A stretch of 63,572 nt of DNA, counting the filler, from Platydemus manokwari (Eukaryota): NCBI GenBank assembly GCA_037951405.1. It is 5 parts of 5 records of this genome, joined end to end, with 100 filler letters (N's around TTAATTAATTAA, not from the genome) between each part and the next. Parts side by side here need not be neighbours in the genome. Positions count along the whole stretch, not along the records: positions 34,348 to 54,357 come from JBBMOY011655847.1; 4 more parts are not named here. The stretch is one strand, 5' to 3'. How positions within the stretch are numbered: the first letter of the stretch is position 1; each line of letters opens with the position of its first letter. The position numbers and the translations under genes are program-made. The notes below the pieces were generated by a model. That model was not told the DNA's origin. It searched no databases and was given only the letters and a program-made list of their open reading frames with translations. Shown here one piece after another: positions 1 to 63,572 of the stretch.

Positions 1-2961
1 AATCAAGATAGGAATCGAAATCTCTGTTCGATTTGGTAGTATTTGTCATTACGATGAATACAATTGTCATTTTTTAGAATTTTTCTAAAAGCGTTATTTT
101 TTATTATTATCAAGATTAAAATGGACCATGTATTCCACCAGTTTTATATTGGTTTAAAATAAATATCAAGTCTAGAAGACTAAAATTCAAATTGTTATTT
201 GAGATTACCAATATTTTACCTTTATGATTTCTTCAATGGATTAATTAAACTATCTTTACATTTTGAAATCAATCGTGCCATTTTATTGATTTCCAGTCAG
301 ATATCTTGGAATTTACTAGAGACAAATATTTCTAATTACAAATCTTTGTTATAATAATCTTTAAAATTTAAAGTATTGTAATTTGGTTTTCTTTATTTGC
401 ATTGGCATGAAATTAATAATACAAGGGTAACGATGATAAACGTATCAAATTTAAATCCATTTATTCGAAACAAGCAATTTGAATAAATTCAGAGATGGCG
501 AAATCATCGCAAGTAACAAATTAAGAAATATTAATGCGAATCGGATTGAATTTATATTGGTGATATGCAGTAGTTGACTCACAGTAAAGTCTACTGATTC
601 ACATCTATAAATAGTAACACGAAATTTTATTATGCTCGAACATCAATATTGCTTTAATTTCATTTATCAATCCCATCTATAATAAATTCCAATAGTGATT
701 TGTAAATCCTAAAATATTAAATCGGGAATAATCTGGCCAAATGCCAGATTTATTAATTCAATCGTCCAGGCAATTTTCCAAGAAACGATTTTATTTTATT
801 CCAAATTATCGTTGCATAATATTGATGGATTAGTTGAATTTTTATGAAATCAAAATCATATGACATTGACACTTCAATGATTCATTTTGATTTGGTTATA
901 GCATATTTCAAATCATTAGTTATTACTTATTCTAAAGAGATACATAACAAGATGTATAGATTAATGATTATTGAAATGTATAAATAGAAATCTGTGTAGC
1001 CTTTGATACATTGATCAATAAAGTGAAATTTGATCATGTCTCATTATCTATCTTTGTTACTATTTTATAGACGAAAACAACGCCATTTCTAAAAATATTT
1101 GATTGCTTGATTTAACAATGAAAACATACAGGAAATTTTCTTAACAAGTTCATTCTTATGAAATTTTTATTTTTTCTATTTCTTCATATTTCAAATGACT
1201 AATTTATTGATTTATCGATCTAACTTTAATTTGATGAATAATACTGTGCAAGCAGTTGAATTGAATCTGCAATTGAATGAAATATTTATCATTTATTGAT
1301 TACAGATAATTATGATATGATGTGTGTGTTGCATCATAATTGAGATGGTTCTGACTTCAACAAAATATGATTTCAAATGATATCAAGACATTTTCAAGAT
1401 ATTCGAATGAAGTTTGAAATCAGATAATATATTCCAGGAAATATTGTGATGTTAACACCAAGTTTACTCAAATAGTTAATACAAACAATGATGTCTCTTA
1501 AATTCGCGTATAACCTAGGAATTATTGTTGTCATTAGTTATAATTTGATTATAACTGTAATAATATTTATTGAATTAATTTTTATTCTCTTTCATCAGTC
1601 CACTATACCAAATTTAATAATGTTTATTAAAATTATTAACAAATTAAAAAAACGATGTTAAATGAATATTAATCGATATCATTGAGAATTTTATGAATTT
1701 CTAGTTTAGATTGTTTAGAATTTATTGAATGATATTCATTCCAATTCTGAATATTAGACATAGAATGTCTTCTTTCACCTGATATCAGAAGTAATCTCAT
1801 AGCTTAATTTGACAACAAATTCCTCTCGATCTTATCTAGATGAAGTATTTCTTCAGATTTTATTGAAAACATGCAAATCAAACTTTTAGGTTTAAATCTT
1901 GTCCATATTTAAAATTACATTATTATCTTGTGTCCAATAATTTTATAACTGGTCCTTTAATATACCCAGCAGTAAAGTTTATAATATGAATTTTCCATAT
2001 CTAATTTGGGAAAATCAAATGTTTCATGTGAATCCATTTCATTTCAAGTACAACAAATTATCGCACAAATTTGAAATTCTATTCTACAATTCGATGCGCT
2101 GGTAAAATAAAGAGTAAATTTTTGCATCAATTATTCTGACGAAGTTATATGGATATTCTTTAGATCAATGTTCTTCAAAAGGGGGGGGGCGAAAAATTTC
2201 AATTTTGACACTGACTTTTATTCAGACAAAATATCGATCGAATTTTAAAGATTAGGAATTAGTGATGGCACCGGCCATCACCGAAATAGAGCCAAGATTT
2301 GATGTTTTATTTCAGAATATGCAAAATCATTATTATTAAATATATTTTAATTTCTTGGTGTTAAAAGGATTTTTTATTAAAAAAAATTACTTTATTATTT
2401 TTATTTTAGTCCCTAATGGGTCTCGTAAAGTGGATTGCAACATAAAAAGGGTGAAGACCACTGGTTTGGATTATATAAAGCTGCTATATATTTATAACAC
2501 CAATAAATCTAAGTAGTTGGCTACTCAATATATTAATCAATTCCATACATAAATATATCGAAAAGTTCATCATCCATCGATAAGACTTGTTGATCTTGAA
2601 ATGTTCGTCATATCGAATAATAATTTAATTTAATGCTTAATTGCTAAAAATATTTTTTTTTGATTATTAAAATTACAAAACCAATCCATATCGAAATTTT
2701 AGATTACTTGAAATGAAATAACCTGTGTGCATTGAATCTACGAAATTCAGACAATCACAAACGCAAAAATAATACATCAATCAACATAATTAAAGTGTGA
2801 ACGAATAAAATATAAATGCTAATTCTCGACTATCCTCTTATGAGTTGAAATGATGCTAGTTGAATAATCGTGATAAAAATGAATATTTAATGAACATTGG
2901 CTGACCATTTTGAAATCGATAGTTATTTTATTTTTCATTTTTTTCTCACAGTTAATAAATA

Positions 2962-2994
<33 letters not shown>

Positions 2995-2996
2995 GA

Positions 2997-3466
2997 TTAA
3001 TAATCAAATGGTAATGTGTGAATTCCATTAATACAATTATTATCATTGCAGACTACTCGTTTTATCGATTCATCGAGGAGATGTGAATCACGGAAAGCCG
3101 ATTCAGATATTGGTATAGAGGTATACAATTGGTGCCGGCCTGGTTGCAAACGAGTATGCAGATCAGAAGAATCTGATCAACATTATAGTAACACCAGCAA
3201 TAATGAAAGTGATATAACAAACACAACAGACAAAGTGATTAGTTACAAACAAATGCGACTGTCTAATGAAAATGCTATAGGTGGAAATGGTGTGATAGAT
3301 GTTAATGATAATTTCGTTCTTGTTGTTCCAACAAATAATGAGTCACTGTAAAAGGCATGGTAATTCTCACAACAACAGGCTACCATAGCAACAGAAACAA
3401 TAGAAAATACTGCATCTCATGAAATGTCTATTTTGATTGTCTGGCAATCTTTCATCCATATGCTAC
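2997..3466 (-). pseudogene. Possible decayed exon of a single-pass membrane protein (Cys patch, TM helix, short tail)
   Basis: After an AG acceptor at 3468-3467 one frame reads GSIWMKDCQTIK..VACCCENY..LITLSVVFVISLSLLLVLL..SDSSDLHTRLQ..PFDY* with four internal stops. The + strand ORF 3046-3351 is its antisense shadow. Confidence 0.25.
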
Positions 3467-6439
3467 CTGATTAATTTTGTAAATTTTATAACCGTCTGCT
3501 CTCATGGTTTTATTTCATTGTGGGATTTTTACATTTGCATTTTATTCGTTGTTAAATATCCATAAGCCATTATGCTACTAAAAAATCAATTTCTGAAAAG
3601 TTATTTATTTGAATTTTAGCCTCCCCAGCATCGGCTGTGATAAGTATGTTTGGGTGCGCGCATTTATTTGATTGTAAATATAAAGTAATTGGTGACGTAT
3701 GATTATATATGATGTTGGATTGTTGATTCTTTCTGCTATATGGTTGTTGTTGTTGTTGTGTTTTATTTAAGATATTATTCATTTACTCATTGATTGAATA
3801 CATTGTTTTATATATTTACATATATATTTATATAAACTATATAAATCAGTATCTGCAATATAATGCCATTATACATTGAAACTTGTAGAATCCATTTTCA
3901 TATTTTAAACTTTTAAACTATAATTTTCCTTCTCAAATTTATCCCATATACGATGTAAGATAGTGGTGACAATAACAGGATTTGATCATAAATATAATGG
4001 TTTAGGTAAACAATTATTGTTGATACTTTTATTTTTCAGATTAATTACAGTTTAATAATTGACGAATTATCTTAGAAAAAATGAATAAGAAAAGTTTTGT
4101 ATGGTGATAATTGAATTTGTCTTTTAGATGATGAAGTAGTAGTATTATTCCAAAAGTGATTTTATGGTATCGCGATAACATATTTAGAATGTTTATATAA
4201 ACAAAAGATGAGAGTTCATTAAAATGATTTATAAAAATAATTTTAAAGAAAAGATAACTCATAACATAGCACGTTGTGATATTGATATACTTCACTTCAG
4301 TAGAAAAATATTATAATAATGATGTATTTTTATTTTTAATAAAACTTAGACAAAAAATGTGAAAAACGCAATTATATTGGAGAGTTAGTACAGGAATTAT
4401 CATTTAATAACTTAGTAGGAATTGAATTCGTGATATTGACCACAATGAAACCGGTACACGTTTTCTGTACCACTGTCGGTACATACAGACATCAGTGTAT
4501 TCAAATGCCATTCATATTTATAATCCGATATATCAAGTTTTTGGAAATTATTTTTTTTGTTTTTCACGTAAAATAATTTCATCAGATAAATACATCATTA
4601 ATAATTAATCAACTTATTCCCATTAAATTAATCAAACCGCTTCTATATCTACTTGCAGTATCCAAATTTTGAAAAAGTTCTTCCTCATAAATCGTCAAGT
4701 AACAAATCAGTTTCTGTCGAAATGGGTTGCTTCCAGTTTTATTGATATCTGTGTGGGCCAATTATTGTTTGGATTTGTATCCAGATTTAATTGGACAGCA
4801 TTAGTTCGAGTCGTTATATTCTTTAGGCCCCAACACATATTATCATTTTACAAGTTATCATTTACGTTATTATATTGGTTAGGATTATTATTATTATTAT
4901 TATTCCATTGTTATTATAACATACAATCTTTATCCATAGAGACAATTTAATGGTGACAAGCAATCAATTTACTTCTAAGAATTTCGGGTATCAGTGGAAA
5001 ATTATCTGTCAAAGATTTGCTTCATCTTAACCAAATCCCAACTATTATTTGTTGTAAATTACAGTTGATATATCGCTAAATAATACAATCATCAAATACA
5101 TTTCATTTATCGATATATTGATATTCTATATTGTCAAGAAAATTATATATTTCTTGCTATGGATTCTTGCAATTTTATTTTATAAAACTATTTTATCAAC
5201 AATTTATTTTATAAAAAATAATAAAACAACGATGATTCTCAAGACCATTTTATGAAGTATTCAAATACAAACTTCGATATTAATGGCTGTGGTTTATCAT
5301 TGCGATGTTATGCCTACATTCATTCAATATTTGGCGGCTTACTAAATTTGGTTTGTTTTACAAAACACATGTTACGCTTTAGAAAATTTTAATAAAACAG
5401 CATTGTAAGAATATCAAATTGAATTTGAATTTGATATTAAATTTTATTTGATATTAAATTTCATTTAATTTGTTTAAATAATTGTCTTGAATAGAATTGA
5501 ATGTCGAGACTTTTCTGTTCGTTTTCGATGCGTTTTTTTTTTATAAAATAGTAGCGGCTTACAAGCATATTATTTTTCAATATGATTTTTGTTTATTTTT
5601 CATATTTAAAGATAAAAAGAAAATTGTTAATCTGATGAATTATCATAATTTTTGTGGAATTTCAATTTTTGTATGACTATTTATTAGAATTGATTTATAA
5701 AATGAAATCAATAATAAACAGTAAATAATAATTATATAAAATTTAACTGTGGCGTTTTCAACAAGTAAATCAATTTGATTCACTTGATGATCTAATAATA
5801 AATGACATAACTGGCATAATAATAACAATAATAATGAGGATAATAATAATTATTAACTTTATAAACAAATTATATTTTCGTAGTAATTTAGTGAATAATA
5901 ATTATTATTTATTAATAATATTTTATATAATAAAATGGCATCTTGTGCATAAACGTCAGCTTTGGATAATCGGGTTCATAAAAATATAAAATACAAAATT
6001 ATTCGATATCCAAATTAACCGCTAAATTAAATAAATGTATTTAGTGTAGACAAACAAGATAATTATAGAGGATCAGGAGAAACCTACGAGTAAATGAATG
6101 ATTTAATGATCGAATGTTAATGGAGAAAAGTAGAACATTGGAAATCACCAGTGAATGATATTCGTGTAAATAATAAACAAAACACTTGAATAAAAGTGAT
6201 CGATTTTCACAATGAAACATTTAAAGCACATAGATTAAAAGAAAAACACGTGTTGTATAATAAACGAATATATAATTAGAACTAAGGTAATAAAATATAA
6301 TAATTCATGAATAATTAAATATTAATTTTCAAGAAAATTGAATTAATAAAAGTAATTATAAACAACAAACTTATGGCAAGAGTGGAAAATCTGTAAAACC
6401 GAGAATTAATAAGTAAATAATTTAACTTGAATATTGTAG

Positions 6440-8215
6440 GAATGGTTCTGCCCTTGTGTATACGCATTATTCTGCCTTTCAATTGATTGCCTAATCAAGC
6501 CATCCACAACACTACCGGAGCCTCTAACAACACATGATAATCAATTTTCGACATTAGTTTATACCCATGATAAAGTCACTTTGGTTAACTCTGATGAGAA
6601 ATTAGAACGCAGGCTGAACCATCTTATTCATCTCGCTACCGATACTCATCTAGACACCGATATCGATAAATGCAGATATTTCGCCAAAAACCTCTTAAGC
6701 AGAAATGATCTTACAATCTTCGACGAATAGATGCCATTTGTGGACAGCACCAACCTGTATAAATATCTAGAAGTCCCATTTTGTCTTCCAAAACATAAAC
6801 CAGTCAATGATATTCTTCAGTCAATTATCACCGACATTGAATCTAGACTGTATCCATCTCAAAAATTCCTAATCTATAATATCTTTTTACACTCAATGCT
6901 GCCATTCCACTTTAGAAGACAACAAATTTTTAAAAAGGCAGTAGACTCCGGCACTCATCTCTAACGGAGACGAATAACCTATTCAATCATTTGATAAGAA
7001 AATCTGTGCAATCTCTCGCAAAATTTTAAAGATAGACGGTTCGAAATCGAGCAACGACTTCTTTCTGTATGCTTCAACAAAACTAGGTGGAAATGACCTG
7101 ACTACTTATTTAGTGGAATTTTGTATCCAAAGCATCGTCTGCATCTTCAGATTCATGGCAAGTCTGGACCCGGAATTCATAACTTTAATGATCAAACAAC
7201 ATGATTTAGTCAAATACAGGCTTCTGGGTGCTTCAGATTTAACCACGGCATTGTACTGGATCTCTGATAAAATCGCCTCCAATAAAAAAGCACAAAAGCA
7301 ACCTAGTGGACCAAAACTCGATTCGTTGCTAGAAAACTAAGAAAACTCCAAATTGATGTGAATTCAGTCACCACAACACAGAAATTCAATTGAAGATAAC
7401 TGTCAACCCGGACAAGACTTATTTCTTCCCAAAAGACAACCGTGGGAGACTGTGTGACATTTTCCACGACTTAGCATTAATGACTTTCTTCAACGAATAG
7501 ACAACTATGAAAAGGCAAAGCAGACTGGTCCAACGCTTTTCGGCATCATACTTATCACAAAAAACCTTTAAAAAATTTCAATTTATTTCCAGAAGCTTGG
7601 ATTTTTACACACCATGCACGGAACAGTTTACTGTTACTGAACATCACACCATATTTTATCAAATTAAATAAATCAACATTATGCCGCCGCTGTAAGACAT
7701 AACAGGAAATTGAAGCACATATCTTCATTAATTGCCCAGCTGTACAAAGTCTAGCTTCGAAAAGACACGCAATTTTTCTTGACCACCTTGGGCTTTACTT
7801 ACAATCTCTTTGGTACGATATCGACATCGATTCTGCATCACCAGAACTAAGACCAGACCTAATAATCATCAAGAATAAGTTCAAGCGCCATAATTACATC
7901 GTGGATCTAAAATACCGTTTGATATAATGGTTAATTTTGAATTATATATCGCGATTGAAATCAACAGCGATCACGATTCAACACCAGCATAGGTGTTATC
8001 TCGGATCCTGGGATCTACAAAACAACAAAGTCCTATCAGATATCAACCTGAACAAATCACAGATGGCTTTCATCTCCGACTTCCTTTGCAACACACATAG
8101 CTCACATCGATCAGAGGAAAATGAAAAATCCCTCATCGACACGAGCCTTCAATTCAATTACCAACACTACGTACCAAAATTAATAATGCAAACTCGCAAT
8201 GTTAACAAATAACGA
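6440..8215 (+). mobile_element. 5'-truncated, decayed non-LTR retrotransposon with restriction-like endonuclease (NeSL/R5/Utopia-like)
   Basis: Ordered motifs across broken frames: RT 'STLVYTHD' (decayed YADD, ~6550), 'IDKCRYF', 'YKYLEVPF' (6757), 'LYASTKLGG' (~7065), CCHC knuckle 'CRRCKT*QEIEAHIFINCP' (~7682), 'KRH', 'ELRPDLIII..YIVDLK' (PD-(D/E)xK, ~7845-7910) and 'LGSWD' (~8000). Confidence 0.85.
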
Positions 8216-9869
8216 GACGAATCTTAATAGAGGAAGCTTCAAATGTATATATAATTTGATTGTATAAAACTATAGTCCGACGTGAGGACTTGTGCCACCC
8301 CGTCGAGAAGATTTTGAAAAATTTTTTAAGAAATTTTTTTTTAATTTTCTGTTATTTTATAAATAATTTTGAATGGAGCCCACTTATTGTTTTTTTCTCC
8401 TTAATTAATACACTTGAGGAACTAAATGGTATCAGGGGTGAAGAAAATAATAAAGCACTTTTCAATAAAAGTAATTCTTCAAATTGATCTTACGAGTAAA
8501 TCAATTTCAAACAATCGGTGAGCTCAATTTAACAATAACCTCTTTGACTGACAACTCTGTACGTGAATTGAATAGTTAACTGTTATCTGGCAGTCCAGTT
8601 CCTGCTTGTACTTGAAGTATATGAACCAGTTGACTGGTATGATTTCAAAACTGTACTTTGTTCTGTGGCTGGTGATGCGAATGTTGTATCATATAGTGTA
8701 CCCCTGCAACTTTTGGTTTCTGGTCGCTCTTCACTAAGACTATCAGTTTCCATTTGGCAATGGGGACATGTTGTCTCTGAATTTTGTTTCCACTCCAGTT
8801 GTAATTATCTAAATCATATTTATTTTGCTTTGCAACTCCATTTTTTTCAATATTTTAGGAAACCCTTCTTATGACGATTCATCAAAGATTGAATAGAAAA
8901 TTGTCATGACAACCAAAAATTGAATAATTATATTAACGATTATTCCGTTTAGTAAAATACTAAGATTTCGGTGCTGATTGTGGATGGTGAATTATTAAAT
9001 TCAAAGATTATGTAGTCAATTATTGATTTTGTTTTCTGTGATTATTCTACACTATCCCTGGATTTGGGATTGTGTTCAATAGAGGACTTAGATAAGTCAG
9101 AAATTGAGGAATCATGTGATTTGATTACTGCTGGGTGCATGAATTTTTAGTCTAAACGATTGCTTGTCGGTGAATTTCGGAACACTTTGCCTTCTAATCG
9201 TGATCATTGTTTTAATTTGGTGAATTTCATTAATTTTGTCTCGAACCTCAAAATTTAATAAAATAATAAATTGAATTATTAAATGAAATGTGAGGTTTAA
9301 CCCATGAAATCAGTGAATTTGATCTAGAAATGAAAGCTTTTCAATTTAGCAGAACCACGTGATTATTTTCAGAGATCTCTGATTGGACTAAAAGATAATG
9401 GATTGATGACAACAAATGGACAATAGATTACTATCGATAACACTTGACAATACAATGTCTACAGAAAACTAAGATAGATATTTGCTGAGAGCATCACACC
9501 AATTATTCAAATCTGACCAGAAATTGAATTGTTTGCAGAAACACAATTTGTATTAATAAAGATAACAAGTCAATTGTTCTACAATAAAAATCTTAATTTA
9601 AATCAATAGATACAATTTGTCGTGTACTGAATAATAGATTGACATACTTGTGACAGCCGATATGGAGAAATTTTTAGATGTAATGGGTTAAGTTTAGATG
9701 TTGGACAATATTTGTCATTTGCCGAATCTTGAGTTTATTTATTTTCAAGTGCATTCATTCAGACTTGGCGTTGATTGAAAATTAAATTTAACTTTAAAAT
9801 TATGTAAAGAAAAGTAATGTAGAGTGAAGATGAAACCACCTTGAAATCCTTATTTTTGCACTTTAAACT

Positions 9870-10217
9870 TGTATGCCTATACAGCTACATAGGCATATAA
9901 ACCACCCAATCAGAGAAGACTTAAATGGAAGATTATAATTCAAAAAATGACCAATCCCGATCACAGAAAATCAATAAATATAATCAAAACTTGAGAAACC
10001 AAATATAAAATCGAAACATGACACACGCATTACATACAAAGCTCAAGTATAAATAACGATGTAAAGATGGCCAGTGGGAGGTCGATTAGTATGATGTTTA
10101 TTTTGTTTGATTTGTTGAGTGTTAAATAATGATTATTTGAGTCGATTTTGTACGTATTGATGTGCACGATTTGATGAAAATAAATCTTTTGCAACTTTCA
10201 ATTCATTGGGTTCAACA
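9870..10217 (+). repeat. LTR-like dispersed repeat, family A (copy 1)
   Basis: Starts TG and ends CAACA. Aligns by eye with 61510-61840 (e.g. aatcagagaagacttaaatggaagatt vs aatcagagaggatttatatggaagatt; ccaatcccgatcacagaaaatcaataaat vs ccaatcccgatcacacaaagtcaataaat). Confidence 0.6.
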
Positions 10218-10639
10218 GTATCGCCATTATTTGCATCTAACATCCACTAGGTGGACTGGAAATATGAAATCAATAAATATGTTGAAATAATAGATTTAAT
10301 TGTTCAGCTAACTGATATATAAATCGTGAGGATTCTAAAATCAATTAAAATTTAGGCGATCGTTTTAAACAGAAAATATATCGATATTATCAATTATCAA
10401 TTCGATCTGTTGGAATATTTTTGTTTAAATTTGATTTCGTGCTTTCAAGCCGTTAGATACATTTTCAAAATTTAACAAAATTTATTTTATTTATACATAA
10501 AAGAAAATAAATAAAAAATGAATGCATAATATTAGTACGATTTCTAGCAATTTGTTGTAAATATTTATCAGAATGTTATAAAATATAATGATTAGAATAT
10601 TCTATTAATAATTTATTTTTATTTTTTTGCAGACAAAAA

Positions 10640-11960
10640 TACAATTTGAATGGCTTCACTTGAAAGGAAACGATTGATTATAAAATCATCAAAAATAACT
10701 TTGCTTGTAAATCTTATTGCTTTAGTTTTACCTTGGTTTCGATAGGATGTACAGGAAGTAAAAGAACGATAGTCACAAGTTTCCAAGATGATATTTTTGG
10801 TTTTTTATGCAGTAACATGTGTTTTTTTTTCTCAAAATAAGATGAATTACTTCTTGGAGACGTAGCGAACAACCATTTAACATTGACAACAATTAAATAA
10901 AAATCCTCAAAGAAATATTACTAAATGTTTTGAATAATTCTTAATATAGAATCTAATGCCAAATTAGATCGACTTTACCACATGGGCTGCACTGGTGTTG
11001 ACCTCTTAATCAACAATGATATATAGAAGGAGATTGTTATAAATATGCCTATCAGCATTTTATAAAAATAAAATATATCGCTGGGAAATTCAGAATTTTT
11101 TCGAAAATGACTCGGCTAAATAGCTTTCACTTGGAGAATCCTAACAGTTTCATAAAGCTCAGCTTGGATTTTCCGTTGATATTTGTTTCCTGATGAATTT
11201 AAACATGAGTCAAATGAGCGAATAACTTATTGATCGAGTAGCTTACTGCATTGAGTAATATTGTGGATGTGTTGACAGTGATTGGAGAGCTATTTTAAGT
11301 TTATAAAAGAAATATATTTTCAAACCATGTTATTATTACTCTAATTAAATTTAATAATATCAGTTGTTTCTTATTATTGAAATAAAGATAAAAGAAGGAT
11401 ATCGAATCTAAAATCTTGAGATTGGAAATCCAGAATTGTTAATTTTTTGGATTGCCTTCATTTCACATGGCTGTCTAAAATCAAAGATCTTCACTTGTTA
11501 TGGGATAATGGTTAAAGATTTGTTACTAAAATGAGATTCGAATGAGAATTCAACGAATTGCTCTGTTAAAATTTGTCGATTAATTACTCCACAAAAGATG
11601 GTGAAAAAAACTCTTTTCATCAACATTGATTAAATTATTTGCTTTGGAATTTTTCATTCTTCGGATTTCATGGTACAGCTTGAATTGTGTAAATTTAGAA
11701 ATATTCGAATATAACTTCTATGTAAACAAACCGTTTCTGCAGCGAATTGGTGAAAATCGAATGAATAGAAAAAACAAATATGTGAATCCCGTTGAGACAA
11801 TCTGGAATCACTTTATCAGAAATTGTCGTTTTTCACATCTTGATATGATCGATACGTTTATCTGTAGTTCAATCTGCATGGATAAAATGAGTTTCTTCGT
11901 TCGCTATTAACTGCACTTGAGATAGAATTTCAAATGTCGCATCAAGAATATAATAATTCT
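10640..11960 (+). mobile_element. Highly decayed DNA transposase, probably hAT
   Basis: Fragments in hAT order: zinc-finger-like 'FACKSYCFSFTLVSIG' (~10700), 'HFTWLS' (~11460), and a dimerisation-like C-terminus 'IWNHFIRNCRFSHLDMI..SAWIK*VSS' (11800-11900). Many stops and frameshifts; no TIRs identified. Confidence 0.35.
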
Positions 11961-13476
11961 CATTAATAATCGATATAGGAATCAACCAAGCATTGCACTA
12001 TTATCTTATCTACATTGATTTTTATGGTTGAGATATTTGAGATATATTGATCTGTAGCTTTATTTGATTTGTACTTGAAAAATTTTATTAAAACAATTAG
12101 ACCCCTGATGGCCCACAGCCAACCCCCGCGAGGCATTGTTTTATAGGACATTTATTTTCGAGTTCAAATACCAAGATTCTTAGATGCCTATCACATGGAA
12201 AAAAATGTCACCAATATCATTGACAGCAGTAACAATTTCACCAACTTTATGGTTGTAATTATCAATGCGAGATTTGTCTTGGGTTTTTCTTCAAATTTTC
12301 CAGTTGATTTAAATCTCTCAGTTAATGAGGGAATAAATTTGCAATCAATTTACCCGTCGTAAAAATCTTCAAAATGACGGGATCACTTCGAAACAGTTTC
12401 CTGTTTTATAAAATTCTTTATAATAAAGACACTTTTTTAAATGTTTGACGTCTTGACATAGCTTGAATTGAATCGACACACACATTAATAAAACAATCAA
12501 TAATCGAAGAATTTGAATTTTTAAAGTTAGCAAAATTTATTGCGATACAACGAATACAAATTTTGAAATATTCCAATCGATTCAAGCTGACTTTTCTTGG
12601 GGTGGTTTGATGTGGGATAGATTGAATAAAATTTCGATAATGTTGACAACTTTAATGGGAATAATTAGAAAAAGTTTTTTGTTAGATTATTTTTATCCAA
12701 TAAAATTTCAGATGAATGATGGAAAATCATTAATATTTCCCGATAAATATTCAGACCCACTTCAGATAAATCTGCCAAATAAGGCAGATCAAAAGCCATT
12801 TAAAATTTGAAGCATTTTGTCTTAGCTTTTTCAGTTTTTTCTATAAAATTCGTTGAAACGCTTCTTTAGAATTTTTTATCGAACTATTCGATTGTTGTAA
12901 GTGCCTTAAAAATTCCTGAAATTCTTAGAAGTCTTCGTGGTTTCTGACTTTCAAATAGAATCCATATCCTACCACAATAATCCAACATGATATCGCTTTT
13001 TCGGGCTACAAGTAAGATATTTGTTCCGGATAAGTATCAGGTTTAAATTATAATTCATAATTACTTTTAATGTTCTTATAATTATTAGTGAAATTAAATA
13101 ATCGAAATCTACCATGGTCATATCAGTGCACAAAGATGAATTATGATACTAAATATTCACTGTACTCTGTAAGTATCCCAAATAGTTAATTGATGAATAA
13201 ATTTTTATCTAAAAGCTCTGGTGAATTTCTTACATGTCTACAACAACTACACATATATACGTAGGAAACCAGAGCATTATGGCACAGACGGTTTCTAAAT
13301 ATCTCTCTAATCGAAAGATGTTGTTCTGTGTGGAAGATAAATAGGTGATAACGGTCTATTTGTGGAAATCATCAATTGTTAAAACTATTAGCCATGAATC
13401 AACAGATCCATATGCTTTAATAAGCTGTCGACTTTGTTCTGCTCATATTGTTGAGAACAGTTATAGGGGCTATACT

Positions 13477-13576
13477 NNNNNNNNNNNNNNNNNNNNNNNN
13501 NNNNNNNNNNNNNNNNNNNNTTAATTAATTAANNNNNNNNNNNNNNNNNNNNNNNNNNNNNNNNNNNNNNNNNNNN
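13477..13576. other. Artificial contig joiner (44N + TTAATTAATTAA + 44N)
   Basis: The 12-mer at 13521-13532 has stops in all six frames; the identical pad occurs four times. Confidence 0.95.
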
Positions 13577-14289
13577 TTAAATATATTGATTAAATATTAT
13601 TTTATATATTAATTGTTTTGTCTGCATCCCGGATAACAGGAAAGTACCGTTTTATAATATACCTTTTAAGTAAATACATGCTAACTTTTGATGCACTGAA
13701 AACGTATAAAAATTATAATAAAATGTATTATATGTTTAAACCTGAGACGTGGAACGAGTCAAAGAGAAATGATTGGGTCCCACTCAGGTGTGTGATATGA
13801 TAATATAACTAAACTGTGACTAAACTAAGCTTCAATATTATAACATAATTAAATAAATTAAGAATACTTTTAATAACTGTTAGTATTATACAAAATAATT
13901 ACTAATAGTGTTTAGAATCAGCCCAGATAATATCAAACAGTGTAAAATTTTAAAAACTTTCACATTGATTTAAAGTTGTATTGTATAATTTTATATGGGT
14001 GTTTGACGATTTCATTAGTTAATCTTATAAAACCACATGTATTTTGTCGTCAATGTTTTTTATTTTACTTGCCCCTAATTTAATTTAATGTATAGCTTAA
14101 TTTCGTGAACAATTTATTTAATGTGGTTGTAAAGTCAGTTTTTGTAAAATTATATTTAATATTTATCAAAATAATATAATTAAATAATATTTGAAAAAAT
14201 CCATTAGATTTTTCCGCTATAGTAATTTTATTCATAAAATAAAACAAATAATTTGTTGGATATTATCGAGCACAATAAATAGTAAAAAT

Positions 14290-15830
14290 ATAAAATAATC
14301 GTGCAAATAAAGTTAATCGTAGAATCAAATAGGTATGCATTAAATTTAATCATAAACAACATTTACGAGTGACTCATCGTAGCCTATATAAGGCAGCAAT
14401 CACAATTACTTTTAGGCACAATTGTCATTTATTAGAATTTGGCAAATCACGAACAAGACAAGAAGATCATTCTGTTTTAGGAGAACCGGATTTTCACATA
14501 TGCTCAATATTTTACTGGAAAACCACACACAGTAAGATGCATTTGTATAAAATAGAAATCTACCAATCATCTAGATAACTGATTTTGCTCTGCGTTGGGG
14601 AGTTTATTAGCAGTTTCTTAATCCAAGAGTTTTTAATGTCTTTTATAAGGTTTGATGTATATTGTTCCATTAAAACCATTCTGTGATTTTTATTTTATCT
14701 ATTAACTAACTTGTATCATTGTTTTCAAAAATAAGAAATTGTAGTAACAAGCCTTAGTTATTAATTTTTTGAGTTTTGGGGCCTATGAAAATTTTTTTAA
14801 CAGTAATTGCTTACATTAATGTATAATTTTTATTATTTCATGAAAACATTTTAATGAAAATTCAGGGAGATTTTCTGACCGACGGGAATATAAAATATAA
14901 TAATAAAAACTATAATATATAGTTTAAACTCCAATTTATAATCCCTATAATTAATAAGAAACCCGGCATTGATATACTAAAACTAAAAACATTAAAATTA
15001 TCTTATAATAAATTTACACATTAAAACAAAACACATAGCGAATTTATCTGTGAAAAAATGAAGCGCAACAAGTTATCGCGCACTGCGAATAAAATATTCA
15101 GCTGAAATAAAATAAAACCCATCCATTGAATAAAATAATAGTCATGCATTAAATAAAATAAATTACAGTGCATTAAATTTCAAAGAATTTCTCACTACCT
15201 TAGTGAACTTAATTTCAGAGAATTTCTCTTTGCCACTATAAATCATAGTGCATTAAACATACATGCACTTCATTAAATTAAATTCACTGCTGCCTATATA
15301 AAGCAATAATCGCAATTATTAAAAGACAAGGACGCAGAACACTAGAACACGATAGGCAGATTTTTACAAGGACCCGAACGTAACGTAAACGACTCATTAC
15401 CGGGACAGGGATTAGGATATGCCCAGTATTTTCTACTGGAAGAACAAACAGTAAGATAATACATTTAAAATCATATATTCAATTATATATAACGCATTTC
15501 TTCCTATTTATCGAACCGATCTAGGAAAAGCTCTGAAGAAATGGACACTGACCCAATATCACGAGAGTAACTGTTGGTCCTCGATCTACTTCCCTGAATT
15601 GTATATAAATCCCGTCATTTAAGTGTATGAAAGTAGTTGTATAAAATCATTGTATATCGTGGTAATTTATATTCATTGTTAATAATTGCGTATAATTGTC
15701 ATATAAGTAGTAATTTATAGCCTTAATTGTATAAAAGTAGTAATTCATAATTTGGTGTATAATTGTAATCGTTGTAATATAAACATTGAGTTGATTTTTG
15801 AACTGCCAGTTGGGATAGGCTATCATAATT
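14290..15830 (+). repeat. Two diverged direct LTR/pseudo-LTR-like units with TATA box and short intron
   Basis: Shared blocks: tgcattaaatt; gcctatataa (14382 and 15292); tttactggaaaaccacacacaGTAAGAT vs tctactggaagaacaaacaGTAAGAT (donors 14532 and 15451); atctAG acceptors (14574 and 15524); AATAAA at 15778. Confidence 0.5.
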
Positions 15831-18358
15831 TAATTATACATAAATTTCATTATCATTCATTATCTTTTAAAGTTATTCTCGTGCATTATTAAATGAGACT
15901 GATAGTAAAAATCAATAACATAAAAATTCAATACCATAAATAGGGCAATAATAGAGGTAATTACCAAAATAAAATTGATTTGTACGCCGATCCACTTATC
16001 ATCATATTAGTCGAGATAGTCGAGGCTAAGCAACATCAACATATATGGGTCATATTACTACCTGAAGGTCAAGACGGACTCAGAGTACTGATAAGACGTA
16101 GATTTCGATCAAATAAAAAGAATAATAATAAAGAATAAAAAGAGAATGGCCAAAAACGTATCAGATTAAATGATGATCGGATATCATTGTTCGTTATCAT
16201 TGGTATTAATAATTTTAGGAATTAAGATAAGTAACATAAACTGAGAATGATAGTTAAGAGCAATAACTATTGACACACTTACTATACTCATACAATAAAG
16301 TTGAGGGAGATAGAGATAATAATAATCATAATGTTAATTACACCCGTGGATACAAACAAGAACTCATTGAGAACGGTTAAGACAATAGTGGCATCAAATA
16401 GAAATAAGATTGATAAAACAATGAAATCAATAAGGCCTGAACTATATCCATATATTGGAAAATAATGCATAATAGGAAGTAAGATTTATTATATCAAATA
16501 ATAGATTTTTGTTGGTTTGGAGGTTCGACCAGTCACGAAAAAGTGGTTTGCATGACAAACCTCCTCCTTGACCTATTTTTCCTTCATAGTTGGGCTACAT
16601 TTGCTTCTGACATTAGACACGACAACTGCGACACAAAAATTTATCAAGTTATAAAATTATTTATCTTATCATTTTAATTATTTAAAAAAGAGTCAAATAT
16701 AGGTTAAACTTTAAGACAATCATAAAATTTTTCACAAATCTCTTTTGTTGGACTATGTTTTATGGACTTGTTTTTCACATGACACTGGCACAATAATGAT
16801 TGAGCTAGTTGAATCATTGAAAACATGACTTAGAGAACATTTTAATAAACATTATATTAATTGTAAATTAATTTTCACAGTAGTTTCCACCCAGAAGATT
16901 CCCTTGGTACCAGGTTTCAAATATTCCTATTTCCTATTTTTTATCGATTTAAAAATAAATTCCAGTTCATTTCATTCAAGTCTCGTTTATAGAATACATC
17001 CGCAAAGAATTTTACACTTCCAGGTCAGATTGTTCAAATCAAGTATCAAAACTTTTAGCATTTGAATTCCATAAAAAATTCAAATTCTGTTGTCATTTTG
17101 ATAAAAGATGTCTGTTTGATCTGCGGTCATACTTTTCAAATAAATAGAAAACCAAAATCACATAACTTCCTTCTTTTTTTATTATATATAATCGGTATTC
17201 AGTGAGTAGGCGACACAGCTAGTAGTGTTGTATCTAGAGAATATAGAATATTTATCTGTATTTTATACTCCATTAAAAAACGATATTACTAAAATCTTTG
17301 CAAATATAGGAAGAAGTTGTAAAGATTTATTATATCACAAAAATGTCTCATTCTTAACTAACAGTCAGAGGGAAATAATTTTTTATTGTACAATTCATTT
17401 TGTTTAGGTCAAATCCGAATTACACTGAAACTCATTGGTTCGCTGTGAACACACTTCAAAATCATCAATCTCAGTTTTGCAGTCATCACGTAGTTCATGC
17501 AAATTTGAGCTAAAATAATAACAAAACCCATCTTCTGGCGAATTTTCTCTGATCTAAAAATTAAATCTAAAATTATGATTAATTCTGTAGCCTATCGATG
17601 ATATTTAACACATGGTTTTCTTCATGACAAGGTGAACGTTTAAACAAAGACAGGTGATATTGTGTTCATTTATTTAATTTTATATCTATTCATGTTATAT
17701 TAATATATTACAAATAAATTTCGACCAAGTTCATCGGTTACTCAATTTTACACAATTTTACACAATCTAGTAGCATTTTCGAAAACTTTAGTGAATCCTG
17801 TTATGTACCTAATGATATAGAGGATGCTCGACTTAATGACATTGATAATTGGATACGGTCCTGACAATGCCATTGTAGCTGCTATTTGCATAAAGGAAAC
17901 TATTGATAATATTTAGACAATGTTAGGAGAGGTCAGGAAATAAAGAGATATTTATTTGTAATCTTTTAGGTAGACCAACAGTAATTGTGTGAATTTTGCC
18001 AAATATTTTAGAACTAAATCATCCAATATAGAGTCTGTTTCAAATTATCAAGTTATGAAGAAGCTTAAGTTGTTTGGTAACTATACTCCACTTCCAGGCA
18101 ACTAGAATTATTCAGATCTAGATTCTCAAGACCCCAAAAATTGTAGTTGAAAGGTTAAGGTGTGGATCAAGATAACTTAGAATCTCTTTTTGATTCACAA
18201 TACAGGTGAAACTATTCACAGAAGATGTCGAACTTTGGTCGAGATATCGATGTATGAAGACATGTATAAAGCCCAATATAATGATAATTTTTCTGACCTT
18301 TCCCGCTTTATTGAGTTGAATATTGAGGGAAAAAAGTTGATAATTTATTTTACACAAT

Positions 18359-18781
18359 TGTTGGGTATATCACAAATAAGTCAAAAAGGTCCCAAGAACC
18401 AAGGAAAAACCTAAAAAGGGTCAATATACACAAATCCGATAAACACACGTTCCGTTAACCAATCAGACCTGTTCTAATGTTAATCCATATTTAGAAACTA
18501 AGAACTGACAGGCACATGCCTACAAACGGAAGCAAGCTCAAATATCTGCCAATGACATAAGAGATATAAGGAAAAACTGAAGTAAATCAATCTACATATA
18601 AATTTAGCGAATTTAAATTGAAGATCCACGACATCAAGGTCTATAAAAGAAGCTGAATTCTATAGATTTTTACCAGTCTTTTTGGTCGGTAACTTTTGTG
18701 CTTAGCTTATATGTGGTTTCAGTAATCAGTCTTTTTGATTACTCTTTATTCTGTGTTTAACTAACGGGTGTTGATCCCATC
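18359..18781 (+). repeat. Solo-LTR-like dispersed repeat, family B (copy 1)
   Basis: Begins TGTTGGG and has an internal tataaaag. Extended similarity to the reverse complement of 60991-61500 (e.g. ttaatccatatttagaa, gtgcttagcttat, agtaatcagtctttttgattactctt). Confidence 0.7.
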
Positions 18782-20904
18782 TTGAGTGATATTCTTTGTG
18801 AATTGCGTAAAAAATTGTTATTGTTATTATTGTGATTTCGAGTGTATTATTTTGGTTAATATAGCTTTGTAGATTCAAATTGTTGATTAATAGCCCAGCA
18901 CAATGCACTCTAGAATACTGTTTTCGAATTTCATAAACGTGTAAAAATGTTTGCCATTGTCTGGCTGGATAGCGAAGCGTGTTTCTGAATATTCCACCTG
19001 ATGTTATTTTTTTCAATATTAGGTAGATATGTGAATGATATCTTTATTGATACCATTAAAGATATCCACTGTAAATGAGTCTACTTATTACGGATTTTTA
19101 AACACAGTCACAATGGCGATCCCAATTAGTTTGGGTTATATGAGATTTTCTGTTTCATAAAAATTTCCTATTCGATATCTTAACTCTTAACTCAACATCA
19201 AAATAGAATATCTCCAGACCTATTTGGGTACTGACATGAAATCACACTACCATCTTAGAGTATTGTGAGCGTTTGCTTGATTTTAAAGTACTCTTATTAC
19301 AGATATTTTTTAAATTTTGTTTCGTCATTAATACATTCGTTTTAATTTCATCAATAAGTCACTTCGTCTAAATCATATATTTATATTAACCTAATATTTT
19401 ATATTTATTTTGTTAGATATTCGAACTTTATTAATGATTTAAAATTTACCAGATTTTTGTATTACCTAATTTAATACGGCTAAAATCTTTGCTTATTTAT
19501 AGTTAGTAACTAGGCATGCTTATATAAAACAGTTTTGAGCCAATTATGATTTCTAGTGATTTGATTAGTCAGAATTTTTCACTATATTAGGTCAAACTTC
19601 ATATTATTGATTCCAAGAAATTTCTAACATAAAAATTAATTCAAAACAACGAACAATCCCTTGCTAGTTAATCATATTCACTGCAAGTAATCGACACAAT
19701 TTAAATAAGCAAAAACGTCATTTACATTAGATTATTGTTACGTTACTACTTATACTAATTTTCACAACTAGCAACCAAACACAAATGACATTGTTCATAT
19801 TAGAACGTGAGTGGTTTATAAATATTTGTGAACAATTATACAATTCTAATGTTTAACTTTGTCTAATTACAGCCACAAGTCTTTACACAACTAGCTCAAC
19901 ATTTCTTCTTTAATATGCCTTGATTAATCTTCTTTTCATTTTAACAAAATGATATCTTATCACATGACTCATACTAGTAGTTATATATGACCTCCTTTGA
20001 ATTTTTCTGATGTTTTTTAGATTTTTTTACATTTTGATAAGTCTGATAAATTTTCTTACAACATAATTATACTTGATCCGTTCAATTGACGGAAGTTAAT
20101 ATTTATAAATATTAGTAATGATTTTAAACAACATTCATAATTTCATAACTTATTAAGAAAATTATTTTTAATTCAAACTCATAGAAAAATTCAAAATTTG
20201 AATATTAGAATTAGATTTTGTTTTACAAAAAATGTCAACTAAATCTCCAATCTCTAATTTAATTTTAAATTGAAGTTCCCGATCACATTTGAAAGTAAAT
20301 TTTAAAATAATTCGTAATTTATTCAATGTAAAAAAACTATGATATTCTGATAGGGTGATGTACTTATTTTTGTGTAGCAGTGAAATTTTTTGTTGTGATT
20401 CTTTTGATGTATTTGTAATTATTACTATAAACTATGAGATTATAAAAAATAACTTATATTTTATGATGAATAAATAAAATTCTGGACTACTCAGGAAGTT
20501 CACAGTTAAAATTATAATTGGATTATCTATTTCACAAACTTAAACATCAAATAACGCGAGATTTCCTAACTGAAAACACAAATGGATCTTCAAATAATAG
20601 ATTAAACTAGATACTTCATCTATTATGTATTAATTGATCATCCATAACCATTATAAAATTCAACAATGAGATAAATAATATTGTAAGAAAATGAATGATG
20701 TTTTGCTATTTAATTCTTATTTATAAGGTTATCTATTTATCTATCATAGTATGAATAATTATAATTCATCAGTCATGTCGTTTAAATCTGTCTATCAATA
20801 ATGTTCATTGATAAATAATAAGGATATTTTTAGACAAAAATATTACATATTTACTTTTTTGATTTAAGCTAACAACAAAGACAATTAAAGTAATTTCCTG
20901 ACAA

Positions 20905-22770
20905 ATGGAATGCAATTTCCAATCGATTCAATTATTATTACTAGAAGGTTCATCGAATTTTTGTTACAGTGGTTTGAAAATCATTCTGTTCCATTTCCTT
21001 TATTCAGTTCTCAATTGGAATGTTTACTTATCCATTTTCTATTATCATTTCTGTTTGTTTGTACATTCGTTGACAATGGTTATGTTTTATGGTCAGTTTA
21101 ATGGTCAATTGTTAAAGGTTTCATTGATAGAACTCCTATTATCAATATCAATCGTTGTATTTATTATTGAATTCGTTCTTTTGTATTATAATTGTTTCCG
21201 GATTTTTATTTATCTGATTTTATTGGCTTTCATGATTTGTGGTGGTTTGAGATGTGTTTCTCTTGTCAGATACGCGAATGAGTCTGTAAGCAATAAGAAA
21301 ATATTCCGATTCTCTCGTCACTTGTTAAGAAATGAAATGTTAGACAAATTATTTTGTCTTTTAGGATATAGTATCATTTGTGGAGTGTATTTTAGTTGTA
21401 AATATCCACCAAATATCTGCGCTATGATTGAAATGATAATTTTTTCTGTTGTGCTATTTGTTGCTTTTATCCTTTTCAAGATTATTCGATTGTTTTTGAT
21501 AACAAAAGTGGGAATAGAGAGAGTAATTATCGATAATTCAATATTCGAAAGAGATAAAGTCTTTTCCTTTTACAATAAGTTGATAAGGATATCTCTTGTT
21601 CCAACAGTAATCTTAATTTTATGTTATGATCAACAATTATCTAATTGGATCTATGAAGGATATCAAATGGAATATTATATCACAAATATAATAATAATCA
21701 ATCCCGAAATATTACCAATTATTTATCCAGCTTTATGCATGATTTTATTATCGATATTTTATTCATCGACAAACATATCTACTATTAATAGATTCAAGTA
21801 TCTTATTGGCATTATAACTGGTTACAGTTTGACAATATTCGCATTTGTTTATTGTTGGATTCTTAATTCGAGGTTGGTAAATACAGACAAGTCGAGAGAA
21901 ATTGTAGTCCTCAATATTTTACCCGATTGTATCACTAATATTGGCTTCTCGTTGACGTTTAATGTTTCTTTTGGAGGAATTACGGTTTTACAAATAAAAA
22001 ATACATCGGATACAATCTTAAATTTCAAAATTCACGGTGACAAGTGCCCATTCGCCATCAGTAAGAAATATCGATTATCAGAACAATTGCAGAAAATTTT
22101 GTTGATAAACTATTTGGATACCGGTCAAGAATCAGGTCCAAAATTGTTCTGTAAAAATATATACCGAAAGGTGGATAGTCAGCATTCTCTTGTAAGATTC
22201 GCTGGGATAATCCATGAGAACATAATTTTTAAAACATCGAACAATGAAACAATAACTGTTGACTGTGATAATGAATCTGGATTCATAAAATCTTATGTGA
22301 AAATTAAGCCGGACAATTATTCATTGTGGAATGCTAACGGAAATTACTTAAAAAACGTAAAAATTAAAATAAGATCTATAAATACCATTGTTATTTGGCA
22401 TTTGAATCATGAAGAATATTTCGTGAGAAATATTGTTGAACATGAACGACGATCTATTTCCATTCTAAATCAAATTCCTCAGCATGTGCTCTTGACTTTT
22501 GGAGAGGTTATTATGACTATAACCGTTATGGGAATCATAGATAAACAATTGAAGGAAATGCAAATTGGTTTATTAGAACTGTTCTATGCGATTTGTTCGA
22601 CATTTGGCAATCTTTTTCTTGCTATAGTTTCTTTTGTTTTATTTTTCATCGATCAAATAAATTTTAACTACCAATTGATGTTTATTATTGGATTATGCAT
22701 CTCCCTCATTTATCAACTTGTTGTTTTCTTTCGTTATCGAGGAATTGGATTAAATATTAATTCAGAATGA
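20905..22770 (+). CDS. Intronless 621-aa multi-pass membrane protein of unknown family
   Basis: An 1866-nt stop-free ORF in very AT-rich DNA. About 8-10 hydrophobic segments in aa 1-320, a soluble beta-rich region (aa ~325-520), 2-3 C-terminal hydrophobic segments, and AATAAA directly after the stop (22771). Confidence 0.8.
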   Translation: MECNFQSIQLLLLEGSSNFCYSGLKIILFHFLYSVLNWNVYLSIFYYHFCLFVHSLTMVMFYGQFNGQLLKVSLIELLLSISIVVFIIEFVLLYYNCFRIFIYLILLAFMICGGLRCVSLVRYANESVSNKKIFRFSRHLLRNEMLDKLFCLLGYSIICGVYFSCKYPPNICAMIEMIIFSVVLFVAFILFKIIRLFLITKVGIERVIIDNSIFERDKVFSFYNKLIRISLVPTVILILCYDQQLSNWIYEGYQMEYYITNIIIINPEILPIIYPALCMILLSIFYSSTNISTINRFKYLIGIITGYSLTIFAFVYCWILNSRLVNTDKSREIVVLNILPDCITNIGFSLTFNVSFGGITVLQIKNTSDTILNFKIHGDKCPFAISKKYRLSEQLQKILLINYLDTGQESGPKLFCKNIYRKVDSQHSLVRFAGIIHENIIFKTSNNETITVDCDNESGFIKSYVKIKPDNYSLWNANGNYLKNVKIKIRSINTIVIWHLNHEEYFVRNIVEHERRSISILNQIPQHVLLTFGEVIMTITVMGIIDKQLKEMQIGLLELFYAICSTFGNLFLAIVSFVLFFIDQINFNYQLMFIIGLCISLIYQLVVFFRYRGIGLNINSE

Positions 22771-23902
22771 AATAAATTTATTATATGACCTTTATATGAA
22801 TAAATATTAGTTGTAGACTTCAGTTTAATACGAATATTTGTATTAATACTTTTGATAGAATAAACTTATGCGAAATTTTAAAAGTCTAAACAAAGTCAGT
22901 ACAAGACATCAGGAAACATCTATAGTATTCTACCTCCTTACCTGGACAGTAATGATAGGGTTATGTTTGGTTAGTTTGGAAATAAGAAGTAAACTATAAA
23001 ACAGTAATAAAGTATTGATGACACCATATTATAATATAGTATGGAGTGCTGCTAATGGTAACTATATGAATGATAACTTTCACCAAATATCTAAATCTAT
23101 AGATTATTTGATTGTGTGTAGCATATAAATATGAATATGATTAATATGGTTATAAAAGCAAATCGTTTTTTACAATCAATTAATACAACTACAGCAATAA
23201 TATCGAATGTGCCATGCGTTAGTTGAAATATAGGATGCTAAGATATATCGATGCCATAGTTAAAAATATGTCATTCTTTTCCTTTGTTTTCAATCATTAA
23301 TTATCAGATTTTCATTTTTCTTTATCTTGGATTTCCAATCTTAATCAAGCAATATGAACATGCATTACAAGCACTTGTCGAGAGCATATCAGCATTTATA
23401 TGATTAATATCCTCCATAAAAATCATTTTTATATCAAAACTCCTTAGATCATTCAATCACATTTGAAAATGCGATGTTCTTTTTGTTCTTAACCTAAACA
23501 TAATGACTCATATACTTTATGTCAATCTTTTCCTTGGCAAATAACGGTTAGAATGATATATTAGCAATGATATCTTGCTAATATTTGCTCATTAGATAGA
23601 ATCAGTATTCAATTATAACAGCGTGTCCTTGGTCGATTTTTTTGGATAGAATTCTCTATTTTTTGTCTATACTTGCTAACTTGCTTACTTGATACCTAGT
23701 ACAAGGTCTTTTCCCTTTCATGGAATCGCTTATTGCATATTCCGTTCTAGATTAGTATTTTAAATATATGTGGATTTCCAACTTTTCCCATATTTCTGTT
23801 AGGATCCGAACCCACAGTGAATCACACAACGATAAAATAACATGATACGCCCACAAACATAACCACATAATTAAAAATCCAAAAAATAAATGAAAATCCT
23901 AT

Positions 23903-24012
23903 AAATAGAATGGAAATTAAAAATAGAATTTAATAATTAAATAAATAGAATAGAAACTAAAAATAGAATTTATTAATTACAAAAATAGAACAGAAAACAA
24001 AAATAGGATTTT
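23903..24012 (+). repeat. 40-bp minisatellite, about 2.7 copies, running into the gap
   Basis: Unit aaatagaa(t/c)(g/a)gaaa..aaaaatagaattta.taatta.a. repeated. Confidence 0.75.
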
Positions 24013-24017
24013 AAAAT

Positions 24018-24117
24018 NNNNNNNNNNNNNNNNNNNNNNNNNNNNNNNNNNNNNNNNNNNNTTAATTAATTAANNNNNNNNNNNNNNNNNNNNNNNNNNN
24101 NNNNNNNNNNNNNNNNN
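24018..24117. other. Artificial contig joiner
   Basis: 44N + TTAATTAATTAA (24062-24073) + 44N. Confidence 0.95.
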
Positions 24118-24194
24118 TAATGACGTGTTTAAATGCACTTCTAATATATATATAAAACAATAAAATTTAAAGTAATAACATATTATTGATAGTA

Positions 24195-32854
<8,660 letters not shown>

Positions 32855-34247
32855 AAATACTGGAGACTCGATTTTTATATACTATATATGTGTAAACCTA
32901 TTCTGGACATTCTCTCTGCACTACGTATTCAGGTGTCCCATATTAGAATTGAATAAGCACTTTTCTACGATTATTATTATTATTATTATTAATATTATTA
33001 TTATTACTACTAACTACTATCAATGACTTTTGTAATTTTAGTGATTTTATCAGAACATGTCCTATTTCAGTCTTATTATGTGTAGAATCATTATGTTTTC
33101 CTTGTATTGAATTTATTACAATTATGAATTAATCATTTTTCAATTGTCTATGTCAGAAATATATATAGAAACCTTTTGATTTCTATTGTATTCAATTGTT
33201 ACACGAATATTAATTTTCTGGTTTTAAAATGTCAAAGTGTAAATGAATTTTTTAGAGTTACATATTGATATATATATATATTTTATGTCTTTTCTGCAAT
33301 CTTAACATTTATAGGACTTTACATTTTGATCTAGGATGATTTAATGATTTAATGAAGATTGATTGATATTTCTACTCAAATGATGACTTTTAGAGTAGTG
33401 GTTTAATGAGAATTAGTGTTAGCCTTTATTGTGGACGTATTATGATTCAATTGAGTGTTGATGCTATGTGTTGTAGTTTTATTAATTTAAATAAATAACT
33501 AACTGGGTGGATGTTTTTTTTCTCGATTCGTTTTTACATTTTACTTATTACCATTAGATGTGTATCAAAAATTTGAGTTTGATTTTGATATGATCCATAT
33601 ACCATTTCATGGAAATGCAATAGTCGATTTGATATTGTTTCAATTCAGGATATCGGGTTTCACTTAATTGGTGTATTTGATTTAGTTCAGGTTTAATAGA
33701 AATAAAATATAACTACTCTTATTCAGAGAACTGGTACATTAAATAACCCTGACCAGCATGATGAAAAATTATTTAAAATCGTTACGTCTCCCTTCCAAGT
33801 GTTTACCAGTCACTTAATAATTGAGAAATATTCGATATTATCCTTAACCATTAATTATGAATAGTGATATATGAGATATAATGATTGAGTTCATTTTGAT
33901 GGAAATAGAAATGAACTTGATTCACTTCAACCTTTAATCAGTATTGAATAAGAATTACAATGTTGATTATCAATGATAATGTTAACACGACAGGAATCGT
34001 ATGTATTTCAATTTATTGTTTTGAAGTATATTTTCACACAGTCATTTACAGAATAAACACAATTCGTCATTCCAAAACTCATTGATGAACTTTGTTTTAG
34101 AAATATAGATGATTGTAATTAATTTTTGAAATCAGTAATCGTTTTATGATGATCTATTGCCAATAGATAAACGAAAAGAAATGATTATGCCTATAGATAT
34201 TATTATATTAATCAAAACATTCAGTTTAATTTTATAAGTAATTTTTG

Positions 34248-34347
34248 NNNNNNNNNNNNNNNNNNNNNNNNNNNNNNNNNNNNNNNNNNNNTTAATTAAT
34301 TAANNNNNNNNNNNNNNNNNNNNNNNNNNNNNNNNNNNNNNNNNNNN
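34248..34347. other. Artificial contig joiner
   Basis: 44N + TTAATTAATTAA (34292-34303) + 44N. Confidence 0.95.
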
Positions 34348-36245
34348 TTCGGTCACTCCATTGAGTCTTCGATAATCCACACACATCCGGATCGATCCGT
34401 CCTTTTTTCCTACGATGACCAGTGATGAATTCTAAGCACTCTTGCATTGTCTTTTTACTCCTATTTCGATCAGGTTTTTCATCATGTCTTCAATTTTTGC
34501 TTCTAAGTGCATGGCTACAACCTGGGATTCTGCGAAATAGGATTTCCGGTAATTATAATATCGTGAACAAATAAGGTGGTTCTGCCTAGAGCTAATTTCG
34601 AAGCCATGAATATATTTCCGTATTCTTCGATCAGTGTTCCAATTCTTCCCGTGTTCCCAGTTTTTATCGTTTAGATTGCGTGTTTCGATCTTTCCTCGTC
34701 TGTATATTTGTCTTTAAATTGTGATGAATCGATTGTGACTATCTCTTTCAGCTGAATCCCGAATGCATTCATCGTGTCAACACCTCCAATTAAATCGGGA
34801 CAAATTCCTTTGCTATCACAACCCTAATTTTTCTTTTCTTTCCTTTCCACTCGGCAATGACATCTGAATAACCCAGAGGGCGTTCGGCACCCGTTGAAAA
34901 CATTCCACTAAGCGTAATCAAACTATCCTGCAATTTTTGGCTTCCCACCTTCTTCCAATAGTTCTCGGTCATCGCTGTGATAGATGTTCCCGAATCCCAA
35001 TACATTTCGACTTCAGCTCCGTTGATCAACACTTTACTCCATACCCTAGCATCGTCCTTCTTAAACATCTCTTCACGTCTGGTTCCACTTCGAATTTTCT
35101 TGTTATCTATTGATTCAACCCCATCGACGAAATGCAGCGACGGAGTTGTTGTCTATTTTTTGATCTTCTATCTCCTGCATTACTGGGTTTTCAATTGGCT
35201 CAAATTGCTCCTTGATTTCGTCTTGAATACATAAAATTCTACCTTCTACTCTATATCAAGTACCTCGTATTAGATGACATGATCTGAAATGATAGTCTTT
35301 TTGTTCGCATATTAAACATTTGTGTCTTAAGGGGCACTGGCTTCTGTAGTGTCAGCTTTCTCCACAGCAGACGCAATTGTCTCCACGCAATCATTCTCCT
35401 TTTGGATCTGGTATGCATCGACACTTATTGTAAAGTTTCTTGGCCATGTATTTCATCGAATACACTGTCTCTCTCTACCTGAAGCAAACTTCTGCTCTAA
35501 AGCTATTGGCTCGGGGTTCCGTGTTCTGATAGCATGATGTGGCTTATAATTACTAGACTAGTTGCCTTCCTTTTTGTACTGGTTATTCCACAGGTTGCTA
35601 TATCCAGTTTTTAGCTCTTGAACATAGCTGTCTCTACGAATTGTATTGACTGCTTGAGAATCTCGCTGTACCCTTTGTTCTCGATTCTCGAACATCTTTG
35701 CAGCACTTCTAACTTCTATGATAGACATGTCTGGTATCAGGGCAAGAGCGTCTTTTAATCCATTCGATCCTGTTCTCTTGCTGATAATATCTTTCACTAT
35801 GGAATCTTGATTCAATCCGAAATTCATCACAGCCTCGACCAATCTGTGAACTCTTATCTCGAAGGTGGCAAACCGTTCTCTCTCAGATTGTTGAACACTT
35901 GCAAGTTCGAAAATCATATCCATTATCAATTTTTTGATTGTAAATGTATCTTCAAACCACGATTTAGCTGATTCTTCTGTGGTATTTTCCGATTTATATT
36001 TTTTCTAAAAAATGCCTGCTTCGTCCGTAAGTAGTAAGTCGAATGCGCTAATCAGGCTGAGATTATTAATTAATAACCATTACTCGGTATTTTGCATGCA
36101 CTTTGCGGCCTCGTTTGAATTCCTGACATCGAATTTTCGTATATTGAAATTGAGCGCTTCTTGAGCTTGTTTCGGCAACCTCTCTGATAACTGTTTCCTC
36201 TGCTGGTTCCTTGTTATTGCGTTGATTTGTATGGAGTGGTCACCA
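34348..36245 (-). mobile_element. Decayed Ty3/Gypsy LTR retrotransposon (gag, protease, start of RT), cut by the gap
   Basis: PBS-like TGGTGACC at 36245. Gag fragment at 35558-35929. Two CCHC knuckles, 'CVCCGES*HYRSQCP' and 'CLICEQKDYHFRSC' (35275-35375). Protease 'MYWDSGTSIT' (~35000). RT motif 'NSSLVIVGKKDGSIRMCVDYRRLN' (34350-34435). Confidence 0.92.
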
Positions 36246-37950
36246 AGTCATAAGTACAATCAGGCATAATATTTATTTGAAAAAACTACACTAATACTCC
36301 AATCAAATATATTTAAACAAACACCGTTTATTTATTTAATCACGTTACTATATATATAACGTTACTGTGCAAATATAGGAAAGATTGAATAAATGAAAAT
36401 AATCGCCTCCACTTATTGGTTAATTTAATTATTTAATCTTACTCTTTTACAATACTTAGTCTGTCTTCCATTATAATTCATACCCAGTCTAATTGTAATG
36501 CCTTAGGTATGAAATCTAATTCAATTAGCAAGACAATTTTTACAGATGTACTAAATAGAATTGCTAAAAAACCTATTACTTCATTGGTATTTATTTTGTA
36601 AATAAATAGAAAAAATAAAATACACTCTCACCAATCATTCAGGCGAAAACTCACGAAGTTTGAAAGTATATTATGCAAAGTTATCACTGTGTATTAGAAA
36701 TAACATATAATTCCTAGCTTTCTATATTTTCTATTGAATAAGTTAGATAAATCTTAGATTTGTTTAAAGATTTAGAAAAAACGCGTGACTTTTGAATCAA
36801 TAAAATTTGATAAAATAAATTTTGATGGAAACCAAAGATGTTTTTACTGAATATATTTAATTTTTTCATAATATTTACATACTAAAATGCTAAATTCTTT
36901 ATTGAACCTCTGGAGTTTAATATTCATATGTCTATTCTGGATTTAATATCCATCTACCACAATCAGCTATACAGAATAGATATAAGAAAGTTTTCTTAAT
37001 ATTTCACGTTATACGTATCGCATTTGTACAATATTTGTATTTTCCGATTATTAAGATATTTATCGGTTTGCATTTGAAAGAACAGTTTGCTTACAACCAT
37101 CAAAAAAAGTTTTTTGTCATTTAATTCATTACAATATCCCATTTTACAATGAAATAATCCATTTATTATATTAAAGTATTGTGAAAGTTTAATGGCCATT
37201 CTGCTAACACGGTTTCAATCTAAAAACAAATGAATTTAAATATCTCATAGGAAAAAAATTGTGAGAACTTTTTCAGACTTTATCAAATTGAATGCAAAAA
37301 CTAAATTTCTTTTGTTGTGAAATATTAATAACATGAATTTAATTTTATATGAATTTATTTTACTTTTTATATAAGTAAAAGAAGATATCGAAGCGAATGA
37401 AGAAGTATTATATAAAAATAAACATGTAAATAAATTGAGGATATGACGTCAACTTTTGCTCTTTACTGTTGGTATGACACTATCGTAAAATGTTGCCGAA
37501 TCAAAGAGCGTTGATTAGACAACCTTGGTTGGATTTTAGAATAATATATTATTTAAAGGCTGGTGTATATATCCATTTTAGGTCTCTGGCAAGGATTTCA
37601 GCCGTAAATTTTGACATAATCAACATAATAGTGGTATTATTTGAATGAAAACACTGTTATGACCATGGATATGATTTGTATTTATGATTTCATACATAAA
37701 CTTAACAAAATGGGAACTCACACTTTCAGACAAAGCCCAAACTATTTTTAAAGGTTTTCCGAACACGGTTTCGATTCAACAAGGATTGAATTGAGTAAAT
37801 CATGGGAAAATTAAATATGGTGAATGATTTTTAAGCTAATTTGTAAAAATCGAAGGTATTATTACTAGAATAATAAATTATAAAAACAAGGAAAATCGAT
37901 AGAGGAAACTATTTAGCAACAATTTCCTCATTTAATATTCAATAATTAAG

Positions 37951-37958
37951 TATAAAAG
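37951..37958 (+). promoter_or_regulatory. Candidate TATA box of the Dcp2-like gene
   Basis: TATAAAAG 60 nt upstream of ATG 38011; AATAAA follows the stop (~38715). The AT-rich background lowers specificity. Confidence 0.4.
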
Positions 37959-38010
37959 CATTTCTACTCAAGAAAATTTCATAAATTTCAATTTATTTAT
38001 TTATAAAATC

Positions 38011-38712
38011 ATGAAATTAATCAGTGACGAGATGAAAGATGAATTATTTGTTCGATTTTTATCGGATGTGACACTTTATAATACTAGCATGTCGAAATGC
38101 TTTGGGAAATTGGAGAGAATGTACTGGTACCATATTGATTTAAATAATATAGATGAAAAACCATCAAAAATTGGAATGAGAAAATTTGTCAAACAAATTA
38201 AAGATTATTTGTTTCATATTTTGCCAGAAGGATTGGATGTCATCGAAGAATATGATAAATGGATTAAAAATCGTTCTAAAGTTCCACGATGTAAAGTCAT
38301 ATTATTAGATTCGAATCTAGAAAATGTAATTCTGACAAAGAATCAATTTTCTGAATTTCTATTGTTTCCTGGTGGGAAAGTAGATGATAGCGATAGAGAT
38401 TTGGTCGATACAGCTATTAGAGAAACATTTGAAGAAATTGGTATTGATATCTCAGATAAAATTAAACCAGATCAATATTTTGATCTTCATCAATATGGTA
38501 TGAAAAATCGTTATTACATAATAGGGAATATTGACATGAGTACTGAATTGAAACCGTTAGTTTCCAATGAAATCGAATATATCAAGTGGTTCCCTCTTAG
38601 AGACTTACCAAATAATGTGGAAAAGTACAACTTAACAGCTCACAATACGAAACTTATCAGATTATCTATTCCTGAATTGAAAAAATATCTATCTAGCATG
38701 TTAGATAACTAA
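38011..38712 (+). CDS. Dcp2-like mRNA-decapping Nudix hydrolase, intronless, 233 aa
   Basis: Box A-like 'DELFVRFL..CFGKLERMYWYHIDL', 'SKVPRCKVILLD', Nudix box 'FPGGKVDDSDRDLVDTAIRETFEEIG', and 'EIEYIKWFPLRDLP'. Confidence 0.88.
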   Translation: MKLISDEMKDELFVRFLSDVTLYNTSMSKCFGKLERMYWYHIDLNNIDEKPSKIGMRKFVKQIKDYLFHILPEGLDVIEEYDKWIKNRSKVPRCKVILLDSNLENVILTKNQFSEFLLFPGGKVDDSDRDLVDTAIRETFEEIGIDISDKIKPDQYFDLHQYGMKNRYYIIGNIDMSTELKPLVSNEIEYIKWFPLRDLPNNVEKYNLTAHNTKLIRLSIPELKKYLSSMLDN

Positions 38713-39699
38713 ATTAATAAATTATTTTAAATTTGCATAAATTTCTTAAAAATTTCTTGGTTATAAGGTACATTTACAAATTTATCAATTATAAGATAGA
38801 AAAGATTGAAAATAGTTGATTATTTCAAAACTTTCATTTTTAAAATTCTTGAAATCATATCACTACAATTTGATATATTATTCACCAAAATCGGTTCCGT
38901 AATTCAATAGTTATATTAATTGTAAAATGGTAGCTGTCATTTCACATCACTGAGACACTCAAAATTAGAGATTTTATTTTTTACACTCAATTATTCTTGG
39001 AAATAATGTGTTAGTCAAATAAAAGTTTACAAGAACACATTTTGTTAGAATTGCTTAAATACGTGATGACATATATACTATAAATAACGTAGAGTTAATT
39101 ATATGAATTACATTACGAAGAAAACATGAGTAAGTTTTGAGTACATTAATTTTATCGAATCTATTTATTCAACGAAAACATTCTAATCAAGTATAATTAT
39201 TTGCGGTTATCAAAGTTCTAAATTGTTTCTTTCGTAGAAATTTACTTTTAACATTTTATATAATAGCTTTTTCAAAGTTCGTGTAATTCTTTTATCTTTG
39301 ATTCTCCCAACTTTTATTTTTTAACCACAAGGGTATCCGACCACTTATTTGGGTACACTTGAATCCTTTTCTCGAGAGTCTGAAATGTCAATTTTAGAAA
39401 TCAAAACATCTTGACAATTGTAGAATCAAATTATTTGTAGTAATTTTTAATGCATTTTTATTATATTAATATATTTGTCAATAACATCAAAGAAGACATT
39501 TGATACCAAATTTGAGGAAAATTTCATAACATAGGTAACTAGACAGGTTAGTTCTAAAAAATTTGTTTACTTAAATAATTCTGCAGGTCGCTTGTTTATG
39601 TCATAATCTTAAGATAGACATTATCTTGTTTGAAATACTTTATTATAGATTTAATAATATGGCTAACTGAAGTTCTTTATCGCCCATCCTAACAATGTT

Positions 39700-42600
39700 T
39701 TGCCAGTATATATTTTAATGACGCTTGAATGTCTCGATTATTTTCCGTGGATAAGTTTCACAAGAAATGCCTTCTAGACGGATTCCAAATTGTTTGATGT
39801 CTTAAAATATTTGTACTGTTGGAGTTATTATTTTTCTACGATTATATTAACAATATTTGTTTGCTTGAATCCATGTGAATTATTTTACTTTTATTTATTG
39901 AATATAACATTATTTCTTTATATCAAGTTTATTTATCCATTTTCTTGTCTTGATTTCTAATATTATTTTATCTCCAAATTTAAGTCCGAGTTATTTAACA
40001 TTTTAATCTTAAAATTCTTCATTTATTTTTGAGCAAAATTTATCTTTAACTTAGCTCTTTGTCATTGTTCTTTGAATTTTTCGTTCATTATATCCATAGT
40101 ATTATTTATTCATATTATTTTTGAATTATTTCTAAGACATTCTGTATATTACTATGTTTGAGATACATTAGATAAAACGATGAATATCCTGTACTGGATT
40201 GGATTTAATGACATTTCTATAAATATATAAGAATGATAATCATTTTGAGCTGAGTTCTTAAATTATATGTTTCACGAATAAATCCCACAAACACTTTATA
40301 TTGCCAGTGGTTAGCTTTGTTATTTAGAATTCTTTGTTGTTGGCTTCTTTCATTTGAAAAGTTCAGTATCTGTGTGTCGATAAACTTTGTAGTGCTCTAT
40401 ATCGACATACTATTGCCTAGATAAACAGTTTGCCTATTATGCTTGCCTTTTGTCAGCAATTACTTATGCTTCAGGCCATCTTGTTAAATGGTCAATAAAT
40501 GCGACTGTATTTCTTGCTAATTTTAGTCAGAAAAAGTATTCCAACTGTGTCTATTGCCATCCTTTCCGTAGGTGCACTTGGTGCAAATATTGGTTAAATT
40601 TATTTTTAAATTTATGTTTTTAAATTTATTTCATGTTTTGTCGAGTCTGACACACTTTTCACGTGATATACTATTGTTTTAAGTCTTTCCCAGTAATATA
40701 TTTGATAAATTCGATATCTCGTTTTCCTGGAAGATTGAGATCCTCATAATGTTCCATGGTGATATTGCAATAAAATTGTTTCTTGCAACTACTCTAGCAC
40801 TATTATCAAATTGTTATGATCCGTTAAGACATGCATCTGGTGTGCATAGATGAAATCTCCAAACTTTTCTGCTGTATAAAATACTACTTCTAGTTAGAAT
40901 ACTACTTAGATTTTCTCATGACTTTTACGTGTTCTCTATGTAGCACATTTGATGCCATGGTCATCTGTGTGTCCCCATGCTTCACTTACATCGTTTATGA
41001 TGATGAATTGTTTAGTCATATTGGGATGTCTGATTATATATTTTCTGAAATTAGTATCGCTTTGAGCTTGATAAATATTTGTTCTTCTGTCACATTGTAA
41101 AGAGATATTTTAATGTAGTAATTGAATTAATGGTGTAGATATTGTTGCACAATAATATCGTAAAACTGATGTCGCTATTCAGCATTCCCGATCTTTGTAC
41201 TGTTAAAATCTAGCTCATTAAGGTTTCTTTTGTGCTTTTGGTGATAATATTTAAAAGCTTGGTTACTTATTTCATTATGTTAACTGCGAAATACGTGATG
41301 AAATTAATAGATTAATGGGTTATTTTGTCTACTACCCCGAGATGAGTAAAGATTCGATCAGGGTATGTAAGGTGCTTCCTTCTATTCTTACTCTTTTTGT
41401 AATGAATCTTTAATTGAGTCGAAAAACTTTTAGTTTTTTATATAAGCTTCCAATGTTTGATTTGCAATTCCAGAAAGTTCATCGACAGTCTCATTGAACT
41501 GTATTTGGGTTGTTTATGGATCGTTAGTACTTTTCTTACGAAACAAATTATTCTAACACTTTATCGACTATCTGTATTTAATTCTAAAATCATTTGCTTC
41601 GGATATTAAAACCCTTGTCTATTAATTATCTCCTGTAATTTAGGTATACATTCCTCTGTTTCGATATCCATGTGTTGATAATAATGAGATTCCAGATAAT
41701 TCAGCAATCTTTCTAGACACTTTCTTGATTTCGGGGTTAGCCGAAGTCTCTATTAGATCATTGATATGCTTGTGATATTGCTTATATAGTTTGCGTGAAT
41801 TGGTTGAATGGCTTCTGCGGGCCTTCTTCGAGAACAGACGCGTGTTGCGGATGTTAATGTTTTGGTTGGGTTTAATTTTTGGTCTGGGTTATTAATTCTC
41901 TTAAACGGTCAGCGCATGTGCTCAGCTGTTGCAATCATGCTAGCTCATTATTTTCGGTGATTAGCGGAATAACCACTGGTGTTTTTTCTTCTACTACTTT
42001 GATAAGAAATTGCATTTTCGTGGCATAACCGAAATTTCCTGCTCGTATGTCACCTAGGTTAATTGTTACTATTGGTTTGTGATTACTTGTATACGTATTA
42101 AATATTCTTCATCATTCACGTGATTCGTCCATACTGTGAGCACTAAAGATACATTTATTTATATATTTCTTTATTATTTTTTATTTTGGACGTCTTTCTC
42201 TAGAATGTGAGAAGTTATAAAATGTGACCGAGGTAGAGGTAAATGCACTTCGATGCGGTATGTGGCAATTTCTACCAGTTATGTGACTAGGAATGGGATC
42301 ATGTCTTTGAGCTGATCCACTGATATGCTTATGTATATTTGTTCACTAAATAGGCTTTTTACCTCTTCATCGCTTATGGATGATTTAAGTATATTGGGTT
42401 AGAGCCCTTTTAATAAATCTGTTCATTTTCTTATGTCTACTTGAGTTAGTGTATTACCCCAATTTATTGCTAGCAAAACCTATTTGTCTTCGCTTCCAAT
42501 AATGATCTGGTCTTGTTCTTGTCTGAGTTACTTGATTCCATCTTCTTCAACCGAATTTCCTTTTGATGCATGGTAATTAATTTCCTATTTTTCATTGATA

Positions 42601-43400
42601 ATTCGTTTTGTGCCTGCGCGTTTTTCTGCATTTTTTTTTCTTCTTTAATTACACGCGCAGTCTTTTTTACCTGATAGTGATGTTTGCAATTACTGGCGAT
42701 AACCTTGTTTGATTGAATTGTTCGGTTGCCTCTGAGCACAGTATGAATTCTTTTTCATACTTTGTTTGAGCTTGTACATGTTTTGAGGTGTATAACCAAT
42801 AAATGCATAGAAAATTTATTCATGTTGTCTTTTTCGTATGTTCTTCCCTAAGGCCTATTTCAATCATCTTTCAGGCAGTTTGCTATAGTTCTGATGCATC
42901 TTCTTTGTTGAATCATGTATTTTCTCCTTTCTTATTATTTCAAGTTAGATCCTGCATTATTTTCGTTGTTTATTTGGAGTATAATTGCTCTCCTTTCTCG
43001 AAAAGATCTGCACTTCTGCTACTGTCTGGAGTACCTTTTTTCCCATATTCTACATAGAGGCTTCGATAATAATATGTTTATTTTGAACTTCAGTACATAA
43101 ATTGATCTAGATTTTTTTCTTTAAAATTGAACATCATTTTCCCAAATACAGATTTTCTTGAAGGAGGGTGATTTTTCAGCTTTTTTATTCCAAAATTTGG
43201 ATTTTTGTCATGTAATTCATGCATTTTAATTCTCCTGTCTAAGTTTCGGTGTGTATCCCCTTGTACATGTGTTTCATGTTAAAAACGGATGTTTATTGTA
43301 AGTTTCCTCCTTTTTGTGCTTTTAGCATTATGCAGAGTTCTTTTATGTTCTTAACTTACTAAATCTAATGCGCTTTTATTTGTTATTGGTTCAAGTTTTA
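39700..43400 (-). mobile_element. Old, heavily decayed Ty3/Gypsy element (integrase recognisable)
   Basis: Minus-strand integrase motifs 'LQYHH..RIYQIYYW' (40690-40770), 'APSAPTERMAIDTVG' (~40540-40585) and 'AFIDHLTRWPEA' (~40468-40503). Upstream broken coding-like sequence is presumed gag/pol; boundaries approximate. Confidence 0.7.
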
Positions 43401-45499
43401 TTTAATATTAATGTTGCCACCGATAATCTGATTCCTTTCAATTTGTAGGTTGTAAAAATGTACATAGCTAAGCTTTATTCAAAATATGAGAGATATTTCC
43501 TAGGTGTAATAATAGGTATGATTACAAAAATTTGATTGGAATGTAAGCTATAGTGTTAAAAACAGTGCATACAAGAAAAATACCGGCATCGAGACATAAT
43601 ATGGTTATTGTTAAATTAAAAATTAGCAGTTTCGAAAATCCTAATTTTGTCTTTTTTCTGGCTTTGTCAACCATATTTATAGTGGTTGTTTCTATGCGCC
43701 ATCGAGTGTAGTAAGCCCAATGTTCAGCACACCGATAGCCGAAATCGATTACATTGACATTTAAATGCCAATATTATATGATATTTAAGTGGCATTTTAT
43801 TTACTGAATCGACTTGTTCTTATTTTTGAATTCTTACAATTCCTCAAAAGATTCTGATTTACAATTTCAAATCGATAAGACAACAACTAAATCACTAATT
43901 ATTTATTATTGGTTAATTATCTTCACCAGCTTCATATTATTAATTTTCATACTAATGTATCTTACCAATTTTATTAATATATTATCCAATTAATTGAGCA
44001 ACGATTACCACTTTGATACACTGTAAAATAATTTTATTAGTTTTTTTGTTAAAACATACGAAAAATTATTAAGAATCTTTTGTTCAGTTAATTGCTACTT
44101 TTGCTCTTCTATCAGACAACTAACATATCATTTAGTGTATTTCCATGGTAATGAGCTGTTTTGAAAAAAATATTATTAGAATCTTTATCTAATTACCATC
44201 TCCCAAATGTCAAAATCTTATTCTTTGAATTTATTATAAAATCATCTATAAAACAAATCTATTATCGATTGTAATGTCGGTACAATGCAAATGATAATCT
44301 CTTGTAATCTAAATTAACCTATAAATATAGCACAATAAATCATTTAAAGCAATAATATTACACGAATCCTTATCTTGAGATTTTTTTAAATCAATAATTG
44401 GTGATTCATGGAGTTTACAAATAAAGCTTTTCATTCAGATTTTGATAAAATATTAAAACAACTATATTTACAGAAATACCAAAGAATTGGCAAACAAAAT
44501 TTTGTTTTCCATTAACTTGGTTACGTCATAAGATGACCTGTTAAAAAGTAGGATGCTTATTGGTGTTCATTAGAAAGACTTTCAATAGGGACGATTGTCA
44601 TGTAAGCCATTAAATGTCAAATGATTATCGCTGTACAAAGCGGTTAAAGATATTGCTGTACAAAATGTTTTATCGGTAAATTAGGCAGGCGCGCATCTCA
44701 AAACAAATGATACTGGATGATTCAACTTGGTTTGTTTTCTTGGTTGATTGAGACCACACTAGAATTAAATGTTTGGCAAATACACAAATCGATTTCGAGA
44801 TTTATGTTTAAGGTTTTCTTCATTTTATGCTTTCGATATTAATTGATTCATGAATTGTAATTTCCCTTCTGGGCAATGGCTATACTGATGCAAAAATATT
44901 GCGATTCAGATTCATGTTTCATTAAATTTTGGTATAAATATATAAAAGCATGAATTTACCATTCTAGATGACATCCAAAAAAATTCCAAAATTATAAAAA
45001 ATGTTCTGAAATCATAAATATTGACGAATACATCTATAAAACAGATATTTTCCATACTTCGAAATAATTAATTTGTACTGTAACAGAGAATTAAATTCTA
45101 AGTATTGTTATGATACCAAAACAAATTTTTTTTCAGAATATCATTAATTATCCTAAATATTTTAAAATATTTCATTTTGATATCTCTACTTAAGGCAATT
45201 TGATTTTAAATTGATTAAAATATTTATGATTTCCAAGAAAGTCTTGTAATATTTCTACTACTGCCTGTTATGAGTAGATACAAATCAGTGTAAAATTTAA
45301 CTAGTTAGAAATATTTCACTAACATACAACTAATGCTAACAAGTTGCAGATCATCAAAATGAAAAAGACGATCTAACAAAATAAGGCATTATTCTCATCA
45401 ATATATCAAAAATATGTACAATAAATGATGAGCAAATCGCACTGATACAGACATGATACAATCTCAAAGAACAAATGGACATAAATGTTTGGTGCGAAA

Positions 45500-46888
45500 T
45501 TATTTTCCAATCTGACTTCGTAACATATGCATGTTTTTTTCTAATCGCCGTAGTCGGCTTTGATCGGCTCGCATGTGAAATTTGAGCGATCTAATTTCAG
45601 AACGCAATGACTGAAGAGATTGCCTTAAAGATTTATTTTTATTCCTGGCGGTATGCTTATCTTTCGGTTTGGCATCTGTAGTCGGTGTTTTGGTGAGTTG
45701 ATCATTGTCAGCCTGGGTATTAGGTTGATAATTCATTTGTACAGTGTGTAGAACTGGTGGATTCTGTGGAGTGGCCGTTGGTACGGAAATCCAGTTATAG
45801 AGTGCCAAATTAGGAATAGGTTGGTTGGTATCCGTGGAAACCGGAGAAGTAGTTATGGGTGTAGTTTCTGTGCTGCCATTTGTTCGACCATTGGCTATAT
45901 GAGACATGGTATGACAATTTGAACTTATGGCTACAGATTCCTCGAAAGTTTGTTTACCGAATATTGGAGACTGACTAACGGTAACTCTACCAATATCATT
46001 ATTGACAGAACTATTTCCTATCGCCGGCTTGATATTGTTAAGAGATTGCGGTTTTGGAGTCAACGGGAAAGGTTCGATTTTTACTTTTTGCTTTGTTATT
46101 GGTTTTTTATAGCTCGAGTTATCTTTACGCATGTAATCAGCACGCACAGCTCTCTCAGCTGCTTCAATGTGTTTTCGTACATAATCTTCGGTACTGAGCT
46201 TGGGTTTAGATTGACAAATAGAACTGCTAACGGAAGTTGGAGAAGTGGTGATAACCCTTGATTGGGTAATTACCGGTGATGGCATTTGGGCCATCTGAGT
46301 GATACAAGGTTGTGGCATTTGAGTGAGATTAATTGGGATAACGTGATTGCAGTTTGGTGGTACAGTTATGCAGTTTAAATTAGGAACTTCAGTAGACTGC
46401 CGCGACACCATTAATTGCTGGGTTGCAAGCAAGCTTAATAGATCAATGCCACTGGGCCGTTTTGCCACATCATGTAAAGTTGTATTAACCACATTCAATC
46501 CGTTTAAACCTAAATTGGCGACAGCTAAAGATTTAGACAAAGTCAATAATAAGTTCGAGTCAAGATGAGCTGGAATGTTAATGACTGGAGATGTGGTTGT
46601 TACAATTGGGTTGGATGTTTGAACGGTGCTTGTGGGATTTGGATTCGCTTGTGAGAATTGTGCTGGAGGTGAAATGCATTCCATTTTAACACTGGACGGT
46701 TTTTCCGATCTCTGTTCACGAAATTTCACCATAAGCGCCAGCTCCTCTTCCGTGAAATCATCTTCTTGCGGGAGAACAGGAGGGATCTCCATTGAATTGA
46801 TACTTCGATTACTGCGTTTGTCGTTTTCGATTGAGACCGTTTCCGAATCCAACTGACAACGTTTAGAATGAATTTCATCTTCTGACTC
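45500..46888 (-). CDS. Terminal exon, 462 aa: S/T/P/Q-rich low-complexity region ending in a heptad coiled coil
   Basis: The listed ORF starts at TTG, not ATG. It is preceded by in-frame phase-0 acceptors (ctacAG at 46890-46889) just after an in-frame TAG. Ends [42 protein letters not shown]. Confidence 0.85.
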   Translation of the reverse strand, partial: ESEDEIHSKRCQLDSETVSIENDKRSNRSINSMEIPPVLPQEDDFTEEELALMVKFREQRSEKPSSVKMECISPPAQFSQANPNPTSTVQTSNPIVTTTSPVINIPAHLDSNLLLTLSKSLAVANLGLNGLNVVNTTLHDVAKRPSGIDLLSLLATQQLMVSRQSTEVPNLNCITVPPNCNHVIPINLTQMPQPCITQMAQMPSPVITQSRVITTSPTSVSSSICQSKPKLSTEDYVRKHIEAAERAVRADYMRKDNSSYKKPITKQKVKIEPFPLTPKPQSLNNIKPAIGNSSVNNDIGRVTVSQSPIFGKQTFEESVAISSNCHTMSHIANGRTNGSTETTPITTSPVSTDTNQPIPNLALYNWISVPTATPQNPPVLHTVQMNYQPNTQADNDQLTKTPTTDAKPKDKHTARNKNKSLRQSLQSLRSEIRSLKFHMRADQSRLRRLEKNMHMLRSQIGK

Positions 46889-49800
46889 CTGTAGAATATT
46901 CTAGTGGTACAACATGATAACTTTATATCATTTGTGAATGTATCTGACAGTGACAACTAATAATAGAAGCATTTTTTAGACGAAAGAGAAACAAATATCG
47001 AGAAAAATTGGTTTCTAATATCTATGTGTGATAATGAAAGTAAATTTTTGGTAATAGTTTCAAAAAATTTATTAATAATTTTCAATAAAAGTGGGATTAA
47101 AATCACTAATTGAAACTAAAAATCAATACTGAAACCAGTATTGAATTCATTAGTGATTAAAATCGATTTGGAAGTCTGTAATTGCTACCACAATAGCAAA
47201 GAAATCGATAATGAAAATCAATAATTGTAGTAATTCTGAACTCAATAACTGACATCGACCATACACACCGTTTTTTTTTCAATCAGAAGAGTAGAAAAAA
47301 ATATTTAAATCAATATTTGATATGATTCAAAAATCAATACTGCAACACAATAGAATACAAAAGATTAAAACAAATTTAATCGATATATACATTCATAGTT
47401 AATACAAATATTAAATCTATAATTCGAACAAAAATTAAAATCAATATCAACATTCTTAGGTGCGCAACTCCTAAATGAAAGGAAAAATTCAAAGAATTCT
47501 TCAGAAAAAAATTTAATTCAAAATTGTATTAATCAATAAATCGATGTACTTTTCAACGACGAAAAATACCATATGGAAAAATCAAAAAATGCTTCTATTA
47601 CTCTACTTATTAAATTTGTAAGTAGACAAATTTCATTTATTATTTTATTGAAAATTACGATTACGTTTTCATTATTTTGTAACTATTTTTAAACATCAAA
47701 CTATTTTATGAGAATTGGATTTCTAATGTACAAAACTGATAATACTAACATTACTGGACACGTCTTCATACATTTCGTTGGGTTTCATTGAGCTTTTCTT
47801 TCTTTTCCTGTTCACGTCTCTCGGAGAATTTTCCGACAAAACCGATAGCGATTCACTGGTATGAGAAGAGGCATAAATTCTGTAACGAGCAAATTAATTA
47901 ATAACATTTTCATAACGCCATTTTTCTTGCAACTCACTTCGTATCATCTCTGTTGTTATGTTGGGTGTGCTCTTCATTGTTATAGCACATGCGACATCGA
48001 CAAAGACTCGAACAGAACACCTTGTTCTACACCGTATGACAATTGGATTAAAAGACAAATGAAAATTCAAAATCCAACCTCAAAGCATTCGCAATAATTT
48101 TTCAAACAAGACGACTTCAAGCAATTGCAGCCTTTACTGTGCTTCTTGCCGACATCTTTGTTTTCTGAAGATATGAACAATTGGGTTTATGTATTTATTT
48201 CTATCAAATTGTTATGTGAAATGTACGAATTATTGACAGGCCAGAAACCAGTGTCAAAAATTTTGAAATGCATAAATCAATAAATGTTTTGATCAAATAA
48301 TCAATAATCAATGGTGATTATTTCACCTCTACAGTTGATCAATAACAGATTGATATTATAAATCAATATTAGAATGGCGAATTAATGAAATAATAATCAA
48401 CATTAGATTGACTAAACAAGAAATAAAGAAAATCAATACAAATAATTTTCTCATTCATTTTTGTACGGCTATGAAGAGAATGTGAAAATCAATATGGCAA
48501 TTTCTTAACAGCATTTCAAGCTTAATCTCATATTTAACAAATAAATATTCACGTTGACCCCGATCAGAAAAAAATGTGATGATGATGATGTCATCATAAT
48601 GATTGCATGATTGGGTGCGGCTCGTAACACAAGATTTATCTTCACACTATTCAAACAAGATCGATGACAGCCATCATTGATGACGTCATTGTGATTATAA
48701 AAATTATAACCTATTTTAGAATTGAAGACCCATGGATCTCGTTCCAAATACGAACTGACGATTTTCGCTCGTTCTTCTTTGTGATTTTCATTGTTTCGAC
48801 AATTGATACACGTGCAACCCGAACAGCACAGATTGCCATTAGCAAAACATTCACAATACAATTTCAAACAACTCGATTTGGTGCAAGTGCAACTGCGTGA
48901 CGATGTCTCTTCGCTAGGTGTTGTCGTACGATCTGGGGTTTGGGAAATGTTGAATGAATTTTTCCGTTGCATGAAATTGGCACCACTTTCGACATTTGGG
49001 TCGGGCTGATTGACGAATTCCTTTTTAACTGGATCTTTTTTATTGATTTCTACAAATATATCCAATCGATATCAGTTATTATTATCATTATTATTATCGA
49101 TCAATATTTCTCAACAGCTACTGTCATTATAAATATAATTATTGCCATTATTTTTTGCTTGTTTTGTTGCGGATGTCTGCAATTGTGTTAATTAAAAGTA
49201 ACCATAGATCAACTACAACCATACCAGATAAATCAAATTTCTATATTATCTAACATTCATACTGTGTCAGTTTAATTGATTGATGATTTATCACTCCTTC
49301 ACGATGCAATAAGAAACCAGGCGTGATTTCATATTGACCATTGAGTTTTGTTTTTAAAAAACAAATCTTATCTCACACACATTTGAAAAATGAACAGTTT
49401 TTGACACATTAAATTAATATCGATAATCAATACAAATATTCCAATTTTTTTGCAGATGTGTTGATATTGTAAATTGTGATTGATAAAATTAATATTGAAT
49501 TATCAGATGTTCTGCGAGAAAATGAAATATCAACAATTGTAAATATTGATTGATAATAGAAATTGATCGATTAGAAAATTGATTATGAAATATTTCAATG
49601 AAAATTAACAAAATAATATTGATTAATAAAATTCAATAATACCTATTTCGTTGACTTTTTCTTTTTTCAATGTCTGATCGTCGAGCTTGTTATAACTTTG
49701 TGACAGATTTAGTGGACCGGTCGGCATGGAAACGTTCACTGATAATGATTTGGCTAAATCTGAATTATTATTGGCCATATTTACACGTGATATCGAACTG

Positions 49801-50991
49801 AGTAAGTAATTCAGAAGATTGCTTTTGATAGAGACTGTATTGTCAGGAACTAATTGGATTGTCGACTGAGTATTGAGATTTGTTTGAATGTTATGCTGAT
49901 TTGTGTGGGCTTGTACGAATGATTCTTTGAAAATCGGCACTTTGGCCGACACGACAGGGTTAAATTTTTCCAATGAATTCGACATCATTGCCGGTTTTTG
50001 ATCGACTGGATTTAATTCTGATGTCGTATTTGGAGTTTTCGATGGAGTTTTTTGTGAACGATGCTTACTAAGATCGGTTTGCAAATCGGTATCGATAATC
50101 AATTTTGAGCAGATATCATTTTCCGGTAATTCAAATTTCACAGTGGACGATTCTGTGAATGGGGAAGGAGAATAAATATTCATGCGATTTAAATGATCAC
50201 ATAAGTTAGGATATAAAAATATCAATTCAATCGTTAACTTATTGTTGTGCGTTTGATGTAGCTGTGTGTAAAATCAATATAAGCGATACGATAAAGAGAA
50301 TCAATAATTTAATTCAAAACTAGGCTGGCTGCGATGATACATATGTATAGGCAAATCACATCTCTGTGCATTCAAACTACGATTGTTTGTGTGCTTCATT
50401 CAATTTTCGAAGGCGTGTGTCTCACTGAGATGTGTGCATAGTTTAAGTAACTATTGATTTTGTATGATGTTAATAATATCTGAATTAACCTGTCCAATCA
50501 GAATGAAGTATTCTTAATCAATAATTGGTTTCTTTGTGTCTCATTGACAACCAAATAATTAATTAAAAAAATTAATTTAATAATTAATAAATATAAAAAA
50601 TAATTATTGATTTACCTTGAGATAACTTCGATCCACTTGAAGCATTCAGGAAAGCTTTCGCAAGTATCTTCTGTTCGAGTTCTTTGATTTTAGATTCATA
50701 CTCTTCAACGGATTTAAAACTCTTCATTTTTTCTTCTTTCGTTGACCAAGGAAAAATTGTGGGCATGTAATCGATATGGCCAGAATCAAGATTCGGTTTG
50801 CCAGTAGCAAAATGCGAATTACAAATGCGAGAATTCGACGAAACTGTCCCGTACTTAATTCGATCGCCAATTTGATTAAGCCAGAGTTGTTTGCGATCAC
50901 TGTTTTGTGGTAAACGATAAAATATTTTCCGTTTCTTGGAATTGACGGATTCGGATTCACAATTGAGAATGCAACAAAACAAAGTTGGCAT
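45500..50991 (-). CDS. THAP zinc finger + CRC (tesmin/LIN-54-like) DNA-binding protein with C-terminal coiled coil; 7 exons, 972 aa
   Basis: Exons 50991-50616, 50152-49643, 49049-48711, 48164-48079, 48026-47938, 47879-47750, 46888-45500 (2919 nt). All GT-AG, intron phases 1,1,1,0,2,0, no internal stop. Unifies ORF-track entries 50584-51078, 49623-50225, 48505-49065 and 45500-46852. Confidence 0.72.
47938..49049 (-). other. lin-54-like: CRC domain (two CXC repeats, tesmin/TSO1/LIN-54 family) spread over three exons
   Basis: [33 protein letters not shown], linker [11 protein letters not shown], then [22 protein letters not shown]|[16 protein letters not shown]. Confidence 0.95.
50616..50991 (-). 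other. THAP (C2CH) zinc-finger exon followed by a short coiled coil
   Basis: [34 protein letters not shown] has the invariant C, C, P, W, C, H, F, P and an AVPTIF-like box. It is followed by [20 protein letters not shown] and the donor CAAG|gtaaat. Confidence 0.93.
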
Positions 50992-53707
50992 GGCAATAAA
51001 ATAAATCAGTATACTGTGTTGGTGAATTTGAAATTGAAATTTATGAAAGAGCCAGTACACGCGCTCTCCAAATGACACTGGAGAGTGATGAATAATCGAT
51101 TCTTTATCACTGGCAAAATATTAGGCAACAAAATCACTCTATCTGCCTATCAAGCTTATCGATTAACAATGAGGTAGAGAATCAATACTGTAACTATGTG
51201 CCGGGCTGTGTGTTCGCCTATTGGCTGCAGTCATTAGCTAGACGATGGCTGGATAGATATATAACGATTCAACCAGCGTATTAGCTCTATACACACACAA
51301 ACAACCTCTAATTTGAATAGTATCGATCGACAGTAGATTCATATTAGTGTGGCTAACCCGGCCTGCGGTGAGACTACACTTGTACTGCATGCACACAGCT
51401 TTTTGTTTAATTTTTTTCAATTCAGTCTTTTGATAACGGCCTGCTTTTTGAAAATTTGCAAAGGTTGAGCAAGTCTCAAAAAATCGAGGATATCATGAAA
51501 AATTGTTATTGATTTATTTGAAAAAAAATTTAATTTTTTCATGACTAAGTGTGTATCAAATGTGTGTTTCACAGCGACAATATTATGAAATATAATTTTT
51601 TAGCATTAATAAATTTATAATCACACAAATATAATTTTAATTGATTATTTCAAATGCTATATATGTGTGTGTTGTATTAATTGATATATGTGCTACTATC
51701 GATTGAATTTCACGTCCGTGTTCAAAATAATCAAATCTAAACATAATAAATATTGATTAAATTTTTCATGATCGCATTTTTCTTAATTTTAATTCTTCGT
51801 AAAGGAGAAAAAATTATTTCTTAGTTGTTTTTTATTTTTGTTTTTAATCTAGATAAGGAATAATCGATTTTAGTTTTCTTCAGTCGATACCGTGACAGAC
51901 TAATATGTTACAGATATACGCACACACATACTGATGCCAGTTGGCGATGGACTGACTACTTTGAACATCGCAATCAGCAATCCTCGGGGGCCAAAAATCA
52001 ATATGCTATCGACACATTAGACTGGCTCATTCGAATTGGAGAGGGAAAATAATATCGATCGAATTTCTGACTTAATTAGAGTTCAGGGAAAATATTTAAA
52101 GTGAAATTGTTAATTCTATTAATTCGATGGGCTGGCAAATCGTATTTGGAGTGATGAATTTACCATTTGTCATAATGTTGGGGTTATTTTTTTTCCAACA
52201 TTTTCACTTATAATCGTTGCGTAGATTGATGCGTAATTGATTAGGAAAAAAAAATTAAACCCATTAACATCAAAATCATGAAGTATGTCGATCGATTTTT
52301 CCATAATTTTTCATTGAAATATTAGGGGAAAAAAGTCTGAAAATTTTCTTGTGTTTCCGTCTCGTAGAGAAAATTATTTGAAGATTTTCGTTTTGGACAT
52401 TTTATAAAATTGATTTTTATCATAGCAAAACGTTAAAGCAATACAAGAAATGATCACAGAAAATTAGTTTACAAAAATAATTCATTCCGATTTAAACAAA
52501 CGCATTTTATTTATTAAAACAATATTTCGAAATTATTATCGATCGATTGTTTACAATTGCAATATTTGGGCTCGTTAGACTTGCTCAGTGTTAAAATTTT
52601 TAAGAAATTATTGATTGATATTAAATAGAAAATCGATAATTCTCCAATAATACTTTTAATCGATATATATTATTTGATATCGGATTTTTGTGAATGGAAA
52701 CATTTTTCAGCATTTCATAAACAAAGCGTTTTGCGAAACATCATCAGCTGCTGTGTGTGTAACAAACAATTTTCATCAAAACGTTTCGTTCCCAGTTTGA
52801 TTTGAATTGAATTGATCATTAATTGACGTTGACTGTTGCTAGAAATCTCATTTCCCAGATCGATTATCATTTTTCGACAGTTTCCAGTCTGAGATATTGG
52901 ATATTTTGCTGGAAAAATTTACCCAACATCATTCCGAATTTATCCAATTATCAATTTTCATCGATATCCGCTAAATTGTTATCAATTGAGTTGTATTGAT
53001 TGTATATCGATGGAATATCGAAATAATTCGATAATACCAATATATGAACGATAATTTGACAATACTAATCAATATGAGTGTTTGTGAATGATATTTAAGC
53101 AATAACCACTCACATGGATGATTATTAGACAATACCAATCAATAATGATTGAACTGCTATGTTGAATTGATTCTTAGAAGTATTAGATTAGATATCTGAA
53201 AAACTGAAGACGTATTACAAATAGCATAGTAATGATTATATATACAAGACTAGACGATAATTGAAAATTTAATTTAGGTTTTTTAACGGAGTTAGACATT
53301 ATGATTTTTCTAGTTTCAAATCGCCATGGCAACACTGACCAATATGAACCAACATTGTACTTTAGAACTATAAATAATCAATATTTTATTAACTCTAGCT
53401 ATATTATGAAAGGTTATGGCAGACATAGAATATATTTTTTTATTTAACAAATGTAGAACTCGCTCATCTATGAAATATCTTTCAGATATTCACCCATTTA
53501 ATATGGTTTTGTTTAAACTAATGGATGGACAGAAAAGCCGATTTAATGAGTTGCAATTTTCTTCTTTATGGTGAAATCAATGGCATTGGAAGAATTTGAA
53601 AGTCAAATTTGAGACATTATTTTTCGGTCCCGTAAGAATGTTTATAGATATGCGATATATGCGTTCTTGGAAAGTTTAAATTAGAATATCTTGTGAGGTT
53701 TCCAAAA

Positions 53708-54105
53708 TGTTGGGATAACATGGAACGTCTTGTGCTCTATTCAGATAGTGAAGAGAGCGAGGACGAAAAAATCCCATATACTATTAAAACATGCAGTGAG
53801 TGGAGACAGCAATAACAGCTGTCCCAAAAACAACACAAGCCCTCACAAAGTTCACAACTATCAACGAGCGTTGATGAGTCCAAAAGACCAGAGTTCAAAC
53901 GACCAAAAACACCCCCAAGACAGAAACCGGAAAGACCCGGAACACCAACATTAAATCTGCGACAATAGTAATGAAATCAGGGGAAACTTGGGCTACCCGA
54001 AGCTGAAGCGTGGATTTAAACGCTTGATTTAAACCATCTGCAAATTCAAGGAGTCAAATCCCAATCCAATCAATCCAATATTTTGACTTGATGTGATCCT
54101 AATTT
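53708..54105. repeat. Possible solo-LTR-like insertion
   Basis: Begins TGTTGGG like family B and is locally GC-richer with strong strand skew. No second copy in the window. Confidence 0.3.
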
Positions 54106-54357
54106 TTAGCTGATATTTTATAATTAATGAACATTTTTGATCTAACATTAATGAACATTTTTGTAATTTATTATTTTTATCGTGAACATTTTGTGATTTT
54201 GAATATCTTGTAATTATCTTGATTTCGATAATGAATTATGATTTGTTTTTCGAGGAAAGAAAAATAAATTGATATATATATATATACCAGGTTGAGTCAA
54301 AAGTTATTCATGTTTTTATGCAGGTATTTTATTAACACAAATTGTTATAACGCTGAA

Positions 54358-54457
54358 NNNNNNNNNNNNNNNNNNNNNNNNNNNNNNNNNNNNNNNNNNN
54401 NTTAATTAATTAANNNNNNNNNNNNNNNNNNNNNNNNNNNNNNNNNNNNNNNNNNNN
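54358..54457. other. Artificial contig joiner
   Basis: 44N + TTAATTAATTAA (54402-54413) + 44N. Confidence 0.95.
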
Positions 54458-54645
54458 CAATATTATTATTATTATCATTATTATTATTAACAATATTATT
54501 ATTATTATTATTTACAATATTATTATCATTATAATTATTAAAATTATTGTCATTATTTTTACGTTTATTATCATCATTATCATTATTATTATAATTATTA
54601 TTATCATATCATTATTAGTGCAATAATTTTAAATATTATTGTTAT
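54458..54645 (+). repeat. Degenerate (ATT/ATC)n tract
   Basis: caatattattattattatcattattatt... Confidence 0.75.
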
Positions 54646-54691
54646 CATTCCTCGAAACCAAATTCATAATTCATATATATTTATCATTAAG

Positions 54692-55123
54692 GAATTGGAT
54701 GCATTAATCGAATGTAATCGCCTCTGTCACAGAATGCTTTGCGAATATCTCGATTTAGATGATTTTGGTAATTTATTACGAGAAGCCAATCATAGCGTAA
54801 AGTCACATCTTGGATGTATTTCTCAACATGTTTTCTGGGAAGTTAATTATGATCTTTCACATAATTATTGTTATAATGATTCCACAAATCGATTTGTTCT
54901 CACTGCTGTTCCTTTTGGTGAAAAATTGCTCAGAGATAATCCTCCAGTTGTTGGAACAGAATACATATGGGGCAGCAAGAGCTTGAATACATGTTATGAA
55001 AATATATTCCGATTATATAAAGGATTTGTGGGAAATGTTCATTTCCGTGTCATTTGTCGGCTGTTAGGATATCAAGGAATTTATATTGTTGTTGCAGAAT
55101 TGATGAAGATTTGTGATTCGATG
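54692..55123 (+). CDS. CYFIP: Internal exon of CYFIP/Sra-1 (WAVE regulatory complex subunit); partial gene
   Basis: ttaAG|GAA..ATG|gtaaaa, 144 codons: ELDALIECNRLCHRMLCEYLDLDDF..LREANHSV..HVFWEVNYD..NYCYNDSTNRFV..YIWGSKSLN..GFVGNVHFRVICRLLGYQGI. Confidence 0.93.
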
Positions 55124-55206
55124 GTAAAATTGGATTATTTTTTCAATGATTTTATTGTTAAATTACAACAACAATGAGTTATTGGTGGGCATCATTTCTC
55201 TATATG

Positions 55207-55405
55207 NNNNNNNNNNNNNNNNNNNNNNNNNNNNNNNNNNNNNNNNNNNNNNNNNNNNNNNNNNNNNNNNNNNNNNNNNNNNNNNNNNNNNNNNNNNNNN
55301 NNNNNNNNNNNNNNNNNNNNNNNNNNNNNNNNNNNNNNNNNNNNNNNNNNNNNNNNNNNNNNNNNNNNNNNNNNNNNNNNNNNNNNNNNNNNNNNNNNNN
55401 NNNNN
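55207..55405. other. Scaffold gap (199 N)
   Basis: Run of N without the linker; the X-filled ORFs here are artefacts. Confidence 0.95.
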
Positions 55406-56669
55406 TTGGTAAATTTGAAATATCAATTGATTCAAAAATTTTAAAACTTAAACCGGACAATTTATCGAATTTATATTGATCAATAATTCTTTCAATGAAA
55501 TCAATTGATTGTTTTAATAAACATTTTTTAAAATTTTATTTGTTCATTTATAATCATTAAATGATATTTGCCATTCACAGATTATTTATAAAATGATAAA
55601 TATATATAATATAATAATAATATATAATCAAATATTAATTTATATATTATATTAATGAGATTGCCTTATATTTCTGCGATGGAAAATCTGGAAATCTGTG
55701 AAAATTATTTCTGATTAATCTTCAAGCAATGATAGGAAATAATTATTTACAGCGAATATAAGTTTTCTTTTATTTCCATATCATGGCAAACGTTGATTGA
55801 TTGTAGAAGAATTTCTGTCGAAGCATAATTTATATGATATAAAATAGAAATATAAAACAAACACAATTCTTAATAGTATCGTGTTTTATTGTACTTATAT
55901 ATTAATGACAATCGATAGTTGTTCATATTCGCGGAATGCATCGAGTTCGTTAGTCAAATAGCCGAACAACAAATTTCTTTTTATTTCTTTTTGAATGCCA
56001 ATATCGACCAAAAAATCCAATTCGTTTTTAAATTGTAAATATCTGATAGAAGCTGACAAATTTATCAGTAGTATAAGTTTCGATAATTTTAAATATTCAC
56101 GGTTATTGGAAAATGAAGCTGTGAAATCATAAATTGTTCTATATTTCCAACAGCTTCCGAACCTGTTTAACAGACCTGAATTCAATTTTCAGATAGCTTT
56201 ATTTCCTGTTCTGATTTCTAACGGTGTTATTTTATATTACTATGAAGTAAAAGATTATTCTGACAATATCTAGCGGCATTGTAAAGATAAATATATTTGA
56301 TTATTATTATAAATATATAATGTAACAAGTATCGTAAATTGATCACGCATGTCAAAGCACGTACTTATTTCTTTATGAGAAAGATTCCACTATAGAGTGC
56401 CGCATCCGCTTTGAAACACCAAGTGCCGATGAAGTCGATCTCATTCAATTTTGTATATGTCGCCAAATTATTCTCCATGTTTTTAACTCACTCGTCAAAA
56501 ATTTGTTCATCAATAAATAATTCATAAACTTTTATTATATCTCATATTATTTTATGGTTGCAAAAAAAAACAAATTGTTTCGACAACTTGTTGTGTCATC
56601 CACCGTCACATTTCCAATAATGAGATCCACCACGCAGGTACCCGAAATTAATTAACCGTTTTTCACTGA

Positions 56670-58119
<1,450 letters not shown>

Positions 58120-60990
58120 TTCATTGTTCCTTTAACTCTTGCTAGTTGTGAATAAATATCCTCCCCCTTTGTGTTTTGATTTGTTTTATTGTTTCAAGCG
58201 ATTGTTTATCGATTGTCTCCATTGATATTATGTTTTAATTCTGCTTCCAAATCACGATGAACTGGGACGGTCTGCAAAAGCGCTTGACAATAAAATCCTG
58301 TTTTTACTGAGGATTTTATCGTTAATTAATCCCAAATCATCTCTCCGATTTTATCTATAATACACGGTCAGTGTTTTAATCGACACCCTTTCGATTTCAT
58401 TTATATAAAGATTATAATTAATAGTTATATCTCATTTATAATATTATAATTATTATTTATTAGATTATCGTTAGTATTTATCTTACGTTCTCGTTTCATT
58501 GGTTAATATAACTATAAACGAATCCTAATCCAAAGGCTAACTATAATTAAAATGATTTAAATTCCATCTATAAATACACAACTCGTAAGAATACTCTATC
58601 TCAGGTGGTAAATATTCTGTATCCGATTTCAAATCATATAATTTACCAAATAGATGATCATGTTTTCTATATTGAATAATACTATCAATGTTATTAACGA
58701 GACTCAACGAAAATCAATACATGAAATAATCATAAATAAGATCAGGGAACAAAAGTCTGTATTTACTATATTATAGTAAGTTTATTAAGCTGTAATGATA
58801 CAAATTCAATAGACAGAAAATGTGCTACATTCTGTAGAACAAAAATGCGTTGCTAATGACCGAGCATTAGTACCCATGTAAAAATTAGGAAAATAATAAG
58901 TAACTTAATCTTAGTAATTAAAATAGATGTCGGTTTGTATAAATCTAGCCTATTTCTCAAAATTTTAAAAAAAATATGGTCCAAAAGCTTGATTTTGCCT
59001 GATAGTTTCACGATCTAAGGAACGAGCGTTGACTGGTACTCTACTTAGATAGTGAGGGCATTCATAGTATACCAGAAATCGAGAAAATACCCATGAACAC
59101 TAAACTATATGAATCTTGGAAAAATAGAATGCCGAGACAGAGGCGAGAAGATACACAACTACGTCAAAGATATATGGATTGACGAGTAAAGAACCTGACA
59201 GTGAAAGGAAGAGTCACAACAACTGCCAACAATGGCCCGGTCTGAAAAAAGGCTTCTTCGAATTCCAATTCAACCAAGATCTATCCAATCCAAAATTATT
59301 AATGAATACTATTGGATAAAAAATTATTTAACTCATGAAACCTATAAAGCTAATAGTCTTTTGGGTGTTATTATAAGTTCTTGCGTTTTCATCAAGATCA
59401 TTATATTCACTGTTGCAATATCTATTGCTTGAGTTATACAGAATGTACAATGAATTTTCTCACTTGGTGCTGAACGACTTTGTTTCTAGGTCCGATTGAT
59501 ATTGTTCCAGCTAACCAGAGAGAAAACTTTTCTTTTATCGACTTGTTATTTTCGAGTGATTCACTATGTGTTTGGGGCCTTATAATAAAGCGAGGCTCAA
59601 AAAACGAGTTAAGACAAAGGTCAACTATAAACTTTAAAAAGTTTTTAGAGGAAATTTTTTCAATATTATTTCTAGTAAATGTTATTATAAAGTCTACCAA
59701 GAGGTCAAATTTGCTGAAATAATTATTACATTAAGTAGCACATCTTGCCAAGTAACCACAAATAATTTAATACTTCAAATATATCCCACTCGATTTATAA
59801 GAAAGTTTGTGAATTTATTAAAATTCCCACGTTTATCATACTGATATAATATTTAAGAGATTTCTTGTGTAGCTCAACAAGAAGACTTACAAACATATTG
59901 CTTAAAAAACTCTCTTATAAATAAAAGAGGAGAAGGATTTATTATTCTAAGATTTTCTACTAATTTTAAATAACCGCCAGATTTCCAAAATAACCGAAAA
60001 TAAAATCAAGTGCCAAAATTACTCACAAAGGAACGTTTACTTAATAAATTAATTATCTTCTGTAGGAAAGACCAATAATAATTCTTTTTTCTTCACAATA
60101 ACGTTGAAAAATTCAAAAATCTCGTTAATAATTAAATAAATAATATGGTAAAATTTGAGTGTGAAAAAGACTTTTCAATGAGAATTATTTTTTGAATCCG
60201 TGTTTTGAGTGCGAATGACTAAATGATGAAGTAATGTGCATATATTGATAAACCAAGTAACCCTCTCTGTTTTTGGTCATCAGTTGTCATTTTACTGGCT
60301 CTAAAAAAACCCAATGACTTATTTATTTCAAAAACAATTTGTTTTAGAATAAGTTCTTTTGTTTTTCATCTTTGTCTTTTACTCATTTTTATTAATTTAT
60401 CTCGTTAATAATAATTTACATTTTAGATTATCTGGAATCTCTGGAATTCAACATATCCACCAAAACGATCTTGAAATATTAAATAATTAAAATTGATAAA
60501 AATCACAACATTAACAATGAGCTTACTTAAATCATATTTATTTTATTTGCTTTCATTGGCTATTTACGTGTATTCTTTTATTCATCGGCTACATTATTTA
60601 CACTTACAGCATTAAGAACTGGGTTCTAATTAAGTTGAAAAACAAAAATTGCTGATAACGTTTTGAGGATTTTAATGTCTTTTTGATAAAAATTTTAAAT
60701 AATAAAATCGGTTTTCAATGAAAAATGCAGTCTTAATTATTCTATTTTATCAATTTTCGTAAAGGAATTTTTAGAACAAAATTTCATTTAATTATAAATA
60801 AATATTTTAGCGTTACATAGGTATAGTTTCGCGAGGTATTTGACCATATTCCATCGGTAACTTGAATCTTTTGTTGTTAAGCATAAAAATATCATTACTA
60901 GTGTTGAGTCAAGATAAAATCAGAAAAAATAAAAAGTGTTTATGCATCTTAAAATCTTTATTTCGGTGATTTAAGTATATGCATGCCTAT

Positions 60991-61500
60991 TGTTGGGTTA
61001 TCAATCAGGAATTTAGATCTGAAAGAAAATCTCAACAACAACAAATCTTTAAGCAATTCACAAAGAAAATCACTCAAGACAAGATCAGCGCCCAAAAGTC
61101 AAAAACAGAATGAAGAGTAATCAAAAAGACTGATTACTAAAACCACACATAAGCTAAGCACCAAAAAATACTGTCAGAAATCCATAGAACTCAATCTCCT
61201 TTATAGACCTATTGGGTGTGTCTGCTTGATGTCACGGATTTTCGTTTTCAATTTTCTGAATTTGTTTGTAGATCGATTTATTTGAGATTTGTCTTACATC
61301 TCTCGTGCTATTGGTGGAAATTTGAGCCTGCTGTCATTTGTAGGTATGTGACCATCGATTCTTAGCTTCTAAATATGGATTAATATTAGTATGAATCTGA
61401 TTGATTAACGGCACGTTTGTTTATCGGGTTTGTGAGTACTGACCCTTCATGGAGTTCTTTCCTTGGTTCTTGTGACCATTTTTATTGGTTTGTGATAATT
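60991..61500 (-). repeat. Solo-LTR-like dispersed repeat, family B (copy 2)
   Basis: Reverse complement matches 18370-18750 and ends ...CCCAACA, the inverted partner of the TGTTGGG start of copy 1. Confidence 0.7.
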
Positions 61501-61509
61501 ATCTACACT

Positions 61510-61840
61510 ATACAACCATGCAGGCATAGCAACCATAAAATCAGAGAGGATTTATATGGAAGATTCTGGTTTAGGAATTGTATATGACTGCACAATAACA
61601 CACCTAGAGATTAACCAATCCCGATCACACAAAGTCAATAAATTCAATTAAAACTTGAAAAATAAATAATCAAATCAAAACTGATATAAAGATGTCCAAC
61701 TGCCACTAATATGGCATTTTTTATGTTTGATAAATTGAGTATTTTGGATGAATTAGAGAATTGTTTATGTACGCACTAATTAGTACGATTGAGTGAAATA
61801 TAAATTGTAACTTGCTCCTTTGTTGATTTGTCCCTCCAAC
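61510..61840 (+). repeat. LTR-like dispersed repeat, family A (copy 2)
   Basis: Matches 9880-10217 and ends ccaaca. Confidence 0.6.
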
Positions 61841-62640
61841 AAATTTATCGAGTTTCATCATCATTTGTCCTATAGTATGAGAACTTGTTTGGTTCCACGA
61901 CCTTATGTCTCTCAAATATATGCTGTTTCTGTGACGATCGTGAGTTGAAAACAATTTTGTTAATTTTTGGAAATGAAATTGTCCGTCTCGTTACATGTGA
62001 GTAATTTTAATTGTTCAGAAATTATATTTCAAAATGTTGTGTATCTTAGATAAAAGTAAAAGAAAATCAATATTTTATTCACATTTAGTTCAAGATAATA
62101 TGAAACATCTATAAATGGTGTTGATGGTTAATTAGCTGAAGAGTTCAGGGGAAAAATCAATGTATTCACAAAACTAGGACAAATGTCTGTTAGTTAATAA
62201 TATAGTTCTGTTTTGTTGACGGAGATGTAACGGGTTGATTACAAATATCAATGCCGCTCCAATTTTCCAGATGTTAAAAGAAATACAATAATTTCTCTTG
62301 GAAATTGGAATTTTCTCCTATTATTTTACATTAAAACTTTAATAATTGCTTCAAGTTTTATTGGGAGGAAGCGCTTCAATGGTAATTGATTTTCTTATGG
62401 AACTGGAAAAGAAATAACATAACAGAATGAATTATGAGTTCATATATCGATTATTATTTTAATATTATTATTGTAAATATTACGATAATCATTATAATTA
62501 TTGTTATTATTATTTTTGCTGTTATAATTTTTATCACAATTATTCTCATTTATAATTTTTTTTATCGTTATATTTTAATAATTATAATAATTAATGATGA
62601 TTTTATTCATATCATCATACGATAATTACTGTTATTAATA

Positions 62641-62642
<2 letters not shown>

Positions 62643-62720
<78 letters not shown>
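62643..62720 (+). repeat. Perfect (ATT)n microsatellite (~26 units) at the end of a degenerate ATT tract starting ~62455
   Basis: Direct observation; the tract explains the poly-Ile ORF 62434-62625. Confidence 0.95.
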
Positions 62721-62921
62721 TTATATCATCAAAGACATATAATGTAGTATTATTAATATATACATTTTTAAATTTTGATTTCACTTAAATAAATTTTCAA
62801 GAATTGCTCAGTTTATGTTTCGATATATTTCCAATTACATTATATTATATTTATTTGATAAACATTAAAAAACATTTGAAAATATCATTAAAATAAAGGA
62901 TTAAAAGTGTAAATGTATTAG

Positions 62922-63315
62922 TTCCGACATCTTCAACAACAAATTTCATATCAAGTACATTTACGTCGACATCTCAAAGTAAGTTTTAATGTAGTAAAAT
63001 TATTATATTTATTGTTTATTTTTGGTTTTCTTGAGCTTATTTTTAAATCTTTTGTACATGCTGATATATATATATATATTTAAATTTCTGTAATGGTTAA
63101 AGTTTTTGGAAAATGATATCTTAACTTGAAATAGATTGAATAATATTTCATATAAATGATAAATATAAAATGATTATGATAAGGAATTAGTAAAACAAAT
63201 TATTCCCTTATGTTTGCATTAGCTTACACATCATCAACAACAAACACGATAACAACAACAAACTCCATATCAACAACAAACTCCATAACAACAATAATAA
63301 ATTCATCTACACAAA
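62922..63315 (+). CDS. Two tandem symmetric phase-1 exons encoding Thr/Ser-rich mucin-like segments; partial gene
   Basis: Exon 62922-62978 (57 nt, PTSSTTNFISSTFTSTSQ) and exon 63223-63315 (93 nt, YTSSTTNTITTTNSISTTNSITTIINSSTQ). Both follow attAG|...CAAA|GTAAGTTT..atgtagt. Confidence 0.6.
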
Positions 63316-63572
63316 GTAAGTTTGGATGTAGTGTATAAATGATCATTTATATTTTAATTAATTGCTTTTTTCTTTCGCTTCTTAGTGAGATTCGTGCCAA
63401 TGATTATTTAGATTTAGAAAAAAGTTTTTTTATGAAGTTCAAGTGTATATTGATAAAGTGTATAAATGTAAATAAATAATCATTTTCCCTTCAAATAATC
63501 TTTTATTCGATAATCTATACAAAATTATGAGCAGTCTTATTCATTAAAACAAGCAGCTGTATAAATATTTTG

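What the first reader, a model, noticed from the sequence alone, without database searches (positions are those of the whole stretch)
45500..50991. Hidden THAP + CRC (LIN-54/tesmin-like) fusion: two sequence-specific zinc DNA-binding modules in one 972-aa protein
Seen: four ORFs listed separately splice in frame through six canonical introns. THAP exon CAAG|gt (50616) joins the pyrimidine-rich acceptor ttctccttccccattcacAG (exon start 50152), then CXC1, CXC2, RKRKKS and the 462-aa terminal exon with a coiled coil. Established: LIN-54 is the CHR-binding subunit of DREAM/MuvB, and the LIN-54/tesmin proteins I know carry no THAP domain. THAP domains are shared with P-element transposases and recur in the Rb/E2F pathway (C. 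elegans LIN-36 and LIN-15B, fish THAP-E2F6, human THAP1). Inference: a lineage-specific DREAM-type regulator whose targeting is rewired by an added, possibly transposon-derived, domain. That would matter for stem-cell or germline cycle control if the host is a planarian. I cannot confirm novelty without a search.
Basis: partly seen in the sequence, partly recalled or inferred. Interest (0 to 1): 0.85.

Follow-up and report, generated by a model that had tools for sequence, protein, structure and literature searches.

The report
THAP plus CRC zinc-finger fusion gene
The sequence encodes a 972-residue protein that joins a THAP zinc finger to a tesmin/LIN-54-type CRC DNA-binding domain; the pairing is rare, and because the protein lacks the LIN-54 tail that recruits DREAM partners it is more likely a divergent stand-alone transcription factor than the DREAM subunit itself.

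Summary
Seven minus-strand exons (50991 to 45500), joined through six GT..AG introns, give an uninterrupted 972-aa frame. Pfam finds THAP in exon 1 and TCR/CXC in exon 3 and in exons 4+5. A database protein (P0001, 499 aa, 76% identical over residues 1-440) carries the same THAP-to-exon 2-to-CXC1-to-CXC2 joins. It is the only one of the 120 listed CRC relatives with both domains.

- The gene lacks the C-terminal helix-coil-helix (HCH) domain of LIN-54/tesmin. The literature describes that domain as necessary and sufficient for pulling down B-MYB and p130.
- 102 of the 119 nearest relatives have HCH. Neither the model nor any frame of the 20-kb piece does.
- The CRC is an outlier: about 53% identity to all relatives and a tree end branch of 2.34 against a median of 0.061. 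Both minor-groove tyrosines and all 18 cysteines are kept.

It is best read as a divergent, lineage-restricted CRC paralogue carrying a THAP head, a long disordered tail and a terminal leucine-heptad helix.

No RNA evidence could be obtained. An in-frame ATG 30 nt upstream of exon 2 leaves a CRC-only product possible. No transposon features were found.

The parts
50616..50991 (-). Exon 1. Start ATG at 50991, THAP C2CH zinc finger (residues 6-80), then a short heptad helix (about residues 85-114). Ends at the donor CAAG|GTAAAT.
   Evidence: Pfam PF05485, 1.2e-11, full profile. PDB THAP11 2lau 3.4e-4. 94% identical to P0001 residues 1-125.
50153..50615 (-). Intron 1 (463 nt, 28% GC), with a C/T-rich acceptor tract. 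It contains an in-frame ATG at 50183 that could start a CRC-only protein if the intron were not spliced.
49643..50152 (-). Exon 2 (phase 1). Linker of unknown function. Some blocks are conserved with P0001, for example residues 126-148 and about 235-285.
   Evidence: Alignment A3, 64% identity with long invariant blocks. No Pfam family above cut-off.
48711..49049 (-). Exon 3. First CXC repeat (9 Cys, KLY motif with the minor-groove Tyr) and the inter-repeat spacer, which reads [10 protein letters not shown].
   Evidence: Pfam PF03638 9e-11. Human LIN54 5fd3 3.6e-24, aligned to the exon end.
48079..48164 (-). Exon 4. First half of the second CXC repeat (CNC...KNY...CEC). It ends at an intron position that other LIN-54 genes appear to share.
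   Evidence: Pfam PF03638 4.8e-7, profile positions 2-20. 97% identical to P0001. The tails of P0151, P0202 and P0249 turn non-homologous at this same point, which looks like intron read-through.
47938..48026 (-). Exon 5. Second half of the second CXC repeat, following a 52-nt intron.
   Evidence: Pfam PF03638 profile positions 22-38, E 0.018. All nine Cys and the C-x6-C spacing match the family consensus.
47750..47879 (-). Exon 6. Ser-rich linker with the basic cluster RKRKK (residues 491-495), a likely nuclear localisation signal.
   Evidence: That it acts as a localisation signal is inferred.
45500..46888 (-). Exon 7. 462-codon terminal exon, mostly disordered and rich in S/T/P/N. A helix lies at residues 743-764 and a 50-residue C-terminal helix with leucine heptads at about residues 922-971. 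Stop codon at 45500-45502.
   Evidence: AF2 single-sequence model: 364 of 462 residues below pLDDT 50, helix 412-461 above 90. Heptad registers LLLDLL and LIMLMI. No homologue among candidates of 254-808 aa. No HCH.

Best explanation
This is a single seven-exon gene for a 972-aa nuclear transcription factor with two different sequence-specific zinc DNA-binding modules.

Domain layout:
- An N-terminal THAP C2CH finger followed by a short helix.
- A complete tesmin/TSO1-type CRC made of two CXC repeats.
- A basic cluster, a roughly 430-residue disordered tail, and a C-terminal leucine-heptad helix that probably mediates self-association.

How it probably works. The CRC keeps the two tyrosines and the K(L/N)Y motifs with which human LIN54 reads TTYRAA (CHR) through the minor groove. 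It is therefore expected to bind CHR-like A/T-rich hexamers. The THAP finger would add a second recognition site, so the protein would select composite sites.

Relation to LIN-54. It is not the canonical LIN-54 subunit. It lacks the HCH domain through which LIN54 associates with B-MYB and p130, and its CRC is a strongly diverged but now constrained branch. It is therefore most likely a lineage-restricted paralogue that acts at CHR-type elements independently of MuvB, or in competition with it.

Shown here: the frame, the domains, the residue conservation, the absence of HCH, the rarity of the architecture, and a homologue with the same joins. Inferred: use of the joins in RNA, DNA specificity, dimerisation, and independence from MuvB.
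For: - Gene model and splice signals.
- THAP and TCR above Pfam cut-offs.
- LIN54 structure match with Tyr536, Tyr610, K534/L535, N609, R574 and all 18 Cys conserved.
- P0001 has the same exon 1-2-3-4 joins, and both Pfam domains are precomputed for it.
- Identity to P0001 differs by region: THAP 94%, CRC about 98%, linker 60%. This is the pattern expected from purifying selection on both modules in one protein.
- Exon 2 is conserved as protein from its first codon, and no methionine is conserved before those blocks. Translation must therefore enter from upstream.
- The HCH profile hits 102 of 119 relatives, including flatworm LIN-54s, at 1e-12 to 1e-28. It scores 0 on the model, and nothing above E of about 5 is found in six frames of the piece. 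hhalign gives a probability of 0.04%.
- HCH function is described in PMC5550918.
- The CRC is an outlier in the tree and by identity.
- The tail is disordered with a confident terminal helix, and the heptads are present.
Against: - There is no transcript evidence for any junction. No RNA run holds this sequence.
- P0001 is known only as a UniParc/MetaClust entry. It may itself be a computational gene model, and its exon 5 is read in the wrong frame.
- An in-frame ATG at 50183 would allow a CRC-only protein, and the THAP frame stops 10 codons past the donor, so a 135-aa THAP-only product is conceivable.
- Joins 5-6 and 6-7 rest on frame continuity alone.
- Absence of HCH does not prove absence from MuvB, since other contacts are possible.
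- The dimerisation test gave no verdict.
- Whether the genome holds a separate canonical lin-54 could not be checked. P0153 is only a candidate.
Confidence: 0.6

Rival explanations
1. There are two transcription units, or alternative promoters. One is a small THAP-only protein that ends in intron 1. The other is a separate CRC protein of about 857 aa that starts at the in-frame ATG at 50183. On this reading the fusion exists only on paper, or only as a minor isoform.
For: The ATG at 50183 is in frame with exon 2, and the THAP frame stops 10 codons after the donor. Many stand-alone THAP proteins of 120-200 aa exist. No RNA evidence is available.
Against: - The 10 codons after that ATG form the C/T-rich tract of a strong 3' splice site.
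- Donor and acceptor are in matching phase.
- P0001 joins the two parts at the same residue.
- Only 463 nt would have to hold a terminator and a promoter.
Confidence: 0.2
2. It is the lineage's canonical LIN-54 orthologue. It gained a THAP domain, lost a recognisable HCH, and still serves as the DNA-binding subunit of MuvB/DREAM.
For: The CRC is the LIN-54 type, with both tyrosines. THAP proteins cooperate with DREAM in C. elegans. No other lin-54 could be examined in this genome.
Against: - HCH is absent while it is retained in the other flatworm LIN-54s and tesmins tested.
- CRC identity is about 53% against about 70% between flatworm and vertebrate LIN-54.
- The spacer RNPxAFxPKI is changed at three positions that are 96-99% conserved.
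- P0153 is a canonical, HCH-bearing LIN-54 with a similarly AT-biased composition and a nearby UniParc number to P0001. This hints that a separate orthologue exists in such genomes.
Confidence: 0.12
3. It is a decaying duplicate or an exonised fragment with no function.
For: Long tree branch. No homologue for the tail. The only relative has a disrupted second CXC in its database sequence.
Against: - The 972-codon frame is intact, with chance probability of about 1e-35.
- All zinc ligands and DNA-contact residues are kept.
- THAP and CRC are 94-98% identical to P0001 while the linkers have drifted to 60%.
Confidence: 0.04

Closest known systems
LIN-54 / Mip120 / LIN54 (DNA-binding subunit of MuvB/DREAM; structure 5FD3)
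   Same: Tandem CXC repeats with 9 Cys each. The KLY and KNY motifs with the two minor-groove tyrosines are present, and the Arg of the spacer helix is kept. An intron falls at the same point in the second CXC.
   Different: It has no HCH domain, and the N-terminal THAP domain is absent from every other listed relative. CRC identity is only about 53%. The spacer motif is altered. The tail after the CRC is about 500 residues, against about 130 in canonical LIN-54, and it ends in a leucine-heptad helix.
Tesmin (MTL5/TESMIN) and plant TSO1/CPP CRC proteins
   Same: CRC DNA-binding core. As in vertebrates, a paralogue may exist beside LIN-54.
   Different: Vertebrate tesmins tested here keep the HCH (P0158 2.7e-24, P0205 7.5e-18). 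They form their own clade, to which this protein does not belong, and none has THAP.
THAP-domain regulators of the Rb/E2F/DREAM pathway (C. elegans LIN-36 and LIN-15B; human THAP1 and THAP11)
   Same: N-terminal C2CH THAP finger followed by a helical segment. There is a documented functional link to DREAM targets (PMC8552245).
   Different: Those proteins work with DREAM in trans and have no CRC. Here the THAP finger and a CHR-type reader are on one chain. No HCF-1 binding motif ([DE]HxY) is present.
P0001 (UniParc UPI00060B99E2, 499 aa, unnamed)
   Same: THAP, then linker, CXC1 and the first half of CXC2, with identical join positions. 76% identity over residues 1-440. Pfam lists both PF05485 and PF03638.
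   Different: The database sequence reads exon 5 in another frame and stops at residue 499, so it lacks an intact second CXC and the long tail. Its organism is not given. It could be an orthologue in a related species or a paralogue.

Membership tests
THAP domain (PF05485) | Pfam score above the gathering cut-off over the whole profile | tested here: met
   45.6 bits against 23.9, profile positions 1-87 of 87.
THAP domain (PF05485) | C2CH zinc signature (C-x2-4-C-x35-53-C-x2-H), the conserved Pro, Trp and Phe, and a C-terminal AVPTIF-like box at the protein's N-terminus | tested here: met
   C7/C11, C57 and H60, P28, W37, F61 and the box YMPTIF at residues 75-80, starting at residue 2. The signature itself is from established knowledge.
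CRC / tesmin-TSO1 CXC (PF03638) | Two CXC repeats, each with nine Cys | tested here: met
   Pfam hits in exon 3 and in exons 4+5. All 18 Cys align with the family consensus, with one extra residue in the first repeat.
CRC / tesmin-TSO1 CXC (PF03638) | Conserved inter-repeat spacer RNPxAFxPKI | tested here: inconclusive
   It reads [14 protein letters not shown] and I are kept. N to D, A to V and P to S fall at positions that are 96-99% conserved.
LIN-54 (MuvB/DREAM subunit) | DNA-reading residues Tyr536 and Tyr610 within K(L/N)Y motifs | tested here: met
   KLY and KNY are both present.
LIN-54 (MuvB/DREAM subunit) | C-terminal helix-coil-helix (HCH) domain, necessary and sufficient for B-MYB and p130 pull-down | tested here: not met
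   The HCH HMM scores 0.0 on the model, and nothing is found in six frames of 34348-54357. hhalign probability is 0.04%. 102 of 119 relatives have the domain. Its function is described in PMC5550918.
LIN-54 (MuvB/DREAM subunit) | CRC groups with LIN-54 orthologues in a tree | tested here: inconclusive
   End branch 2.34 against a median of 0.061. No starred clade holds it, and its weak neighbours are long branches.
LIN-54 (MuvB/DREAM subunit) | Physical association with LIN9, LIN37, LIN52 and RBBP4 | not testable with these tools
   Needs co-immunoprecipitation or mass spectrometry.
P-element-type THAP transposase (THAP9-like) | Transposase catalytic domain and terminal inverted repeats | tested here: not met
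   No transposase family in any exon. Only short AT-rich chance repeats lie around the exon.

The most novel reading that the evidence does not exclude
A natural 'Rosetta-stone' fusion. In this lineage a THAP finger and a CHR-reading CRC have been joined on one chain and freed from the MuvB-docking HCH domain. The result would be a dimeric factor that occupies composite THAP-site/CHR promoter elements and antagonises or replaces DREAM at a subset of cell-cycle or germline genes. If so, the THAP-DREAM cooperation seen in trans in C. elegans would be an ancient, direct, DNA-level partnership.
Probability: 0.2. Interest if true: 0.75.

Novelty: new variant of a known kind. Interest (0 to 1): 0.5.

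Why it matters
THAP proteins (LIN-36, LIN-15B, THAP1, THAP11) are repeatedly linked to Rb/E2F/DREAM targets, but how they meet DREAM at promoters is unclear. A protein that carries a THAP finger and a CHR-type CRC on one chain argues that the two readers can act on neighbouring DNA sites. It also offers a simple way to define such composite sites.

Its lack of the HCH domain makes it a natural separation-of-function variant of LIN-54: DNA reading without MuvB docking. That could show what CRC binding alone does at CHR promoters.

The claim is modest. Domain shuffling among transcription factors is common, the gene seems confined to one narrow lineage, and it has not been shown to be expressed.

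Tried and rejected
- **RNA support.** Two searches for sequencing runs, one with the whole gene and one with exon 1 alone, found only X1. Laying X1 showed one 8437-nt genomic contig across the gene, unspliced. The two 'joints' are 22-24-nt AT-rich chance matches. The junctions therefore remain unverified.
- **Terminal exon.** The homologue search found nothing among proteins of 254-808 aa. The Atlas searches with the terminal exon and with P0001 gave no usable hit.
- **Origin of P0001.** No contig encoding P0001 is on record. Its cluster has one member, from MetaClust/UniParc, so neither its organism nor its origin (cDNA or prediction) could be settled.
- **Metagenome scans.** Two scans, with THAP patterns and with exon 2 patterns, found no relative.
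- **Full-length query.** The spliced 972-aa protein has no reference, so it was never sent as one query. Domains were searched apart. As a result, relatives longer than 873 aa were outside the length window. The exhaustive THAP search has no such limit, and among its best 150 only P0001 has a CXC motif.
- **Self-association of the C-terminal helix.** Complex prediction with two copies of 63 residues gave no verdict, score 0.06. This is evidence neither for nor against.
- **bZIP reading of the C-terminus.** Rejected; there is no Pfam hit.
- **HCF-1 binding motif and LxCxE.** Absent.
- **Transposon origin of the THAP exon.** No support.
- **Identifying the host through the neighbouring Nudix gene.** Failed. 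All close homologues are unnamed.
- **Literature.** No paper links THAP with CRC/tesmin, or LIN-54/tesmin with planarians.


Full report
**Observation**

The minus strand between 50991 and 45500 holds seven coding segments. Their boundaries all carry GT..AG, and their phases match, so the joined CDS is 2919 nt and encodes 972 aa plus a stop.

Exons are 37-42% GC and introns 24-31%. Introns 4 and 5 are only 52 and 58 nt. On this strand the chance of a stop is 0.080 per codon, so open frames of 462 and 972 codons have probabilities near 2e-17 and 1e-35.

Pfam places a full-length THAP domain at residues 6-80 of exon 1 (1.2e-11). It places one TCR/CXC repeat in exon 3 (9e-11) and the two halves of a second repeat in exons 4 and 5, at profile positions 2-20 and 22-38. 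The second repeat therefore exists only after splicing, which supports that join independently.

Exon 3 aligns to the crystallised DNA-binding domain of human LIN54 (5fd3, 3.6e-24), right up to the last residue of the exon.

**Are the joins real?**

No RNA evidence could be had. Searches with the whole gene and with exon 1 alone returned one holder, X1. Laid on the gene, X1 is a single unspliced genomic contig, probably the DNA source of the assembly.

The best independent support comes from an exhaustive THAP search of 1.84 billion representatives. The top hit, P0001 (499 aa, UniParc UPI00060B99E2), is 94% identical over exon 1. It continues through exon 2, CXC1 and the first half of CXC2 with the same join positions, and is 76% identical over residues 1-440.

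Identity to P0001 varies along the protein: THAP 94%, CRC about 98%, linker 60%. That is the pattern expected when both domains of one protein are under purifying selection.

P0001 reads exon 5 in a shifted frame and stops at residue 499, although its exon 6 equivalent is back in frame. It therefore looks like an imperfect gene model from a draft genome, not proof of a transcript. Its organism and encoding contig are not on record.

Exon 2 is conserved as protein from its very first codon, and the two sequences share no methionine ahead of those blocks. Translation must therefore enter exon 2 from upstream. A transcript trans-spliced or initiated at the acceptor is excluded by this.

Two possibilities remain: the THAP exon, or an in-frame ATG at 50183, which is 30 nt upstream of the acceptor. 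The ten codons after that ATG are the polypyrimidine tract itself. I put the fusion transcript at about 0.8. Joins 5-6 and 6-7 rest on frame continuity and composition only.

**What kind of CRC protein is it?**

A search with P0001 found 354 CRC relatives of 274-873 aa. Among the 120 listed, which include many flatworm, vertebrate, tunicate, mollusc and arthropod LIN-54 and tesmin proteins, only P0001 carries PF05485 together with PF03638. Among the 150 best THAP relatives, only P0001 has a CXC motif.

I built a profile of the region that follows the CRC in fourteen LIN-54 proteins. [quoted passage not shown] According to PMC5550918, citing Schmit et al. 2009, that domain is necessary and sufficient for pull-down of B-MYB and p130.

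- The profile hits the flatworm LIN-54s, the vertebrate tesmins and the unnamed P0152, P0153 and P0154 at 1e-12 to 1e-28, but scores 0.0 on this model.
- It finds 102 of the 119 relatives. Most of the rest are truncated or non-animal.
- It finds nothing in any frame of the 20-kb piece.
- A profile-profile comparison with the terminal exon gives a probability of 0.04%.

The CRC itself is an outlier.

- Median identity to all relatives is 53%, with a maximum of 60%. A flatworm LIN-54 and a shark LIN54 share 70-73%.
- In a maximum-likelihood tree its end branch is 2.34 changes per column against a median of 0.061, and no supported clade holds it.
- The near-invariant spacer RNPxAFxPKI reads [10 protein letters not shown].

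The functional core is nevertheless intact. All 18 cysteines are kept, as are both K(L/N)Y motifs with the tyrosines equivalent to Tyr536 and Tyr610, which read TTYRAA through the minor groove, and the equivalents of S530, K534, L535, R574, N600, S604 and N609. The changes N526T, K602L and R603K fall mostly at positions that contact DNA through the backbone.

Because the CRC is about 98% identical to P0001, the long branch reflects an old divergence followed by constraint, not ongoing decay.

**The rest of the protein**

- Residues 85-114 after the THAP domain show a weak heptad pattern.
- RKRKK at residues 491-495 is a likely nuclear localisation signal.
- The 462-residue terminal exon has no homologue in the searches that could be run. 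A single-sequence AlphaFold model leaves 364 residues below pLDDT 50.
- That model gives a helix at exon residues 233-254 and a 50-residue C-terminal helix above pLDDT 90. The a/d positions of the terminal helix are Leu, Ile or Met.
- A two-copy complex prediction of that helix gave no verdict.
- There is no transposase domain and no terminal repeat around the THAP exon.

**Interpretation**

The functional label needs changing. A defining LIN-54 feature, the HCH domain, was tested and not met, so the protein should not be filed as a LIN-54 or DREAM subunit.

It most likely works like a LIN-54 at the DNA level, reading CHR-type sites through its tyrosines. It would have an added THAP site reader and a terminal coiled coil, but it would act outside MuvB, as an independent factor or as a competitor at CHR promoters.

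P0153 is a canonical, HCH-bearing LIN-54, 70% identical to neodermatan LIN-54s. Its composition is as AT-biased as that of P0001, and its UniParc number is close to P0001's. This hints, without proving it, that genomes of this kind also keep an ordinary lin-54.

The documented cooperation of the THAP proteins LIN-36 and LIN-15B with DREAM (PMC8552245) makes a cis fusion of THAP and a CHR reader biologically suggestive.

**Host**

The host could not be identified. The AT-rich sequence, the short introns, the LTR retroelement remnants and the weak affinity to flatworm CRCs are compatible with a flatworm. No named close relative was found.

**Novelty and limits**

No paper in the library links THAP with CRC/tesmin, or describes LIN-54/tesmin in planarians. 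One database protein already shows the architecture but is unnamed. I rate this a new variant of a known kind.

The limits are:
- There is no expression evidence.
- Only one homologue is known, and its origin is unknown.
- The spliced full-length protein could not be sent as one query, so relatives longer than 873 aa could only have been caught by the THAP search.
- The rest of the genome was not available to look for a canonical lin-54.

Noticed in passing
window 38011-38712 (+): An intronless 233-aa ORF with a NUDIX domain (3.8e-13) and a weak Dcp2 box A match, so it resembles a short Dcp2-like decapping enzyme. It has 11 unnamed homologues of about 231-276 aa (49-67% identity), most on short contigs from ENA, Logan and JGI. 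This suggests an expanded or mobile family.
   Followed up: partly
window 34790-35929 (-): ORF fragments with weak retroviral-type aspartyl protease matches (gag-asp_proteas 6.2e-5) in a block of about 40% GC at the edge of the piece. They are probably remnants of an LTR retroelement.
   Followed up: partly
window 48079/48026 (exon 4/5 boundary); P0151, P0202, P0249: The intron that splits the second CXC just after CECF/YE seems to sit at the same place in other LIN-54 genes. Three database proteins turn into non-homologous tails at exactly this point, which looks like intron read-through in their models.
   Followed up: no
P0001 residues 441-499: The only close relative reads the exon 5 equivalent in a shifted frame and returns to the right frame in the exon 6 equivalent. 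This is probably a one-base error in a draft assembly or a compensating mis-splice in a gene model, so its database sequence understates the protein.
   Followed up: partly
window 48020-48026: The exon 5 acceptor is a tandem TAG|AACAAG| arrangement. Using the second AG, 6 nt downstream, would stay in frame and delete two residues (NK), shortening the C-x6-C spacing of the second CXC. It is a possible minor isoform.
   Followed up: no
window 40300-43400: A stretch of about 3 kb with raised GC (32-34%) and strong AT skew (-0.20 to -0.34) but no ORF over 90 aa on either strand. It may be a UTR, a non-coding transcript or a decayed repeat.
   Followed up: no
hits (e.g. P0167, P0168, P0172): Many fish tesmin-like CRC proteins are named 'spexin prohormone 2' in NCBI and UniRef. 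This appears to be a propagated annotation from read-through or neighbouring-gene models.
   Followed up: no
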